Shown here: one piece after another, positions 1 to 64,000 of the stretch | How the letters are laid out: each line of letters opens with the position of its first letter | Numbering within the stretch: position 1 is the stretch's first letter | NCBI RefSeq assembly: GCF_003334335.1 | Contig: NZ_QOWQ01000001.1 | DNA: 64,000 nt | Reading direction: 5' to 3' (one strand) | Origin: Escherichia coli | Lineage (GTDB): Bacteria > Pseudomonadota > Gammaproteobacteria > Enterobacterales > Enterobacteriaceae | Notes under the pieces: model-generated | What the model saw: the letters and a program-made list of their open reading frames with translations, nothing else | What the model was told of the DNA's origin: nothing | Database searches by the model: none | Program-made: the position numbers and the translations under genes

Positions 1-11258: not shown

Positions 11259-14200
11259 ATGTTAAGGGTCTACCATTCCAATCGTCTGGACGTGCTGGAA
11301 GCGTTGATGGAGTTTATTGTCGAACGCGAACGGCTGGACGATCCTTTCGAACCAGAGATGATTCTGGTGCAAAGTACCGGTATGGCACAGTGGCTGCAAA
11401 TGACCCTGTCGCAAAAGTTTGGTATTGCGGCAAACATTGATTTTCCGCTGCCAGCGAGCTTTATCTGGGATATGTTCGTCCGGGTGTTACCGGAAATCCC
11501 CAAAGAGAGCGCCTTTAACAAACAGAGCATGAGCTGGAAACTGATGACTCTGCTGCCGCAATTGCTGGAGCGCGAAGACTTTACCCTGTTGCGGCATTAT
11601 CTGACTGACGATAGCGACAAGCGAAAACTGTTCCAGCTTTCCTCAAAAGCGGCGGACCTGTTTGACCAGTATCTGGTCTATCGTCCGGACTGGCTGGCAC
11701 AGTGGGAAACAGGACATTTGGTTGAAGGGCTGGGAGAAGCACAGGCCTGGCAAGCCCCGTTGTGGAAGGCGCTGGTGGAATATACCCATCAACTCGGGCA
11801 ACCGCGCTGGCACCGCGCCAATCTCTATCAGCGCTTTATCGAAACGCTGGAGTCCGCGACGACCTGCCCGCCGGGGTTACCTTCGCGCGTCTTTATATGC
11901 GGTATTTCCGCGTTACCGCCTGTTTATCTCCAGGCGCTACAGGCGCTGGGTAAACATATTGAAATCCATCTCCTGTTTACCAACCCCTGCCGTTATTACT
12001 GGGGCGATATTAAAGATCCTGCTTATCTGGCGAAACTGCTGACCCGTCAGCGTCGACACAGTTTTGAAGATCGCGAATTGCCGCTATTTCGTGATAGCGA
12101 AAATGCCGGGCAGCTCTTTAACAGCGATGGTGAACAGGATGTCGGCAACCCGCTACTGGCTTCATGGGGTAAGCTTGGGCGCGACTACATTTATCTCCTT
12201 TCTGACCTGGAGAGCAGCCAGGAGCTGGACGCCTTTGTCGATGTCACGCCAGATAACCTGCTGCATAACATTCAGTCTGACATTCTGGAACTGGAAAACC
12301 GCGCCGTTGCTGGTGTGAACATCGAAGAGTTTTCCCGTAGCGATAACAAACGCCCGCTTGATCCACTGGATAGCAGTATCACCTTCCACGTTTGCCATAG
12401 CCCGCAGCGTGAAGTTGAAGTTTTACACGATCGCCTGCTGGCGATGCTGGAGGAAGACCCGACACTTACTCCGCGCGACATCATCGTGATGGTGGCTGAT
12501 ATCGACAGCTACAGTCCGTTTATTCAGGCTGTGTTTGGTAGCGCACCTGCGGATCGTTACCTACCTTACGCCATTTCCGACCGTCGTGCGCGGCAGTCAC
12601 ATCCGGTACTGGAAGCGTTTATCAGCCTGTTATCACTGCCTGACAGTCGTTTTGTGTCAGAGGATGTGCTGGCGTTGCTGGATGTGCCGGTGCTGGCGGC
12701 GCGGTTTGACATCACCGAAGAAGGGCTGCGTTATTTACGCCAGTGGGTCAACGAATCCGGCATTCGTTGGGGCATAGATGACGACAACGTTCGCGAGCTG
12801 GAACTCCCCGCCACCGGACAACACACCTGGCGATTTGGCCTGACGCGTATGTTGTTGGGCTACGCGATGGAGAGCGCGCAGGGCGAGTGGCAATCGGTTC
12901 TACCTTATGATGAATCGAGCGGCTTAATTGCAGAACTGGTGGGGCATCTGGCTTCACTGCTAATGCAGCTAAACATCTGGCGTCGCGGGCTGGCACAGGA
13001 GCGTCCGCTGGAAGAGTGGTTGCCGGTTTGTCGCGATATGCTCAACGCCTTCTTCCTGCCGGATGCGGAAACCGAAGCGGCGATGACGCTGATCGAACAA
13101 CAATGGCAGGCGATTATCGCCGAAGGTTTAGGTGCGCAGTATGGCGACGCGGTGCCGCTGTCACTATTGCGTGATGAACTGGCACAGCGTCTGGATCAAG
13201 AACGTATCAGCCAGCGTTTTCTCGCCGGACCGGTTAACATTTGTACTCTGATGCCAATGCGTTCAATTCCGTTCAAAGTGGTTTGCCTGCTGGGAATGAA
13301 CGACGGCGTTTATCCACGTCAGCTTGCGCCATTGGGCTTTGACCTGATGAGCCAGAAACCGAAGCGTGGCGACCGTAGCCGTCGCGATGACGACCGCTAT
13401 CTGTTCCTGGAAGCGTTAATTTCCGCGCAGCAAAAACTCTATATCAGCTATATCGGTCGTTCCATTCAGGATAACAGTGAGCGTTTCCCGTCGGTACTGG
13501 TGCAGGAACTGATCGACTACATCGGGCAAAGTCATTATCTACCGGGCGATGAAGCGCTCAACTGTGATGAAAGCGAGGCAAGGGTAAAAGCGCATCTTAC
13601 TTGCCTCCATACCCGGATGCCGTTTGATCCACAAAACTACCAGCCAGGCGAACGACAAAGCTATGCTCGTGAATGGCTACCTGCGGCCAGCCAGGCTGGT
13701 AAAGCACATTCTGAATTTGTTCAGCCGCTGCCGTTTACCTTACCGGAAACCGTGCCGCTGGAAACGCTACAACGATTCTGGGCACATCCGGTGCGGGCAT
13801 TTTTCCAGATGCGTTTGCAGGTGAACTTCCGTACTGAAGACAGCGAAATCCCCGACACCGAGCCATTTATTCTGGAAGGACTTAGCCGTTATCAAATCAA
13901 TCAGCAGTTATTGAATGCACTGGTTGAGCAGGATGATGCCGAACGCTTGTTCCGCCGCTTCCGAGCGGCAGGGGATTTACCGTATGGCGCTTTTGGTGAA
14001 ATTTTCTGGGAAACACAGTGCCAGGAGATGCAGCAGCTTGCCGACAGAGTCATTGCCTGTCGCCAGCCGGGGCAGAGTATGGAAATTGATCTCGCCTGCA
14101 ACGGTGTGCAGATAACTGGCTGGTTGCCGCAGGTGCAGCCGGATGGCCTGTTGCGCTGGCGTCCCTCTTTATTAAGTGTGGCCCAGGGAATGCAACTTTG

Positions 14201-14627
14201 GCTGGAACACCTTGTCTACTGTGCCAGCGGTGGTAATGGTGAAAGTCGCCTTTTTCTACGCAAAGACGGCGAGTGGCGTTTTCCGCCGCTTGCAGCCGAA
14301 CAGGCTTTGCATTACCTCTCACAACTGATTGAGGGGTATCGTGAAGGAATGTCCGCGCCATTGCTGGTGTTACCTGAAAGTGGCGGCGCGTGGCTAAAAA
14401 CCTGTTATGACGCGCAAAACGATGCCATGCTGGATGACGATTCCACGTTGCAAAAAGCCCGTACGAAATTCCTTCAGGCTTACGAAGGCAACATGATGGT
14501 GCGTGGCGAAGGTGATGATATCTGGTATCAAAGGCTCTGGCGGCAATTAACACCAGAGACAATGGAGGCCATCGTTGAACAGTCGCAACGTTTCCTGTTA
14601 CCGCTGTTTCGCTTTAATCAGTCATGA
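11259..14627 (+). CDS. recC: Exodeoxyribonuclease V subunit RecC
   Basis: 1122-aa ORF recognised as RecC. Confidence 0.95.
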   Translation: MLRVYHSNRLDVLEALMEFIVERERLDDPFEPEMILVQSTGMAQWLQMTLSQKFGIAANIDFPLPASFIWDMFVRVLPEIPKESAFNKQSMSWKLMTLLPQLLEREDFTLLRHYLTDDSDKRKLFQLSSKAADLFDQYLVYRPDWLAQWETGHLVEGLGEAQAWQAPLWKALVEYTHQLGQPRWHRANLYQRFIETLESATTCPPGLPSRVFICGISALPPVYLQALQALGKHIEIHLLFTNPCRYYWGDIKDPAYLAKLLTRQRRHSFEDRELPLFRDSENAGQLFNSDGEQDVGNPLLASWGKLGRDYIYLLSDLESSQELDAFVDVTPDNLLHNIQSDILELENRAVAGVNIEEFSRSDNKRPLDPLDSSITFHVCHSPQREVEVLHDRLLAMLEEDPTLTPRDIIVMVADIDSYSPFIQAVFGSAPADRYLPYAISDRRARQSHPVLEAFISLLSLPDSRFVSEDVLALLDVPVLAARFDITEEGLRYLRQWVNESGIRWGIDDDNVRELELPATGQHTWRFGLTRMLLGYAMESAQGEWQSVLPYDESSGLIAELVGHLASLLMQLNIWRRGLAQERPLEEWLPVCRDMLNAFFLPDAETEAAMTLIEQQWQAIIAEGLGAQYGDAVPLSLLRDELAQRLDQERISQRFLAGPVNICTLMPMRSIPFKVVCLLGMNDGVYPRQLAPLGFDLMSQKPKRGDRSRRDDDRYLFLEALISAQQKLYISYIGRSIQDNSERFPSVLVQELIDYIGQSHYLPGDEALNCDESEARVKAHLTCLHTRMPFDPQNYQPGERQSYAREWLPAASQAGKAHSEFVQPLPFTLPETVPLETLQRFWAHPVRAFFQMRLQVNFRTEDSEIPDTEPFILEGLSRYQINQQLLNALVEQDDAERLFRRFRAAGDLPYGAFGEIFWETQCQEMQQLADRVIACRQPGQSMEIDLACNGVQITGWLPQVQPDGLLRWRPSLLSVAQGMQLWLEHLVYCASGGNGESRLFLRKDGEWRFPPLAAEQALHYLSQLIEGYREGMSAPLLVLPESGGAWLKTCYDAQNDAMLDDDSTLQKARTKFLQAYEGNMMVRGEGDDIWYQRLWRQLTPETMEAIVEQSQRFLLPLFRFNQS

Positions 14628-14802
14628 GTGCTGTATAAAAATTGCGCAATCTATCCGCTTACTTTATGATGCGCACCAGTCACGGACTGATGGTTATATA
14701 AACATAGGCTGACTCGTGCAGCACAAGATTAAATTCTGGCAGATGATTTGCGTTAACGTGTTGAATCTGGACAGAAAATTAAGTTGATTATGAGGTCCGT
14801 GA

Positions 14803-17691
14803 ATGCCCCACAGCACCTGGTTCAAAGCATTATTGTTGTTAGTTGCCCTTTGGGCACCCTTAAGTCAGGCAGAAACGGAATGGCAGCCGATTCAGGAAAC
14901 CATCCGTAAAAGTGATAAAGATAACCGCCAGTATCAGGCTATACGTCTGGATAACGGTATGGTGGTCTTGCTGGTTTCTGATCCGCAGGCAGTTAAATCG
15001 CTCTCGGCGCTGGTGGTGCCCGTTGGGTCGCTGGAAGATCCCGAGGCGTACCAGGGGCTGGCACATTACCTTGAACATATGAGTCTGATGGGGTCGAAAA
15101 AGTACCCGCAGGCTGACAGTCTGGCCGAATATCTCAAAATGCACGGCGGTAGTCACAATGCCAGCACTGCGCCGTATCGCACGGCTTTCTATCTGGAAGT
15201 TGAGAACGACGCCTTGCCTGGTGCGGTAGACCGCCTGGCCGATGCTATTGCTGAACCTTTGCTCGACAAGAAATATGCCGAACGTGAGCGTAATGCGGTG
15301 AACGCTGAATTAACCATGGCGCGTACGCGTGACGGGATGCGCATGGCACAGGTCAGCGCAGAAACCATTAACCCGGCACACCCCGGTTCAAAGTTTTCTG
15401 GTGGTAACCTCGAAACTTTAAGCGACAAACCTGGTAATCCGGTGCAGCAGGCGCTGAAAGATTTCCACGAGAAGTACTATTCCGCCAATTTGATGAAGGC
15501 GGTTATTTACAGTAATAAACCGCTGCCGGAGTTGGCAAAAATGGCGGCGGACACCTTTGGTCGCGTGCCGAACAAAGAGAGCAAAAAACCGGAAATCACC
15601 GTGCCGGTAGTCACCGACGCGCAAAAGGGCATTATCATTCATTACGTCCCTGCGCTGCCGCGTAAAGTGTTGCGCGTTGAGTTTCGCATCGATAACAACT
15701 CAGCGAAGTTCCGTAGTAAAACCGATGAATTGATTACCTATCTGATTGGCAATCGCAGCCCAGGTACACTTTCTGACTGGCTGCAAAAGCAGGGATTAGT
15801 TGAGGGCATTAGCGCCAACTCCGATCCTATCGTCAACGGCAACAGCGGCGTATTAGCGATCTCTGCGTCTTTAACCGATAAAGGCCTGGCTAATCGCGAT
15901 CAGGTTGTGGCGGCAATTTTTAGCTATCTCAATCTGTTACGTGAAAAAGGCATTGATAAACAATACTTCGATGAACTGGCGAATGTGCTGGATATCGACT
16001 TCCGTTATCCGTCGATCACCCGTGATATGGATTACGTCGAATGGCTGGCAGATACCATGATTCGCGTTCCTGTTGAGCATACGCTGGATGCAGTCAATAT
16101 TGCCGATCGGTACGATGCTAAAGCAGTAAAGGAACGTCTGGCGATGATGACGCCGCAGAATGCGCGTATCTGGTATATCAGCCCGAAAGAGCCGCACAAC
16201 AAAACGGCTTACTTTGTCGATGCGCCGTATCAGGTCGATAAAATCAGCGCACAAACTTTCGCCGACTGGCAGAAAAAAGCCGCCGACATTGCGCTCTCTT
16301 TGCCAGAGCTTAACCCTTATATTCCTGATGATTTCTCGCTGATTAAGTCAGAGAAGAAATACGACCATCCAGAGCTGATTGTTGATGAGTCGAATCTGCG
16401 CGTGGTGTATGCGCCAAGCCGTTATTTTGCCAGCGAGCCCAAAGCTGATGTCAGCCTGATTTTGCGTAATCCGAAAGCCATGGACAGCGCCCGCAATCAG
16501 GTGATGTTTGCGCTCAATGATTATCTCGCAGGGCTGGCGCTTGATCAGTTAAGCAACCAGGCGTCGGTTGGTGGCATAAGTTTTTCCACCAACGCTAACA
16601 ACGGCCTTATGGTTAATGCTAATGGTTACACCCAGCGTCTGCCGCAGCTGTTCCAGGCATTGCTCGAGGGGTACTTTAGCTATACCGCTACGGAAGATCA
16701 GCTTGAGCAGGCGAAGTCCTGGTATAACCAGATGATGGATTCCGCAGAAAAGGGTAAAGCGTTTGAGCAGGCGATTATGCCCGCGCAGATGCTCTCGCAA
16801 GTGCCGTACTTCTCGCGAGATGAACGGCGTAAAATTTTGCCCTCCATTACGTTGAAAGAGGTGCTGGCCTATCGCGACGCCTTAAAATCAGGGGCTCGAC
16901 CAGAGTTTATGGTTATCGGCAACATGACCGAGGCCCAGGCAACAACGCTGGCACGCGATGTGCAAAAACAGTTGGGCGCTGATGGTTCAGAGTGGTGTCG
17001 AAACAAAGATGTAGTGGTCGATAAAAAACAATCCGTCATCTTTGAAAAAGCCGGTAACAGCACCGACTCCGCACTGGCAGCGGTATTTGTACCGACTGGC
17101 TACGATGAATACACCAGCTCAGCCTATAGCTCTCTGTTGGGGCAGATCGTACAGCCGTGGTTCTACAATCAGTTGCGTACCGAAGAACAATTGGGCTATG
17201 CCGTGTTTGCGTTTCCAATGAGCGTGGGGCGTCAGTGGGGCATGGGCTTCCTTTTGCAAAGCAATGATAAACAGCCTTCATTCTTGTGGGAGCGTTACAA
17301 GGCGTTTTTCCCAACCGCAGAGGCAAAATTGCGAGCGATGAAGCCAGATGAGTTTGCGCAAATCCAGCAGGCGGTAATTACCCAGATGCTGCAGGCACCG
17401 CAAACGCTCGGCGAAGAAGCATCGAAGTTAAGTAAAGATTTCGATCGCGGCAATATGCGCTTCGATTCGCGTGATAAAATCGTGGCCCAGATAAAACTGC
17501 TGACGCCGCAAAAACTTGCTGATTTCTTCCATCAGGCGGTGGTCGAGCCGCAAGGCATGGCTATTCTGTCGCAGATTTCCGGCAGCCAGAACGGGAAAGC
17601 CGAATATGTACACCCTGAAGGCTGGAAAGTGTGGGAGAACGTCAGCGCGTTGCAGCAAACAATGCCCCTGATGAGTGAAAAGAATGAGTGA
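14803..17691 (+). CDS. ptrA: Periplasmic protease III (pitrilysin) PtrA
   Basis: 962-aa ORF with signal peptide and inverted zinc-binding motif HYLEH. Confidence 0.95.
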   Translation: MPHSTWFKALLLLVALWAPLSQAETEWQPIQETIRKSDKDNRQYQAIRLDNGMVVLLVSDPQAVKSLSALVVPVGSLEDPEAYQGLAHYLEHMSLMGSKKYPQADSLAEYLKMHGGSHNASTAPYRTAFYLEVENDALPGAVDRLADAIAEPLLDKKYAERERNAVNAELTMARTRDGMRMAQVSAETINPAHPGSKFSGGNLETLSDKPGNPVQQALKDFHEKYYSANLMKAVIYSNKPLPELAKMAADTFGRVPNKESKKPEITVPVVTDAQKGIIIHYVPALPRKVLRVEFRIDNNSAKFRSKTDELITYLIGNRSPGTLSDWLQKQGLVEGISANSDPIVNGNSGVLAISASLTDKGLANRDQVVAAIFSYLNLLREKGIDKQYFDELANVLDIDFRYPSITRDMDYVEWLADTMIRVPVEHTLDAVNIADRYDAKAVKERLAMMTPQNARIWYISPKEPHNKTAYFVDAPYQVDKISAQTFADWQKKAADIALSLPELNPYIPDDFSLIKSEKKYDHPELIVDESNLRVVYAPSRYFASEPKADVSLILRNPKAMDSARNQVMFALNDYLAGLALDQLSNQASVGGISFSTNANNGLMVNANGYTQRLPQLFQALLEGYFSYTATEDQLEQAKSWYNQMMDSAEKGKAFEQAIMPAQMLSQVPYFSRDERRKILPSITLKEVLAYRDALKSGARPEFMVIGNMTEAQATTLARDVQKQLGADGSEWCRNKDVVVDKKQSVIFEKAGNSTDSALAAVFVPTGYDEYTSSAYSSLLGQIVQPWFYNQLRTEEQLGYAVFAFPMSVGRQWGMGFLLQSNDKQPSFLWERYKAFFPTAEAKLRAMKPDEFAQIQQAVITQMLQAPQTLGEEASKLSKDFDRGNMRFDSRDKIVAQIKLLTPQKLADFFHQAVVEPQGMAILSQISGSQNGKAEYVHPEGWKVWENVSALQQTMPLMSEKNE

Positions 17692-20600
17692 TGTCGCCGA
17701 GACACTAGATCCTTTGCGCTTGCCCTTACAGGGTGAGCGCCTGATTGAAGCCTCTGCCGGCACAGGCAAAACCTTTACGATTGCGGCGCTCTATTTGCGC
17801 CTGTTACTTGGACTAGGCGGTTCCGCCGCCTTTCCCCGCCCGCTGACCGTTGAAGAACTGCTGGTGGTCACCTTTACCGAGGCTGCCACGGCAGAATTGC
17901 GCGGTCGTATCCGTAGCAATATCCACGAGTTGCGCATCGCCTGTCTGCGTGAAACCACCGACAATCCACTGTACGAACGCCTGCTGGAAGAGATCGACGA
18001 TAAAGCGCAAGCCGCGCAGTGGTTGTTGTTAGCCGAACGGCAGATGGATGAAGCGGCAGTCTTTACTATTCACGGCTTTTGCCAGCGCATGCTCAACCTG
18101 AATGCCTTTGAATCCGGCATGCTGTTTGAGCAGCAGCTGATTGAAGATGAGTCTCTGCTACGCTACCAGGCCTGCGCCGATTTCTGGCGTCGCCACTGCT
18201 ACCCGCTGCCGCGTGAAATAGCCCAGGTCGTCTTTGAAACCTGGAAAGGGCCGCAGGCGTTGCTGCGCGATATTAATCGTTATCTGCAAGGCGAAGCGCC
18301 GGTTATCAAAGCACCGCCGCCCGATGATGAAACGCTGGCTTCCCGTCACGCGCAAATTGTGGCGCGTATTGATACGGTAAAACAGCAGTGGCGCGACGCA
18401 GTGGGTGAACTGGATGCGCTGATCGAATCTTCTGGTATTGATCGACGCAAGTTTAACCGTAGCAATCAGGCTAAATGGATCGACAAGATCAGCGCCTGGG
18501 CAGAAGAAGAGACAAACAGTTATCAGTTGCCGGAGTCGCTGGAAAAATTCTCCCAGCGTTTCTTAGAAGATCGCACGAAGGCCGGGGGGGGAACCCCGCG
18601 ACATCCACTGTTTGAGGCGATCGATCAACTGCTTGCAGAACCATTGTCGATCCGCGATCTGGTGATCACCCGCGCATTGGCTGAGATCCGCGAAACAGTA
18701 GCGCGTGAAAAACGCCGCCGTGGCGAATTGGGTTTTGATGACATGTTAAGTCGGCTCGATTCCGCGCTGCGTAGCGAAAGCGGTGAGGTGTTGGCAGCGG
18801 CGATCCGTACGCGATTCCCGGTGGCAATGATCGATGAATTTCAGGATACCGACCCCCAGCAGTACCGAATTTTTCGCCGTATCTGGCACCATCAGCCGGA
18901 AACCGCATTGTTGCTAATTGGCGACCCGAAGCAGGCCATATATGCATTCCGGGGTGCGGATATCTTCACTTATATGAAGGCGCGTAGCGAAGTTCACGCC
19001 CACTACACTTTAGACACCAACTGGCGTTCCGCACCAGGAATGGTGAACAGCGTGAATAAGCTTTTCAGCCAGACTGATGACGCGTTCATGTTTCGCGAAA
19101 TACCGTTTATTCCAGTGAAATCAGCCGGGAAAAATCAGGCGTTACGTTTTGTATTTAAAGGTGAAACACAGCCTGCGATGAAAATGTGGCTGATGGAAGG
19201 CGAAAGCTGCGGCGTTGGCGATTATCAAAGTACCATGGCGCAGGTATGTGCTGCGCAAATCCGCGACTGGCTACAAGCCGGACAGCGGGGCGAAGCGTTG
19301 CTGATGAACGGCGACGACGCGCGTCCGGTGCGTGCTTCGGACATCAGTGTGCTGGTGCGCAGCCGCCAGGAGGCCGCCCAGGTGCGCGATGCCTTAACGT
19401 TGCTGGAAATCCCTTCCGTTTACCTTTCGAACCGCGACAGTGTTTTTGAAACTCTGGAAGCGCAGGAAATGCTTTGGTTGTTGCAGGCGGTGATGACGCC
19501 CGAACGTGAGAACACCCTGCGTAGTGCGCTGGCAACGTCAATGATGGGGCTGAACGCGCTGGATATCGAAACGCTGAACAATGACGAACATGCGTGGGAT
19601 GTGGTAGTCGAAGAGTTCGATGGTTATCGGCAAATCTGGCGCAAACGTGGCGTTATGCCGATGCTGCGGGCGCTGATGTCGGCGCGTAACATTGCTGAAA
19701 ACTTGCTGGCAACGGCAGGCGGTGAGCGGCGTCTTACCGATATCTTGCATATCAGCGAACTGCTACAAGAAGCCGGAACGCAGCTGGAAAGTGAACATGC
19801 GCTGGTACGCTGGTTATCGCAACATATCCTCGAGCCAGACAGTAATGCCTCCAGCCAACAAATGCGTCTCGAAAGTGATAAACATCTGGTGCAGATTGTC
19901 ACGATCCACAAATCGAAAGGGCTGGAATATCCATTGGTCTGGCTGCCGTTTATCACCAATTTCCGCGTCCAGGAGCAGGCGTTTTATCACGATCGCCACT
20001 CGTTTGAGGCAGTTCTGGATCTTAATGCTGCGCCAGAAAGCGTCGACCTCGCGGAGGCCGAACGTCTGGCGGAAGATCTGCGTTTGCTTTACGTGGCGCT
20101 GACACGTTCGGTTTGGCATTGCAGTCTCGGCGTTGCACCGCTGGTGCGCCGTCGTGGCGATAAAAAAGGTGACACCGACGTCCACCAAAGTGCGCTCGGG
20201 CGTTTGCTGCAAAAAGGGGAACCGCAAGATGCGGCAGGGCTTCGCACCTGTATTGAAGCGTTATGCGATGATGATATTGCCTGGCAAACGGCACAAACTG
20301 GTGATAACCAACCCTGGCAGGTTAATGATGTTTCTACAGCAGAGCTGAATGCGAAGACGTTACAACGATTGCCCGGCGATAACTGGCGCGTCACCAGCTA
20401 CTCTGGTTTGCAACAGCGTGGTCACGGTATCGCCCAGGATTTGATGCCTCGGCTGGATGTCGATGCTGCAGGCGTTGCCAGCGTCGTTGAAGAACCGACG
20501 TTAACACCACATCAGTTTCCGCGCGGTGCGTCACCGGGGACGTTCTTGCACAGTTTGTTTGAAGACCTGGATTTTACCCAGCCGGTTGACCCGAACTGGG

Positions 20601-21226
20601 TGCGGGAAAAACTGGAACTCGGCGGCTTTGAATCGCAGTGGGAACCGGTATTGACCGAGTGGATCACGGCTGTCCTCCAGGCACCTCTCAATGAAACCGG
20701 CGTAAGCCTGAGTCAACTTTCCGCCCGCAATAAACAGGTGGAGATGGAGTTTTATCTGCCGATTAGTGAACCGCTTATCGCCAGTCAGCTTGATACGTTA
20801 ATCCGCCAGTTTGACCCGCTATCCGCAGGCTGCCCGCCGCTGGAGTTCATGCAGGTACGTGGCATGTTAAAAGGCTTTATCGACCTGGTGTTCCGCCACG
20901 AAGGGCGTTATTACCTGCTCGACTATAAATCCAACTGGTTGGGTGAAGACAGTTCGGCTTACACCCAACAGGCTATGGCAGCGGCAATGCAGGCACACCG
21001 CTATGATCTGCAATATCAGCTTTATACCCTGGCGCTGCATCGTTATCTGCGCCATCGCATTGCTGATTACGACTATGAGCACCACTTTGGCGGCGTTATT
21101 TATCTGTTCCTGCGTGGCGTTGATAAAGAACATCCGCAACAGGGGATTTACACAACCCGACCCAACGCCGGGTTGATTGCCCTGATGGATGAGATGTTTG
21201 CCGGTATGACCCTGGAGGAGGCGTAA
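17684..21226 (+). CDS. recB: Exodeoxyribonuclease V subunit RecB (helicase-nuclease)
   Basis: Start placed at ATG 17684 (MSDVAETLD...), 8-bp overlap with ptrA stop; Walker A motif GTGKT. Confidence 0.95.
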
Positions 21227-23052
21227 TGAAATTGCAAAAGCAATTACTGGAAGCTGTGGAGCACAAACAGCTACGCCCGCTGGATGTGCAATTTGCCCTG
21301 ACCGTGGCGGGAGATGAACATCCTGCCGTCACCCTCGCGGCGGCACTGTTAAGTCATGATGCCGGAGAGGGACACGTTTGTTTGCCGCTTTCACGACTGG
21401 AAAATAACGAGGCGTCGCATCCGCTGTTGGCGACCTGTGTCAGTGAAATCGGTGAGCTACAAAATTGGGAAGAATGCTTGCTGGCTTCTCAAGCGGTCAG
21501 CAGGGGAGATGAACCCACGCCGATGATCCTCTGTGGCGATCGTCTTTATTTGAATCGCATGTGGTGTAACGAGCGCACAGTGGCACGCTTTTTCAACGAA
21601 GTGAATCATGCCATTGAGGTTGATGAAGCTCTACTGGCGCAAACCCTGGACAAACTTTTTCCAGTAAGCGATGAAATTAACTGGCAAAAAGTTGCGGCGG
21701 CAGTGGCGCTGACGCGGCGGATCTCGGTGATTTCCGGCGGCCCTGGCACCGGTAAAACGACCACCGTAGCGAAGTTGCTGGCAGCGTTAATTCAAATGGC
21801 CGACGGCGAACGCTGCCGTATCCGTCTGGCTGCACCAACGGGTAAAGCTGCCGCGCGCTTAACCGAATCTCTCGGCAAGGCTTTGCGACAGTTACCGCTG
21901 ACCGATGAACAAAAGAAACGCATTCCGGAAGATGCCAGCACTTTGCACCGATTGCTGGGCGCGCAGCCGGGTAGCCAGCGTTTACGTCATCATGCCGGTA
22001 ACCCGCTGCATCTTGATGTGCTGGTGGTAGATGAAGCGTCAATGATCGATCTGCCTATGATGTCGAGACTGATCGACGCCTTGCCCGATCATGCGCGAGT
22101 GATCTTTCTCGGCGATCGTGATCAACTGGCCTCGGTTGAGGCTGGGGCTGTGCTGGGCGATATCTGCGCTTATGCCAACGCGGGCTTTACCGCCGAGCGT
22201 GCCAGGCAGCTAAGCCGCCTGACGGGGACTCACGTTCCGGCAGGAACCGGCACAGAAGCGGCATCTTTGCGCGACAGTCTCTGCCTGCTGCAAAAAAGCT
22301 ATCGTTTCGGCAGCGATTCTGGCATTGGTCAGTTAGCTGCGGCGATCAACCGTGGTGATAAAACGGCAGTGAAAACCGTTTTTCAGCAGGATTTTACTGA
22401 TATCGAAAAACGGCTTTTACAGAGCGGCGAAGATTATATTGCGATGCTTGAGGAAGCTCTTGCGGGTTACGGACGTTATCTGGATCTGCTGCAAGCGCGT
22501 GCCGAGCCGGATTTAATCATTCAGGCGTTCAATGAGTACCAGCTTTTGTGCGCCCTGCGGGAAGGGCCGTTTGGCGTGGCTGGACTGAATGAGCGAATTG
22601 AGCAGTTTATGCAACAGAAGCGCAAAATTCATCGTCATCCGCACTCTCGTTGGTACGAAGGTCGACCGGTGATGATTGCCCGTAATGACAGCGCGCTTGG
22701 GTTGTTTAATGGCGATATCGGTATTGCGCTGGATCGCGGGCAGGGGACGCGCGTCTGGTTTGCGATGCCGGACGGCAATATTAAGTCTGTGCAACCGAGT
22801 CGCTTGCCAGAGCACGAAACTACGTGGGCGATGACGGTACATAAATCGCAGGGATCGGAGTTCGACCATGCGGCGTTGATTTTGCCGAGCCAACGCACGC
22901 CGGTAGTAACGCGAGAGCTGGTTTATACCGCGGTGACCCGCGCGCGTCGCCGTCTGTCGCTGTATGCCGATGAGCGCATATTAAGTGCGGCAATCGCCAC
23001 TCGTACTGAGCGGCGCAGTGGTCTGGCGGCGTTGTTTAGTTCACGGGAATAA
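21226..23052 (+). CDS. recD: Exodeoxyribonuclease V subunit RecD
   Basis: 608-aa ORF; ATG overlaps recB TAA (TAATG); Walker A motif GGPGTGKTT. Confidence 0.95.
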
Positions 23053-23062
23053 ACGTAATTGC

Positions 23063-23099
23063 CGGATGCGACGTACGAGTGTTACGCATGTCGCATCCG
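23063..23099. terminator. Hairpin between convergent recD and argA
   Basis: 10-bp inverted repeat CGGATGCGAC / GTCGCATCCG flanking a partly palindromic loop. Confidence 0.4.
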
Positions 23100-23113
23100 A
23101 CGATTTTCATCGC

Positions 23114-24445
23114 TTACCCTAAATCCGCCATCAACACTTTGGATTTACGCTGGTAGTTGTACAACTGCTTTTTGCTCTCGGGCAGTAAATCAATATCCAC
23201 TGGGGTAAATCCACGTTCCTGGAACCAGTGAATACTGCGCGTGGTCAGCACAAACAATTTGCTTAAGCCGCTCTGCTTCGCCTGAGCGGCAATGCGTTCC
23301 AGCAGAACTTCACCCCTTGATGAACTGCGGTAATCCGGGTGAACTGCCACACAGGCCATTTCCCCAATCTTCTCTTCCGGGAACGGATAGAGCGCGGCGC
23401 AGGCAATAGTCGTGTTATCGCGCTGAATAATGGTGAATTTGTCGATTTCCATCTCCAGCTGCTCGCGAGAACGGCGTACCAGAATACCTTGCTGCTCCAG
23501 TGGGCGAATCAACTCCAGAATACCGCCAATATCGTTGATTGTTGCGCGACGAATCTGCTCGGCGCTTTCCATCACAATCTGCGTACCGATACCGTCGCGT
23601 GAGAACAACTCTTGCAACAGCGCGCCATCTTCCTGATAACTGATTAAATGACAGCGACGCACGCCGCTGCGGCAGGCTTTCACTGCGCCACGCAAAAAGC
23701 GCACCGTACCGGAGTTGTAATCGCCTTTCTCTTCCTGGGCTTCTACCCGCGCTTGCGCTTCGTTAGGGAAAAGTTCGGAGACAATATCACCGTCGTCATT
23801 AGTGACGCCCTGGGAAGAGCAAAAACCAATCATCTTTTCAGCTTTCAGTTTGATGGCCAGTTGAGTGGCAATCTCTTCCGAGGTCAGGTTAAAGCTCTCG
23901 CCAGTGACTGAAACAGCGACCGGCCCCATTAGCACTATTGCACCGCTGTCCAGTTGACGATGGATCGCGTCTTCATCAATCCGCCGGATACGCCCGCTAT
24001 GGCAGTAATCCACGCCGTCATCGACGCCCAGCGGCTGGGCAATAATAAAATTGCCACTGACGACGTTGATATGCGCGCCCTGCAGCGGCGTGTTATTGAG
24101 ACTCATCGACAGGCGAGCAGTAATATCCAGTTGCAATGTTCCCGCAGCCTGCTTCACCAGTTCCAGTGTTTTGGCGTCGGTCACACGTATATTCTTGTGA
24201 TACAGCGGTTCGTGGTGATGCGCAGCCAGATTTGCGTCGATCTGCGGACGTGCGCCATAGACCACCACCAGACGGATGCCGAGGCTGTGCAACAACCCGA
24301 TATCATTAACGATACTGGAGAAATTCTCATGCTCAATGGCTTCACCGCCGAGCATGATGACAAACGTTTTTCCCCGGTGGGTATTGATATAGGGAACCGA
24401 ATGGCGGAATCCCTCGACCAACTCGGTTTTACGTTCCTTTACCAC
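23114..24445 (-). CDS. argA: N-acetylglutamate synthase ArgA
   Basis: 443-aa protein from GTG start at 24443..24445 preceded by AAGAGGTG RBS; the track ORF extends 22 codons further upstream. Confidence 0.9.
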
Positions 24446-24676
24446 GGCACACCTCTTTGCATGATTATTCGAAATTAGTGTATTTTTATTCTGTTTTTTC
24501 GCAGGGTGCAAGTGTAAATTTTATGCGAGAGCGACTTTTTTATCAGTAATGCCGTGAATATAAAAAGAATGTTTACCGTTTATTAGATGACAGATTATGC
24601 GTCTTTCGCTAAAGTTTCCGGTCAAATTAGTCGTTTACTTGTTACACAGCTTAGATTTCTTTTGCTCGGGAGAGGC

Positions 24677-25930
24677 ATGTCAGGATCCAACACTGCAATC
24701 AGCCGTCGTCGTTTACTGCAAGGCGCGGGTGCCATGTGGCTATTGAGCGTAAGTCAGGTCAGTCTGGCTGCGGTCAGCCAGGTCGTGGCGGTGCGCGTCT
24801 GGCCTGCGTCCAGCTACACCCGCGTGACGGTGGAATCAAATCGTCAGCTGAAATATAAGCAGTTCGCGTTGAGTAACCCTGAACGCGTGGTGGTGGATAT
24901 CGAAGATGTAAACCTGAACTCGGTACTCAAGGGGATGGCGGCACAAATTCGTGCAGACGACCCGTTCATCAAGTCGGCGCGCGTCGGGCAATTTGACCCG
25001 CAAACCGTACGGATGGTTTTTGAATTAAAGCAAAACGTAAAACCGCAGCTGTTTGCCCTTGCGCCGGTCGCCGGGTTTAAAGAGCGTCTGGTGATGGACC
25101 TCTATCCGGCCAATGCACAGGATATGCAGGACCCGCTGCTGGCGCTGCTGGAGGATTACAACAAAGGCGACCTCGAAAAGCAGGTGCCGCCAGCGCAAAG
25201 TGGTCCACAACCGGGTAAAGCAGGGCGCGATCGTCCGATTGTCATTATGCTTGACCCTGGCCACGGTGGCGAAGACTCCGGTGCGGTGGGGAAATACAAA
25301 ACGCGCGAAAAAGATGTGGTATTGCAAATAGCTCGCCGTTTGCGCTCTCTGATCGAGAAAGAGGGCAATATGAAGGTGTACATGACGCGCAATGAAGACA
25401 TCTTCATTCCATTGCAAGTGCGCGTAGCAAAAGCCCAGAAACAGCGTGCTGACCTGTTTGTCTCTATCCATGCCGACGCCTTTACCAGTCGTCAGCCGAG
25501 CGGTTCCTCTGTGTTTGCGCTCTCAACCAAAGGTGCAACCAGTACTGCGGCAAAATATCTGGCACAAACCCAGAACGCCTCGGACTTGATTGGTGGCGTG
25601 AGCAAAAGCGGTGACCGCTATGTCGACCACACCATGTTCGATATGGTACAGTCGCTGACCATTGCCGACAGCCTGAAGTTTGGTAAAGCGGTACTGAATA
25701 AGCTCGGTAAAATCAACAAGCTGCATAAAAATCAAGTTGAACAGGCCGGGTTTGCCGTACTAAAGGCACCAGATATTCCCTCCATTCTGGTCGAAACGGC
25801 GTTTATCAGTAACGTTGAGGAAGAGCGTAAACTGAAAACGGCGACTTTCCAGCAGGAAGTTGCGGAGTCTATTCTTGCGGGGATTAAAGCGTATTTTGCC
25901 GATGGGGCGACGCTGGCGAGAAGGGGATGA
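24677..25930 (+). CDS. amiC: N-acetylmuramoyl-L-alanine amidase AmiC (Tat-exported)
   Basis: 417-aa protein from ATG 24677 with twin-arginine signal (SRRRLLQG). Confidence 0.9.
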
Positions 25931-25932
25931 TA

Positions 25933-25957
25933 AAAAGGCGCTGAATGGCGCTTTTTT
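25933..25957 (+). terminator. Hairpin with T-run after amiC
   Basis: A-tract, GC stem (GCGC/GCGC), T6 run immediately after amiC stop. Confidence 0.4.
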
Positions 25958-25973
25958 ATGGGAGACCAGAAAC

Positions 25974-25996
25974 AAAAAAACACCCGTTAGGGTGTT
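25974..25996 (-). terminator. Rho-independent terminator of the tRNA-fMet gene
   Basis: On the minus strand: stem ACACCC / GGGTGT with 4-nt loop followed by U7, directly 3' of the tRNA. Confidence 0.5.
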
Positions 25997-26003
25997 CAAT
26001 AAT

Positions 26004-26080
<77 letters not shown>

Positions 26081-26093
26081 TCCGTGGATGCGC

Positions 26094-26121
26094 ACTATAC
26101 TCCGCTCGCGTTTTCATGCAA
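26094..26121 (-). promoter_or_regulatory. Candidate sigma70 promoter for the tRNA-fMet gene
   Basis: On the minus strand TTGCAT, 16-bp spacer, TATAGT, ending about 13 nt upstream of the mature tRNA 5' end. Confidence 0.45.
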
Positions 26122-26288
26122 CCTTTTTTTTACCCCGATCACGGATTTGGCATGATTTTGAACAAAAACAAATCACTAAAGCCTATTTTTTGTGCAAAAT
26201 TTGCGTCAGGGAGAGGCTGCTCATTTCATTAAACGCGGCGGTTTGTTATCTTCGTTGCGCCTTATTTTTTAACCTGAAGAAGAGAACA

Positions 26289-27386
26289 ATGAAAGGACGT
26301 TGGGTAAAGTACCTTCTTATGGGCACGGTTGTGGCAATGCTTGCCGCCTGCTCTTCCAAACCAACCGATCGCGGACAGCAATATAAAGACGGGAAATTTA
26401 CCCAGCCTTTCTCTCTGGTGAACCAGCCAGATGCCGTTGGCGCGCCGATTAACGCCGGTGATTTTGCCGAGCAAATTAACCATATCCGTAATTCGTCACC
26501 GCGTCTGTATGGCAACCAGAGTAATGTTTATAACGCGGTGCAAGAGTGGCTGCGCGCAGGCGGTGATACCCGCAATATGCGCCAGTTCGGCATTGATGCC
26601 TGGCAGATGGAAGGTGCCGACAACTATGGTAACGTGCAGTTTACCGGTTATTACACGCCGGTAATTCAGGCGCGCCATACCCGCCAGGGCGAGTTCCAGT
26701 ATCCTATTTACCGTATGCCGCCAAAACGTGGTCGTCTGCCGTCTCGTGCGGAGATCTACGCGGGGGCATTGAGTGATAAATATATTCTCGCTTACAGTAA
26801 CTCCCTGATGGATAACTTCATTATGGATGTGCAGGGTAGTGGGTATATCGACTTTGGTGATGGCAGTCCGCTTAACTTTTTCAGCTATGCAGGGAAAAAC
26901 GGTCATGCCTATCGCAGCATTGGTAAGGTGCTGATCGACCGTGGCGAAGTGAAAAAAGAAGATATGTCGATGCAGGCGATTCGTCACTGGGGCGAAACAC
27001 ACAGTGAAGCCGAGGTTCGCGAGCTGCTGGAACAGAACCCGTCTTTCGTCTTCTTTAAACCGCAATCTTTTGCTCCGGTGAAAGGGGCAAGTGCGGTGCC
27101 GCTGGTTGGTCGCGCGTCAGTTGCCTCTGATCGTTCCATTATTCCGCCAGGTACTACCTTGCTGGCAGAAGTGCCGTTGCTGGATAATAACGGCAAATTT
27201 AATGGTCAGTACGAACTGCGTCTGATGGTGGCGCTGGATGTCGGTGGTGCAATCAAAGGCCAACACTTCGATATCTATCAAGGGATCGGGCCGGAAGCCG
27301 GACACCGCGCAGGTTGGTACAACCACTATGGACGTGTCTGGGTGCTGAAAACCGCCCCGGGCGCAGGTAACGTCTTTAGCGGCTGA
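26289..27386 (+). CDS. mltA: Membrane-bound lytic murein transglycosylase A (MltA)
   Basis: 365-aa lipoprotein from ATG 26289 (lipobox LAAC); the track ORF extends spuriously upstream through the tRNA. Confidence 0.9.
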   Translation: MKGRWVKYLLMGTVVAMLAACSSKPTDRGQQYKDGKFTQPFSLVNQPDAVGAPINAGDFAEQINHIRNSSPRLYGNQSNVYNAVQEWLRAGGDTRNMRQFGIDAWQMEGADNYGNVQFTGYYTPVIQARHTRQGEFQYPIYRMPPKRGRLPSRAEIYAGALSDKYILAYSNSLMDNFIMDVQGSGYIDFGDGSPLNFFSYAGKNGHAYRSIGKVLIDRGEVKKEDMSMQAIRHWGETHSEAEVRELLEQNPSFVFFKPQSFAPVKGASAVPLVGRASVASDRSIIPPGTTLLAEVPLLDNNGKFNGQYELRLMVALDVGGAIKGQHFDIYQGIGPEAGHRAGWYNHYGRVWVLKTAPGAGNVFSG

Positions 27387-27474
27387 TGTGATATTCTGTA
27401 TGCCGTTTTTACGGATATGACAGGGTGAGGGGTAACCTCACATCCTGATTATTGACTAAGTGCGCGTTGTTCAT

Positions 27475-27571
27475 GCCGGATGCGGCGTGAACGCCTTATC
27501 CGGCCTACAAATCATGCAAATCCAAAATATTGCAGGAGTTATGTAGGCCTGATAAGCGTAGCGCATCAGGC
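27475..27571. repeat. BIME: two REP palindromic units in opposite orientation
   Basis: GCCGGATGCGGCGTGAACGCCTTATCCGGCCTAC at 27475..27508 and GTAGGCCTGATAAGCGTAGCGCATCAGGC at 27543..27571. Confidence 0.6.
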
Positions 27572-27624
27572 ATTTATGCGTTTAGGGTGAGGGATAACCT
27601 CGCCCTTTTTAATTCTGAGGTGCT

Positions 27625-28431
27625 ATGTCTGTGGTAATTAGTGATGCATGGCGTCAGCGTTTTGGTGGCACAGCGCGTCTGTATGGTGAAAAAGCGTTGC
27701 AACTGTTTGCTGACGCGCATATTTGTGTGGTTGGTATCGGTGGTGTCGGTTCCTGGGCGGCGGAAGCGCTGGCGCGCACGGGGATTGGCGCAATCACGCT
27801 TATCGATATGGATGATGTGTGCGTCACCAATACCAATCGGCAAATTCATGCCCTGCGCGATAACGTTGGGCTGGCAAAAGCGGAAGTTATGGCGGAGCGT
27901 ATTCGCCAGATTAACCCGGAGTGCCGTGTAACGGTGGTGGATGATTTCGTGACGCCGGATAACGTAGCGCAGTATATGAGCGTGGGTTATTCGTACGTGA
28001 TTGATGCCATTGATAGTGTACGGCCCAAAGCGGCGCTGATTGCTTATTGTCGGCGCAATAAAATCCCACTGGTCACAACCGGTGGCGCGGGTGGGCAGAT
28101 TGATCCGACGCAGATTCAGGTTACCGATCTGGCGAAAACGATTCAGGACCCGCTGGCGGCGAAGTTGCGCGAGCGCCTGAAAAGCGATTTTGGCGTAGTG
28201 AAAAACAGTAAAGGTAAGCTCGGCGTGGATTGCGTGTTTTCTACTGAAGCGCTGGTGTACCCGCAGTCAGACGGTACGGTGTGTGCGATGAAAGCCACGG
28301 CAGAAGGGCCGAAGCGGATGGATTGTGCATCTGGATTTGGCGCGGCAACGATGGTGACCGCCACCTTTGGGTTTGTTGCGGTTTCTCATGCGCTGAAGAA
28401 GATGATGGCGAAAGCGGCGCGTCAGGGTTAA
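27625..28431 (+). CDS. tcdA: tRNA threonylcarbamoyladenosine dehydratase TcdA (CsdL)
   Basis: 268-aa ORF with ThiF/MoeB-type nucleotide-binding motif (VVGIGGVGSWAAEALARTG). Confidence 0.9.
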   Translation: MSVVISDAWRQRFGGTARLYGEKALQLFADAHICVVGIGGVGSWAAEALARTGIGAITLIDMDDVCVTNTNRQIHALRDNVGLAKAEVMAERIRQINPECRVTVVDDFVTPDNVAQYMSVGYSYVIDAIDSVRPKAALIAYCRRNKIPLVTTGGAGGQIDPTQIQVTDLAKTIQDPLAAKLRERLKSDFGVVKNSKGKLGVDCVFSTEALVYPQSDGTVCAMKATAEGPKRMDCASGFGAATMVTATFGFVAVSHALKKMMAKAARQG

Positions 28432-28438
28432 ACAATCA

Positions 28439-28470
28439 GGTCGGATGAGACGCGAACGTCTTATCCGACC
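28439..28470. repeat. REP-like palindrome between convergent tcdA and csdE
   Basis: GGTCGGATGAGACG / CGTCTTATCCGACC inverted repeat with one mismatch. Confidence 0.45.
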
Positions 28471-28481
28471 CGGTTCTGTGC

Positions 28482-28925
28482 TTAAACCTGCTTCGTCGCA
28501 GCGATAATCGCCTCGCTTAACGCATTTAACCCCTGGCTGCGTGAGGCGCTAAGCTGCGCACGTAATCCCAGCTCATCAAACAATGCCAGTGGTGACTGTG
28601 CCTGCAACTCGGCGGCGGTTTTCCCCTCAACGGCAGTCAACAACACCGCCAGCAGGCCGCGCACAATGCGCCCTTCGCTGTCGCCAAAGAAATGCATTTT
28701 GCCGTTTTCAGCCACTGTATATCCCAGCCAGACGCGGTTTTCGCATCCGGCAATCTCTTTAGCCTGCGCTTTTAACTCGTCTGGCAATGCCGGAAGCTGT
28801 TTCCCCAGCATGATCAACTGGCGATATTTATCTTCCCATTGCGTCAACGGTGCGAAGGTATTGCGTAACGTTTCTGCGGTTACGGTTGTGCCGAACGGAT
28901 GTCCGGCGAATTGCGGGTTTGTCAT
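28482..28925 (-). CDS. csdE: Sulfur acceptor protein CsdE
   Basis: 147-aa SufE-like ORF immediately downstream of csdA. Confidence 0.9.
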
Positions 28926-30130
28926 TAATCCACCAATAATTCCAGCGCGCGGTCAACGGCATTCACCAGCGCATCCACATCACTCTTTGTATTATATGGC
29001 GCAAAAGAGGCGCGCAGTGTGCCGGTTACGCCTAATTCTGCCAGTAGCGGCTGAGCGCAATGCTGCCCGGCCCGCAGGGCAATACCGTACTCCGCCAGCA
29101 GCGTCACCATATCGCTATGATGAACGCCAGCAAAATCAAAGGCCAGCAGGCTGGAATCCTGGCAGCGGAATGAACGAAAGCCGGGACGTTTCGCCAGCGC
29201 ATCTTCCGCCAGCGTTGCTAAGCTACGGCTCCAGCTTTCGGCCTGGTTGATATCGTAATCTGCCAGCCATTCCAGCGCCGCGCTTAATCCTATGACACCA
29301 GCGACATTTGGCGTTCCAGCTTCCAGTTTCCACGGCGCAGATTGAGTCGTGAAGCCGTCAAAACTCACTTCGTGAACCATTTTGCCGCCGCCCAGCCAGG
29401 GCGACATCGCCTCCAGCAGTTCTGATTTACCATACAGCACGCCGATACCTGTCGGGCCATACAGTTTGTGACCTGAAAAAGCATAGAAATCAATATCCAG
29501 TTGCTGAACATCCGCGGGGAAATGCACTGCCCCCTGAGCACCATCAACCATCACCACCATCCCGGCTGAATGAGCAAAGGTAATCGCTCGCGCCAGATCC
29601 GGGCAACCGCCAGTAACGTTCGACATCTGACCCAACGCCAGAATCCGACTACGGGGAGTAATCAGTTCTGGCAACAAATCGACATCCGGCAGTCGCTGCG
29701 CATTAAGCGGCAATTTCACCACTTTGGCTCCAGTTTGTTGGGCGACCATCAGCCAGGGGACGAGGTTGGCGTGGTGTTCTGCCACGCTGACAATAATCTC
29801 ATCGCCCGGTTGCAGACGCGGACGCGCATAGCATTGTGCCACCATGTTGATGGATTCAGTGGTGCCGCGCGTCCAGACGATAGTTTTATCATCCGGTGCA
29901 TTCAGTAATTGCGCCACTTTCTCTCGTGCAGCTTCATAACGCGCGGTCAGGCGTTGGGCTTCGGCAAACTGGCTGCGATGGACGTTTCCGGCGCTCAGAC
30001 TGTAAAACTGTTGGGTGGCTTCAACCACGGCTTCAGGTTTAAGCGCGGTCGCGGCGCTGTCGAGATAGACGCCCGCATCCTGTAGTGCGGGAAACTGGGC
30101 GCGAAACTGCGCGGGATTAAAAACGTTCAT
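28925..30130 (-). CDS. csdA: Cysteine desulfurase CsdA
   Basis: 401-aa protein from ATG at 30128..30130 (MNVFNPAQF...); the track ORF is 12 codons longer. Confidence 0.9.
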
Positions 30131-30321
30131 GGTACTCCTCGGCTTGATGCACCGATCGTGACGCAAAATTCACTTTGATACAAGGAGAGTGCTAACCATC
30201 AGAATTATCTGGATATCCTGGCGAAGCCGCGTAAGTAACATATGCTGAATAGTGTTAGGCGTTAATTTTAGCCTGTTAATCAATACTATTAAGATTTATT
30301 AATCGCTTTAAGGAGAAGATG

Positions 30322-30549
30322 ATGAAAAAGACTGCCGCAATTATTTCTGCCTGTATGCTGACTTTTGCCCTGAGCGCCTGTTCCGGTTCGAACTATGTGA
30401 TGCACACCAATGACGGACGTACCATCGTCTCTGACGGCAAACCACAGACTGATAACGATACCGGTATGATTTCGTATAAAGACGCTAATGGCAACAAACA
30501 GCAGATCAACCGTACTGACGTGAAAGAGATGGTCGAACTGGATCAGTAA
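30322..30549 (+). CDS. ygdI: Small lipoprotein YgdI (DUF903 family)
   Basis: 75-aa ORF (alternative ATG at 30319) with lipobox (LSAC); paralog of ygdR. Confidence 0.85.
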
Positions 30550-30565
30550 TTCGCGATCGCAAGGT

Positions 30566-30771
30566 AAAAAAAAGCACCGCAATTAGGCGGTGCTACATTA
30601 ATCACTATGGACAGACAGGGTAAATGTACAGGAAGTGAAAAAAGGTAGCTTTGCTACCATGGTCTGAATCGCAGACCAATTGCAAACACAACAACACAAC
30701 ATCACAACCGTAAGCCAAAAGTTCACCAGAACACGCATTCCGATAAAACTTTTCGTTCCGGCTCAGGAAGT
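30566..30771 (-). ncRNA. gcvB: GcvB small regulatory RNA
   Basis: Reverse complement matches GcvB from ACTTCCTGAGCCGG through the GU-rich seed region to a GCGGTGC-U8 terminator; divergent from gcvA. Confidence 0.85.
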
Positions 30772-30899
30772 GCCGCCACTATAGGTATTTGCTGGTAGAA
30801 GCTCAACGGACAATTTATAATGGCTCAGATTAAAAAAACTAATAGGTTACATAGTGTGATCTAATTGTTAAATTCATTTAACATCAAAGTTTAATAGCC

Positions 30900-31817
30900 A
30901 TGTCTAAACGATTACCACCGCTAAATGCCTTACGAGTTTTTGATGCCGCAGCACGCCATTTAAGTTTCACTCGCGCAGCAGAAGAGCTTTTTGTGACCCA
31001 AGCCGCAGTAAGTCATCAAATCAAGTCTCTTGAGGATTTTTTGGGGCTAAAACTGTTCCGCCGCCGTAATCGTTCACTCCTGCTGACCGAGGAAGGGCAA
31101 AGCTATTTCCTCGATATCAAAGAGATATTTTCGCAATTAACCGAAGCGACGCGTAAACTCCAGGCCCGTAGCGCCAAGGGGGCGTTGACGGTCAGTTTAC
31201 TCCCCAGTTTCGCCATTCATTGGTTGGTTCCGCGACTTTCCAGCTTTAATTCAGCTTATCCGGGAATTGACGTTCGAATCCAGGCGGTTGATCGTCAGGA
31301 AGATAAGCTGGCGGATGATGTTGATGTGGCGATATTTTATGGTCGGGGCAACTGGCCGGGGCTACGGGTGGAAAAACTGTACGCCGAATATTTATTGCCG
31401 GTGTGTTCGCCGCTACTGCTGACTGGCGAAAAACCCTTGAAGACACCGGAAGATCTGGCTAAACATACGTTATTACATGATGCTTCGCGCCGTGACTGGC
31501 AGACATATACCCGACAGTTGGGGTTAAATCATATCAACGTTCAGCAAGGGCCAATTTTTAGCCATAGCGCCATGGTGCTGCAAGCGGCTATCCACGGGCA
31601 GGGAGTGGCGCTGGCAAATAACGTGATGGCGCAATCTGAAATCGAGGCCGGACGTCTTGTTTGCCCGTTTAATGATGTTCTGGTCAGTAAAAATGCTTTT
31701 TATCTGGTTTGTCATGACAGTCAGGCAGAACTGGGTAAAATAGCCGCCTTTCGCCAATGGATCCTGGCGAAAGCCGCTGCTGAACAAGAAAAATTCCGCT
31801 TTCGTTATGAACAATAA
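30900..31817 (+). CDS. gcvA: LysR-family glycine cleavage system regulator GcvA
   Basis: 305-aa ORF with N-terminal LysR helix-turn-helix. Confidence 0.95.
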   Translation: MSKRLPPLNALRVFDAAARHLSFTRAAEELFVTQAAVSHQIKSLEDFLGLKLFRRRNRSLLLTEEGQSYFLDIKEIFSQLTEATRKLQARSAKGALTVSLLPSFAIHWLVPRLSSFNSAYPGIDVRIQAVDRQEDKLADDVDVAIFYGRGNWPGLRVEKLYAEYLLPVCSPLLLTGEKPLKTPEDLAKHTLLHDASRRDWQTYTRQLGLNHINVQQGPIFSHSAMVLQAAIHGQGVALANNVMAQSEIEAGRLVCPFNDVLVSKNAFYLVCHDSQAELGKIAAFRQWILAKAAAEQEKFRFRYEQ

Positions 31818-31835
31818 TTTACGTAGGGTACGACC

Positions 31836-32231
31836 ATGACCAGCCGTTTTATGCTGATTTTCGCCGCCATTAGCGGCTTCATTTTTGTGGCTCTGGGCGC
31901 TTTTGGCGCGCATGTGTTAAGTAAAACCATGGGGGCCGTTGAGATGGGCTGGATCCAGACCGGCCTCGAATACCAGGCGTTTCATACGCTGGCGATCTTA
32001 GGTCTGGCGGTGGCAATGCAGCGTCGCATCAGTATCTGGTTTTACTGGAGTAGCGTTTTCCTCGCGTTAGGCACGGTGTTGTTCAGCGGCAGCCTTTATT
32101 GCCTGGCGCTGTCCCATCTGCGTTTGTGGGCGTTTGTCACTCCGGTTGGCGGCGTGAGCTTCCTCGCGGGCTGGGCGTTAATGTTAGTTGGTGCTATCCG
32201 TTTAAAGCGCAAGGGCGTAAGTCATGAATAA
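31836..32231 (+). CDS. ygdD: DUF423 inner membrane protein YgdD
   Basis: 131-aa hydrophobic ORF; 8-bp overlap with rlmM. Confidence 0.85.
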
Positions 32232-33324
32232 GGTTGTATTGCTGTGCCGTCCGGGCTTTGAAAAAGAGTGCGCCGCAGAAATTACCGATAAAGCCGGCCA
32301 GCGGGAAATTTTCGGTTTTGCCCGCGTGAAAGAGAATGCGGGTTATGTCATTTATGAATGTTATCAACCTGATGATGGCGATAAGTTAATCCGTGAGCTG
32401 CCGTTCAGTTCATTAATTTTTGCCCGCCAGTGGTTTGTGGTGGGGGAACTCCTGCAGCATTTGCCGCCAGAAGATCGTATTACCCCCATTGTCGGCATGT
32501 TACAGGGCGTAGTAGAGAAGGGCGGTGAACTGCGTGTTGAAGTTGCCGATACCAACGAAAGCAAAGAGTTACTGAAATTCTGCCGTAAATTTACTGTTCC
32601 GCTACGCGCTGCCTTGCGCGATGCCGGGGTGCTGGCGAACTATGAAACGCCGAAGCGTCCGGTTGTGCATGTATTCTTTATTGCACCAGGCTGCTGCTAT
32701 ACCGGTTACTCATACAGCAACAATAATTCGCCGTTCTATATGGGCATTCCGCGCCTGAAATTTCCGGCAGATGCGCCGAGTCGTTCCACGCTCAAACTGG
32801 AAGAGGCATTTCATGTGTTTATTCCTGCGGATGAGTGGGATGAACGCCTGGCGAACGGGATGTGGGCGGTGGATTTAGGCGCTTGCCCTGGCGGCTGGAC
32901 CTACCAACTGGTGAAGCGCAACATGTGGGTTTATTCCGTCGACAACGGCCCGATGGCGCAAAGTCTGATGGATACCGGACAGGTGACGTGGCTGCGGGAA
33001 GACGGTTTCAAATTCCGTCCGACGCGCAGCAATATCTCCTGGATGGTATGCGATATGGTTGAAAAACCGGCGAAAGTTGCGGCATTGATGGCGCAGTGGC
33101 TGGTTAATGGCTGGTGCCGTGAAACCATTTTCAACCTCAAACTGCCGATGAAAAAACGCTACGAAGAAGTGTCACACAATCTGGCGTATATTCAGGCACA
33201 GCTTGATGAACATGGCATAAATGCTCAGATTCAGGCGCGGCAGTTGTATCACGATCGCGAAGAAGTGACGGTGCACGTCCGCCGCATCTGGGCTGCGGTG
33301 GGTGGTCGTCGCGACGAGCGATAA
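32224..33324 (+). CDS. rlmM: 23S rRNA 2'-O-ribose C2498 methyltransferase RlmM
   Basis: 366-aa ORF recognised as RlmM (YgdE). Confidence 0.9.
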
Positions 33325-33367
33325 CAGGCAAGGCCGGGGCGTCGTCTCCGGCCTGCTACCCTTTCCG

Positions 33368-34099
33368 TCAGGCTGTTACCAAAGAAGTTGCAACCTGGCG
33401 CTCATCAGAAATAATGTGCGTTACCTCATCCAGATGCCCGATGCGGGCTTCCCCTGAACGATTAAATTTACTTTTATCAATCAATAACAACGATTGCGCG
33501 GCACGTTTTAATAGCATCGATTTGTAATCAGCGTTGATCGCATTGGAGTCCCACAGTGCGCCGCTGCTATCGATCCCTTCACAAGAAAAAATAAACAGAT
33601 CGATTTCCAGCGATTTAAGTTGGGAAATCAGCGAGGGATTGACGTAACAGCCATATTTGCGCTCAAGTGTGCCGCCGGAACTGATCAGTTGAATGCGTTC
33701 GCGTTTACCGAGTTCATGGCAAATCGGATGGCTATTGGTGAAGACCTGAATGTTGATGTCAGGCAACTGGCGTGCCAGATACCAGCAAGTTGAACTGGCG
33801 TCTAAGGCTATCACCATCCCTTCTTCAATCCACGCGAGCGCCTCGCGCGCGATATCTGCTTTATGCGCATAATGGCTTTTCAGCCTGATGTGAAAGGGAT
33901 CGCCACTGTCTTGATTTTGACGGTGGATATATTTAGCGCGTCCATGATTGCGCAGAATTTTACCCTGCGTCTGTAATTCATTGAGATCGCGACGAATGGT
34001 TTCTTTACTGACCTTTAGCTGTTCAGAGAGAGCTTCCGTGGTCAGGCTGGTATGGTTCAGCAGCAGGTCGACTATCGCTTGCTGGCGTGCCGCTTTCAT
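33368..34099 (-). CDS. fucR: DeoR-family fucose regulon activator FucR
   Basis: 243-aa protein from ATG at 34097..34099; N-terminal helix-turn-helix. Confidence 0.9.
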   Translation of the reverse strand: MKAARQQAIVDLLLNHTSLTTEALSEQLKVSKETIRRDLNELQTQGKILRNHGRAKYIHRQNQDSGDPFHIRLKSHYAHKADIAREALAWIEEGMVIALDASSTCWYLARQLPDINIQVFTNSHPICHELGKRERIQLISSGGTLERKYGCYVNPSLISQLKSLEIDLFIFSCEGIDSSGALWDSNAINADYKSMLLKRAAQSLLLIDKSKFNRSGEARIGHLDEVTHIISDERQVATSLVTA

Positions 34100-34156
34100 A
34101 TTTTTCACCCCATCATTCGATAACCGCCCGCGTCATGCGGGCGTACCGGTATGAGA

Positions 34157-34579
34157 TTACGGTGTTACCCCTTTTTTTAAAAGAATATTCCCGTACTTCG
34201 CTCGTTCGCCTGTGATAACGATCGCAAAGGCTTTTTGCGCCCGTTCATAAAACGCAAAACGATTGATGCGGATGATGTCAGGACACGGGGCTTGTAGTGA
34301 AAGCGCATTACGGTAACGTCGTTCTACTTCAGGATCGAGAGTGTCACCTTCTACCGCCGCCATCATCACCAGCGGCGGTGCATAACTGTCCAGTTCAAAT
34401 AACGGGATAATCGCCTGGAGCAAGTCGCTCACCAACAGGCCATCAGCGCGGATCACCTGCGGTCCCATCGAATGGGCGGGAAAGTGAGCATCGGAAAAAA
34501 TAATTTCATCTCCATGTCCCATCTCTGCCAGCACTTTCAATAGTTCGGGAGAAATTAACGGCGAAATTGTTTTCAGCAT
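34157..34579 (-). CDS. fucU: L-fucose mutarotase FucU
   Basis: 140-aa ORF in fucPIKUR order. Confidence 0.9.
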
Positions 34580-34580
34580 T

Positions 34581-35999
34581 TCACACTTCCTCTATAAATT
34601 CAGGTTCAGTTTGCGGGTAGAAATAACGGTACTGATAATGAATCTGTGCGCGGGCTTCTTCCGGGCTGTTAAATTCCCCTACGCCATACCAACCGAACAG
34701 CGCAGCTCCTGCGACGGTCGTTTCGGCGTCGTCGAGAACTTTTACCGGAATATCAAGCATATTGGCTTTAATCTGATTCCACAATGTGTTGCGACTTCCT
34801 CCACCGACTAACAATAATTCAGAGGCCTTAAAGTGCCCGATTTTTTCCAGCATCTGTAGATTGCGCTGTAATTGCGCAGTTAACCCTTCCAGCGCCGCGC
34901 GATAGAAATGCCCCCGCGTGGTATTAAGCGTCACTCCTTGCCAGCCAGCGTTCTGACACGACAATAAATCACACTGCATTTTTACGCCATCCGCGCCAGG
35001 CGCGATCAGACGAGCTTCTTCAATCAACATTTGCCAGGGTGTTTCAGCCGTCCAGAACAGTTTTCTCACCCATTCCAGCACGCCGGATGCCAGCCATTGC
35101 ATACCTGGGTTATACAACCCTGCCTGGCTATCCAGTTCGCAGGTGGAACCGGCGTACTGACTTAACAGCGAAGTATCAACCTGGGCGCTGCGAACCATTA
35201 AAATTTCCCATGTACCGGAAGAGAGCACGGGTTCATTTTGTTCAGCACCAGCGCCAAAAAGGGCGAACTGGGTATCGTGACCTGCGGAAATCACCGGTAT
35301 GCCAACGGGTAAGCCGAGCATTGCTGCGGCGCTGTTCTGTAGCGTACCAATCTGTTCACCCGCTTCCACCAGACGAGGGAAGAGTCGGCGTGGAATACCG
35401 GTGGCTTGTAAAATTTGCGGACTGAAATCGCGTTGCTGGATATCCAGCATCTGGCTGGTTCCGGCCATCGTGATATCAGTAGTGAATTCGCCGGTTAAAC
35501 GGTGGTTAATCAGCGACGAAATAAAGAGCCAGGCGTGCGCGCGTTCCAGCAGTTGTGGATGATTTTCTTTCAACCACACCAACTTATATAACGTATTGAA
35601 ACTAAAGGCTCCGACGCCAGAAATAGCCTGCAACCGCTGTGCGGAGATTAACCGTTCAATATTGTCCATAACCGCTGCTGTTCGCGGACATTTCCAGCTA
35701 ATAATCGGATAGAGCAGATTGCCTTGCTTATCTACCAGAGCGCCATCCACACCAAAGGTGGTGACGGCGATACCGCGGATGTGGCATTCAGTCAGTTCAC
35801 TATTGATTTGCCGACAGCAATCAGCAAAGCGTTGCAAAATGGCGTCTAAAGACCACTGGTGCCAGGTGTTGTTTTCCATCGCGATATCGCTGGCATTAGG
35901 CGTTGAGGCGCGGGCAACAATTTTGCCCTGCCGATTAACCGCGATGGCCCTGACATTGGTCGCGCCACAGTCGAGTACCAGGATAACTTCTTGTTTCAT
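34581..35999 (-). CDS. fucK: L-fuculokinase FucK
   Basis: FGGY-family kinase; start placed at ATG 35997..35999 ([10 protein letters not shown]...); an upstream in-frame ATG at 36029 is an alternative. Confidence 0.9.
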
Positions 36000-36107
36000 A
36001 ATCGCTCCTGCAATATAGCCGGATAACATTGCTTATCCGGCTAACCACTCTTGCTTGTTCAGGCCCGGTAGCCGGAGCGACCGGGCATCACATCAGGGAG
36101 TAATGTA

Positions 36108-37883
36108 TTAACGCTTGTACAACGGACCGTAGTTCTGGCAAGCGCGGTAATCCTGGCCTTCAATATCCATGCCGTGCGCAGCCCAGGCAGAAGGACGATA
36201 CACTTTGGTCTCTTCAACGTTGTGCATACATACCGGGATACGCAGCATGGAGGCGAGAGTGATAAAGTCTGCGCCAACGTGGCCGATGGTCAGAACCCCA
36301 TGGTTAGCGCCCCAGTTCGCCATTACCGAGTACACATCCGTAAACGGCCCTTTACCGGTGAGGCGCGGTGCAAACCAGGTGGTTGGCCAGGTTGAGTTGG
36401 TGCGTTTGTTGAGGATGTCATGCACATCCTTCGGCAATTCCACGCTCCAGCCTTCCGCGATTTGCAGTACCGGTCCCAGGCCTTTGATGATGTTGACACG
36501 AGTCATGGTGAACGGGACGCCGCCTTCGGTAAGGAAGCGGGAAGAGTAACCGCCGCCACGGAAGTATTCGTGGATCGCCGGGCACCATTCGGTAGCGGCG
36601 AGGCAAGCGTCAGCCTCTTGCTGAGAGATTTCCCAGTGTGGCTTCATCGTCGGGTTACCTTCGCTGTCGCGTTGTTTACAGGAACCGTCCAGCGCAGCAG
36701 AACCGGAGTTGATCAAATGGATGATGCCGTGTTCTGCCAGTCCATCCAGTTTATGCCCCGTTACACGCTCAATTGCTTCTGGTGACCAGTAGGTACGCAC
36801 ATCGGCAAATACCTGAGCGGTGCCGGTGAGCTGGTGACCCATTAGCATTGCCACGCCGTTAAGACTGTCGTTTTCGGTCGCCACGACAAAGGGTTCGCGC
36901 ACGCCATTCCAGTCAAATGAACTGTTGAGGATCGCTTCGGCGGTGTCACCATTGGGATATTGATCGGTCCAGTGACGTTGCCCCTGGAAGCCCGCAGCGA
37001 TGGCGTTGTAGCCAAGTGATTCTTCCACGCGACCAATATCGGCCAGTTTGCTGTTGCCTTGCATCATGTCGCGGATACACATCGCCATCAGTAAACTTTC
37101 GCGCAGAACTGCGCGGCTTTGCTCGGCATTACGTTGATACTGTTTGTTATTTTCATCTTCGCCATAGCGGAAGTTTTTATCAGCCCAGGCCAGTGCCATT
37201 TCCAATTCGGCTTCGTCGTAAATCTTCTGATCGATACGGCGACGCAGTTCGGTCATATCCACCGCCTGGACTTTCATTCCCAGCCAGGATTCAAAGAAGT
37301 TGTGATCAACAATGGAACCGGCGATACCCATCGAAACGCCGCCCAGCGACAGATAGCTTTTACCTTTCATGCTGGCGACGGCCAAACCGGCGCGGGCAAA
37401 GCGCAGCAGTTTTTCTTCAACATCGGCAGGAATCGATGTGTCATCGGCATCCTGAACGTCATGACCGTAAATGGAGAATGCTGGGATGCCTTTCTGGCTG
37501 TGAGCTGCCAGAGCCGCTGCCAGGTAAACAGCGCCGGGGCGTTCAGTGCCGTTAAAGCCCCAAATGGCCTTCGGGCGGGTTGGATCCATGTCGATGGTTT
37601 CACTGCCATAGCACCAGCAAGGCGTTACCGTAATGGTGAGGCCTACATTCTGACTGCTGAATTTTTCTTCGCAAGCAGCGGCTTCAGCCATACCCGCGAT
37701 ACAGGTATCGGAAATGACACACTCGACGGCAGCTCCGCAGGCATGGCGCAGTTTCTCGGTCAGCAGTGCGGCCGTAGCTTTCGCCATATTCATTGTTTGT
37801 TCTTCAAGCGACTCACGAACACCCATGCGACGACCGTCAATAACCGGGCGGATACCAATTTTCGGTAAGCTGATTTTTTTCAT
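36108..37883 (-). CDS. fucI: L-fucose isomerase FucI
   Basis: 591-aa ORF. Confidence 0.95.
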
Positions 37884-37915
37884 TACAGATTCCTCACTTT
37901 ATTCGGAAAATATGT

Positions 37916-39232
37916 TCAGTTAGTTGCCGTTTGAGAACGGAAACGGGCAAAGATAAAGATGACCGCGAAGCAGAGTGCGGGGATCAGTTCAGCAGTGGGG
38001 ATGTTGCCCGCCGCGTCACTGACAAAACCCATGACCGGAGTGACAATACCGCCGCCAATAATGGTCATAACGATGAAGGACGAACCATATTTGGTGTCCT
38101 GGCCGAGATTCTTAATGCCCAGCGAGAAGATTGTTGGGTACTGAATCGACATAAAGGCGCTGCATAAAGTCAGGGCTATTAAGCCCACATGACCGCCAGC
38201 GAAGGCTGAGATCAGGCACAGTGCCATAGCGATTAATGCGTAGGCGGCCAGGACTTTGTGTGGTGCGAAGCGACTGATGAGCCAGGTACCGGTGAAACGA
38301 CCAATAAAGAAGCACACCATGGTTCCGGTTAAATAGTTAGCGGCAAAGCCTGCAGTCATACCTGGAATTTCTTCTACAGCGTAGCGAATCAAATAGCTCC
38401 AGCAGGCCGTTTGTGCGCCGACATAGCAGAATTGCGCTAATACCGCCCAGCGCCAGTGGCGAATACGCGCCAGGCGAGAAAGCGATGCGGAGAACGATCC
38501 TTGTTTGGCGTCACTGTGATTATCACTCTGCAATGCCGGGAATTTCGTCAGCATGATCAGCAGGGCGACCAGTAACACGATAGCCACGATGATCATATAA
38601 GGTGTCTGTACCGATAATACCAGGCTGTGTTTATACGCACTCAATTGCTCTGGAGACATTTTATCGAGAACGTCTTGCGATTGATGTGGCACGTTAGACA
38701 AAATAAGACTTTGCCCAAAGACAACCGCGATAATTGCGCCAAACGAGTTAAATGTTTGCGCAAGATTTAAGCGGAAGTGACCACTACTTTCCGGCCCTAA
38801 TACCGTAACAAAAGGGTTTGCGGCAGTTTCCAGACAACCTAATCCGGCTGCAATAATAAATAGGCCAACTAAAAATAAGGTGTAGTTCATTATTTCTGCG
38901 GCGGGCCAGAATAATGCAGCACCCAAGGCATATAAAAATAACCCGGTAATAATCCCTGCTTTATAACTGAGTTTTTTCATCAATATCCCAGCAGGGATTG
39001 GGATAATGAAATAACCAAAGTAAAAGGCCGATTGGATCAGGCCAGCCTGGAAATTTGTCAGCGTAAAAGCCTGCTGGAATTGAGGTAATAAAATGTCGTT
39101 AAGGTTATTGGCTACCGCCCAAAGAAAAAACAGTGAGCACAGCAGCGCGAATGGAATAATGTAACTTCTGCTTTGCCCTGCATCTTTATCTACCGCACGG
39201 TAACTCTGCGTTTGTATTGATGTGTTTCCCAT
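37916..39232 (-). CDS. fucP: L-fucose:H+ symporter FucP (MFS)
   Basis: 438-aa multi-pass ORF. Confidence 0.95.
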   Translation of the reverse strand: MGNTSIQTQSYRAVDKDAGQSRSYIIPFALLCSLFFLWAVANNLNDILLPQFQQAFTLTNFQAGLIQSAFYFGYFIIPIPAGILMKKLSYKAGIITGLFLYALGAALFWPAAEIMNYTLFLVGLFIIAAGLGCLETAANPFVTVLGPESSGHFRLNLAQTFNSFGAIIAVVFGQSLILSNVPHQSQDVLDKMSPEQLSAYKHSLVLSVQTPYMIIVAIVLLVALLIMLTKFPALQSDNHSDAKQGSFSASLSRLARIRHWRWAVLAQFCYVGAQTACWSYLIRYAVEEIPGMTAGFAANYLTGTMVCFFIGRFTGTWLISRFAPHKVLAAYALIAMALCLISAFAGGHVGLIALTLCSAFMSIQYPTIFSLGIKNLGQDTKYGSSFIVMTIIGGGIVTPVMGFVSDAAGNIPTAELIPALCFAVIFIFARFRSQTATN

Positions 39233-39778
39233 AGCATCCTCTTAGGTTCAGAAGCTTAAGCACGTAATCGGTTATGTTTTCAAAAGTGCAAAACCAGCGA
39301 GTTCGGGCTTCATATCAGTGAATATTTGCCTGTCTGAAATGAACTCATGGATTCATTTTCAAATAAAAAACGCTCTGTAATATGACGGCGGTCACACTTA
39401 TTAGCTAGAAGGTGACTTTATGTGACTACCATCACTTTAATAATCGAAATTTCATGCCCGTTTCAGAAAATAAATCATAAAAAACACAAATCAGATGACC
39501 GTATTAATTGTTTGTGCCGAAAACGGTCATTCCGGGCTTGGAGGAATAGAAAAATGACCGTTTTGATAAATATTTTTAAGAGCGGTCATTTTTAATGGGG
39601 TTATAAAAAGAGAACTTGCAGTTATTTACTGTGATTAGTTGAACCAGGTCACAAAATATAAGCTTGTGAATTTCTTTCTTGTTAATCAGGAAGAAGATGG
39701 TGGGTAATTAAACGGCTAATTCAATAGTGTGAAAGGAACAACATTATTGCCCTGTTTTGAATCAGAGAGAGGTAGCTA
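39233..39778. promoter_or_regulatory. Divergent fucPIKUR / fucAO control region
   Basis: 546-bp AT-rich spacer; inverted-repeat pairs ATGACCGT...ACGGTCAT at 39495..39530 and 39554..39589, related motif at 39382..39395, CRP-like TGTGA-N6-TCACT at 39421..39436. Confidence 0.6.
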
Positions 39779-40426
39779 ATGGAACGAAATAAACTTGCTC
39801 GTCAGATTATTGACACTTGCCTGGAAATGACCCGCCTGGGACTGAACCAGGGGACAGCGGGGAACGTCAGTGTACGTTATCAGGATGGGATGCTGATTAC
39901 GCCTACAGGCATTCCATATGAAAAACTGACGGAGTCGCATATTGTCTTTATTGATGGCAACGGTAAACATGAGGAAGGAAAGCTCCCCTCAAGCGAATGG
40001 CGTTTCCATATGGCAGCCTATCAAAGCAGACCGGATGCCAACGCGGTTGTTCACAATCATGCCGTTCATTGCACGGCAGTTTCCATTCTTAACCGATCGA
40101 TCCCCGCTATTCACTACATGATTGCGGCGGCTGGCGGTAATTCTATTCCTTGCGCGCCTTATGCGACCTTTGGAACACGCGAACTTTCTGAACATGTTGC
40201 GCTGGCTCTCAAAAATCGTAAGGCAACTTTGTTACAACATCATGGGCTTATCGCTTGTGAGGTGAATCTGGAAAAAGCGTTATGGCTGGCGCATGAAGTT
40301 GAAGTGCTGGCGCAACTTTACCTGACGACCCTGGCGATTACGGACCCGGTGCCAGTGCTGAGCGATGAAGAGATTGCCGTAGTGCTGGAGAAATTCAAAA
40401 CCTATGGGTTACGAATTGAAGAGTAA
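39779..40426 (+). CDS. fucA: L-fuculose-phosphate aldolase FucA
   Basis: 215-aa class II aldolase ORF. Confidence 0.95.
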   Translation: MERNKLARQIIDTCLEMTRLGLNQGTAGNVSVRYQDGMLITPTGIPYEKLTESHIVFIDGNGKHEEGKLPSSEWRFHMAAYQSRPDANAVVHNHAVHCTAVSILNRSIPAIHYMIAAAGGNSIPCAPYATFGTRELSEHVALALKNRKATLLQHHGLIACEVNLEKALWLAHEVEVLAQLYLTTLAITDPVPVLSDEEIAVVLEKFKTYGLRIEE

Positions 40427-40453
40427 TTTCGTAAAGCAACAAGGAGAAGGATG

Positions 40454-41602
40454 ATGGCTAACAGAATGATTCTGAACGAAACGGCATGGTTTGGTCGGGG
40501 TGCTGTTGGGGCTTTAACCGATGAGGTGAAACGCCGTGGTTATCAGAAGGCGCTGATCGTCACCGATAAAACGCTGGTGCAATGCGGCGTGGTGGCGAAA
40601 GTGACCGATAAGATGGATGCTGCAGGGCTGGCATGGGCGATTTACGACGGCGTAGTGCCCAACCCAACAATTACTGTCGTCAAAGAAGGGCTCGGTGTAT
40701 TCCAGAATAGCGGCGCGGATTACCTGATCGCTATTGGTGGTGGTTCTCCACAGGATACTTGTAAAGCGATTGGCATTATCAGCAACAACCCGGAGTTTGC
40801 CGATGTGCGTAGCCTGGAAGGGCTTTCCCCGACCAATAAACCCAGTGTACCGATTCTGGCAATTCCTACCACAGCAGGTACTGCGGCAGAAGTGACCATT
40901 AACTACGTGATCACTGACGAAGAGAAACGGCGCAAGTTTGTTTGCGTTGATCCGCATGATATCCCGCAGGTGGCGTTTATTGACGCTGACATGATGGATG
41001 GTATGCCTCCAGCGCTGAAAGCTGCGACGGGTGTCGATGCGCTCACTCATGCTATTGAGGGGTATATTACCCGTGGCGCGTGGGCGCTAACCGATGCACT
41101 GCACATTAAAGCGATTGAAATCATTGCTGGGGCGCTGCGAGGATCGGTTGCTGGTGATAAGGATGCCGGAGAAGAAATGGCGCTCGGGCAGTATGTTGCG
41201 GGTATGGGCTTCTCGAATGTTGGGTTAGGGTTGGTGCATGGTATGGCGCATCCACTGGGCGCGTTTTATAACACTCCACACGGTGTTGCGAACGCCATCC
41301 TGTTACCGCATGTCATGCGTTATAACGCTGACTTTACCGGTGAGAAGTACCGCGATATCGCGCGCGTTATGGGCGTGAAAGTGGAAGGTATGAGCCTGGA
41401 AGAGGCGCGTAATGCCGCTGTTGAAGCGGTGTTTGCTCTCAACCGTGATGTCGGTATTCCGCCACATTTGCGTGATGTTGGTGTACGCAAGGAAGACATT
41501 CCGGCACTGGCGCAGGCGGCACTGGATGATGTTTGTACCGGTGGCAACCCGCGTGAAGCAACGCTTGAGGATATTGTAGAGCTTTACCATACCGCCTGGT
41601 AA
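40454..41602 (+). CDS. fucO: L-1,2-propanediol oxidoreductase (lactaldehyde reductase) FucO
   Basis: Iron-containing alcohol dehydrogenase family; two adjacent ATGs at 40451 and 40454. Confidence 0.9.
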   Translation: MANRMILNETAWFGRGAVGALTDEVKRRGYQKALIVTDKTLVQCGVVAKVTDKMDAAGLAWAIYDGVVPNPTITVVKEGLGVFQNSGADYLIAIGGGSPQDTCKAIGIISNNPEFADVRSLEGLSPTNKPSVPILAIPTTAGTAAEVTINYVITDEEKRRKFVCVDPHDIPQVAFIDADMMDGMPPALKAATGVDALTHAIEGYITRGAWALTDALHIKAIEIIAGALRGSVAGDKDAGEEMALGQYVAGMGFSNVGLGLVHGMAHPLGAFYNTPHGVANAILLPHVMRYNADFTGEKYRDIARVMGVKVEGMSLEEARNAAVEAVFALNRDVGIPPHLRDVGVRKEDIPALAQAALDDVCTGGNPREATLEDIVELYHTAW

Positions 41603-41656
41603 ATGCGCTGATGTGATAATGCCGGATACGACGTTTGCGGCGTATCCGGCTCGCCG

Positions 41657-42523
<867 letters not shown>

Positions 42524-43891
42524 TTAATCGCAGGCAACGATCTTCATTGCCAGGCCGCCGCGAGAGGTTTCGCGGTACTTGGCGTTCATATCTTTACCTG
42601 TTTCGTACATGGTTTCGATAACTTTATCGAGGCAGACGCGCGGCTCGCTGGTACGGCGCAGCGCCATACGTGCGGCGTTCACCGCTTTTACTGCCGCAAT
42701 GGCGTTACGCTCGATGCATGGCACCTGTACCTGTCCGGCGACCGGGTCACACGTCAGACCGAGGTTGTGCTCCATGGCGATTTCCGCCGCGATGCACACC
42801 TGCGCCGGGCTTGCGCCTAATAGTTCTGCCAGACCAGCCGCCGCCATTGAGCACGCCACGCCAACTTCACCCTGGCAACCCACTTCAGCACCAGAAATCG
42901 ACGCGTTCATCTTATAAAGAGAACCAATGGCGCTGGCTACCAGCAGGTAACGAGCCAGTGAGTTAGCGTTCACTTCGCGGATAAACTTGTCGTAGTACGC
43001 CAGAACTGCCGGGATAATCCCGCACGCACCGTTAGTCGGCGCAGTCACCACGCGACCGCCAGCAGCGTTCTCTTCGTTCACTGCCAGTGCAAACATGTTG
43101 ATCCAGTCAACAACCGCCATCGGGTCAGTGGTGGTTTTATCCTGGCTGACCAGCATCCGGCGTAGTGCCGCAGCACGGCGTGGAACGCGCAGTTTGCCAG
43201 GCAACACGCCTTCGGTGGAAATACCGCGCTCAATACCGCCGCGCATGACTTCCCAGACGTTCGCCAGGTGCTGTTCCAGCTCTTCTTTGCTGTGCAGCGC
43301 CAGCTCGTTTTTCATCATCAGGCCAGAGAGTGACAGCCCGGTTTCCTGACAATGTTTTTGCAGATCGGCTGCTGAACTGTACGGATAAGGAACTTCAACC
43401 GGTGCGCTATCCTGCTGGCCAAAATGCTCTTCATCAACGATAAAGCCACCGCCAATAGAGTAGTAAGTCTGGCTGTAAACGACTTTATCGCCCGCCAGTG
43501 CGGTAATGCGCATACCGTTTTCATGCAGAGAAAGGTTGTCGGCGTGGAAGTTCATGCACTGATCAACCGGGAACTCCACTTCATGCTGACCGTTTGCCAG
43601 CATCAGGCGACCATGAGTATTCACATCCTGAATAAAACTGGGGATGGAATCGATATCCACGGTATCCGGCAGGTTACCCGCCAGGCCCATAATAATGGCG
43701 ATATCAGTGTGGTGGCCTTTACCGGTCAGAGAGAGCGAGCCGTACACGTCAACCACCACGCGGGTCACGTCTTTAAGCAGGTTACGGGCAATCAGATCGT
43801 CGGTAAATTGTTTACCCGCTTTCATTGGTCCAACGGTATGAGAACTGGAAGGGCCAATGCCGATTTTGAAAATATCGAATACGCTAATCAT
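42524..43891 (-). CDS. sdaB: L-serine dehydratase 2 (SdaB)
   Basis: 455-aa ORF downstream of sdaC. Confidence 0.95.
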   Translation of the reverse strand: MISVFDIFKIGIGPSSSHTVGPMKAGKQFTDDLIARNLLKDVTRVVVDVYGSLSLTGKGHHTDIAIIMGLAGNLPDTVDIDSIPSFIQDVNTHGRLMLANGQHEVEFPVDQCMNFHADNLSLHENGMRITALAGDKVVYSQTYYSIGGGFIVDEEHFGQQDSAPVEVPYPYSSAADLQKHCQETGLSLSGLMMKNELALHSKEELEQHLANVWEVMRGGIERGISTEGVLPGKLRVPRRAAALRRMLVSQDKTTTDPMAVVDWINMFALAVNEENAAGGRVVTAPTNGACGIIPAVLAYYDKFIREVNANSLARYLLVASAIGSLYKMNASISGAEVGCQGEVGVACSMAAAGLAELLGASPAQVCIAAEIAMEHNLGLTCDPVAGQVQVPCIERNAIAAVKAVNAARMALRRTSEPRVCLDKVIETMYETGKDMNAKYRETSRGGLAMKIVACD

Positions 43892-43948
43892 AGGAAATAC
43901 ATCGCGTTAAAACGGAGGAAGCGCCGCCCGAAAGCGGCGCGAAAGGAC

Positions 43949-45238
43949 TTAGCTGAACAGAGAGTAGAAGATTGCGGAGATTGCAATCAGACCCATCACG
44001 ACAACGAATACGTTGCTGATGTGACCGCTGTACTTACGCATTGCCGGTACTTTCTGAATTGCGTACATCGGCATCAGGAACAGGATCATCGCGATGATTG
44101 GACCGCCCAGGGTTTCAATCATACCCAGGATGCTCGGGTTCAGGGTGGCAACAATCCAGGTCGTTACCAGCATGAACAGCGCAGTGATACGGTTCAGCTT
44201 GTTGATTTCGATAGACTTACCTTTACCACGCAGAGATTTAATCACCATACCGTTGAAGCCTTCACGTGCGCCCAGGTAGTGACCGAGGAAGGATTTGGTG
44301 ATAGCGATAATCGCGATAATCGGAGCCATCCACGCGATAACCGGTGCGTTAAAGTGGTTAGCCAGGTAAGACAGAATCGAGATGTTCTGCTCTTTAGCCG
44401 CAGCCAGGTCTGCCGGAGTCAGGCTCAGTACACAGCTGAAGACGAAGAACATTACGGTCAGCACCATCATGATGTGTGCGAATGCCAGGATCTTCGAGCA
44501 TTTCTGTTCTGCCATATCGCCGTACTCTTCACGCTTCGCAACGGCGAAAGAAGAGATGATCGGAGAGTGGTTGAACGAGAACACCATTACCGGAATTGCC
44601 AGCCACAGGGTCATCCACAGACCGTTTCCGGTTGCAGATGCAGTGTCCAGAGACAGCGTTTCCAGTGCAGCGCCGTTCCACTGCGGGATCAGGTACAGAG
44701 CCAGCAGCATCAGTACGCCAACAAACGGGAATACCAGAATACTCATCGCTTTAACGATCATCTGCTCACCGAAGCGAACGATGGTCATCATACCCACGAT
44801 CAGGATCAGCGACAGAATCGCACGCGGCGGTGGCGTCATACCCAGCTGGTGAGACATGAAGCTTTCAACGGTATTGGTGATTGCCACGCTATAAACCAGC
44901 AGGATCGGGTAGATAGCGAAGAAGTAGAGCAGGGTAATCAGTTTACCTGCGCCAATACCAAAGTGTTCTTCTACAACCTCGGTGATGTCTTCGCCCGGGT
45001 TTTTACCAGACAGTACGAAGCGAGTCAGGCCGCGGTGAGCAAAAAACGTCATCGGGAACGCAAGGATAGCCATGATGATCAGCGGGATCATACCGCCAAC
45101 ACCGGCGTTGATTGGCAGGAACAGCACGCCCGCGCCGATTGCCGTGCCGTAAAGGCCCAGCATCCACATGGTGTCTGTCTTGCGCCAGGCACTACGAGAG
45201 TCTTTCGACGCAATCGTGCTGGTTTGAGTCGTTTCCAT
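43949..45238 (-). CDS. sdaC: Serine:H+ transporter SdaC
   Basis: 429-aa multi-pass ORF with a long AT-rich upstream region. Confidence 0.95.
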
Positions 45239-45794
45239 CTATTTCTCCTGGAGGAATGCAAATAATTCAGCTTTTAGCCAGTTCAGCCCGGGAAGGTGCC
45301 TGACCGTAAAAATGAAATCTGTCTATCGGCGATGGCTTAATCATTTACCGCCGTAATAATTTGAGGGCGGAAAGATACACACAAGTTATGTATCTATCAG
45401 TGATCTTGATCTCAAATACAATAATCTACTTGGAAGATAGATTATCCCAACGCTTTACTCTGTAAATCAAAAGTAAAAGAGAATTTAAGGGCAATATTTG
45501 CCCATTAAACGACATCTGACTTCTTCCGGGGCGCGCAATATATGTAGGTTGAACTGAAAAAATCAATACTTTTAGTTAATCATGGTGATAATTTCTTTTT
45601 CATAGCGATAAAATACGGTTTATGAAAATAGGGAAACGTTTGCGTTGCAACATAAATTGTATGACATATTAACTGTGATGATATTTGTCGCGTGAGGGTG
45701 GTAAGAAACATTCATATAACAAATGAAATGAGTTGATGAGTAAGTGACCAAAAACGAGAAAACCCGGCAACAAACGTCACCGGGGGAGCGGAGA

Positions 45795-47159
45795 TTACGT
45801 GCAGATTTCGTAGCAAGGGATGTAGGCTGAGCCTGGCAACTTCATACGATGCTGGGCAACAAAACCCTGTAGCAGGTCGTCCATACGACGCATAATCTCT
45901 TTATCGCCGTTGATTTTGTAAGGACCAAACTCTTCAATGGCGCGAATACCGACTTCTTTTACGTTACCCGCCACAATACCGGAGAACGCACGGCGCAGGT
46001 CGGCAGCCAGCACTTCAACAGGTTGATCCGGGTAAAGCTTCAGATTAGCCATATTCTCGTGAGACGGCTCAAACGGCATTTGCAAATCTGGCGCAATGCG
46101 CATTGACCAGTTAAAGCTGTAGGCATCGCCTGTATCACGGCGATTTTCTTTCACCAGCGGCATCGATTTTTTCATCTGACGAGCGACTTCAGCTGCGTCA
46201 TCAATGATGATGCGGTAATGGCGGCGCGCGTTTTCACCCAGCGTATGCACGACAAACTCGTCCAGTACGCGGAAGTAGTCGGCGCTCTCTTTCGGGCCGG
46301 TGAGGATCAATGGTAAAACCTGATCTTTGTTGGCCGGGTTCATTAAAATTCCCAGCAAATAGAGCAACTCTTCTGCCGTACCCACACCGCCAGGGAAGAT
46401 AATGATACCGTGAGCGATACGGACAAACGCTTCCAGACGTTTTTCGATATCTGGCATGATGATCAATTCGTTGACCAGCGGGTTAGGCGGTTCAGCGGCG
46501 ATAATCGACGGCTCTGTCATACCAATAAAACGACTGTCTTTGTAACGCTGCTGCGCGTGTCCGACCGCAGCACCTTTCATCGGCGCTTCCATCGCTCCCG
46601 GACCACAGCCGGTGCAGATATTCAGCTCACGCAGGCCCAGCTGGTTTCCGACGCGACGGGCATACAAATACTCGTTTTCGTTAATTGAGTGACCGCCCCA
46701 GCAGACCACCATATTTGGCGCTTCACCCACATGCAGCGCGCGAGCGTTACGCAAGATGGAAAAGACCAGGTTAGTGATGTGGACGGAGTTGTCGAGATTC
46801 AGGTTGGGAAAACGAACGGTGTTATGGATTTGCCCGTAAACGAAGAGAATGTCACGCAGGACCGCGAACAAGTTGGCCTGCAAAGCGCGAATAATTCGCC
46901 CATCGACAAAAGCCTCTTCCGGGGGATTAATCAGTTCCAGCTTTACGCCGCGTTCACGGCGCAAGACGTTAATATCGAAATTTTCAAAACGAGACAGCAA
47001 TTCTTTGCTGTTATCGGTCAAACTACCGGAGTTCAGTACGGCAAGTGAACAGTTGCGAAACAGTTGATAGAGGTCGCTGCTGGCGGTGCGTTTAAGCATA
47101 TCCACTTCCAGCTGCGACAACATATCCATGGAGCCAAGCGGGCTAATATGTGTAATCAA
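45795..47159 (-). CDS. ppnN: Nucleotide 5'-monophosphate nucleosidase PpnN (YgdH)
   Basis: 454-aa LOG-family ORF. Confidence 0.9.
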
Positions 47160-47270
47160 GAAAAACTCCTTATGGGACGAATATCGTCATTCCCTTTGAT
47201 TACAATAGCCCTGCCTGATGACCTTTCACAACCTTCTGCGTGAATCCAGCACGCAAAATTGAGAAAAAAT

Positions 47271-48119
47271 TTATTGCCGAACCAGTCTTGTGGTCGATGG
47301 GACAAAATCGCTATTACTGCGCCACGGGTTAATGTCCAGACCGCCACGACGGGTATAACGTGCGTAAACGCTCAATTTTTCTGGCTGGCAGAAGCGTAAC
47401 AGGTCATTAAAGATGCGTTCCACGCACTGTTCGTGGAACTCGTTGTGATGACGGAATGAGACCAGGTAACGCAGCAGTTTTTCTCTGTCAATTTGGCGTC
47501 CACGATACTGAATTTGGAGCGAACCCCAATCTGGTTGATGGGTGATCAGGCAGTTTGATTTCAGCAGGTGGCTGACAAGCGTCTCTTCCACTACTTTTTC
47601 ACCACAGGTGGCATTCTCCAGATAGTCAGTAGTGAATTCATAGTTATCGATAGTGATATCCTGGTCATCAATGCAAGTGCCATTAAAATGACCTATCGGC
47701 TGGCCTTCCAGTTCATCAAGACGATATAACGCCACGCTAATCTTACCCTGAGCGCAAGTGCTTAAGTCGCGCTCCAGCGTCTGGCGCACCTCATCCCAGT
47801 TATTAAAACGCGTCTGGTTAAAACTGTTGAGATAGAGCTTAAAACTCTTCGACTCAATCAGATTTACGCTGGTGTAATCAAGTTCAACATGACCGACAGC
47901 GACCTGCGGCAAACCTTTCGCATTCAGCCAGGAAAGTTCATACAGCGTCCAGATATCCGTACCGTGAAAAGGCAGGTTATCCGCTTTCAGACCCAGCGGG
48001 TCGCGATTCAGGCTGCGTGGAACGCCTTGCAGTAGGCTGGCGTCATAGGTATCCCGGTAATCGGTTGATTTTCCAAGAGTCAGGCCCGCAAGTGCCTGAT
48101 GGTTTGCATAAGAAGACAT
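47271..48119 (-). CDS. queF: NADPH-dependent 7-cyano-7-deazaguanine reductase QueF
   Basis: 282-aa ORF divergent from syd. Confidence 0.9.
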
Positions 48120-48186
48120 GTTTCACCGTCATAAACCAGATAAACTAAACGACAAGTGTATCTGGTTTAAGTGAAGAGAGAAATTA

Positions 48187-48732
48187 GTGGACGATTTGAC
48201 CGCACAAGCCCTGAAAGATTTTACTGCACGCTACTGCGATGCGTGGCATGAAGAGCATAAAAGCTGGCCGTTAAGTGAGGAACTGTACGGTGTTCCTTCA
48301 CCGTGCATTATTTCAACTACCGAAGATGCCGTATACTGGCAACCCCAGCCGTTTACCGGGGAACAAAATGTAAACGCGGTTGAACGCGCTTTTGATATTG
48401 TGATACAACCCACAATTCATACCTTTTATACGACTCAGTTTGCCGGGGATATGCACGCGCAGTTTGGCGATATCAAACTGACATTGCTGCAAACCTGGAG
48501 TGAAGACGACTTCCGTCGGGTGCAGGAAAATCTGATTGGTCATCTGGTGACTCAGAAAAGGCTAAAACTGCCGCCCACACTATTTATCGCGACGCTGGAA
48601 GAAGAGTTAGAGGTCATCTCGGTGTGTAATCTCTCCGGTGAAGTGTGCAAAGAGACGCTGGGAACACGTAAACGGACGCATTTAGCCTCAAATCTTGCGG
48701 AATTCCTTAATCAACTTAAGCCTCTTCTGTAA
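48187..48732 (+). CDS. syd: SecY-interacting protein Syd
   Basis: 181-aa ORF with GTG start. Confidence 0.9.
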
Positions 48733-48942
48733 TCCAAATACCCCATCTGGTTGTGAGAGATCTCTTACAGACTCTGTAGGAGATCGCTAGGAAATAAGCG
48801 AATACTTAAAAAGATAAGAATCGTTATTTTCATTTAAAATCAAAATGTTGATTGTTAATTCTTAACTTTCATATGAAATTTTCCTTAAGGCATTGTCTGT
48901 AAGCGCCTTGTAAGACTTCGCGAAAAAGACGATTCTATCTTC

Positions 48943-49310
48943 GTCGACAGGGAGTCAGACAACGAAGTGAACATCAGGATGATGACACTTCTGCAGGACA
49001 CACCAGGATGGTGTTTCAGGGAAAGGCTTCTGGATGAAGCGAAGAGGATGACGCAGGACGCGTTAAAGGACACCTCCAGGATGGAGAATGAGAACCGGTC
49101 AGGATGATTCGGTGGGTCAGGAAGGCCAGGGACACTTCAGGATGAAGTATCACATCGGGGTGGTGTGAGCAGGAAGCAATAGTTCAGGATGAACGATTGG
49201 CCGCAAGGCCAGAGGAAAAGTTGTCAAGGATGAGCAGGGAGCAACAAAAGTAGCTGGAATGCTGCGAAACGAACCGGGAGCGCTGTGAATACAGTGCTCC
49301 CTTTTTTTAT
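48943..49310 (+). ncRNA. csrB: CsrB regulatory RNA (CsrA-sequestering)
   Basis: About 368 nt starting GTCGACAGGGAGTCAGAC; at least 8 AGGATG hexamers plus further GGA motifs; ends in a GGGAGCGC...GCTCCC hairpin with T7 run. Confidence 0.85.
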
Positions 49311-49353
49311 TCCTGCTATCCTTCGCGGCAGTTTTTCTTATTGAGGTTGCTTT

Positions 49354-49683
49354 ATGACCACTCATGACCGCGTTCGTCTCCAGTTGCAGGCGCTTGAAGC
49401 GTTACTGCGTGAACATCAGCACTGGCGAAACGATGAACCCCAGCCGCATCAATTTAATAGTACCCAACCGTTCTTTATGGACACCATGGAACCACTGGAG
49501 TGGTTGCAGTGGGTGCTGATCCCGCGAATGCACGATTTGTTAGATAACAAACAGCCGTTACCGGGCGCTTTTGCCGTTGCACCCTATTATGAAATGGCGC
49601 TGGCGACGGACCATCCGCAACGCGCGCTTATTCTGGCTGAGCTGGAAAAACTGGATGCTCTTTTTGCGGATGATGCGAGCTAA
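49354..49683 (+). CDS. yqcC: DUF446 protein YqcC
   Basis: 109-aa ORF; stop overlaps truC ATG (TAATG). Confidence 0.85.
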   Translation: MTTHDRVRLQLQALEALLREHQHWRNDEPQPHQFNSTQPFFMDTMEPLEWLQWVLIPRMHDLLDNKQPLPGAFAVAPYYEMALATDHPQRALILAELEKLDALFADDAS

Positions 49684-50465
49684 TGCTGGAAATACTCTAT
49701 CAGGATGAATGGCTGGTTGCGGTAAATAAACCCTCCGGCTGGCTGGTTCACCGCAGCTGGCTGGATCGCGACGAGAAAGTAGTGGTCATGCAAACCGTGC
49801 GTGACCAGATAGGCCAGCATGTTTTTACTGCTCATCGTCTGGACCGACCCACTTCTGGTGTGTTGTTGATGGGATTATCCAGCGAGGCCGGACGGCTGCT
49901 GGCACAACAGTTTGAACAGCACCAAATCCAGAAACGTTACCATGCGATTGTGCGCGGCTGGTTGATGGAAGAAGCGGTGCTGGATTATCCACTGGTGGAA
50001 GAACTGGACAAAATCGCTGATAAATTTGCCCGCGAAGATAAAGGCCCGCAGCCAGCAGTGACGCATTATCGCGGTCTGGCGACCGTAGAAATGCCGGTAG
50101 CGACCGGACGTTACCCGACCACGCGCTACGGCCTGGTGGAACTGGAGCCGAAAACCGGACGCAAACATCAGCTTCGCCGACATCTTGCCCATTTGCGTCA
50201 TCCGATTATTGGCGATAGCAAACATGGCGATTTACGCCAGAATCGCAGCGGTGCTGAGCATTTTGGCCTCCAGCGGTTAATGCTACATGCCAGTCAGTTG
50301 TCATTGACGCATCCTTTTACTGGCGAGCCGCTGACTATTCACGCGGGCCTGGACGACACCTGGATGCAGGCGTTATCACAATTTGGCTGGCGCGGTCTGC
50401 TTCCTGAAAATGAAAGGGTTGAGTTCAGTGCGCCATCGGGTCAGGATGGAGAGATAAGTTCCTAA
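49683..50465 (+). CDS. truC: tRNA pseudouridine(65) synthase TruC
   Basis: 260-aa RluA-family ORF. Confidence 0.9.
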
Positions 50466-50482
50466 TCCAGGGAGAAAACGGT

Positions 50483-50932
50483 ATGGCGGAAATTGGTATT
50501 TTTGTCGGCACCATGTACGGGAATTCACTGTTAGTGGCCGAAGAAGCGGAAGCGATTCTGACCGCGCAGGGCCACAAAGCAACGGTATTTGAAGATCCTG
50601 AATTAAGCGACTGGCTGCCCTATCAGGATAAGTATGTTCTGGTGGTTACGTCCACGACCGGGCAGGGCGACCTTCCTGATAGCATTGTGCCACTCTTTCA
50701 GGGAATCAAAGATAGTCTGGGCTTCCAGCCGAATCTGCGTTATGGCGTGATTGCGCTCGGCGACAGTAGTTATGTGAATTTCTGCAATGGCGGCAAACAG
50801 TTCGATGCCTTGTTGCAGGAACAGAGCGCTCAGCGGGTTGGCGAAATGCTGTTGATTGACGCCAGTGAGAACCCGGAACCGGAAACGGAATCAAATCCGT
50901 GGGTCGAACAGTGGGGCACGCTGTTGTCCTGA
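50483..50932 (+). CDS. yqcA: Flavodoxin-like protein YqcA
   Basis: 149-aa ORF with flavodoxin-type N-terminus. Confidence 0.9.
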
Positions 50933-51366
50933 TATGTTCAGCGAGCGGTAAATGTCGTTTTAGCGGTGCTGAATCGAATCTTTTCAGGCAAATGCCAGTA
51001 AAAACTGCTTCATAGCGCGGATTTTTACTGGCGTTTGCCTGGAGTCAAGCGATCCATTTCATACTCTTCTTTATTTCTTCGTTTTAACCCTTCCTTTCTT
51101 GTTCTTGTTTTCATTTCCGTGAAGTGGATTCCACCGTCCAGGGCTAATGCCAAAATCGGGCCTCATTGAACGCATTAATGTTGTGTTGTTGCACGGTGAG
51201 CCGCTATGGCGCGCTTTTTATACTGCTATTGCCAGATATAAACACGCGCCGTATTCGGCGAACGACCTATAAAAACGGCAAAAAACACCCTACGTCACCT
51301 CTGATTTCCTGGCGATGTCGCAGTCCAGAGTGAGCGTGGCTAACGCGAATTTTCAGGAGTGCAACA

Positions 51367-52719
51367 ATGAGTTCTTTAAGTCAGGCTGCGAGCAGTGTGG
51401 AAAAACGCACAAATGCTCGTTACTGGATAGTGGTGATGTTGTTTATCGTCACATCCTTCAACTACGGCGACCGCGCTACGCTCTCTATCGCCGGTTCGGA
51501 AATGGCCAAAGATATCGGCCTTGATCCCGTGGGAATGGGCTATGTGTTCTCTGCTTTCTCATGGGCTTATGTTATCGGGCAGATCCCTGGTGGCTGGTTG
51601 CTGGACCGTTTTGGTTCAAAACGCGTCTACTTCTGGTCGATCTTTATCTGGTCGATGTTTACCTTGCTGCAAGGCTTCGTCGATATCTTTAGTGGATTCG
51701 GCATTATCGTTGCCCTGTTTACGCTGCGCTTCCTGGTCGGGCTTGCTGAAGCGCCATCTTTCCCCGGCAACAGTCGCATTGTTGCGGCCTGGTTTCCGGC
51801 GCAGGAAAGGGGAACGGCGGTGTCGATTTTTAACTCCGCTCAATACTTCGCAACGGTGATCTTCGCGCCGATTATGGGCTGGCTGACGCATGAAGTGGGC
51901 TGGTCACACGTCTTCTTCTTTATGGGCGGTCTGGGGATTGTCATCAGCTTTATCTGGTTGAAAGTCATCCACGAGCCAAATCAACATCCGGGGGTAAATA
52001 AGAAAGAGCTGGAGTACATCGCCGCGGGTGGTGCGCTGATCAATATGGATCAGCAAAACACCAAAGTTAAAGTGCCGTTCAGCGTGAAGTGGGGGCAGAT
52101 CAAACAGCTGCTAGGGTCACGGATGATGATCGGCGTTTATATCGGTCAGTACTGTATCAACGCCCTGACTTACTTCTTTATTACCTGGTTCCCGGTTTAT
52201 CTGGTGCAGGCACGCGGGATGTCGATTCTGAAAGCGGGCTTTGTGGCTTCCGTTCCGGCGGTTTGCGGTTTTATCGGCGGTGTGCTGGGTGGGATTATTT
52301 CCGACTGGCTGATGCGCCGCACGGGATCGCTGAACATTGCGCGTAAAACACCGATCGTAATGGGCATGTTGCTGTCGATGGTGATGGTGTTCTGCAACTA
52401 CGTCAACGTTGAGTGGATGATCATCGGCTTTATGGCGCTGGCCTTCTTCGGTAAGGGCATCGGGGCGCTGGGTTGGGCAGTAATGGCAGATACCGCGCCA
52501 AAAGAGATCAGCGGTCTTTCCGGTGGCCTGTTCAACATGTTCGGTAACATTTCTGGCATCGTCACGCCAATCGCAATTGGTTATATCGTTGGCACGACTG
52601 GCTCGTTTAATGGGGCGCTGATTTATGTTGGTGTTCATGCCTTAATCGCGGTACTGAGCTACCTGGTGCTGGTGGGCGATATCAAGCGTATCGAGTTGAA
52701 ACCTGTTGCGGGGCAATAA
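51367..52719 (+). CDS. gudP: Glucarate/galactarate transporter GudP (MFS)
   Basis: 450-aa multi-pass ORF. Confidence 0.9.
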
Positions 52720-52720
52720 G

Positions 52721-54061
52721 ATGGCGACACAATCCAGTCCTGTTATTACTGATATGAAAGTCATTCCGGTGGCAGGGCATGACAGCATGTTGCTTAATAT
52801 TGGTGGGGCACATAACGCATATTTCACCCGCAATATTGTGGTACTCACCGATAACGCCGGGCATACCGGCATTGGTGAAGCGCCGGGCGGAGATGTGATT
52901 TATCAGACGCTTGTCGATGCTATTCCGATGGTTCTGGGCCAGGAAGTTGCGCGACTGAATAAAGTGGTCCAGCAGGTGCATAAAGGTAATCAGGCCGCCG
53001 ATTTTGATACCTTCGGTAAAGGTGCCTGGACCTTTGAATTACGCGTTAACGCCGTGGCGGCGCTGGAAGCCGCTTTGCTTGACCTGCTAGGTAAGGCGCT
53101 GAATGTTCCGGTCTGCGAACTGTTAGGGCCAGGCAAGCAACGCGAGGCTATTACCGTCCTCGGTTATCTGTTTTATATCGGTGATCGGACCAAAACCGAT
53201 CTTCCTTATGTGGAAAATACGCCGGGCAACCATGAGTGGTATCAGTTGCGGCATCAGAAAGCAATGAACAGCGAAGCCGTTGTGCGTCTGGCGGAAGCCT
53301 CACAGGATCGCTACGGCTTTAAAGATTTCAAACTTAAGGGCGGCGTGTTACCTGGCGAGCAAGAAATCGACACTGTTCGTGCATTGAAGAAACGCTTCCC
53401 GGATGCGCGGATTACCGTTGATCCCAACGGTGCATGGCTGCTTGATGAAGCCATTTCTTTATGCAAAGGGCTGAATGATGTTCTTACCTATGCCGAAGAT
53501 CCATGCGGCGCAGAACAGGGCTTCTCCGGACGTGAAGTGATGGCGGAATTTCGACGGGCGACCGGCTTGCCCGTCGCGACTAACATGATCGCCACCAACT
53601 GGCGCGAAATGGGTCATGCGGTGATGCTCAATGCGGTAGATATTCCACTTGCCGATCCGCACTTCTGGACGCTTTCCGGTGCAGTCCGTGTGGCGCAGCT
53701 TTGCGACGACTGGGGGCTGACCTGGGGCTGCCATTCTAATAACCATTTCGATATCTCTCTGGCGATGTTTACCCATGTGGGCGCGGCGGCACCGGGTAAT
53801 CCTACCGCTATCGATACCCACTGGATTTGGCAGGAGGGCGATTGTCGCCTGACCCAAAATCCGCTGGAGATTAAAAACGGAAAAATTGCCGTTCCTGATG
53901 CGCCCGGTCTGGGCGTGGAACTGGACTGGGAACAGGTACAAAAGGCACATGAGGCCTATAAACGTCTGCCTGGCGGTGCGCGTAACGACGCAGGTCCGAT
54001 GCAGTACCTGATCCCCGGCTGGACCTTTGACCGTAAACGTCCCGTTTTCGGCCGTCATTGA
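52721..54061 (+). CDS. gudX: Glucarate dehydratase-related protein GudX
   Basis: 446-aa enolase-superfamily protein from ATG 52721; tandem paralog of gudD. Confidence 0.9.
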
Positions 54062-54081
54062 TTCTGAAAAAGGACATAAAT

Positions 54082-55422
54082 ATGAGTTCTCAATTTACGA
54101 CGCCTGTTGTTACTGAAATGCAGGTTATCCCGGTGGCGGGTCATGACAGTATGCTGATGAATCTGAGTGGTGCACACGCACCGTTCTTTACGCGTAATAT
54201 TGTGATTATCAAAGATAATTCTGGTCACACTGGCGTAGGGGAAATTCCCGGCGGCGAGAAAATCCGTAAAACGCTGGAAGATGCGATTCCGCTGGTGGTA
54301 GGTAAAACGCTGGGTGAATACAAAAACGTTCTGACGCTGGTGCGTAATACTTTTGCCGATCGTGATGCTGGTGGGCGCGGTTTGCAGACATTTGACCTAC
54401 GTACCACTATTCATGTAGTTACCGGGATAGAAGCGGCAATGCTGGATCTGCTGGGGCAGCATCTGGGGGTAAACGTGGCATCGCTGCTGGGCGATGGTCA
54501 ACAGCGTAGCGAAGTCGAAATGCTCGGTTATCTGTTCTTCGTCGGTAATCGCAAAGCCACGCCGCTGCCGTATCAAAGCCAGCCGGATGACTCATGCGAC
54601 TGGTATCGCCTGCGTCATGAAGAAGCGATGACGCCGGATGCGGTGGTGCGCCTGGCGGAAGCGGCATATGAAAAATATGGCTTCAACGATTTCAAACTGA
54701 AGGGCGGTGTACTGGCCGGGGAAGAAGAGGCCGAGTCTATTGTGGCACTGGCGCAACGCTTCCCGCAGGCGCGTATTACGCTCGATCCTAACGGTGCCTG
54801 GTCGCTGAACGAAGCGATTAAAATCGGTAAATACCTGAAAGGTTCGCTGGCTTATGCAGAAGATCCGTGTGGTGCGGAGCAAGGTTTCTCCGGGCGTGAA
54901 GTGATGGCAGAGTTCCGTCGCGCGACAGGTCTACCGACTGCAACCAATATGATCGCCACCGACTGGCGGCAAATGGGCCATACGCTCTCCCTGCAATCCG
55001 TTGATATCCCGCTGGCGGATCCGCATTTCTGGACAATGCAAGGTTCGGTACGTGTGGCGCAAATGTGCCATGAATTTGGCCTGACCTGGGGTTCACACTC
55101 TAACAACCACTTCGATATTTCCCTGGCGATGTTTACCCATGTTGCCGCCGCTGCACCGGGTAAAATTACTGCTATTGATACGCACTGGATTTGGCAGGAA
55201 GGCAATCAGCGCCTGACCAAAGAACCGTTTGAGATCAAAGGCGGGCTGGTACAGGTGCCAGAAAAACCGGGGCTGGGTGTAGAAATCGATATGGATCAAG
55301 TGATGAAAGCCCATGAGCTGTATCAGAAACACGGGCTTGGCGCGCGTGACGATGCGATGGGAATGCAGTATCTGATTCCTGGCTGGACGTTCGATAACAA
55401 GCGCCCGTGCATGGTGCGTTAA
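54082..55422 (+). CDS. gudD: Glucarate dehydratase GudD
   Basis: 446-aa protein from ATG 54082; shares long identical blocks with GudX. Confidence 0.9.
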
Positions 55423-55545
55423 GACAGAAAACCAAAACCGGCTCTATCTGGAGCCGGTTTGAGACTGATGCTAAACGCAAAATAGCCTGTTGTGCTATGT
55501 ATCAGGTCTACATCATTTTTTAATTCATTGAATTTAATTGGTTTT

Positions 55546-55580
55546 GTAGGCCGGATAAGGCGTTAACGCCGCATCCGGCA
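55546..55580. repeat. REP element between convergent gudD and barA
   Basis: GTAGGCCGGATAAGGCGTTAACGCCGCATCCGGCA. Confidence 0.5.
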
Positions 55581-55653
55581 TAAACACAGGCACTTTGTCA
55601 CCAATCTGAAACCAGCGTCATAAAAAGCCGATTGCTACTCGACAAGACATCCA

Positions 55654-58410
55654 TTACCCGAGAATTTTGCTGGCTTCGCGCGCGACATTATCCATCTCGT
55701 CCAACAGTTCCAGCAGCTCCGGTTCCAAATCTTCTTCTTTAGTACCGCTACGTAGCTGTTGTTCGATCAGTTGGCAGAGATTCTTCATACGTGGCACACC
55801 GCTATAGCCGCAACTGCCATGCAGTTTATGAATCAAATCAACCAGGCCTTCCGGGTTTTCTCCAACCAGCTGTTCCTCAACTTTGTTGCGAACTTCAGGC
55901 AGGAAATCGAGTAACATTTGCAGCATATCGCGCGCTAAATCGGTTTTTCCTGCTGCCTGGCGTAGTGCCAGTTGCCAGTCGAGGGTCGCATTCGGGTTCA
56001 CCACAATTTCGTTGACTTCGGGCGTCACGACGCGAGAGGAAATACCGCTGCCAGGCTTGTAGCGCAACAACAAATTATGCAATCGCTCTTCTTCAATCGG
56101 TTTCGCCAGATAATCGCTCATCCCTGCGCCAAGCAGCTTCTCTTTTTGCCCGGCCATTGCATGCGCCGTTACCGCGATAACCGGCGTTTGTTGCTGATGC
56201 GGGAGTTGGTGGATGAGTTCGCAGGCCCGAATGCCATCCATGTCCGGCATTTGAATATCCATTAAGATCAAATCGAACGGCATCTGTTTCGCCCGTTCAA
56301 CCGCCTGATGCCCGCTATCGCAAAGTTCCACATGTTGCACCATATCTTCCAGCAATGCGCCGATAAGTTTCAGGTTAGCGGGGTTGTCATCAACCGCCAT
56401 GACTGTCATTGCCAGCTTACTTTCATCGGTTACAGGCAAAAGCGTGTTTTGTTTGTGATGACAAAATTCCGTCAGGGCAGGCAACAGGCGTGTAGGTGTT
56501 AATGGTTTCAGCAGACACGCGCCGATACCATCTTGCTTGAGTTTTTCAGCATTGACTTGTGCATGGCAAGGAAGTGCCAGCATCAGGAAATCGGTCATCG
56601 ATACCGCTTTCGCTAATCGCTCATGTTGCATTGTTAGCGGCTCGCGGAAGGTCACCGCGATGCCTAACAACATCATGTCGTAATGCGCGGGAGGCAGCGC
56701 GGAGAACGTTGGGCTATAAACCACTTCCAGCGGCGTTTCACTTAAAATATCCAGCGTGCATTGCGCTGCTGCGGAGTTTGGTTCGACATAGGCCAGGCGC
56801 TTACCTGCGAGGCACTGGGTGGATGGCCCTTCGATAATAATGTTCGGGTTCAGATCGAGATTAATGTGGAACCAGAAAGTTGAACCGCGATTCGGCTGGC
56901 TATGGAACGAAATATCGCCGCCCATTTCATTAACCAGTTTTTGTGTAATCACCAGCCCCAGCCCGGTGCCACCATGACGGCGGGAAATACTGGCATCAGC
57001 CTGTCGGAAGGCCTGGAATAAGCGCGATTGATCGCGTTCAGGAATACCAATGCCGGTATCCCGAATCTGCACTTCAATCTGCACTTTGGTATTACTCAGC
57101 GCACGTTTTTCTACCAGAATATCAATGTTGCCATTCTCGGTGAATTTAATTGCATTCCCCACCAGGTTAGTGATGATTTGCTGTAATCGCAGCGGGTCGC
57201 CGATCACGTTATCAGGCACGTCGCTTTTAATATTGAGCGTCAGTTCTAACCCTTTATCGTGAGAAGAATGTGCCAGCAGAGTAACGACTTCATCCAGCGT
57301 GCTGCGTAGTGGGAATGGAATACTTTCCAGAATCAGCTTACCTGCTTCCAGTTTCGAGAAGTCGAGAACATCATTAATAATTGCCAGCAAATTATTTGCC
57401 GAACGTTCAATCGTATTCAGGTGATCGCGCTGCGTTGGTGTTAATTCTGTTTTCAGCGTCAGGCGGGTAAAGCCAATAACACCATTCAGTGGTGTACGCA
57501 GCTCGTGTGACATATTTGCCAGAAACTCGGATTTAATACGCGCCGCTTCCTGGGCGCGCTTTTTCGCCAGATCTAACTCAACGTTCTGAATTTCCATCTG
57601 CTCCAGCGTTTCACGCAGATCGGACGTCGCCTGGTCGATATTGTGCTGCATCTCTTCGTGATAAGCAGCCAGCGACATTGCCATCGAGTTGATACCGTTT
57701 TTCAGCATATCCAGCTCGCCGAGCATAAATCCTTCCACCCGGCTGTCGAGTTGCCCGCGACGGATGCGGTCGACGGTATTCACCATGTTGCGAATCGGAC
57801 CGGTTACATCGCGCATTAAGCGCCAGCCAAAAATAAGCGCAATACCGATACAAAACAGCATCATCACGCTGGAAATAAAGATCTCTTTATATTGCTGCAA
57901 GCGAACCGATTTAAGATCCAGCTCCAGCGCAATATATCCCAACATATTTTGACTATTTTTGGCATCGCTACTGGGCGATTCGTCGGGGGAGTAACTCTCA
58001 GAAATAATCGGCGTGCGGAGGATCATAATATCGCCGTCACGAGTGACAGTGAGCTGGCGAGGAAACGGCACGTTGCTGCCGAGCTGCATTGATGAGGGAT
58101 CAAGATGAAAATTGGAGGTGACAAAGAGTCGGTTATTTTCATCATAAACCGAAATCGCGCGAACAATATCGGAATGGCGACGATGCAGTACGCTTATTAA
58201 CTGACCGATAGATTCGCGATTTTGCAGGCTCATGCCATATTCAGTAGAAACTGCAAGCGGCTCAATAATGCTGGCACCGGCATCTTCCAGTTGACGCTGC
58301 AAGTCGTTATAGCGATGCACGACGAAAAAGATACTCAGCAATAAACCAATAAGGACGGTCGGTGCCAGGATCAGAATCATCATGCGTGCGCGCAGGCTGT
58401 AGTTGGTCAT
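55654..58410 (-). CDS. barA: Hybrid sensor histidine kinase BarA
   Basis: 918-aa ORF with kinase, receiver and HPt regions. Confidence 0.95.
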
Positions 58411-58466
58411 GGAGTTCCGTTATGGGACAATTAAGGTCACACTGTTAAATTGAGAAAGTCTCGCCA

Positions 58467-59768
58467 ATGGCGCAATTCTACTCTGCAAAACGACGCACGA
58501 CGACGCGTCAGATCATAACCGTTTCAGTCAACGACCTCGACTCTTTTGGTCAGGGCGTGGCGCGACATAACGGCAAAACGCTATTTATCCCCGGATTATT
58601 GCCGCAGGAAAACGCGGAAGTTACTGTTACTGAAGATAAAAAACAGTATGCCCGCGCTAAAGTCGTACGCCGGTTAAGCGATAGCCCGGAACGCGAAACG
58701 CCACGCTGTCCTCATTTTGGCGTATGCGGTGGCTGTCAGCAACAACACGCCAGCGTGGATTTACAGCAGCGAAGCAAAAGTGCGGCACTCGCCCGATTAA
58801 TGAAACACGATGTCTCTGAAGTGATCGCCGATGTTCCCTGGGGCTATCGCCGTCGCGCGCGTTTAAGTCTGAACTACTTACCGAAAACACAGCAACTTCA
58901 GATGGGGTTTCGCAAAGCGGGCTCCAGTGACATTGTCGACGTCAAACAATGCCCCATTTTAGCGCCCCAACTTGAAGCATTGCTGCCCAAAGTCAGGGCA
59001 TGTCTGGGCAGCTTACAAGCTATGCGCCATCTTGGTCATGTTGAACTGGTACAGGCAACCAGCGGCACGCTGATGATTTTGCGCCATACCGCACCGCTAA
59101 GTTCGGCAGATCGCGAAAAACTGGAACGCTTTTCGCATTCTGAAGGCCTGGATCTGTATCTCGCCCCCGATAGTGAGATACTCGAAACCGTCTCTGGTGA
59201 GATGCCCTGGTATGACTCAAACGGGTTGCGCTTAACTTTTAGCCCGCGCGATTTTATTCAGGTCAATGCGGGTGTGAACCAAAAAATGGTAGCGCGTGCG
59301 TTGGAATGGCTGGATGTGCAACCTGAAGATCGCGTACTGGATCTGTTCTGCGGTATGGGCAACTTTACACTGCCATTGGCGACACAAGCTGCCAGTGTGG
59401 TCGGTGTAGAAGGTGTTCCGGCGCTGGTGGAAAAAGGCCAGCAGAATGCGCGTCTTAATGGCTTACAGAATGTGACGTTTTATCACGAAAATCTTGAAGA
59501 AGATGTCACAAAGCAGCCGTGGGCGAAAAACGGCTTCGATAAAGTGTTGCTGGACCCGGCGCGAGCAGGTGCCGCAGGTGTTATGCAGCAAATTATAAAA
59601 CTGGAACCTATTCGTATAGTTTATGTATCCTGTAACCCTGCAACGCTGGCTCGGGATAGCGAAGCGTTATTAAAAGCAGGATATACCATTGCGCGACTGG
59701 CGATGCTGGATATGTTCCCACACACGGGACATCTGGAATCGATGGTACTTTTCTCGCGCGTTAAATAG
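58467..59768 (+). CDS. rlmD: 23S rRNA m5U1939 methyltransferase RlmD (RumA)
   Basis: 433-aa ORF with iron-sulfur cysteine cluster ([10 protein letters not shown]). Confidence 0.9.
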
Positions 59769-59815
59769 TTGCGATTTGCCGATTTCGGCAGGTCTGGTCC
59801 CTAAAGGAGAGGACG

Positions 59816-64000: not shown

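Follow-up and report, generated by a model that had tools for sequence, protein, structure and literature searches.

The closest described counterpart of the gene considered here is recB of Escherichia coli MG1655 (b2820, NP_417297.1; the RecB of PDB entries 1W36, 5LD2 and 6SJB), which is the same gene, in the same operon context and of the same length. The arm domain of RecB has been reported as a shared binding site of DNA and of the phage anti-RecBCD proteins Gam and gp5.9, and in earlier RecBCD structures disordered loops lie on both sides of the arm residues 241-289 (PMC9836394). With respect to homopolymers, indels in E. coli become exponentially more frequent as a run lengthens; of the G:C runs followed in MMR-defective K-12, the four of 8 bp, located in tRNA-Leu genes, acquired 23-29 indels per gene, while tRNA-Ser genes with 7-bp G:C runs acquired 5 and 2 (PMC8510543). 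The former runs (leuP, leuQ, leuV and leuT) equal the recB tract described below in composition and length, but they reside in tRNA genes and were followed in MMR-defective mutation-accumulation lines, the rates in MMR-proficient cells being far lower. Another set of comparable loci is provided by the phase-variable genes of Neisseria, Haemophilus, Helicobacter and Campylobacter, which likewise carry a G run early in the coding sequence, where a one-base shift truncates the product; the recB tract differs from these in being short, in lying within a core DNA-repair gene and in having length variants that are explained by sequencing technology. The relevant technical error is also well described, as long-read consensus sequences show a known deletion bias in homopolymers (PMC12007338).

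The locus lies in a window of 64,000 nt, i.e., the whole stretch of E. coli DNA that was analysed. On its plus strand, an intact recB coding sequence of 1180 codons occupies 17684-21226, with the ATG at 17684 and the stop ending at 21226; the start was taken from the annotated start in relatives, the mechanically called open reading frame (17675-21226) beginning 9 nt further upstream at a GTG (17675). The gene is embedded among recC (11259-14627, plus strand, ORF of 1122 aa, at the same place as the annotated recC of close relatives), ptrA (14803-17691, plus strand, 962 aa) and recD (21226-23052, plus strand, 608 aa), the latter two named from the annotation of relatives. The 3' end of ptrA overlaps the recB start by 8 nt and the start of recD overlaps the recB stop. 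The order recC-ptrA-recB-recD, with argA in the opposite orientation, agrees with the annotation of MG1655 and of four relatives. Furthermore, the full-length alignment of the window recB with that of MG1655 is identical at 3542 of 3543 nt, and a 100-aa fragment of the translated protein matches residues 251-350 of 1W36 chain B with one mismatch, at position 303. Given the K-12-like operon order, the near-complete match to MG1655 and the match to 1W36 chain B, the identity of the gene as E. coli recB (exodeoxyribonuclease V beta subunit) is secure.

Within this gene, positions 18584-18591 (plus strand; recB nt 901-908) consist of exactly eight G, as read directly from the local sequence aag gcc ggg ggg gga acc ccg. 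The run fills codons 301 (GGG) and 302 (GGG) and extends over the leading GG of codon 303 (GGA), within the peptide K299-A-G-G-G-T-P305, so that the Gly-Gly-Gly of KAGGGTP named in the original prediction is indeed Gly301-Gly302-Gly303. A pattern search on either strand of the 64-kb window returned no other G8 or C8; the tract is the longest G/C run in the window, the second longest being the G6 at 778, and runs of C all stay below 6 nt. Its presence is, nevertheless, no more than the chance expectation, dinucleotide-preserving shuffles containing a mean of 1.24 G8/C8 runs and at least one such run in 66 of 100 cases. A reading frame broken relative to homologues, the mark of a homopolymer artefact, is not seen here: all 1180 codons are uninterrupted, with one terminal stop.

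The sole nucleotide separating the window recB from that of MG1655 falls at the end of this tract. At recB nt 908 (window position 18591, plus strand) the window has G in place of the A of K-12, and codon 303 (18590-18592, plus strand) reads GGA for Gly instead of GAA for Glu, as placed by the codon list and by alignment to 1W36_B and other chains. The corresponding MG1655 sequence is ggccgggggggaaacccc, in which a G7 is followed by AAA and the peptide is KAGGETP; the comparison with the reference recB that was proposed earlier thus returns a shorter tract and Gly-Gly-Glu. Every distinct RecB sequence in the PDB (1W36, 5LD2, 6SJB, 8B1T and others) has Glu at 303. On this alignment, the eighth G changes the protein (Glu303Gly) and is thus a missense transition, as opposed to a synonymous choice of codon. 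The allele most likely arose in a K-12-like recB haplotype of phylogroup-A type, in which nt 908 changed from A to G and codon 303 accordingly from GAA to GGA; the same transition incidentally lengthened the species-wide G7 to a G8.

The distribution of the tract was assessed among 5426 complete E. coli genomes with queries of 67-69 nt having 30-nt flanks, exact matches being read from the band of at least 99% identity. The window 68-mer (AAG-GCC-G8-AA) is present exactly in 97 genomes (1.8%), the K-12 form AAG-GCC-G7-AAA in 1850 and the form AAA-GCC-G7-AAA, with a synonymous AAA Lys codon, in 3262; overall, at least 5112 genomes have G7 versus 97 with G8. The G8 genomes originate from humans, pigs, poultry, wild birds, water and food and from many countries, submitters and years; the variant is therefore not confined to one assembly or batch. 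The window recB is identical over all 3543 nt to recB of strains 300709 (NZ_CP025903.1) and ML35 (NZ_CP025747.1), where it is annotated as intact under RefSeq WP_001285995.1; the flanking 24 kb of these two strains differs from the window by 9 substitutions each, whereas recB differs by none. The best matches to window positions 1500-24500 (LR-64-2, FORC_081, BR1220, A14, FDAARGOS_1337 and others) all belong to the 97 G8 genomes. LR-64-2, the best complete-genome match over 23 kb, scores slightly under a perfect match, and in the 24-kb alignment five substitutions of the window (at about 1863, 3282, 12155, 14810 and 14879) have no counterpart in K-12, ETEC4073, NCTC9038, 300709 or ML35. By comparison with these sequences, the Gly303/G8 allele is already known, being the catalogued missense polymorphism WP_001285995.1. 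The earlier suggestion of "native codon choice" holds in its first half, the 68-mer occurring in 97 genomes and the whole gene in two strains without a difference, and fails in its second, the change being E303G.

A separate structural difference was observed downstream, at the metZWV locus between amiC and mltA, where only one initiator tRNA-Met gene is present in the window (26004-26080, minus strand). MG1655, ETEC4073, 300709, ML35 and the 'C600' record (see below) carry the gene in three tandem copies, repeated every 110 nt, at this locus, at which the window is 220 nt shorter; the single copy is due either to contraction of the array in the genome or to the assembly having collapsed the tandem repeat.

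In terms of protein function, residue 303 is located just C-terminal to the arm segment 241-289 of RecB, in a loop-like G-G-x-x-P context. Among the aligned protein-search matches to enterobacterial RecB fragments, five residues (E, V, I, A and G) occur at this position, next to a G302 that does not vary; this spectrum derives from a search with a 140-aa fragment, whose matches are short and often frameshifted fragments instead of a clean set of full-length orthologues. One such match, P0001, is a 201-aa RecB fragment with 99% identity to E. coli RecB that is labelled Streptomyces sp. DH17 and encoded on a 602-nt contig, most likely reflecting E. coli contamination of the Streptomyces assembly. 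Since the position is variable, its context is loop-like and the allele is spread over 97 otherwise normal genomes, E303G is most likely neutral or nearly so, and the recB of the window should encode a working RecB.

Changes in the length of the tract are a different matter, since a one-base loss ends RecB after 326 aa and a one-base gain after 310 aa, as compared to 1180 at full length; the original prediction was correct in expecting truncation from either shift. Among the 5426 complete genomes, one-base losses are represented by AAG-G7AA (5 genomes), AAA-G6AAA (47 genomes) and AAG-G6AAA (34 genomes). One-base gains are represented by a single genome, RM19259 (AAG-G8AAA), with no genome having G9AA and none having AAA-G8AAA. 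Thus, at least 87 of the 5426 genomes (1.6%) carry an indel call at the tract, with 86 losses versus 1 gain (binomial p ~1e-24), and in all seven indel-bearing records that were opened, recB is annotated as a "frameshifted" pseudogene. Fifteen of the losses belong to records named ETECxxxx and fall on three allele backgrounds (4 G7AA, at least 3 AAA-G6AAA and 8 AAG-G6AAA). ETECxxxx chromosomes of 4,785,434, 4,882,167 and 5,043,942 bp match the supplement of a study in which porcine ETEC were sequenced by nanopore only (R9.4.1) and processed with Trycycler and medaka, with no short reads (PMC10151945). Accession runs from the same projects also recur among the indel calls (the ETEC17xx/40xx, CDC 2013C-/2014C-, CP146xxx, CP183xxx and CP127xxx series). 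In ETEC4073 and NCTC9038, recB equals that of the window minus one G, with no other indel in about 38 kb; it is the sole pseudogene in 40 kb, and every locatable A/T run of 7-8 (9 of 10) is as long as its counterpart in the window. Because the calls run in the direction of deletion, cluster by project and, in these two strains, form the sole indel, at the longest G/C run, most of the losses appear to be technical in origin. The one-base loss shared by 86 public genomes at this exact tract, with its deletion bias and project clustering, matches the known mode of long-read under-calling (PMC12007338), as in the ETEC genomes (PMC10151945), whereas the window is in frame and has no such error. The earlier remark that such tracts are common sites of sequencing error thus holds for the public assemblies, though not for the window.

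The frequency of losses is 5 of 102 on G8 alleles versus 81 of 5193 on G7 alleles (odds ratio 3.3, Fisher p=0.024), with the genomes being non-independent by clonality and batch; the higher frequency on G8 fits a dependence on length, with a rate on this allele that may be about three times as high. In this comparison, the five G7AA genomes were counted under G8 on the basis of the higher indel and error propensity of a run of eight versus a run of three. In formal terms, G7AA is reached from G8AA when a G is lost and equally from G7AAA when an A is lost, the resulting sequence being identical. As for flanking SNPs, phylogroup-A-type genomes differ at no more than 10 sites of the 24-kb alignment, and the only site that separates K-12 is private to K-12. 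Since indel rates climb steeply with run length, the A>G change would be expected to render recB several-fold more prone to true frameshift in the G8 lineage, which would be of consequence mainly in mutator backgrounds.

One K-12 record stands apart from these calls. The 'C600' record NZ_CM181231.1 departs from MG1655 at only three places in 40 kb, all in recB (positions 20030, 20626 and 20642), viz. a one-base loss in the G7 tract and, about 600 nt downstream, two G>A changes 16 nt apart (Met>Ile and Glu>Lys). The clustering of transitions in a single gene suggests that recB of this record may be genuinely mutated rather than misread. Its siblings CM181225, CM181228 and CM181232 have G6 too. 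On account of the two extra G>A changes in recB, the record does not serve as a clean control for technical error.

Taken together, G8 is, with high confidence, a genuine inherited recB allele that encodes E303G, keeps the frame and is likely near-neutral. The alternative that the eighth G is a miscall of the A at the end of a G7, the true sequence being the G7AAA of K-12, draws on 18591 being the sole base that separates the two recB genes and on the occurrence of substitution errors beside homopolymers in long-read consensus (PMC12007338). It would, however, require the same error in 97 complete genomes, obtained independently by many laboratories and from many hosts, and in a catalogued RefSeq protein; moreover, the closest relatives of the window over 23 kb all have G8, and since their lineage predicts that form, a private miscall in the window is very unlikely. 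If the allele is genuine, the substitution could itself have been selected, the removal of a negative charge next to the RecB arm altering the binding of DNA ends or of Gam/gp5.9 and the longer homopolymer being incidental. The shared binding of DNA, Gam and gp5.9 at the arm domain (PMC9836394), the location of residue 303 directly after the arm segment 241-289 and the presence of the allele in 97 genomes from varied hosts would suit such a role. Nevertheless, position 303 varies freely among enterobacteria, and the reported contacts use Arg/Lys residues, not Glu303 (PMC9836394). In the sampled genomes, the allele is also restricted to a single recB haplotype that is otherwise identical to K-12, which fits hitch-hiking or drift within one lineage, and no recurrence on other backgrounds is seen; an adaptive origin of E303G is thus considered improbable.

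The tract might also be viewed as a contingency locus, at which slippage among G7, G8 and G9 toggles RecBCD, with effects, for example, on recombination, on how foreign DNA is tolerated or on how a phage infection ends. The G run does lie in the first third of the coding sequence, with a one-base shift truncating the protein at 310-326 aa, apparent length variants exist in 87 genomes, the 'C600' record may have a genuinely damaged recB, and, in E. coli defective in MMR, 8-bp G:C runs are genuine hotspots of indels (PMC8510543). Yet the variants are skewed 86:1 toward loss, on G7 as well as on G8, instead of running in both directions; they group by the project that sequenced them, one of these projects being nanopore-only and covering three allele backgrounds; and the sole indel of ETEC4073 and NCTC9038 is what an under-called longest G/C run would produce. 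A long tract is not maintained in the species, G8 being restricted to 1.8% of the 5426 genomes and G9 or longer to none. Phase-variable G/C tracts are typically of 9 or more, so that G7-G8 is short by comparison, and recB null mutants have poor viability. No evidence of biological phase variation at the recB tract was found, the length variants tracking sequencing technology, and a contingency function is regarded as extremely unlikely. There is likewise only a very slim chance that the A>G change, by raising frameshifts, yields RecBCD-null subpopulations as a weak accidental switch, or that Gly303 alters susceptibility to Gam/gp5.9. Two further candidates were set aside. Transcriptional or ribosomal slippage on the G8 was dropped, as there is no notable alternative-frame ORF and stops are met within 7-24 codons; to our knowledge, there is no precedent for efficient slippage on a G8 in E. 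coli. A G-quadruplex was dropped as well, the G run being single and isolated.

The inherited-allele reading leaves the eight-G call of the window in agreement with its relatives and, on that comparison, in need of no correction. Its biological weight is small, as it amounts to a catalogued missense polymorphism in an intact core repair gene. The wider relevance lies in the recB G7/G8 tract as a recurrent site at which 'complete' E. coli assemblies drop a G, affecting at least 86 of 5426 RefSeq genomes (~1.6%). Where a long-read E. coli assembly carries a "frameshifted recB" annotation at this tract, it is usually an artefact, and the sequencing technology needs to be checked before loss of RecBCD is inferred from it.

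Follow-up and report, generated by a model that had tools for sequence, protein, structure and literature searches.

Duplicated Terminator Hairpins around a BIME-1 Element between mltA and tcdA in Escherichia coli, and a Related Footprint at Other BIME-1 Loci

Organization of the mltA-tcdA Spacer

The window, i.e., the whole 64-kb stretch of Escherichia coli DNA analysed here, carries on its plus strand the gene of murein transglycosylase A, mltA, at positions 26289..27386. This open reading frame corresponds to RefSeq mltA (1098 nt, identical region) and ends at 27386 with the stop codon TGA (27384-27386). On the same strand, tcdA occupies 27625-28431 according to both the open reading frame and the RefSeq annotation, and is preceded by the Shine-Dalgarno sequence GAGGTG at 27617-27622. 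A promoter scan of the spacer between the two genes revealed no sites.

The first-pass annotation placed in this spacer two REP units bracketed by near-identical 17-bp direct repeats. Direct reading of the sequence supports this description: GGGTGAGGGGTAACCTC at 27423-27439 and GGGTGAGGGATAACCTC at 27585-27601 differ by a single mismatch, and the REP units at 27475..27508 and 27543..27571 agree in placement with the inverted-repeat search. The repeat pair gains one base leftward (A at 27422 and 27584), which gives the 18-nt pair AGGGTGAGGGGTAACCTC (27422-27439) and AGGGTGAGGGATAACCTC (27584-27601) with a start-to-start spacing of 162 bp and the REP doublet in between. With two mismatches, the repeat extends to 20 nt (27422-27441 versus 27584-27603). 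The degenerate 17-mer, searched with at most three mismatches, was found at two sites in the whole window, with 0.14 expected by chance; two matches were obtained in none of 100 shuffled windows.

Both repeats are parts of hairpins on the plus strand. The left copy, AGGGTGAGGGGTAACCTCAC (27422..27441), had already been described as a small hairpin GTGAGG/CCTCAC, and this structure folds at -14.7 kcal/mol. Its stem is cut down to these two arms, the T-tract is absent, and the segment aligns to the single hairpin of the empty site. It is followed by the bases ATC (27442..27444), belonging to neither hairpin copy nor BIME-1 consensus, and by a BIME-1 element of the RIP type (27445..27583), recognized by similarity to the fepA-entD BIME-1 and by family alignment. 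The right copy, A GGGTGAGG GATAA CCTCGCCC TTTTT, occupies 27584..27610 and includes the duplicated segment (27584-27603) and the T-run (27606-27610); the terminator scan matched 27584-27606, to which the T-run is added. The longer hairpin GGGTGAGG/CCTCGCCC of this copy, with a folding energy of -17.2 kcal/mol and TTTTT after it, was missing from the first-pass annotation. The RNA of the spacer (27387-27612) is predicted to form one long hairpin (-93.5 kcal/mol, z -6.3), where the 5' arm of the left copy pairs with the 3' arm of the right copy and BIME-1 is enclosed.

The Inserted Element

The insert consists, on the plus strand, of the left flank motif CTGATTATTGACTAAGTGCGCGTTGTTCAT (27445-27474), the Y REP (27475-27508; stem 27475-27504), a long linker (27509-27542), the Z1 REP (27543-27571; stem 27542-27573) and a truncated right flank motif ATTTATGCGTTT (27572-27583). 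In the genomes lacking the insert, it is the fepA-entD spacer that matches 27440-27585 best, with 89-90% identity over 27447-27583. This similarity takes in both REPs together with about 30 nt to the left and 12 nt to the right of them. Alignment of the insert with 16 other BIME-1 copies showed that the family has well-defined ends, (T)CAGATTGTTGACAAAGTGCGC ... GCGTTTGTCATCAGTCTC(A), which form imperfect terminal inverted repeats, (T)CAGATTGTTGACAAAG and GAGACTGATGACAAAC. The Y and Z1 REPs are in inverted orientation, are complementary to each other and are near-identical to those of the 16 other copies. The linker aligns with the family as well and matches the Rfam family ES036/CssrF with 46.5 bits, above the gathering score of 37.6; it contains a putative IHF core, one base off the consensus as judged by eye. 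Judging from its sequence, the insert is more than two REPs: it is a whole element of the BIME-1 (RIP/RIB) class with its flank motifs, the right one truncated. In the window, it is present as a single unit and is extragenic, lying between the mltA stop and the tcdA start.

The ends of the mltA copy deviate from the consensus. The left end, CTGATT, is one change away from the left motif CAGATTGTTGACAAAGTGCGC, and the right end stops at GCGTTT, the final 12 nt of the consensus, GTCATCAGTCTC, being absent. In Escherichia sp. E1V33, the left junction reads CCTCACC/TC/CTGATT.

In the Rfam scan of the spacer, the 17-mer had no match; the only families found were the 'sRNA' families modelling the BIME-1 linker (ES036/CssrF) and the REPs (naRNA4). 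The latter, naRNA4/CssrE, matches REPs below its gathering score (Rfam matches at window positions 27469-27550 and 28426-28470). Annotated 'sRNA' matches of the ES036/CssrF and naRNA4/CssrE type should be read as BIME sequence.

A second BIME-1 of the window is located in the barA-gudD spacer on the minus strand (55473..55608) and has the full-length ends CAGATTGG...AGCATCAGTCTC. It is accompanied by a strong terminator hairpin on the right and a merely degenerate one on the left. This copy, to which the mltA element was compared, is fixed in 5,206 of 5,426 genomes and therefore gives no empty site.

The Predicted Terminator Hairpin of mltA

Lying downstream of a stop codon, the right copy is built like an intrinsic terminator, with a stem of 8-9 bp, six G-C pairs, a 5-nt loop and TTTTT. 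Its fold (-17.2 kcal/mol) has a z score of -4.8, and the terminator scan detected it as well. The left copy does not have this form, since ATCCTGATT follows the hairpin where the T-tract would be. The right-copy hairpin with its T-run is the sole hairpin of the empty-site alleles and of the other genera, and the hairpin is kept across four genera. The T-tract, the stem-loop and the position after mltA all point to the repeated unit being the predicted Rho-independent (intrinsic) terminator hairpin of mltA, the right copy likely being the working terminator. The suggestion of a structured RNA at the mltA 3' end, made in the first-pass annotation, holds insofar as the unit is this terminator hairpin.

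Several features of the terminator itself can be mentioned. Its 17-mer is identical in Escherichia, Enterobacter, Citrobacter and Salmonella (window 27584-27622; L017, L024, L039, L044) despite the diverged rest of the spacer, which is unusual for a terminator. The 3' arm CCTC(A/G)CCC is complementary to the tcdA Shine-Dalgarno sequence TGAGG located about 12 nt downstream and might also influence tcdA translation. In Salmonella enterica subsp. diarizonae (L044, reverse strand ~3425-3455), another perfect palindrome, GTCCGATAACGAGAGCGTTATCGGAC, lies directly upstream of the single mltA terminator; Escherichia has no counterpart at this site.

Filled and Empty Alleles between mltA and tcdA

A 501-bp spacer probe was run against 5,426 complete E. 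coli genomes. The full spacer was present in 2,752 of them, and in the other 2,674 it was exactly 162 bp shorter, the match spanning 339 bp. Short alleles, such as those of UTI89, O104:H4, WP4 and strain 20, contain one copy, ACAGGGTGAGGG[G/A]TAACCTC[A/G]CCCTTTTTAATTC. In the aligned alleles, it is a perfect hairpin plus TTTTT, and the spacer is otherwise empty between mltA and tcdA. A 40-nt empty-site probe matched the 5,426 genomes at one place in the short alleles, at two places in the full alleles and nowhere else; a few genomes had 3-4 hairpin copies.

The 17-mer was also scanned in a collection of one genome per species, which yielded 44 loci. About 34 of them come from unrelated taxa, no more than chance would yield in a collection this large. 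All ten matches in enterobacteria were located in the mltA-tcdA spacer. Enterobacter asburiae, E. soli, Citrobacter sedlakii and Salmonella enterica subsp. diarizonae have one hairpin and no BIME there; E. albertii, Escherichia sp. E1V33, E. coli E69 and E. coli SCPM-O-B-8794 have the hairpin-BIME-hairpin arrangement with common junctions. Neither the 5,426 E. coli genomes nor the nine other enterobacterial genomes contained both copies of the 17-mer without the BIME. Since the 17-mer is single without BIME, double with BIME and found nowhere else in the E. coli genomes, it is a local sequence and not a dispersed repeat. Of the origins considered in the first-pass annotation, duplication on insertion is borne out: in relatives and strains lacking the BIME, the empty site holds exactly one 17-mer. 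No support was obtained for a composite repeat class, the 17-mer being confined to the mltA-tcdA spacer in five Escherichia genomes and four other enterobacterial genera.

In E. albertii (L011, reverse strand ~3490-3525), the left copy has diverged to AGAGTGAGAAATAATCTCGCTCT while keeping an 8-bp stem via paired changes, and the left end of BIME-1 lacks about 14 nt. An identical 17-mer occurs in Bacillaceae (Halalkalibacter, Alkalihalobacillus and Bacillus sp. PS06; L010, L012, L030, L036, L037, L052) where it again forms part of a terminator-like hairpin, AAAAGGGTGAGGGATAACCTCTCCCTTTTT, following the conserved end of a gene. The likeness is apparently convergent and bears no relation to the enterobacterial locus.

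Proposed History, Loss and Amplification

The relationship between the alleles was followed by distances over the first 420 nt of tcdA. Full and short E. coli alleles differ from the window by 4-14 nt and are intermixed; among themselves, E. coli alleles differ by 4-24 nt. The deeper Escherichia lineages, at 22-41 differences from the window (20-44 overall), all possess the full allele or an array, and the other genera (Citrobacter and Salmonella), at 79-80 differences from the window (74-85 overall), possess the single hairpin. The simplest history consistent with these distances would be a single event of insertion and duplication close to the base of Escherichia, followed by secondary precise losses within E. 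coli. The empty E. coli alleles at this locus are then probably revertants, and polymorphism within E. coli therefore gives no direction of the event. Three variants of the short allele were found: GGGG..CACCC, GGGA..CACCC and GGGA..CGCCC. Each of them could be derived from known full alleles via exchange within the repeat.

Direct repeats around a 140-bp near-palindrome would be expected to be unstable, and it is to this flanking that both precise loss and amplification can be attributed. Slippage or recombination between the direct repeats would remove BIME-1 precisely and produce the short alleles carried by about half of E. coli, and unequal exchange would amplify the 162-bp unit. In Escherichia sp. 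MOD1-EC7003, a tandem array of this unit is present (L041 13901-14685, at the contig end), with further units at the end of the L040 contig; Tandem Repeats Finder (TRF) gave a period of 162, 4.8 copies and 96% matches. The array in this strain, possibly the outcome of such unequal exchange, thus comprises at least 4.8 copies.

The copies of the MOD1-EC7003 array differ from one another by SNPs. In the same strain (L040, reverse strand ~10315-10508), the first terminator copy is interrupted by a further, unrelated insert of ~195 bp, so another element has also struck the mltA hairpin. The insert is AT-rich, has the ends CAGGG...CCCTG and a 10-11-bp flanking repeat, GTGAGGGATA, and had no matches in the 5,426 E. 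coli genomes.

Hairpin Duplication at Other BIME-1 Loci

A metagenome scan with the left-flank/Y-REP pattern yielded 120 loci. These were re-searched with the consensus and pooled with the window and E. coli loci, which resulted in 20 distinct BIME-1 loci; an earlier version of the flank test used 17. In this test, 45 nt to the left of the element were aligned to the right-side sequence, and all 380 mismatched locus pairs served as the null (mean score 11.5, 99th percentile 19). The left and right flanks of eight of the 20 loci scored 21-35, each at p <= 0.003. Own-locus flanks aligned better than mismatched ones, with a Mann-Whitney p=0.0016, and the binomial p for eight of 20 at the 1% level was about 1e-11. 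The matched flank segments are locus-specific hairpins. A stable hairpin adjoins the left end of BIME-1 at 13 of the 20 loci and the right end at 11, and four loci have neither. Flank duplication was not significant at the remaining 12 loci, which implies decay of the extra copy or else another way of inserting. A scan of viral contigs for further BIME-1 copies gave one locus.

Filled and empty alleles could be compared at five further BIME-1 loci, which show, as mltA-tcdA does, the pattern of a target-site duplication, with one copy in the empty allele and two direct copies in the filled one. At yqjF-yqjG (filled in 78 of 5,426 genomes), the empty site is AAAAAACGAGGRGGAAGCTCCTCGTTTTTGC and the filled one reads ...CCTCGTTT/CAGATTG...CAGTCTC/AAACGAGGAGAAACGCTCCTCGTTTTTGC, with a duplication of 25 bp. 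The rlmC-artJ site (filled in 3,192/5,426) is AAAAAAGCCGCAGGTGCGGCTTTCTG when empty and has AAGCCGCnnnnGCGGCTT on both sides when filled, an 18-bp duplication. About 25 bp are duplicated at ccmH-narP (1,505/5,426 filled; empty site GGCCCGATGGTGATGCCATCGGGCTATTTTT) and ~27-29 bp at uidC-ydgA (1,751/5,426 filled; empty site AACGCCGGAGAGAAAAACCTCCGGCGTTTTGG). At mscK-rsmS (3,881/5,426 filled), the empty allele contains one (diverged) hairpin and the filled allele two. The duplication lengths over the six loci, 18, ~20-21, ~21, 25, ~25 and ~27-29 bp, track the size of the hairpin and have no fixed value.

The positions of the junctions are also similar. Outside the G+C core of the stem, their left/right offsets are 3/3 at yqjF-yqjG, 2/2 at rlmC-artJ, 1/1 at ccmH-narP and ~3/3 at uidC-ydgA, i.e., equal offsets of 1-3 nt on both sides at four of the six loci. 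At these four, the left copy retains the A-run and one to three T's; in the right copy, the T-run is complete and between one and four A's are left. The mltA copy departs from this pattern, with a left junction that falls within the stem by 1-2 nt.

At uidC-ydgA (L105; empty alleles L184 and L185), the left 3' arm CCTCCGCG and the right 5' arm CGCGGAG are each one base short in comparison with the empty site. The two one-base losses are complementary to each other; pairing of the inner arms, or templating between them, may be involved. The metagenome locus L159 (~1700-1900) has two tandem BIME-1 copies parted by a single hairpin (GAGGCCGCTTTCTCAGCGGCCTC then directly CAGATTATTGACAAG); the order hairpin-BIME-hairpin-BIME resembles the mltA array, but the hairpins on the two sides are different.

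Inverted duplication was considered as well. It was rejected at mltA-tcdA, where the direct score was 31 versus 13 for the inverted one, and was likewise rejected at mscK-rsmS and yqjF-yqjG. It is possible at the pgm locus only (a non-E. coli contig), where the two loops are in opposite orientation; the left flank of pgm is rearranged between strains and is uninformative.

Origin of the Duplicated Hairpin

The ancestral spacer contained one hairpin and TTTTT directly upstream of the tcdA ribosome-binding site. In Escherichia, BIME-1 adjoins the 3' foot of the mltA stem, and the whole stem-loop (20-21 bp) is found on both sides, the T-tract being lost from the left copy and retained by the right one. 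The most probable explanation, to which a probability of roughly 80% can be assigned, is that the 17-mers are two copies of the mltA terminator hairpin and that BIME-1 entered at the feet of the stem, duplicating the hairpin, with precise loss and amplification taking place afterwards. Such an insertion would have shifted mltA termination 162 bp downstream, so that BIME-1 would now be part of the mltA 3' UTR.

Insertion of this kind may proceed as follows. Each DNA strand would be opened a few bases 3' of its own hairpin copy, either in an extruded cruciform or in single-stranded DNA. BIME-1 would then be joined between the two staggered cuts, and gap filling or repair synthesis would copy the hairpin. 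As candidate enzymes, TnpA-REP/RAYT, a Y1 nuclease associated with REPs, and structure-specific nucleases of the host can be named. The cutting step is inferred from the footprints. Of the simple schemes considered, staggered opening alone would give both equal offsets and a structure-dependent length of the duplication.

A broader proposal, offered tentatively and at somewhat less than even odds, is that BIME-1 in general spreads by structure-directed insertion, with both strands opened at the feet of terminator hairpins or cruciforms and the size of the duplication (18-29 bp) set by the target structure, not by an enzyme. The pattern would in this case be the first general genomic footprint of REP/BIME mobility, not described previously. 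If true, this would account for the presence of BIME-1 at gene 3' ends, for termination surviving the insertion and for frequent precise loss and amplification. One terminator hairpin would be expected before the insertion and two after it, with the junctions at the stem feet, and loss would restore the terminator exactly; new insertions are predicted at terminator hairpins, with two cuts 3' of the stem, one per strand. Since the T-tract is retained downstream, BIME-1 could sit in 3' UTRs and leave termination intact. For annotation, paired "terminators" around a BIME-1 would have to be read as one terminator and its relic.

Template switching is the main rival, and an improbable one. According to it, a nascent strand that had stalled once the terminator hairpin was copied took up BIME-1 as template at another locus, returned upstream of the hairpin and copied the hairpin again. 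Hairpins and near-palindromes such as BIME-1 are structures of the kind that stall replication forks, which suits this copy-choice scheme, as does the predicted folding of the entire spacer into a single long hairpin (-93.5 kcal/mol, z -6.3). At uidC-ydgA, the inner arms carry complementary deletions of 1 nt that resemble template-switch corrections, and the ragged ends of the mltA copy could be understood in the same way. However, junctions lie 0-3 nt from the stem feet at six loci with unrelated hairpins, with equal offsets at four of the six. Furthermore, microhomology between the BIME-1 ends and the targets is absent, and most loci share the BIME-1 ends CAGATT...CAGTCTC, which random switching would not produce.

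It could also be supposed that the terminator was doubled first and that BIME-1 was later inserted between the copies without duplicating anything. Such an order of events would suit the lack of target duplication in IS200/IS605-like systems, but it has no direct support: no BIME-less hairpin-hairpin allele was seen in the 5,426 E. coli and nine other enterobacterial genomes, and the same coincidence would be needed independently at no fewer than eight loci with different hairpins. Prior tandem duplication is therefore very unlikely. Still less credence can be given to the two last alternatives. That hairpins often flank BIME-1 copies could suggest a dispersed composite, with the 17-mer as part of a larger hairpin-plus-BIME unit at many loci; yet the flanking hairpins vary by locus and equal the local empty-site hairpin, and in Enterobacteriaceae the 17-mer is confined to the mltA-tcdA spacer. 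Two independent hairpins kept by selection as terminators or RNA-stability elements, alike for reasons other than common descent, would agree with the left copy holding its stem in all lineages (8 bp via paired changes in E. albertii) but can practically be dismissed, given an 18-position alignment with one mismatch, loop included, that goes beyond convergence, empty sites with one copy and a left copy without the T-tract.

Comparison with Known Systems

REP and BIME sequences account for about 1% of the E. coli genome, and K-12 has about 70-80 copies of BIME-1. BIME-1 of E. coli, also called RIP or RIB, consists of a Y REP, a long L linker with an IHF site and a Z1 REP and is about 140 bp long. 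The mltA-tcdA insert is similar to it in aligning end to end, in its 3' UTR site and in its presence or absence among strains, and differs in lacking the final 12 nt of the consensus. Presence/absence of BIME-1 among strains has already been reported (PMC1187871), and Bachellier et al. 1997, as cited there, refer to 'excisions of a whole BIME-1'. The surveyed literature (among others PMC1187871, PMC3333891, PMC2817692, PMC8266576 and Di Nocera et al. 2013) treats BIME-1 polymorphism as presence/absence or 'excision' and makes no mention of a duplicated target hairpin; a prior description of the duplicated-hairpin footprint, e.g., in Bachellier et al. 1997 (Genetics 145:551), is possible. REP dimers inside longer palindromes were described in other species by Di Nocera et al. 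2013; that arrangement is related, not the same.

In papers up to 2021, the mechanism of REP/BIME dissemination is called still unknown (PMC8266576). In vitro, TnpA-REP is a hairpin-binding enzyme that cleaves single-stranded DNA close to the hairpin feet (PMC3333891, PMC8266576). The IS200/IS605-type Y1 transposases, to which TnpA-REP is related, are reported to produce no target duplications or flanking direct repeats (PMC3333891, PMC2817692). As a REP doublet, BIME-1 is of the type for which mobilization by TnpA-REP has been proposed, in which it resembles the REPIN-RAYT (REPtron) systems. Unlike REPIN-RAYT and IS200/IS605 elements, BIME-1 loci show an 18-29-bp duplication (eight of 20), and the target is a terminator hairpin, not a REP.

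The locus resembles those of MITEs and classical transposons in its flanking direct repeats, the single copy at the empty site and the imperfect terminal inverted repeats of BIME-1. In classical target-site duplications, the transposase dictates one short length, typically 2-14 bp, whereas the BIME-1 duplication is 18-29 bp long, variable and equal to the target stem-loop. In the precise excision of Tn10 and Tn5, slipped mispairing takes place between 9-bp target duplications and is stimulated by inverted repeats. Here, too, a long inverted repeat lies between direct repeats, and its loss would re-create the target exactly, as the short mltA-tcdA alleles suggest. The mltA-tcdA repeats differ in being longer and hairpins themselves, and the process is deduced from population data. 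Bacterial class C group II introns home to intrinsic terminators, insert via RNA and are not known to duplicate the hairpin. BIME-1 shares with them insertion immediately 3' of the terminator stem, within the T-tract; unlike these introns, it has no coding capacity, and the hairpin is duplicated. In kind, the mltA-tcdA locus is an ordinary BIME-1 polymorphism, and it is the recurring footprint that is informative on the unsolved mechanism.

What the first reader, a model, noticed from the sequence alone, without database searches (positions are those of the whole stretch)
39382..39589. Two near-identical inverted-repeat pairs in the divergent fuc control region
Between fucP and fucA, ATGACCGT at 39495..39502 faces ACGGTCAT at 39523..39530 with a 20-bp spacer, and ATGACCGT at 39554..39561 faces GCGGTCAT at 39582..39589 with the same spacing. 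A compressed version ATGACGGCGGTCAC sits at 39382..39395, and a CRP-like TGTGA-N6-TCACT at 39421..39436. The regular spacing and repetition look like operator half-sites for a multimeric regulator; FucR (DeoR family) is the obvious candidate. I cannot tell from memory whether these exact sites are the mapped FucR operators.
Basis: seen in the sequence. Interest (0 to 1): 0.3.

Follow-up and report, generated by a model that had tools for sequence, protein, structure and literature searches.

The report
FucR and CRP sites of fuc control region
The repeated ATGACCG/CGGTCAT words between fucP and fucA of E. coli are binding half-sites for the fucose activator FucR; two are already published and mutationally validated, so the finding is real but essentially known.

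Summary
The window is the E. coli fuc regulon and every coordinate in the finding is correct. The right arms of both inverted pairs are the published FucR sites OFucR2 (39517-39531) and OFucR3 (39576-39590). Mutating them cut fucose-induced PfucAO activity by about 30% and more than 50-fold (Zhang 2024, PMC11011485). The "compressed version" at 39382-39395 is not a FucR site. It is the validated CRP site OCrp0, and the CRP-like site at 39421-39436 fits the published position of OCrp1.

Comparison of 47 fucP-fucA spacers adds detail I did not find in the papers I could read. The spacing inside each pair is fixed (29 bp in 44/47; 29/30 bp in 39/47). The distance between the two pairs drifts from 19 to 52 bp. 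Each pair sits at a fixed distance from a CRP site.

This suggests two rigid FucR-CRP modules, one per promoter. Against an obligatory pair, a published truncation that keeps only the right arm of pair 2 retains about 70% activity.

Verdict: real, functional and already known. The added architecture is incremental. Interest is low.

The parts
39453..39463 (-). FucR-type half-site S0 (AAACGGGCATG read on the minus strand; core ATGCCCG at 39454-39460). It may be one of the 'putative OR0/OR1' operators of Zhou 2025.
   Evidence: Motif scan. It is conserved in all but one of the 23 aligned spacers, usually as ATGACCGTTT. It lies 28.5 bp from the OCrp1 centre in 39/47 spacers and 41/42 bp from S1.
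39494..39504 (-). FucR-type half-site S1, the left arm of pair 1 (core ATGACCG at 39495-39501).
   Evidence: The centre-to-centre distance to S2 is 29 bp in 44/47 spacers. It is removed in the published V5 truncation without loss of PfucAO activity.
39521..39531 (+). FucR half-site S2, the right arm of pair 1. It lies inside the published OFucR2 (ccgaaaaCGGtCAtt, 39517-39531).
   Evidence: Exact match to the published sequence. The published mutation gives about 30% loss of fucose-induced PfucAO.
39553..39563 (-). FucR-type half-site S3, the left arm of pair 2 (core ATGACCG at 39554-39560). It is a perfect 12-nt inverted copy of S2. It is not named in the text of the papers I could read.
   Evidence: (I5: 12/12 complementary to 39520-39531). 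S3-S4 is 29/30 bp in 39/47 spacers, whereas S2-S3 varies from 19 to 52 bp.
39580..39590 (+). FucR half-site S4, the right arm of pair 2. It lies inside the published OFucR3 (ttaagagCGGtCAtt, 39576-39590), the site essential for PfucAO induction.
   Evidence: Exact match. The published mutation gives a >50-fold loss under fucose. It lies 58.5/59.5 bp from the OCrp2 centre in 42/47 spacers.
39378..39399 (.). CRP site OCrp0 (taaTaTGAcggcggTCACActt).
   Evidence: Exact match to the sequence given in Zhou 2025. The conservation pattern TATGA-N6-TCACA with a variable N6 is shown.
39405..39408 (.). CTAG target of the IS5 insertion that activates fucAO and silences fucPIK. It lies between OCrp0 and OCrp1.
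   Evidence: Zhou 2025 gives -374 to -371 from the fucA ATG. This matches the window sequence.
39418..39439 (.). CRP site that I equate with the published OCrp1 (TGTGActaccaTCACT; core at 39421-39436).
   Evidence: It scores 9/10 against the CRP half-site consensus and lies 39/40 bp from OCrp0 in all 47 spacers. The papers place OCrp1 on the fucA side of the IS5 target. Its sequence is not given in the text I could read.
39635..39656 (.). CRP site OCrp2 (ttagtTGAaccaggTCACAaaa), essential for PfucAO. Its centre at 39645.5 is -70.5 from the published TSS.
   Evidence: Exact match. The published mutation gives a 14- to 350-fold loss.
39706..39716 (+). PfucAO -10 element (AATTAA, 39706-39711) and the 5'RACE transcription start (C at 39716).
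   Evidence: Zhang 2024. Coordinates checked.
39725..39746 (.). CRP site OCrp3 (tagTGTGAaaggaacaACAtta), inside the fucA 5'UTR.
   Evidence: Exact match. The published mutation gives about 30% loss.
33368..34099 (-). fucR, the DeoR/GlpR-family activator that recognises the half-sites.
   Evidence: NCBIfam NF007720 'L-fucose operon activator', 508 bits against a cut-off of 259.

Best explanation
The repeats are DNA half-sites (consensus AAACGGKCATT, invariant CGGnCA) for the fuculose-1-phosphate-activated regulator FucR. There are five of them, S0 to S4, in the non-transcribed DNA between the divergent fucPIKUR and fucAO promoters.

Shown by published work: S2 (OFucR2) and S4 (OFucR3) are needed for fucose induction of PfucAO. 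S4 is essential, and it acts only together with CRP at OCrp2.

Inferred here from conservation: S1/S2 and S3/S4 are inverted-repeat units with a fixed 29-bp centre-to-centre spacing and an A+T-rich spacer. Each unit is most likely bound cooperatively by two DNA-binding domains of one FucR oligomer.

The five sites appear to form two rigid modules.
- OCrp0-OCrp1-S0-S1-S2 serves PfucPIKUR.
- S3-S4-OCrp2 serves PfucAO.

In each module the dyad of the FucR pair lies a whole number of helical turns from a CRP site (about 8.0 and about 7.0 turns). FucR and CRP would therefore sit on the same DNA face, and FucR could stabilise CRP on its weak site, which then recruits RNA polymerase. The two modules are joined by a linker of free length, so they are not phase-locked to each other.
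For: - Published identity of the sites. OFucR2 and OFucR3 match the window exactly at 39517-39531 and 39576-39590. Their mutation lowers induced PfucAO by about 30% and more than 50-fold. The motif came from FucR DAP-seq with 'CGG and CA most conserved'.
- Independent recovery of the motif. Site logos from 44 species give invariant C4 G5 G6 C8 A9 at all five sites.
- Specificity. In each of about 45 20-kb loci with the fucP<->fucA layout, the only cluster of motif hits lies in that spacer. It has the pattern - - + - + in 32 loci and a partial version of it in the rest. Inverted pairs with an N22 spacer are almost confined to it.
- Spacing. S1-S2 is 29 bp in 44/47 spacers and S3-S4 is 29/30 in 39/47. 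OCrp1-S0 is 28.5 in 39/47 and S4-OCrp2 is 58.5/59.5 in 42/47. S2-S3 ranges from 19 to 52 bp.
- Phasing. OCrp1 to the S1/S2 dyad is 84-86 bp, and the S3/S4 dyad to OCrp2 is 73-74.5 bp. Dyad to dyad is 47.5-81.5 bp.
- An independent context. In Serratia sp. DD3 (L057) fucA is not next to fucP, yet it keeps one perfect pair 58.5 bp from a CRP-like site.
- Conservation. Core columns agree with the majority base at 0.89, against 0.63 for the surrounding spacer.
- The regulator. fucR is present and matches the FucR equivalog model.
Against: - The published V6 truncation starts at about 39568. It removes S2 and S3 and keeps S4 alone, yet it retains about 70% of induced PfucAO activity. That is the same loss as the OFucR2 point mutation. 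S3 is therefore not needed for maximal activity in that assay.
- Mutating S2, which spacing assigns to the fucP-side module, still costs PfucAO 30%. The modules are therefore not fully independent.
- No binding or mutational data exist for S0, S1 or S3 in what I could read.
- The oligomeric state of FucR is unknown to me, and half-sites 29 bp (about 100 Å) apart are unusually far for one dimer.
- Whole-turn phasing was computed with an assumed 10.5 bp per turn.
- I could not see the figures that define the 'putative OR0/OR1' operators. I also could not query RegulonDB, EcoCyc or RegPrecise, so part of this architecture may already be recorded.
Confidence: 0.78

Rival explanations
1. The five copies are independent single FucR sites whose orientation decides which promoter they serve. 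Plus-strand copies (S2, S4) would serve fucAO and minus-strand copies (S0, S1, S3) would serve fucPIKUR. The inverted-pair appearance would then be a by-product of interleaving two sets of sites in a short divergent spacer.
For: S4 alone supports about 70% of induced PfucAO activity. The published model assigns two operators to each promoter. The two arms of a pair vary independently at the K position: 27 concordant against 22.8 expected, and 16 against 14.5.
Against: Interleaving alone does not predict an invariant 29-bp spacing inside pairs while the S2-S3 distance drifts from 19 to 52 bp. L057 keeps both arms upstream of a fucA gene that has no divergent fucP partner. Photorhabdus has a third complete pair with the same 29-bp spacing.
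Confidence: 0.18
2. The inverted repeats act through nucleic-acid structure, as a DNA cruciform or an RNA hairpin, rather than as protein-binding sites.
For: As single-stranded DNA the E. coli sequence folds better than shuffles. The z-score is -6.5 for 39549-39594 and -1.9 for 39490-39535.
Against: The stems are only 8-12 bp long with loops of about 20 nt. The arms do not covary across species, and the 7-mer cores of the two arms are identical in only 2/44 and 8/44 species. Going by the published fucA start (39716) and the published placement of the fucP start on the fucP side of OCrp0, the region lies upstream of both transcripts. Rfam gives no match.
Confidence: 0.02
3. The words recur by chance in A+T-rich intergenic DNA, or they are bound by another factor such as SrsR or H-NS.
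For: The spacer is 64% A+T, and an SrsR site and H-NS silencing have been proposed for it.
Against: None of 1000 shuffles reached even 3 copies in 100 bp. The G+C-rich core CGGnCA is the conserved part. The published data show dependence on FucR and not on SrsR.
Confidence: 0.02

Closest known systems
Published FucR operators OFucR2/OFucR3 (OR2/OR3) and CRP sites OCrp0-OCrp3 of the E. coli K-12 fucPIKUR/fucAO intergenic region (Zhang et al. 2024, PMC11011485; Zhou et al. 2025, PMC11894529; motif from Baumgart et al. 2021)
   Same: It is the same locus and the same sequence. The right arms of both pairs are OFucR2 and OFucR3. The 'compressed' element is OCrp0. The TGTGA-N6-TCACT element lies where OCrp1 is placed.
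   Different: The text of those papers treats each 15-bp site singly and does not mention inverted repeats, half-sites or spacing. S3 (39554-39560) lies between OR2 and OR3 and is not named. OR0 and OR1 are called putative, and no sequence is given in the text or the supplements I could read.
Operator arrays of other DeoR/GlpR-family regulators, such as GlpR, DeoR and AgaR (recalled from general knowledge, not tested here)
   Same: A short motif is repeated several times over about 100-150 bp and recognised by an oligomeric winged-helix protein with a sugar-phosphate-binding C-terminal domain.
   Different: FucR is an activator, whereas most members of the family are repressors. The half-sites here are 29 bp apart centre to centre, rather than adjacent halves of a 16-20-bp palindrome. 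They are also locked in register with CRP sites.
Divergent, CRP-co-dependent sugar control regions such as malEp-malKp (MalT + CRP) and melAB (MelR + CRP) (recalled from general knowledge)
   Same: Several activator sites and several CRP sites lie in one spacer between or upstream of promoters that lack good -35/-10 elements. The specific activator helps CRP occupy a weak site, as Zhang 2024 proposes for FucR.
   Different: The regulator family differs. Here the array appears to split into two separately spaced modules rather than one shared nucleoprotein complex.

Membership tests
FucR operator sites of the fuc regulon | Match to the FucR DNA motif (…AAACGGKCATT, with CGG and CA most conserved) | tested here: met
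   All five sites carry CGGnCA. Logos from 44 species give invariant C4 G5 G6 C8 A9. The motif is quoted.
FucR operator sites of the fuc regulon | Identity with the published, mutationally validated OFucR2 and OFucR3 | tested here: met
   Exact string matches at 39517-39531 and 39576-39590. They cover the right arms only.
FucR operator sites of the fuc regulon | Location in fuc promoter DNA and co-occurrence with fucR across species | tested here: met
   The only motif cluster in each 20-kb locus lies in the fucP-fucA spacer of loci that also encode FucR. Most loci with a different transporter layout have no cluster.
FucR operator sites of the fuc regulon | Direct binding of FucR with fuculose-1-P to each site (footprint or EMSA) | not testable with these tools
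   What is available is DAP-seq evidence, which Zhang 2024 cites for OFucR2 only, and reporter mutagenesis for S2 and S4. Nothing is available for S0, S1 or S3.
Dimer/oligomer operator in which an inverted pair is the binding unit | Conserved orientation and spacing of the two arms | tested here: met
   S1-S2 is 29 bp in 44/47 spacers and S3-S4 is 29/30 bp in 39/47. The neighbouring S2-S3 distance varies from 19 to 52 bp.
Dimer/oligomer operator in which an inverted pair is the binding unit | Both arms needed for function | tested here: inconclusive
   The published V6 truncation keeps S4 without S3 and retains about 70% of induced activity. That assay ran at full, auto-induced FucR levels. 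No affinity or cooperativity data exist.
CRP binding site (for the 'compressed' element at 39382-39395) | TGTGA-N6-TCACA symmetry with conserved arms and a free N6 | tested here: met
   TATGA-cggcgg-TCACA scores 9/10. The arms are conserved and the N6 varies in 23 species. It is identical to the published OCrp0, which Zhou 2025 reports as required for the IS5 fusion promoter.
FucR half-site (for the 'compressed' element at 39382-39395) | Conserved CGG triplet of the FucR core | tested here: not met
   The CGG is replaced by TGG, CAG, TTG and others in other genera, while the CRP arms stay fixed.
Structured DNA/RNA hairpin | Compensatory changes that keep the two arms complementary | tested here: not met
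   Concordance at the variable position is close to the independence expectation. Identical cores occur in only 2/44 and 8/44 species. There is no Rfam match.

The most novel reading that the evidence does not exclude
The true FucR operator is a widely spaced inverted repeat (ATGMCCG-N22-CGGKCAT, 29 bp centre to centre) and not a single 15-bp site. On this reading the fuc spacer holds two separately evolving, rigid FucR-CRP modules, [OCrp0-OCrp1-S0-S1-S2] for fucPIKUR and [S3-S4-OCrp2] for fucAO. In each module the FucR dyad and the CRP site lie on the same helical face. This would add at least one unrecognised functional site (S3). It would reassign OFucR2 primarily to the fucPIKUR module. 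It would also give a concrete geometric model for how a DeoR-family protein acts as an activator.
Probability: 0.45. Interest if true: 0.35.

Novelty: already known. Interest (0 to 1): 0.2.

Why it matters
The fuc regulon is a textbook system for experimental evolution, through propanediol growth by IS5 insertion, and for gut colonisation. FucR is the unusual activator in a family of repressors.

The sites themselves are already in the literature, so confirming them changes nothing. The small added value is a testable architectural model.
- There are five half-sites in two fixed-spacing inverted pairs, each locked in register with a CRP site.
- This predicts which untested sites (S0, S1, S3) and which spacings should matter, especially for the still uncharacterised fucPIKUR promoter.
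- It corrects the tempting misreading of the CRP site OCrp0 as a FucR site.

Tried and rejected
- RNA families. An Rfam scan of 39100-39900 at E<=1 found nothing.
- Promoters and terminators. The sigma-70 and terminator consensus scan of the spacer found none. This fits activator-dependent promoters but gives no positional help.
- Solved structures. A PDB sequence search with FucR gave no hit at 1e-3, so I have no structural template for half-site spacing.
- Unavailable papers. Podolny 1999 and Baumgart 2021 are not held. The fucP transcription start and the DAP-seq peaks could therefore not be checked at source.
- OR0/OR1. I searched the text and supplements of Zhou 2025 for their sequences and found none. 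Onstead 2024 does not mention FucR.
- Other literature. Searches for other descriptions of FucR operator architecture, or for a RegPrecise regulog, found none.
- Intragenic copies. Five CGGTCAT copies lie in fucP and fucI (37250-38189). They lack the AAA flank and drift at synonymous positions in other species, so I rejected them as coding coincidences.
- Other fuc layouts. Loci with a different fuc gene arrangement mostly lack the array. They neither support nor refute the model, except L057.
- Alternative pairing. S2/S3 is the perfect 12-nt everted repeat in E. coli (I5). I rejected it as the unit because its spacing is not conserved.
- Extra pair match. The pair-pattern match at 53150-53185 has one mismatch per arm and is at the chance rate seen elsewhere in 1.6 Mb of loci.

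Full report
**What the window is.** The 546-bp stretch 39233-39778 is 100% identical to many E. coli chromosomes and is found in 5025 of 5426 complete genomes. It lies between fucP (37916-39232, minus strand) and fucA (39779-40426, plus strand). fucI, fucK, fucU and fucR follow fucP, and fucO follows fucA. The fucR product matches the NCBIfam equivalog 'L-fucose operon activator' at 508 bits against a cut-off of 259, and it belongs to the DeoR/GlpR family.

**The observation.** Every coordinate in the finding is correct. The core CGGTCAT occurs 16 times in the window on both strands, and four copies lie within 95 bp here. In 1000 dinucleotide-preserving shuffles of the window, no 100-bp stretch held more than two copies. 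The repeat finder also shows a fifth, slightly degenerate copy, ATGCCCGTTT at 39454-39463. It further shows a perfect 12-nt everted repeat between 39520-39531 and 39553-39564.

**What is already published.**
- Zhang et al. 2024 (PMC11011485) took a FucR motif from the DAP-seq study of Baumgart et al. 2021, in which CGG and CA are the most conserved bases.
- They named two sites, OFucR2 (ccgaaaaCGGtCAtt) and OFucR3 (ttaagagCGGtCAtt). These strings sit at 39517-39531 and 39576-39590.
- Mutating OFucR2 lowered fucose-induced PfucAO by about 30%. Mutating OFucR3 lowered it more than 50-fold. Neither mattered without fucose.
- The same paper maps the fucA transcription start to the C at -63, which is 39716. 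It also validates CRP sites OCrp2 (39635-39656) and OCrp3 (39725-39746).
- Zhou et al. 2025 (PMC11894529) give OCrp0 as taaTaTGAcggcggTCACActt, which is 39378-39399. They place the IS5 target CTAG (39405-39408) between OCrp0 and OCrp1.
The TGTGA-N6-TCACT at 39421-39436 lies where OCrp1 is placed.
[quoted passage not shown] They give no sequences in the text or supplements I could read.
- Neither paper uses the words inverted repeat, palindrome, oligomer or dimer for FucR.

**Phylogenetic footprinting.** A scan of one genome per species returned 80 fucA loci from Enterobacterales. Forty-six of them have the fucP<->fucA layout with a spacer I could extract. Together with the window this gives 47 spacers.

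An alignment of 23 genera shows sharp islands of conservation at the four CRP sites and at five copies of the FucR word.

Using the consensus AAACGGKCATT, the five sites have these core centres:

| Site | Core centre | Strand |
|---|---|---|
| S0 | 39457 | - |
| S1 | 39498 | - |
| S2 | 39527 | + |
| S3 | 39557 | - |
| S4 | 39586 | + |

In each of about 45 20-kb loci with this layout, the only cluster of motif hits lies in this spacer. It shows the full - - + - + pattern in 32 loci and a partial version in the rest. The taxa include Escherichia, Salmonella, Citrobacter, Klebsiella, Raoultella, Kluyvera, Yokenella, Kosakonia, Hafnia, Buttiauxella, Edwardsiella, Rahnella, Yersinia and, in part, Photorhabdus.

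Site logos give invariant C4, G5, G6, C8 and A9, which independently reproduces the DAP-seq statement. Core columns agree with the majority base at 0.89, against 0.63 for the rest of the spacer between OCrp1 and OCrp2.

At the 'compressed' element, TATGA and GTCACA are conserved while the six bases between them vary, including the CGG. This fits CRP and not FucR.

**Spacing.** This is the informative part (47 spacers).

| Interval | Distance (bp) | How constant |
|---|---|---|
| OCrp0 to OCrp1 | 39/40 | all 47 |
| OCrp1 to S0 | 28.5 | 39/47 |
| S0 to S1 | 41/42 | 41/47 |
| S1 to S2 | 29 | 44/47 |
| S2 to S3 | 19 to 52 | variable |
| S3 to S4 | 29/30 | 39/47 |
| S4 to OCrp2 | 58.5/59.5 | 42/47 |
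| OCrp2 to fucA ATG | variable | variable |

- Two of the three S1-S2 exceptions are mis-anchored Mangrovibacter spacers.
The everted S2/S3 repeat, perfect in E. coli, is not.
- The array splits into two rigid blocks. OCrp0-OCrp1-S0-S1-S2 spans 137.5-139.5 bp, and S3-S4-OCrp2 spans 87.5-89.5 bp. A linker of free length joins them.
- The dyad of S1/S2 lies 84-86 bp from the centre of OCrp1, about 8.0-8.2 turns at 10.5 bp per turn. The dyad of S3/S4 lies 73-74.5 bp from OCrp2, about 7.0 turns.
- The dyad-to-dyad distance ranges from 47.5 to 81.5 bp with no preferred phase.
- In Serratia sp. DD3 (L057) fucA follows a same-strand ORF and is not next to fucP. Even so, a single perfect pair (AATGCCCGTTT-N-AAACGGGCATT, 29 bp) sits 58.5 bp from a CRP-like site upstream of fucA.
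- In Photorhabdus, S0 has a genuine partner 29 bp away, giving a third pair.

**Protein site or nucleic-acid structure.**
- The E. coli sequence folds well as single-stranded DNA, with z-scores of -6.5 and -1.9.
- Across species the arms vary independently at the K position. Concordant cases number 27 against 22.8 expected, and 16 against 14.5 expected.
- The two 7-mer cores of a pair are identical in only 2/44 and 8/44 species.
- Going by the published fucA start and the published placement of the fucP start beyond OCrp0, the region lies between the two divergent transcription starts.
- There is no Rfam match.
- This is the behaviour of protein half-sites, each held near a consensus. It is not the behaviour of a selected hairpin.

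**Evidence that cuts the other way.** The primer sequences in the supplement fix the published truncations.
- V5 starts at 39502 and removes S0 and S1. It keeps full PfucAO activity.
- V6 starts at about 39568 and removes both S2 and S3, keeping S4. It keeps about 70% of activity.
- V7 starts at 39613 and loses most activity.
- The V6 loss equals that of the OFucR2 point mutation. S3 therefore adds nothing measurable to maximal PfucAO activity in a strain with a normally auto-induced fuc regulon.
- This argues against an obligatory two-arm operator. It is compatible with a partner arm that matters for affinity or cooperativity at low FucR, or for the fucPIKUR promoter, which has not been dissected.
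- S2 belongs by spacing to the fucP-side block, yet it contributes 30% to PfucAO. The two blocks therefore communicate to some extent.

**Most likely mechanism.**
- FucR bound to fuculose-1-phosphate occupies five half-sites. Two of these are shown by published work and three are inferred here.
- Two inverted pairs with A+T-rich 20-bp spacers are each contacted by two winged-helix domains of one FucR oligomer. This is inferred.
- Each pair is held on the same helical face as a weak CRP site. FucR can therefore stabilise CRP, which recruits RNA polymerase. This is the model of Zhang et al. for OFucR3 and OCrp2, and I extend it here to the fucP side by geometry.
- I put the claim that all five are FucR sites at about 0.9. 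I put the pair-and-module architecture at about 0.5.

**Novelty and verdict.** The finding is real and functional, but its substance is published. The FucR motif dates from 2021, two sites were validated in 2024, and four operators were drawn in 2025. All four CRP sites are named as well.

The increments from this analysis are modest and are hypotheses for bench work:
- the fifth site;
- the unnamed S3;
- the invariant intra-pair spacing;
- the two-module layout and same-face phasing with CRP;
- the correction that the 'compressed' element is OCrp0.

I could not consult RegulonDB, EcoCyc or RegPrecise, or the figures of the two papers, so some of this may already be recorded.

Noticed in passing
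window 39479-39489: A conserved block (AAAMCCACAG in most genera, AAAAACACAAA in E. coli) sits exactly 29 bp from the S0 centre, where a right-arm partner of S0 would lie. In Photorhabdus (L075-L080) that position is a true ATTCGGTCAT half-site. It may be a degenerate half-site retained for another reason. This is unexplained.
   Followed up: partly
window 39339-39356: A strongly conserved palindrome ATGAAyTCATGrATTCAT is centred at 39347.5, 41 bp from the OCrp0 centre. That is around the presumed fucP transcription start if OCrp0 is a class II (-41.5) site. The minus-strand base at 39347 is T, which agrees with the 'bold T' TSS mentioned in Zhou 2025. Whether it is a promoter or initial-transcript element, or another operator, is unknown.
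   Followed up: no
window 39664-39669 and 39683-39688: Zhang 2024 places the PfucAO -35 hexamer 'TTGtgA' at -96 to -91 from the fucA ATG. In the sequence, TTGTGA occurs only at 39664-39669 (-115 to -110), and the bases at -96 to -91 read TAATCA. The -10 (AATTAA, 39706-39711) and the TSS (39716) do match. The -35 assignment in that paper appears internally inconsistent.
   Followed up: partly
L081 383-1080 (E. coli EC25, NZ_CM169476.1): One human-gut E. coli strain carries an IS1A element inside the fucP-fucA spacer. It lies in the fucP leader side, roughly 70-80 bp from the fucP start codon, outside the FucR array.
   Followed up: partly
window 37250-38189 (fucI 5' part and fucP 3' part): Five further exact CGGTCAT cores lie within 940 bp of coding sequence. 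They lack the AAA flank, fall in different reading frames, and are not kept at synonymous positions in other species. They are coding coincidences.
   Followed up: yes
L057 8718-10000 (Serratia sp. DD3): This is a fuc locus of a different layout. fucA is preceded by four same-strand ORFs (4968-9716) instead of fucP. From its sequence I take the nearest (8718-9716) to be a LacI-type regulator and the others to be ABC-transporter genes, but neither was checked with a tool. The locus still has one perfect FucR-type inverted pair and a CRP-like site at the canonical 58.5-bp distance.
   Followed up: partly
window 39233-39778 against E. coli genomes: 401 of 5426 complete E. coli genomes have no match to the fuc control region. 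The locus is probably absent or disrupted in about 7% of strains.
   Followed up: no
window 53150-53185: A pair-pattern match (ATTACCG-N22-CGGTGAT, one mismatch per arm) occurs far from the fuc genes. Its frequency matches the background rate of such matches in 1.6 Mb of related loci, so it is likely chance.
   Followed up: partly

Follow-up and report, generated by a model that had tools for sequence, protein, structure and literature searches.

The DNA analysed here (the window) is a 64-kb stretch of the E. coli chromosome in which three co-oriented plus-strand genes, yqcC (49354-49683), truC (49683-50465) and the flavodoxin gene yqcA (50483-50932), are followed by gudP (51367-52719) in the same orientation. 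The csrB RNA, recognised by its Rfam match, lies upstream of the yqcC-truC-yqcA run at 48952-49311. A spacer of 434 bp, closed by the gudP ATG at 51367, separates yqcA from gudP; it is identical to K-12 MG1655 at 434/434 positions, and K-12 coordinates equal 2973467 minus the window coordinate (verified). A putative −10 hexamer of the gudP promoter, TATACT, occupies 51219-51224 on the plus strand and is conserved in 27 of 28 aligned spacers (the exception, locus L062, has CATACA), with the arrangement GTGAGA-17-TATACT being called promoter-like in loci L008 and L009. The K-12 annotation holds no feature at the position of the inverted repeat described below, and a literature search found nothing on yqcA together with gudP, nor on Cra with gudP.

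A long stem-loop found at one place per genome

The spacer contains a long inverted repeat, composed of a left arm CAGGCAAATGCCAGTAAAAA (50985-51004), a 17-nt loop (51005-51021) and a right arm TTTTTACTGGCGTTTGCCTG (51022-51041), with a single mismatch between the arms. Its coordinates (50985-51041) and geometry agree exactly with those given in a first-pass annotation of this DNA, which had placed it about 50 bp after the yqcA stop in a 434-bp spacer; the measured distance is 52 nt. The left arm ends in an A5 tract (51000-51004) and the right arm starts with a T5 tract (51022-51026).

When the yqcA 3' region was folded as plus-strand RNA with ViennaRNA, the repeat formed the core of a larger stem-loop spanning 50982-51044, with a free energy of −40.3 kcal/mol for 67 nt. 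The stem comprises 27 pairs, of which 23 form the outer helix (three of them U.G) and four form an inner stem. Beyond the 20-bp arms, the fold adds three base pairs at the foot (two U.G and one U-A) and four within the loop, where CUGC (51005-51008) pairs with GCGG (51017-51020) below an 8-nt terminal loop, in what appears to be a decayed terminator tip. A bulged A at 51021 is all that separates this weak inner stem from the U5 tract that follows. The earlier observation that no clean T-run comes after the repeat is correct for the full stem, which is followed by GUCAAGCGAUCC, but it missed the T5 tract buried inside the 3' arm. Judged from the putative −10 hexamer, gudP transcription would start some 190-240 bp downstream of the hairpin, leaving it out of the gudP leader.

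An inverted repeat of this kind is far beyond chance. Scanning the 64-kb window for arms with at most one mismatch and loops of 3-40 nt retrieved it as the only repeat with arms of at least 16 bp, and the longest arm in 20 shuffles was 14. No other 70-nt segment of the window, on either strand, folds as stably as the hairpin (−40.3 kcal/mol; mean −16.1, standard deviation 4.9), and in a 141-nt fold the z-score reached −6.6 on the plus strand and −3.8 on the minus strand.

Three identities had been proposed for the repeat, namely a protein-binding palindrome, an RNA structure in the truC-yqcA 3' UTR, and an unclassified small repeat. The last of these is refuted by copy number. BLAST placed the 107-nt element with its spacer in 5,426/5,426 complete E. 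coli genomes, 4,940 of which matched the 107 nt at 99% identity or better. In both near and distant BLAST modes the element occupied one place per genome (median 1, maximum 2). Within the window, the arm sequence matched just two places at up to 3 mismatches, both of them in the repeat itself (0.02 expected). A dispersed intergenic repeat of the REP/BIME, ERIC/IRU, box C or MITE type might be suspected from an imperfect palindrome inside an intergenic spacer, and from the REP-like sequences found at the equivalent place in Enterobacter species; however, the single location in 5,426 genomes in a search that also covered plasmids, the lack of a second arm copy in the window, and the single copy of the larger homologous block in Citrobacter leave this idea with practically no chance of being right, and for E. 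coli we reject it. Rfam 15, searched with E values up to 10, gave nothing at the spacer in E. coli or Salmonella, returning only csrB upstream and chance matches. The matches of the Citrobacter block to records labelled as plasmids were confined to records of 0.73 to 4.9 Mb, which look chromosomal.

Strand bias and maintained pairing point to an RNA structure

The RNA-structure option is the best supported of the three. All of the non-Watson-Crick positions in the K-12 stem (50982, 50984 and 50993) are U.G on the plus strand; the sole mismatch between the arms, T50993 opposite G51033, is a G.U pair in plus-strand RNA and an A.C mismatch on the minus strand. In each of six Escherichia sequences (6/6) the plus-strand fold was more stable than the minus-strand fold, by 2.6 to 13.7 kcal/mol. 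A polymorphism in E. coli ML35, C50995T, follows the same rule, turning a C-G pair into U.G on the plus strand.

Conservation of pairing was assessed on an alignment of 28 yqcA-gudP spacers by scoring a named structure against controls in which the partners were slid. The 23-pair E. coli helix was 67.6% paired, as compared to 28-47% with slid partners, and its covariation score was 0.170 as compared to 0.065-0.107, figures that still contain the phylogenetic relatedness of the sequences. A 7-bp segment outside the A/T tracts reached 77% pairing (30-41% with slid partners) and a covariation score of 0.242 (≤0.087 with slid partners), again with relatedness included; one pair in this segment occurs as CG in 9 sequences, AU in 7, UA in 3 and UG in 2. 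RNAalifold, run on all 28 sequences, returned no consensus long hairpin, and the stem of one Escherichia lineage (L002) contains C.A and A.C mismatches, showing that the pairing constraint is not absolute. From the alignment, the evidence for pairing appears to hold for the Escherichia-Citrobacter-Salmonella group only.

One conserved feature requires a separate account. The left arm contains a GGC-N4-GCC core whose G, C and C bases are invariant in all 28 sequences, including genera in which the two arms do not pair, so that RNA pairing between the arms is no explanation for this invariance. A small local hairpin (GGGC-N4-GCCC) or another factor may be responsible.

The hairpin most likely descends from a bidirectional terminator

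For comparison we examined 80 yqcA loci from Enterobacteriaceae. In 69 of these gudP follows yqcA within the flank, and 27 of the 69 have a homologue of the element. In the 28-spacer alignment, the same columns hold an A-tract, then a GC stem whose sequence varies, then a T-tract. Most of the genera other than Escherichia have a conserved CCCTCCC..GGGAGGG hairpin without a T-run after the yqcA stop, and about 100 nt beyond it an A-tract, a GC-rich stem-loop and a T-tract, as in C. koseri (AAAACCCTTTCATACGAAAGGGTTTT). The sequence of the GC stem varies between genera yet remains paired, and the tip of one Citrobacter homologue (L008) was scored as terminator-like on both strands by the terminator scan. 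By its sequence, the homologous element in relatives is thus shaped like a bidirectional intrinsic terminator. Escherichia lacks the first hairpin, and there the tip of the second has weakened to −2.8 kcal/mol in E. coli and 0.0 in Escherichia L006, as compared to −4.5 to −8.8 kcal/mol in relatives.

The flanks of the tip show the opposite distribution. The z-score of the flank duplex ranges from −4.5 to −9.2 in six Escherichia sequences and from −2.2 to −3.8 in two Citrobacter, one Salmonella and one Superficieibacter sequence, and is close to zero in Raoultella, Phytobacter, Kosakonia and Silvania. The hairpin is conserved in all E. coli and across the Escherichia clades. Complementarity of the flanks is of middling strength in the four relatives just named, and the remaining ones lack it. 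Since flank complementarity is strong in Escherichia only, the 20-bp arms represent an Escherichia-specific lengthening of an older hairpin. The first-pass annotation was therefore both accurate and informative in noting that the arms exceed a typical terminator stem in length, as their length records this extension of an ancestral terminator-like hairpin. In the cryptic Escherichia clades the stretch leading from the yqcA stop to the hairpin has been replaced or shortened, and the hairpin is retained. Some other genera lack the element and have short spacers or REP-like sequences in its place; in locus L014, where about 2 kb separates yqcA and gudP, the spacer is of the short type and the hairpin is absent.

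These comparisons suggest that the E. coli hairpin most likely descends from the bidirectional intrinsic terminator found at this position in many Enterobacteriaceae. Both its layout and its intergenic position are those of the bidirectional Rho-independent terminators of this family. It differs from them in that its GC stem has only 4 pairs, its U5 tract is enclosed by the outer helix of 23 bp, and its full stem has no T-run after it.

Termination between yqcA and gudP

The terminator scan made no plus-strand call at the hairpin in E. coli, where the inner stem (−2.8 kcal/mol) is not the stable, GC-rich stem that precedes the 3' end in an intrinsic terminator. Mapping of 3' ends gave a concordant picture: the curated Term-seq lists of Adams et al. 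2021 (PMC7815308) contain no transcript 3' end at K-12 29224xx, hence none at the U-tract, and no yqcA entry, for cells grown in LB to OD 0.4 and 2.0 and in M63 glucose, conditions in which low expression may mask an end. The TERMITe supplements likewise have no entry for the yqcA-gudP locus. The published data therefore fit a hairpin that is a weak or poor canonical terminator in E. coli.

Read-through is lost in a Rho-dependent manner somewhere around the spacer. A Rho-dependent termination region peaks at 51349 on the plus strand (K-12 2922118(−); Adams et al. 2021, PMC7815308, Supplementary file 2), with 114 reads upstream and 23 downstream without bicyclomycin (BCM), as compared to 112 and 90 with BCM, and a Rho score of 3.98 (p = 9×10−8). 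The score is computed over 800-nt windows that also cover yqcA and gudP sequence, and at this low resolution it shows only that Rho keeps RNA from the yqcA side out of gudP. Just after the hairpin, at 51040-51139 on the plus strand, lies a C-rich, G-poor and T-rich tract with a GC skew of −0.38 to −0.42 in 80-nt windows, which by composition is a candidate Rho loading (rut-like) region.

Protective stem-loops at the processed 3' ends of Rho-terminated transcripts have reportedly been described by Dar and Sorek in 2018. The arrangement here is similar, with a stable hairpin that has no U-tail, a C-rich tract after it and a Rho region downstream. Two points set it apart from such stem-loops: the curated Term-seq lists contain no stable 3' end at the base of the hairpin, and the yqcA stem is far longer than an exonuclease block requires.

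A putative RNase III site at the base of the stem

A published map of RNase III-dependent reads includes a putative cleavage site named "intergenic gudP-yqcA" at K-12 2922422, which is 51045 in the window and hence the first nucleotide 3' of the stem (Gordon et al. 2017, PMC5371410, Table S1). At this position 48 reads were found in the RNase III deletion, as compared to 0 and 1 in the wild type, the reads having no strand assignment. Sites in that table are peaks of the ratio of reads in the rnc deletion to those in the wild type, taken from two wild-type replicates and a single mutant sample. A read difference between the rnc deletion and the wild type is on record at the stem base; the counts are low, and the same table gives higher values in the mutant also for gudP (65 vs 0 and 2), garP (65 vs 0 and 0) and cdaR (48 vs 1 and 1) (PMC5371410). 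This pattern may mean no more than a higher transcription of this region in the rnc mutant. Eight of the 18 top putative sites of the same study were not cut in vitro (PMC5371410).

The structure itself has the properties expected of a substrate. RNase III accommodates a helix of about 22 bp (PMC6212723), and the enzyme's requirement for a near-continuous helix of about 20-22 bp or more compares with 23 + 4 pairs here, a helix that exceeds 22 bp and is interrupted by one bulged A. The hairpin is therefore probably an RNase III substrate; the enzyme would then cut it directly, with possible consequences for the expression of yqcA or gudP. Counterparts are the pflB-pflA and ahpC-ahpF intergenic sites (PMC5371410), in which structured RNA between co-oriented genes is cut in read-through transcripts. 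The yqcA-gudP site came out of the same read-ratio analysis and shares the supplementary table with them; however, the pflB-pflA and ahpC-ahpF sites had read counts in the hundreds to thousands and were verified by in vitro cleavage, whereas the yqcA-gudP site is putative, with 48 reads.

Alternative explanations

As a protein-binding palindrome, the repeat could hold two inverted operators for the regulator of gudPXD (CdaR or another protein), spaced about four helical turns apart, with the hairpin being incidental. Several observations speak for this. Each arm contains a GGC-N4-GCC mini-palindrome (GGCAAATGCC and GGCGTTTGCC), the pattern recurs upstream of the gudP promoter at 51142 (GGCTAATGCC), and the left-arm core is invariant even in genera without complementary arms. 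Moreover, in the garP-garD control region GCAAATGC and GCATATGC are 42 bp apart, as compared to 43 bp between the arm centres. To score the arms we aligned the garD upstream regions of six other genera and E. coli, in which two sites are strongly conserved across the seven genera (GnGCAwAyGCmCA and GCGCTaATGCACA), and built a matrix from these conserved gar sites only. With this matrix the arms ranked 420th and 1037th of 127,976 window positions, which is the chance level for the 868-position spacer, and the E. coli gar region lacked the simple GGC-N4-GCC pattern. Operators do not usually consist of 20-bp arms with 17 bp between them; the palindrome in the right arm is not conserved beyond Escherichia; and our literature search found no paper describing a CdaR binding motif. 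Selection on DNA would not readily explain mismatches that are G.U-compatible on one strand only, the pair that covaries through three Watson-Crick types, or a GC-rich tip that changes sequence between genera and stays paired, a mark of selection on a hairpin. We therefore reject CdaR or other operators in the arms, and consider this explanation improbable. The same matrix ranked position 51141 (GGGCTAATGCCAA) 4th of 127,976, so that an operator of the gud/gar regulator is probably present in the spacer, predicted at 51141 and distinct from the inverted repeat.

Two further explanations were considered. The hairpin could be a decaying terminator relic with no current function that persists because it does no harm, its flanks having been made complementary by one or a few quasi-palindrome (template-switch) mutations. 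Quasi-palindrome correction is able to template adjacent changes in one patch, and the right flank, which changed from TTTTCATAGGG in Citrobacter to TTTGCCTGGAG, includes adjacent changes creating GCCTG that could represent one such patch. That the extension past the ancestral pairing is confined to Escherichia implies that the long stem is young and could be a neutral by-product; the two mismatches tolerated in lineage L002, the empty Term-seq record, and the other genera that manage without the element all point in the same direction. However, this mechanism can explain the origin of the extension and only poorly its retention: the element is present in every E. coli genome searched, at 99% identity or better in 4,940 of the 5,426; the hairpin persisted in cryptic Escherichia clades while the sequence upstream turned over; the changes that did occur are mostly G.U-compatible on the sense strand; and an RNA duplex of 27 bp is unlikely to be ignored by RNase III, with a published read difference lying at its base. 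We consider a functionless relic unlikely. A small RNA derived from the 3' UTR and bound by Hfq, with the hairpin as its terminator and Hfq handle and the conserved single-stranded GCUGAAUCG just upstream as its seed, is far less credible. It would account for the conservation of CTGAATCG(A/T)GTTAGC directly 5' of the hairpin across many genera, and relatives do have a proper stem with a U-tract; as their first hairpin lacks a T-run, the second would end a 3' UTR of about 150-165 nt. The E. coli stem, however, has no U-tail and no Term-seq 3' end in the curated lists, no Rfam family matches in E. coli or Salmonella, the sRNA prediction tables based on RIL-seq contain no node for the yqcA 3' UTR or intergenic region (only a low-degree "yqcA CDS"), and the literature search found no such RNA. 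An Hfq-dependent sRNA is thus unsupported in E. coli, and conceivable in genera with an intact terminator, where CTGAATCGWGTTAGC is conserved just upstream.

A model for the yqcA-gudP boundary

The reading that we favour, with a probability that we put at roughly 0.55, is that the repeat is a terminator-derived, 27-bp hairpin in a 3' UTR at the yqcA/gudP boundary, at which canonical termination is weak, Rho acts downstream and RNase III processes the RNA. The repeat would act as plus-strand RNA, presumably transcribed as part of the yqcA mRNA and forming a stem-loop in the 3' UTR of the yqcC-truC-yqcA transcript. In the Escherichia lineage, the GC tip would have decayed, making canonical termination at the U5 tract weak, and the A/T-tract flanks would have become fully complementary. 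If termination at U5 is weak, RNA polymerase mostly reads through and the full helix can form. Rho would then end transcription further downstream, after the C-rich tract and before gudP. RNase III would cut the long duplex, separating the yqcA message from the read-through RNA that extends toward gudP, and a hairpin that escapes cutting would block 3' exonucleases. The terminator-shaped homologue in relatives, and an RNase III-deletion peak located 1 nt from the stem base, both back an RNA-level role.

The combination of a buried U-tract and a longer helix resembles a known regulatory element. In phage lambda, the sib/tI terminator lies inside a longer helix whose outer part forms only in read-through RNA; RNase III cuts this long helix, which is located on the 3' side of the regulated gene. 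The yqcA hairpin has this architecture, its U5 tract at 51022-51026 being followed by 18 more nucleotides of the 3' arm that pair with 50982-50999. It might therefore be a chromosomal counterpart of sib, built in Escherichia by erosion of the tip and perfection of the outer stem, in which RNAs stopped at U5 would end in a short hairpin resistant to RNase III, and read-through RNAs would complete the 27-bp helix and be cut, destabilising the truC-yqcA message and removing RNA that was on its way into the glucarate operon. This proposal is a tentative one and in our judgement quite unlikely; no antitermination system is known at yqcA, and the likeness is one of architecture rather than homology.

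If the favoured reading is correct, the yqcA-gudP boundary would be a natural case of a bidirectional terminator that lost its GC tip and gained a long outer helix, with termination handed to Rho and 3'-end processing to RNase III. The element lies where a housekeeping operon (truC-yqcA) gives way to an inducible catabolic one (gudPXD), and would become one more characterised example among the few RNase III sites known from E. coli 3' UTRs. It would represent a fairly ordinary gene-boundary element and no new class of mechanism; its use would lie in the annotation of transcript boundaries in E. coli K-12, and as a compact test case for telling terminators from RNase III sites.

Other sequence features of the arms

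Two other features overlap the arms. An ATG within the left arm opens a frame of only 7 codons in E. coli and has no counterpart in C. koseri; this short, non-conserved frame was rejected as a small ORF. The right arm is overlapped by a promoter-like sequence on the minus strand, TTGACT-16-AAAAAT, whose −10 lacks the final T in Citrobacter and Salmonella.

A candidate operator upstream of gudP

Scanning the window (127,976 positions) with a weight matrix built only from the conserved sites upstream of garD in seven genera placed GGGCTAATGCCAA, at 51141-51153 in the yqcA-gudP spacer, fourth among all positions. The distance from this site to the inferred gudP start downstream (putative −10 box TATACT at 51219-51224) is about 85 bp. 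The yqcA-gudP spacers, those of the short Enterobacter type among them, retain it in the form GGGCTTTTGCCAC or GGGCTTATGCCCC. Judged from its sequence, it is a candidate operator for the gud/gar regulator, possibly CdaR; a literature search found no published CdaR motif. The two best matches to the matrix in the window, GCGCTTATGCCAA at 22166 (+) and GCGCTAATGCCCT at 15803 (−), may be chance matches.

Three related motifs are found in the garP-garD intergenic region of E. coli (locus L082): GTGCAAATGCTAA at 7037-7049, GAGCATATGCACA at 7079-7091 and GCGCTAAAGCACA at 7101-7113, with successive spacings of 42 and 22 bp. Across seven genera, GAGCATATGCACA and GCGCTAAAGCACA show strong conservation. 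A CRP site has been published at K-12 position 3275166, and these motifs lie upstream of it.

Expression of the regulon and termination before gudP

Published read counts (Gordon et al. 2017, Table S1, PMC5371410) are higher in an RNase III deletion mutant than in the two wild-type samples for gudP (K-12 2921482; 65 reads versus 0 and 2), garP (3274632; 65 versus 0 and 0) and cdaR (182886; 48 versus 1 and 1). Since all three genes have more reads in the mutant, these data suggest that the entire glucarate/galactarate regulon is elevated in the deletion mutant or in its strain background. A Rho-dependent termination region was also reported just upstream of the gudP ATG, at window position 51349 (K-12 2922118, minus strand; Adams et al. 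2021, Supplementary file 2, PMC7815308), and its target could be read-through from yqcA, the gudP leader, or both.

Conserved blocks on both sides of the hairpin

The hairpin predicted downstream of the yqcA stop (50982-51044, +) is adjoined on its 5' side by a conserved block, GCTGAATCGAATCTTT (50968-50983), which is kept in many genera in the form CTGAATCG(A/T)GTTAGC. The left half of this block matches GCTGAAnCG, the half-site of Cra/FruR and the LacI family; a literature search found no link between Cra and gudP. On the other side lies a second conserved block, GTCAAGCGATCCATTTCATACTC (51044-51066), which also occurs in the hairpin-less genera Leclercia, Atlantibacter and Franconibacter. 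Two parts of it, TCAAG..GA and TTCA, do not vary among the 28 aligned spacers. Its form in most genera, AGCGAC-N5-TTCACAC, resembles a CRP-type site in which one half, TCACA, is good, the E. coli version of this half being TCATA.

An IS66-family element has inserted into this second block in E. coli 2014C-4135, at the equivalent of 51049/51050, five bases past the hairpin stem and within the conserved GTCAAG|CGA, so that the hairpin is split from the gudP control region.

Other local structures

Most non-Escherichia genera have in common a conserved stem-loop, CCCTCCC-CCTAC-GGGAGGG, directly after the yqcA stop (first ~45 nt, loci L007-L081), and usually no T-run follows it. In Enterobacter and the Citrobacter freundii group its place is taken by REP-like GCCGGGTAAGGCG..CCGCCACCCGGC sequences. 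Elsewhere in the window, the hairpin TTAACGCCGGTTTTAACCGGCGTTAA (1017-1047), which follows a stop codon, is by its sequence an ordinary bidirectional terminator-like structure. Together with the adjacent GGCGCTG..CAGCGCC, it forms a local fold that ranks second in stability across the window.

Follow-up and report, generated by a model that had tools for sequence, protein, structure and literature searches.

Two adjacent genes, gudX and gudD, lie in tandem in the 64,000-nucleotide stretch of Escherichia coli DNA analyzed here (hereafter, the window), and their products share long blocks of identical amino acids. The locus raises the question of when the two copies separated and what the second copy, GudX, is for. 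As a textbook case in the best-studied bacterium, it carries little weight for a genome scan; its residual interest lies in the purpose of GudX, which is a long-standing loose end. Taken as a whole, the explanation developed below appears highly probable: the window carries the K-12 gudPXD operon, in which GudX is an old paralog of GudD maintained by selection, the identical blocks are conserved blocks of the barrel, and GudX may have a role in a mixed tetramer.

Organization of the gudPXD locus

The first gene of the operon, gudP (51367..52719, plus strand; also named gudP in RefSeq), is a 450-aa ORF encoding an MFS glucarate/galactarate/glycerate transporter, the product of which scores 539 bits against the NCBIfam family TIGR00893 (cut-off 395). 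It is followed by gudX (52721..54061, plus strand; ATG start, 446 aa plus stop), which encodes the glucarate dehydratase-related protein GlucDRP, and by gudD (54082..55422, plus strand; ATG start, 446 aa plus stop), which encodes D-glucarate dehydratase. The stop codon of gudP and the ATG of gudX are 1 nt apart, and gudX and gudD are separated by a 20-nt spacer (54062..54081, plus strand) that contains a Shine-Dalgarno-like AAGGA motif approximately 8 nt upstream of the gudD ATG, a putative ribosome-binding site. The three genes thus show the transporter-X-D order on one strand, with spacers of 1 and 20 nt, that characterizes a gudPXD operon.

Across region 51000-55700 of the window, 4,701 bases align at 100% identity with E. 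coli K-12 MG1655 and with further derivatives of K-12. All 5,426 complete E. coli genomes searched contain a match, which in 5,409 of them extends over 80% or more of the query. For this K-12 sequence, RefSeq shows the same gene boundaries and the same names, and labels gudP as galactarate/glucarate/glycerate transporter, gudX as enolase C-terminal domain-like protein, and gudD as glucarate dehydratase; the convergent gene barA lies downstream of gudD. The first-pass annotation had reported a tandem of two 446-aa proteins at 52721-55422, located downstream of a transporter gene, and had called the architecture a known one. The coordinates proved exact and agree with the RefSeq boundaries, the transporter gene ends immediately before gudX, and the identity to MG1655 together with the matching RefSeq names confirms that the architecture is familiar. 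We identify the locus as the K-12 gudP-gudX-gudD operon, for which both the architecture and the two crystal structures are already known.

A G+C-rich hairpin is located between the convergent gudD and barA genes (55435..55460). The terminator scan flagged it on the minus strand, with a 10-bp stem including 6 GC pairs and a T-rich tail; its folding energy is -20.4 kcal/mol on the plus strand, where the stem is followed by TTT only, and -18.9 kcal/mol on the minus strand. This hairpin is probably a two-way terminator for gudD and barA. The Rfam search identified no RNA family within 51000-56000; over the interval 48000-56000, the sole Rfam match is CsrB at 48952-49311. The gud operon is induced by glucarate through the activator CdaR. 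The sigma-70 consensus scan revealed no convincing plus-strand promoter ahead of gudP, a result that is compatible with an activator-dependent promoter and proves nothing.

Functional assignment of GudD and GudX

The GudD protein matches the glucarate dehydratase structures 1EC7, 1EC8, 1EC9, 1ECQ, and 4GYP over its full length (1-446) with 1033.7 bits. Its score against TIGR03247, the NCBIfam equivalog family of glucarate dehydratases, is 898.7 bits and exceeds the cut-off of 828.7, placing GudD within the family; both results uphold the earlier assignment of GudD as the glucarate dehydratase. GudX scores 748.1 bits against the same family, below the cut-off, and should therefore not be classed among the true glucarate dehydratases, in agreement with its RefSeq name. 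Both GudX and GudD match the GlucD structures in PDB over the full length, and BLASTP aligned the two proteins with 282/448 identities (63%), 78% positives, 590 bits, and E = 0.0; these matches bear out the proposed enolase-superfamily paralogy. The N-terminal capping domain and the C-terminal barrel domain (PF02746 and PF13378) were found in the GudX cluster representatives P0006 and P0008 (98-99% identical). GlucD constitutes its own subgroup of the enolase superfamily in SFLD, where some members are termed 'uncharacterized' (PMC5368075, PMC7246345).

In this pathway, GudP imports D-glucarate, and GudD, a Mg2+-dependent dehydratase of the enolase superfamily, converts D-glucarate or L-idarate to 5-dehydro-4-deoxy-D-glucarate. 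In the enzymology of Gerlt and Rayment, the C5 proton is abstracted in GudD by Lys207 or by the His339-Asp313 dyad, and the enediolate is stabilized on the metal. The glucarate dehydratase activity of GlucDRP is reportedly very low.

Conserved blocks and divergence of the two copies

Two identical blocks of 28 and 16 residues had been quoted in the first-pass annotation as an indication of the tandem duplication, and both are present in the two proteins exactly as written. The 28-aa block spans aa 257-284 of GudX (53489..53572, plus strand), where it contains Glu259 and Glu265 (corresponding to Glu260 and Glu266 of GudD), and aa 258-285 of GudD (54853..54936, plus strand). The 16-aa block spans aa 338-353 of GudX (53732..53779, plus strand), starting at His338, which is the counterpart of the general base His339 of GudD, and aa 339-354 of GudD (55096..55143, plus strand), which include His339 and Asn341. 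In addition, GudX and GudD share six further identical runs of 8-12 aa each. The identical peptide blocks are active-site barrel strands with metal ligands and acid/base residues, kept by purifying selection.

At the DNA level, the gudX and gudD copies of the 28-aa block have the same codon at 10 of 28 positions (nucleotide identity 0.77), and those of the 16-aa block at 10 of 16 positions. The overall nucleotide identity of the two genes is 64%, the third-position identity is 0.41, and the same codon is used at 139 of the 282 identical amino-acid columns. The Nei-Gojobori estimates are 0.30 for dN, 0.71 for pS, and about 2.2 for dS, with saturated synonymous sites. The saturated pS, the few shared codons, and the equal distance of GudX from its own and from distant GudDs (see the following section) all indicate that the duplication is ancient. 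Thus, the blocks do mark a pair of paralogs, as had been proposed, but as a sign of duplication they point to an old event, since the underlying codons differ.

Phylogenetic distribution of the X and D lineages

The family survey covered one genome per species (GTDB representatives) and used the two most conserved peptide patterns; the best 80 loci were kept, and the family members in these loci were classified by tblastn against GudX, GudD, and GudP. E. coli GudX shows about 62-66% identity to all GudD proteins, its own neighbor and those from Pseudomonas, Bradyrhizobium, and Paenibacillus alike; E. coli GudD is 73-77% identical to distant GudDs from Pseudomonas and Bradyrhizobium. On the neighbor-joining tree of 116 family sequences, which was midpoint-rooted without an outgroup, the X genes constitute one clade apart from all GudD. 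This separate clade and the equidistance of GudX from all GudDs suggest that the split is old; the placement of X as the sister group of all D may in part be due to a long, accelerated X branch on a midpoint-rooted tree. GudX is, by these distances and by the tree, an ancient GudD paralog and no recent copy.

The gudD gene lies immediately downstream and on the same strand in 32 of the 36 X-clade genes including that of K-12 (31 of 35 related loci), and most of the X-D loci of related genomes have gudP directly upstream of X. Among the best 80 loci, the gudP-gudX-gudD order on one strand was found in Citrobacter, Enterobacter, Leclercia, Pantoea, Erwinia, and Brenneria, as well as in Dickeya, Pectobacterium, Serratia, Rahnella, Budvicia, and two Orbaceae genomes. 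In Pasteurellaceae, the genome of Cricetibacter has the gudX-gudD order without gudP directly upstream. The four X genes that have no adjacent gudD comprise a truncated locus, a hybrid of X and D, a gene close to which gudD lies inverted, and a Halomonas gene (L033) that is basal in the X clade and has no family member within 6 kb. GudD occurs without X in 45 of the best 80 loci; a single GudD-type gene is found in Pseudomonas, Bradyrhizobium, Variovorax, Cupriavidus, Paraburkholderia, Acinetobacter, Paenibacillus, Alicyclobacillus, and others.

Active site, clade-specific positions, and selective constraint

The numbers and roles of GlucD active-site residues used here are those reported in the Gerlt/Rayment work (the 1998 study by Hubbard and the 2000 study by Gulick). 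They include the presumed metal ligands Asp235, Glu260, and Asn289 of GudD, its Lys205-x-Lys207 motif, and the His339-Asp313 dyad. We checked 17 such positions (GudD numbering): His32, Thr103, Tyr150, Phe152, Lys205, Lys207, Asp235, Asn237, Glu260, Glu266, Asn289, Asp313, His339, Asn341, Asp366, His368, and Arg422. A comparison of active-site residues between the two copies had been suggested at the outset, and it gave a uniform answer: all 17 residues are identical in GudX and GudD, and none of them varies among the 36 X-clade or the 78 D-clade sequences. The GudX counterparts of the ligands and of the acid/base set are D234, E259, N288, K204, K206, H338, and D312, and both proteins carry the residues of the glucarate dehydratase subgroup.

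Comparison of the 36 X-clade with the 78 D-clade sequences yielded 15 clade-diagnostic positions, 10 of which fall within the capping domain at the N terminus, in the immediate surroundings of Thr103. Nine of these are substitutions (D-to-X, GudD numbering), namely L28I, S29G, G78A, R88H, Q102W, D105E, I110V, H111N, and T114A, and the tenth is a Gly fixed in the X clade at an inserted position near residue 89. The remaining diagnostic substitutions are Q140K, D294N, S322A, S338C, and G418P, of which S338C adjoins the general base His339. The two clades also differ by two-residue indels near 89-90 and 108-109. GudX from the window has the X-clade residues Gly28, Trp103, Glu106, Asn110, Ala113, Asn293, Ala321, Cys337, and Pro417 (GudX numbering). 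In enolase-superfamily enzymes, specificity is determined by loops of the capping domain, which shut over the substrate. Judged by its residues, GudX looks like an enzyme with intact chemistry and an altered lid.

The dN/dS ratios calculated against the orthologs from Citrobacter, Enterobacter, Erwinia, Serratia, and Budvicia are 0.024-0.091 for gudX and 0.016-0.111 for gudD, and the alignments of 33 genomes with both genes contain 227 invariant columns in GudX and 221 in GudD. At the distances of Orbaceae and Pasteurellaceae, dN is 0.20-0.22 for GudX vs. 0.12-0.17 for GudD. By these estimates, GudX evolves slightly faster than GudD and is clearly maintained by selection, with a constraint as strong, at a dN/dS of about 0.03. 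The constraint on GudX, its retained catalytic residues, the fixed changes in its capping loops, and its adjacency to GudD argue against a 'junk copy'; the same comparative data point to the role of either a partner subunit or an enzyme with a distinct substrate.

Possible role of GudX

The role of GudX had been described as less clear than that of GudD. This description holds, but more is known than it implies, since structures exist for GudX alone (4IL0) and with GudD (4GYP); GudX is 100% identical, residue by residue, to 4IL0 and to chain C of 4GYP. The PDB entry 4GYP contains both the GudX and the GudD sequences. The GudX sequence (u63711) accounts for two chains, both in that entry only, and the GudD sequence (u4846) accounts for 18 chains over 1EC7, 1EC8, 1EC9, 1ECQ, and 4GYP. 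The 18 chains fit four in each of the four other entries, and hence two GudD chains are left for 4GYP. This chain arithmetic fits a 2+2 GudX/GudD assembly in the 4GYP crystal.

Based on this arrangement, we propose that GudX is co-translated with GudD and would then join a mixed 2+2 tetramer, in which it may serve as a low-activity or modulating partner rather than as a stand-alone dehydratase. The mixed tetramer appears to be the most economical reading of the 4GYP entry, the 1-nt gudP/gudX junction, the 20-nt spacer with AAGGA, and the near-obligate adjacency of X and D. We give about even chances to the suggestion that GudX assembles with GudD in this way, as in 4GYP, and acts as a low-activity or modulating subunit; its crystal basis is one entry, 4GYP. 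Two observations bear on this role from the other side. The invariant catalytic residues suit an active enzyme more than a GudX subunit of structural function only, and the lone Halomonas X gene counts against a partner-subunit role. Within the literature library searched, we found no paper that characterizes GudX or describes a role as partner subunit.

Alternative explanations

The adjacency of the two genes, their common strand and equal length, and identical runs of up to 28 residues are all features that a recent tandem duplication or ongoing gene conversion would leave, and in a few other genomes the exact nucleotide match within this block is longer (L018, 59 nt; L008, 49 nt), so that short gudX/gudD conversion tracts may be present there. 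In this window, however, the longest exact aligned nucleotide run between gudX and gudD is 20 nt, and the 28-aa block with its 10 shared codons out of 28, the third-position identity of 0.41, and the saturated pS of 0.71 all speak against such an origin, as does the observation that GudX is no nearer to its own GudD than to distant ones. On the basis of the codon comparison and the saturated synonymous divergence, we rejected the view that gene conversion or a recent duplication produced the blocks in this window, and we regard this origin as extremely improbable. The idea that GudX is instead a superfluous copy decaying into a pseudogene could draw on its score under the NCBIfam glucarate dehydratase cut-off, on its reportedly very low glucarate dehydratase activity, and on rare fused or deleted gudX alleles (P0007, P0002, and P0003). 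Against it stand an ORF that is intact in K-12, the coverage of 80% or more of the region by 5,409 of the 5,426 E. coli genomes, a gudX dN/dS of about 0.025-0.09 that equals that of gudD, invariant columns as numerous as in GudD, and catalytic residues that are all invariant across three orders of bacteria. Pseudogenization of gudX is ruled out by the dN/dS ratios and the invariant-column counts, and decay is a very improbable account of the gene.

A more serious alternative is that GudX acts independently of GudD, as an enzyme with a separate substrate, which might be another diacid or acid sugar, or with an epimerization activity, and that it resides in the operon for co-regulation, its presence in 4GYP being incidental. 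The invariance of the full acid/base and metal-binding set, the concentration of clade-specific changes in the capping-domain loops, the only slightly faster evolution of GudX relative to GudD, and the solitary position of the basal X-like gene in Halomonas would all fit such an enzyme. Conversely, Thr103, Arg422, His368, Asn237, and the other residues that we take to contact glucarate are unchanged in GudX, the X gene is almost always attached to gudD, GudX and GudD occur in one crystal entry, and the name given by the depositors is still just 'related protein'. The sole apparent phenotype does not help this alternative either. In Dickeya solani, gudP, gudD, gudX, and garL are fitness genes on galactarate according to Tn-seq (PMC10202176); the gene order is gudP-gudX-gudD-garL-garR-garK, with garD separate and divergent (PMC10202176, supplementary gene table). 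Insertions in gudX or gudD are expected to be polar on the downstream garL, and the Tn-seq signal is thus uninformative on GudX function; we therefore rejected the galactarate fitness effect as a GudX phenotype. We consider an independent GudX enzyme possible but unlikely.

Returning to the mixed tetramer, a stronger form of the proposal is that GudX is an obligatory, co-evolving partner of GudD and that the physiological glucarate dehydratase in Enterobacterales, Orbaceae, and Pasteurellaceae is a 2+2 assembly of the two proteins. We put this forward tentatively, as something that is doubtful at present. If it were true, the capping-loop changes (Q102W, D105E, H111N, T114A, and the indels) would endow the mixed enzyme with a property absent from the GudD homotetramer, for example an altered substrate range, regulation, or stability.

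Comparison with known systems

The gudD gene of the window encodes GudD of E. coli K-12 (GlucD; PDB 1EC7, 1EC8, 1EC9, 1ECQ, 1JCT, and 1JDF) without any difference, and its gudX gene likewise encodes K-12 GudX (GlucDRP; 4IL0, and 4GYP with GudD). The single-copy GlucD of Pseudomonas putida (PDB 1BQG) has the same fold and catalytic residues as GudD and GudX and resembles GudD (756 bits) more than GudX (654 bits). Unlike in E. coli, no X paralog adjoins the GudD gene in the sampled Pseudomonas, Bradyrhizobium, Variovorax, and Paenibacillus loci. The GlucD-related protein of Actinobacillus succinogenes (3N6H, 3N6J, and 3PFR) comes from another species and is more divergent than the enterobacterial GudX orthologs; it scores 788 bits against GudX and 624 bits against GudD, and thus appears to belong with the X lineage, in agreement with the X-D tandem at the Pasteurellaceae locus L026.

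Probable recombination between gudX and gudD

In Pantoea stewartii subsp. stewartii, the only gene of the GlucD family downstream of gudP is an intact X/D hybrid encoding 445 aa (NZ_VZPF01000011.1; positions 6001-7338 of family locus L025). Residues 1 to ~286 of the hybrid are X-type at 20/20 diagnostic sites, i.e., positions fixed differently between the GudX and GudD clades, and share 71-95% identity with GudX of Pantoea and E. coli, whereas the part from ~294 to the C-terminal end is D-type at 4/4 such sites and is up to 99% identical to GudD. The crossover point lies directly past the 28-aa block that is identical in GudX (aa 257-284) and GudD (aa 258-285), as expected for unequal recombination between tandem paralogs. 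Downstream of the hybrid are ORFs sized like garL, garR, and garK and a convergent barA gene.

Exact runs of 40-59 nt common to gudX and gudD of the same genome were identified at or near this block in four other loci (L018, L008, L023, and L028); in contrast, the longest such run in E. coli K-12 is shorter, at 20 nt. The longer runs hint that gudX and gudD of a few Enterobacterales besides E. coli occasionally undergo gene conversion over short tracts.

Several protein entries represent altered forms of the pair. The 583-aa entry P0007 from E. coli, present on 23 contigs, consists of GudX 1-229 fused out of register with GudD 93-446 and is an internal deletion allele of gudX-gudD. Frameshifts close to the gudX stop codon have produced gudX-gudD read-through fusions in entry P0002 (690 aa) and in entry P0003 (650 aa, from Salmonella). 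The internal repeats found in P0001 and P0010 look like assembly artefacts.

In L021, labelled Escherichia coli strain SCPM-O-B-8794, gudX and gudD alike have dS values of ~0.43-0.45 vs. K-12, well above what genomes of E. coli normally show among themselves; the strain, which serves as a species representative, probably belongs to a divergent lineage of Escherichia.

Other elements of the window

The CsrB small RNA gene (48952-49311, + strand; Rfam RF00018, 380 bits, full length) is located between syd (48187-48732) and yqcC (49354-49683). The gudD-barA spacer contains an imperfect palindrome, GCCGGATAAGGCGTTAACGCCGCATCCGGC (55549-55580), spotted by eye, which resembles an E. coli REP element and is considered a candidate for one.

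A second GlucD paralog clade

GlucD paralogs of a different, second clade are encoded in Lucifera butyrica (L051:4581-5951) and Stutzerimonas stutzeri (L079:1527-2903). Both have Glu at the position of Thr103 (GudD numbering), and their diagnostic residues are mainly D-type. The Lucifera genes are arranged in tandem, in the order gudP-like gene, second-clade paralog, and GudD; thus, a partner paralog adjoining GudD appears to have emerged, or to have been kept, on more than one occasion.
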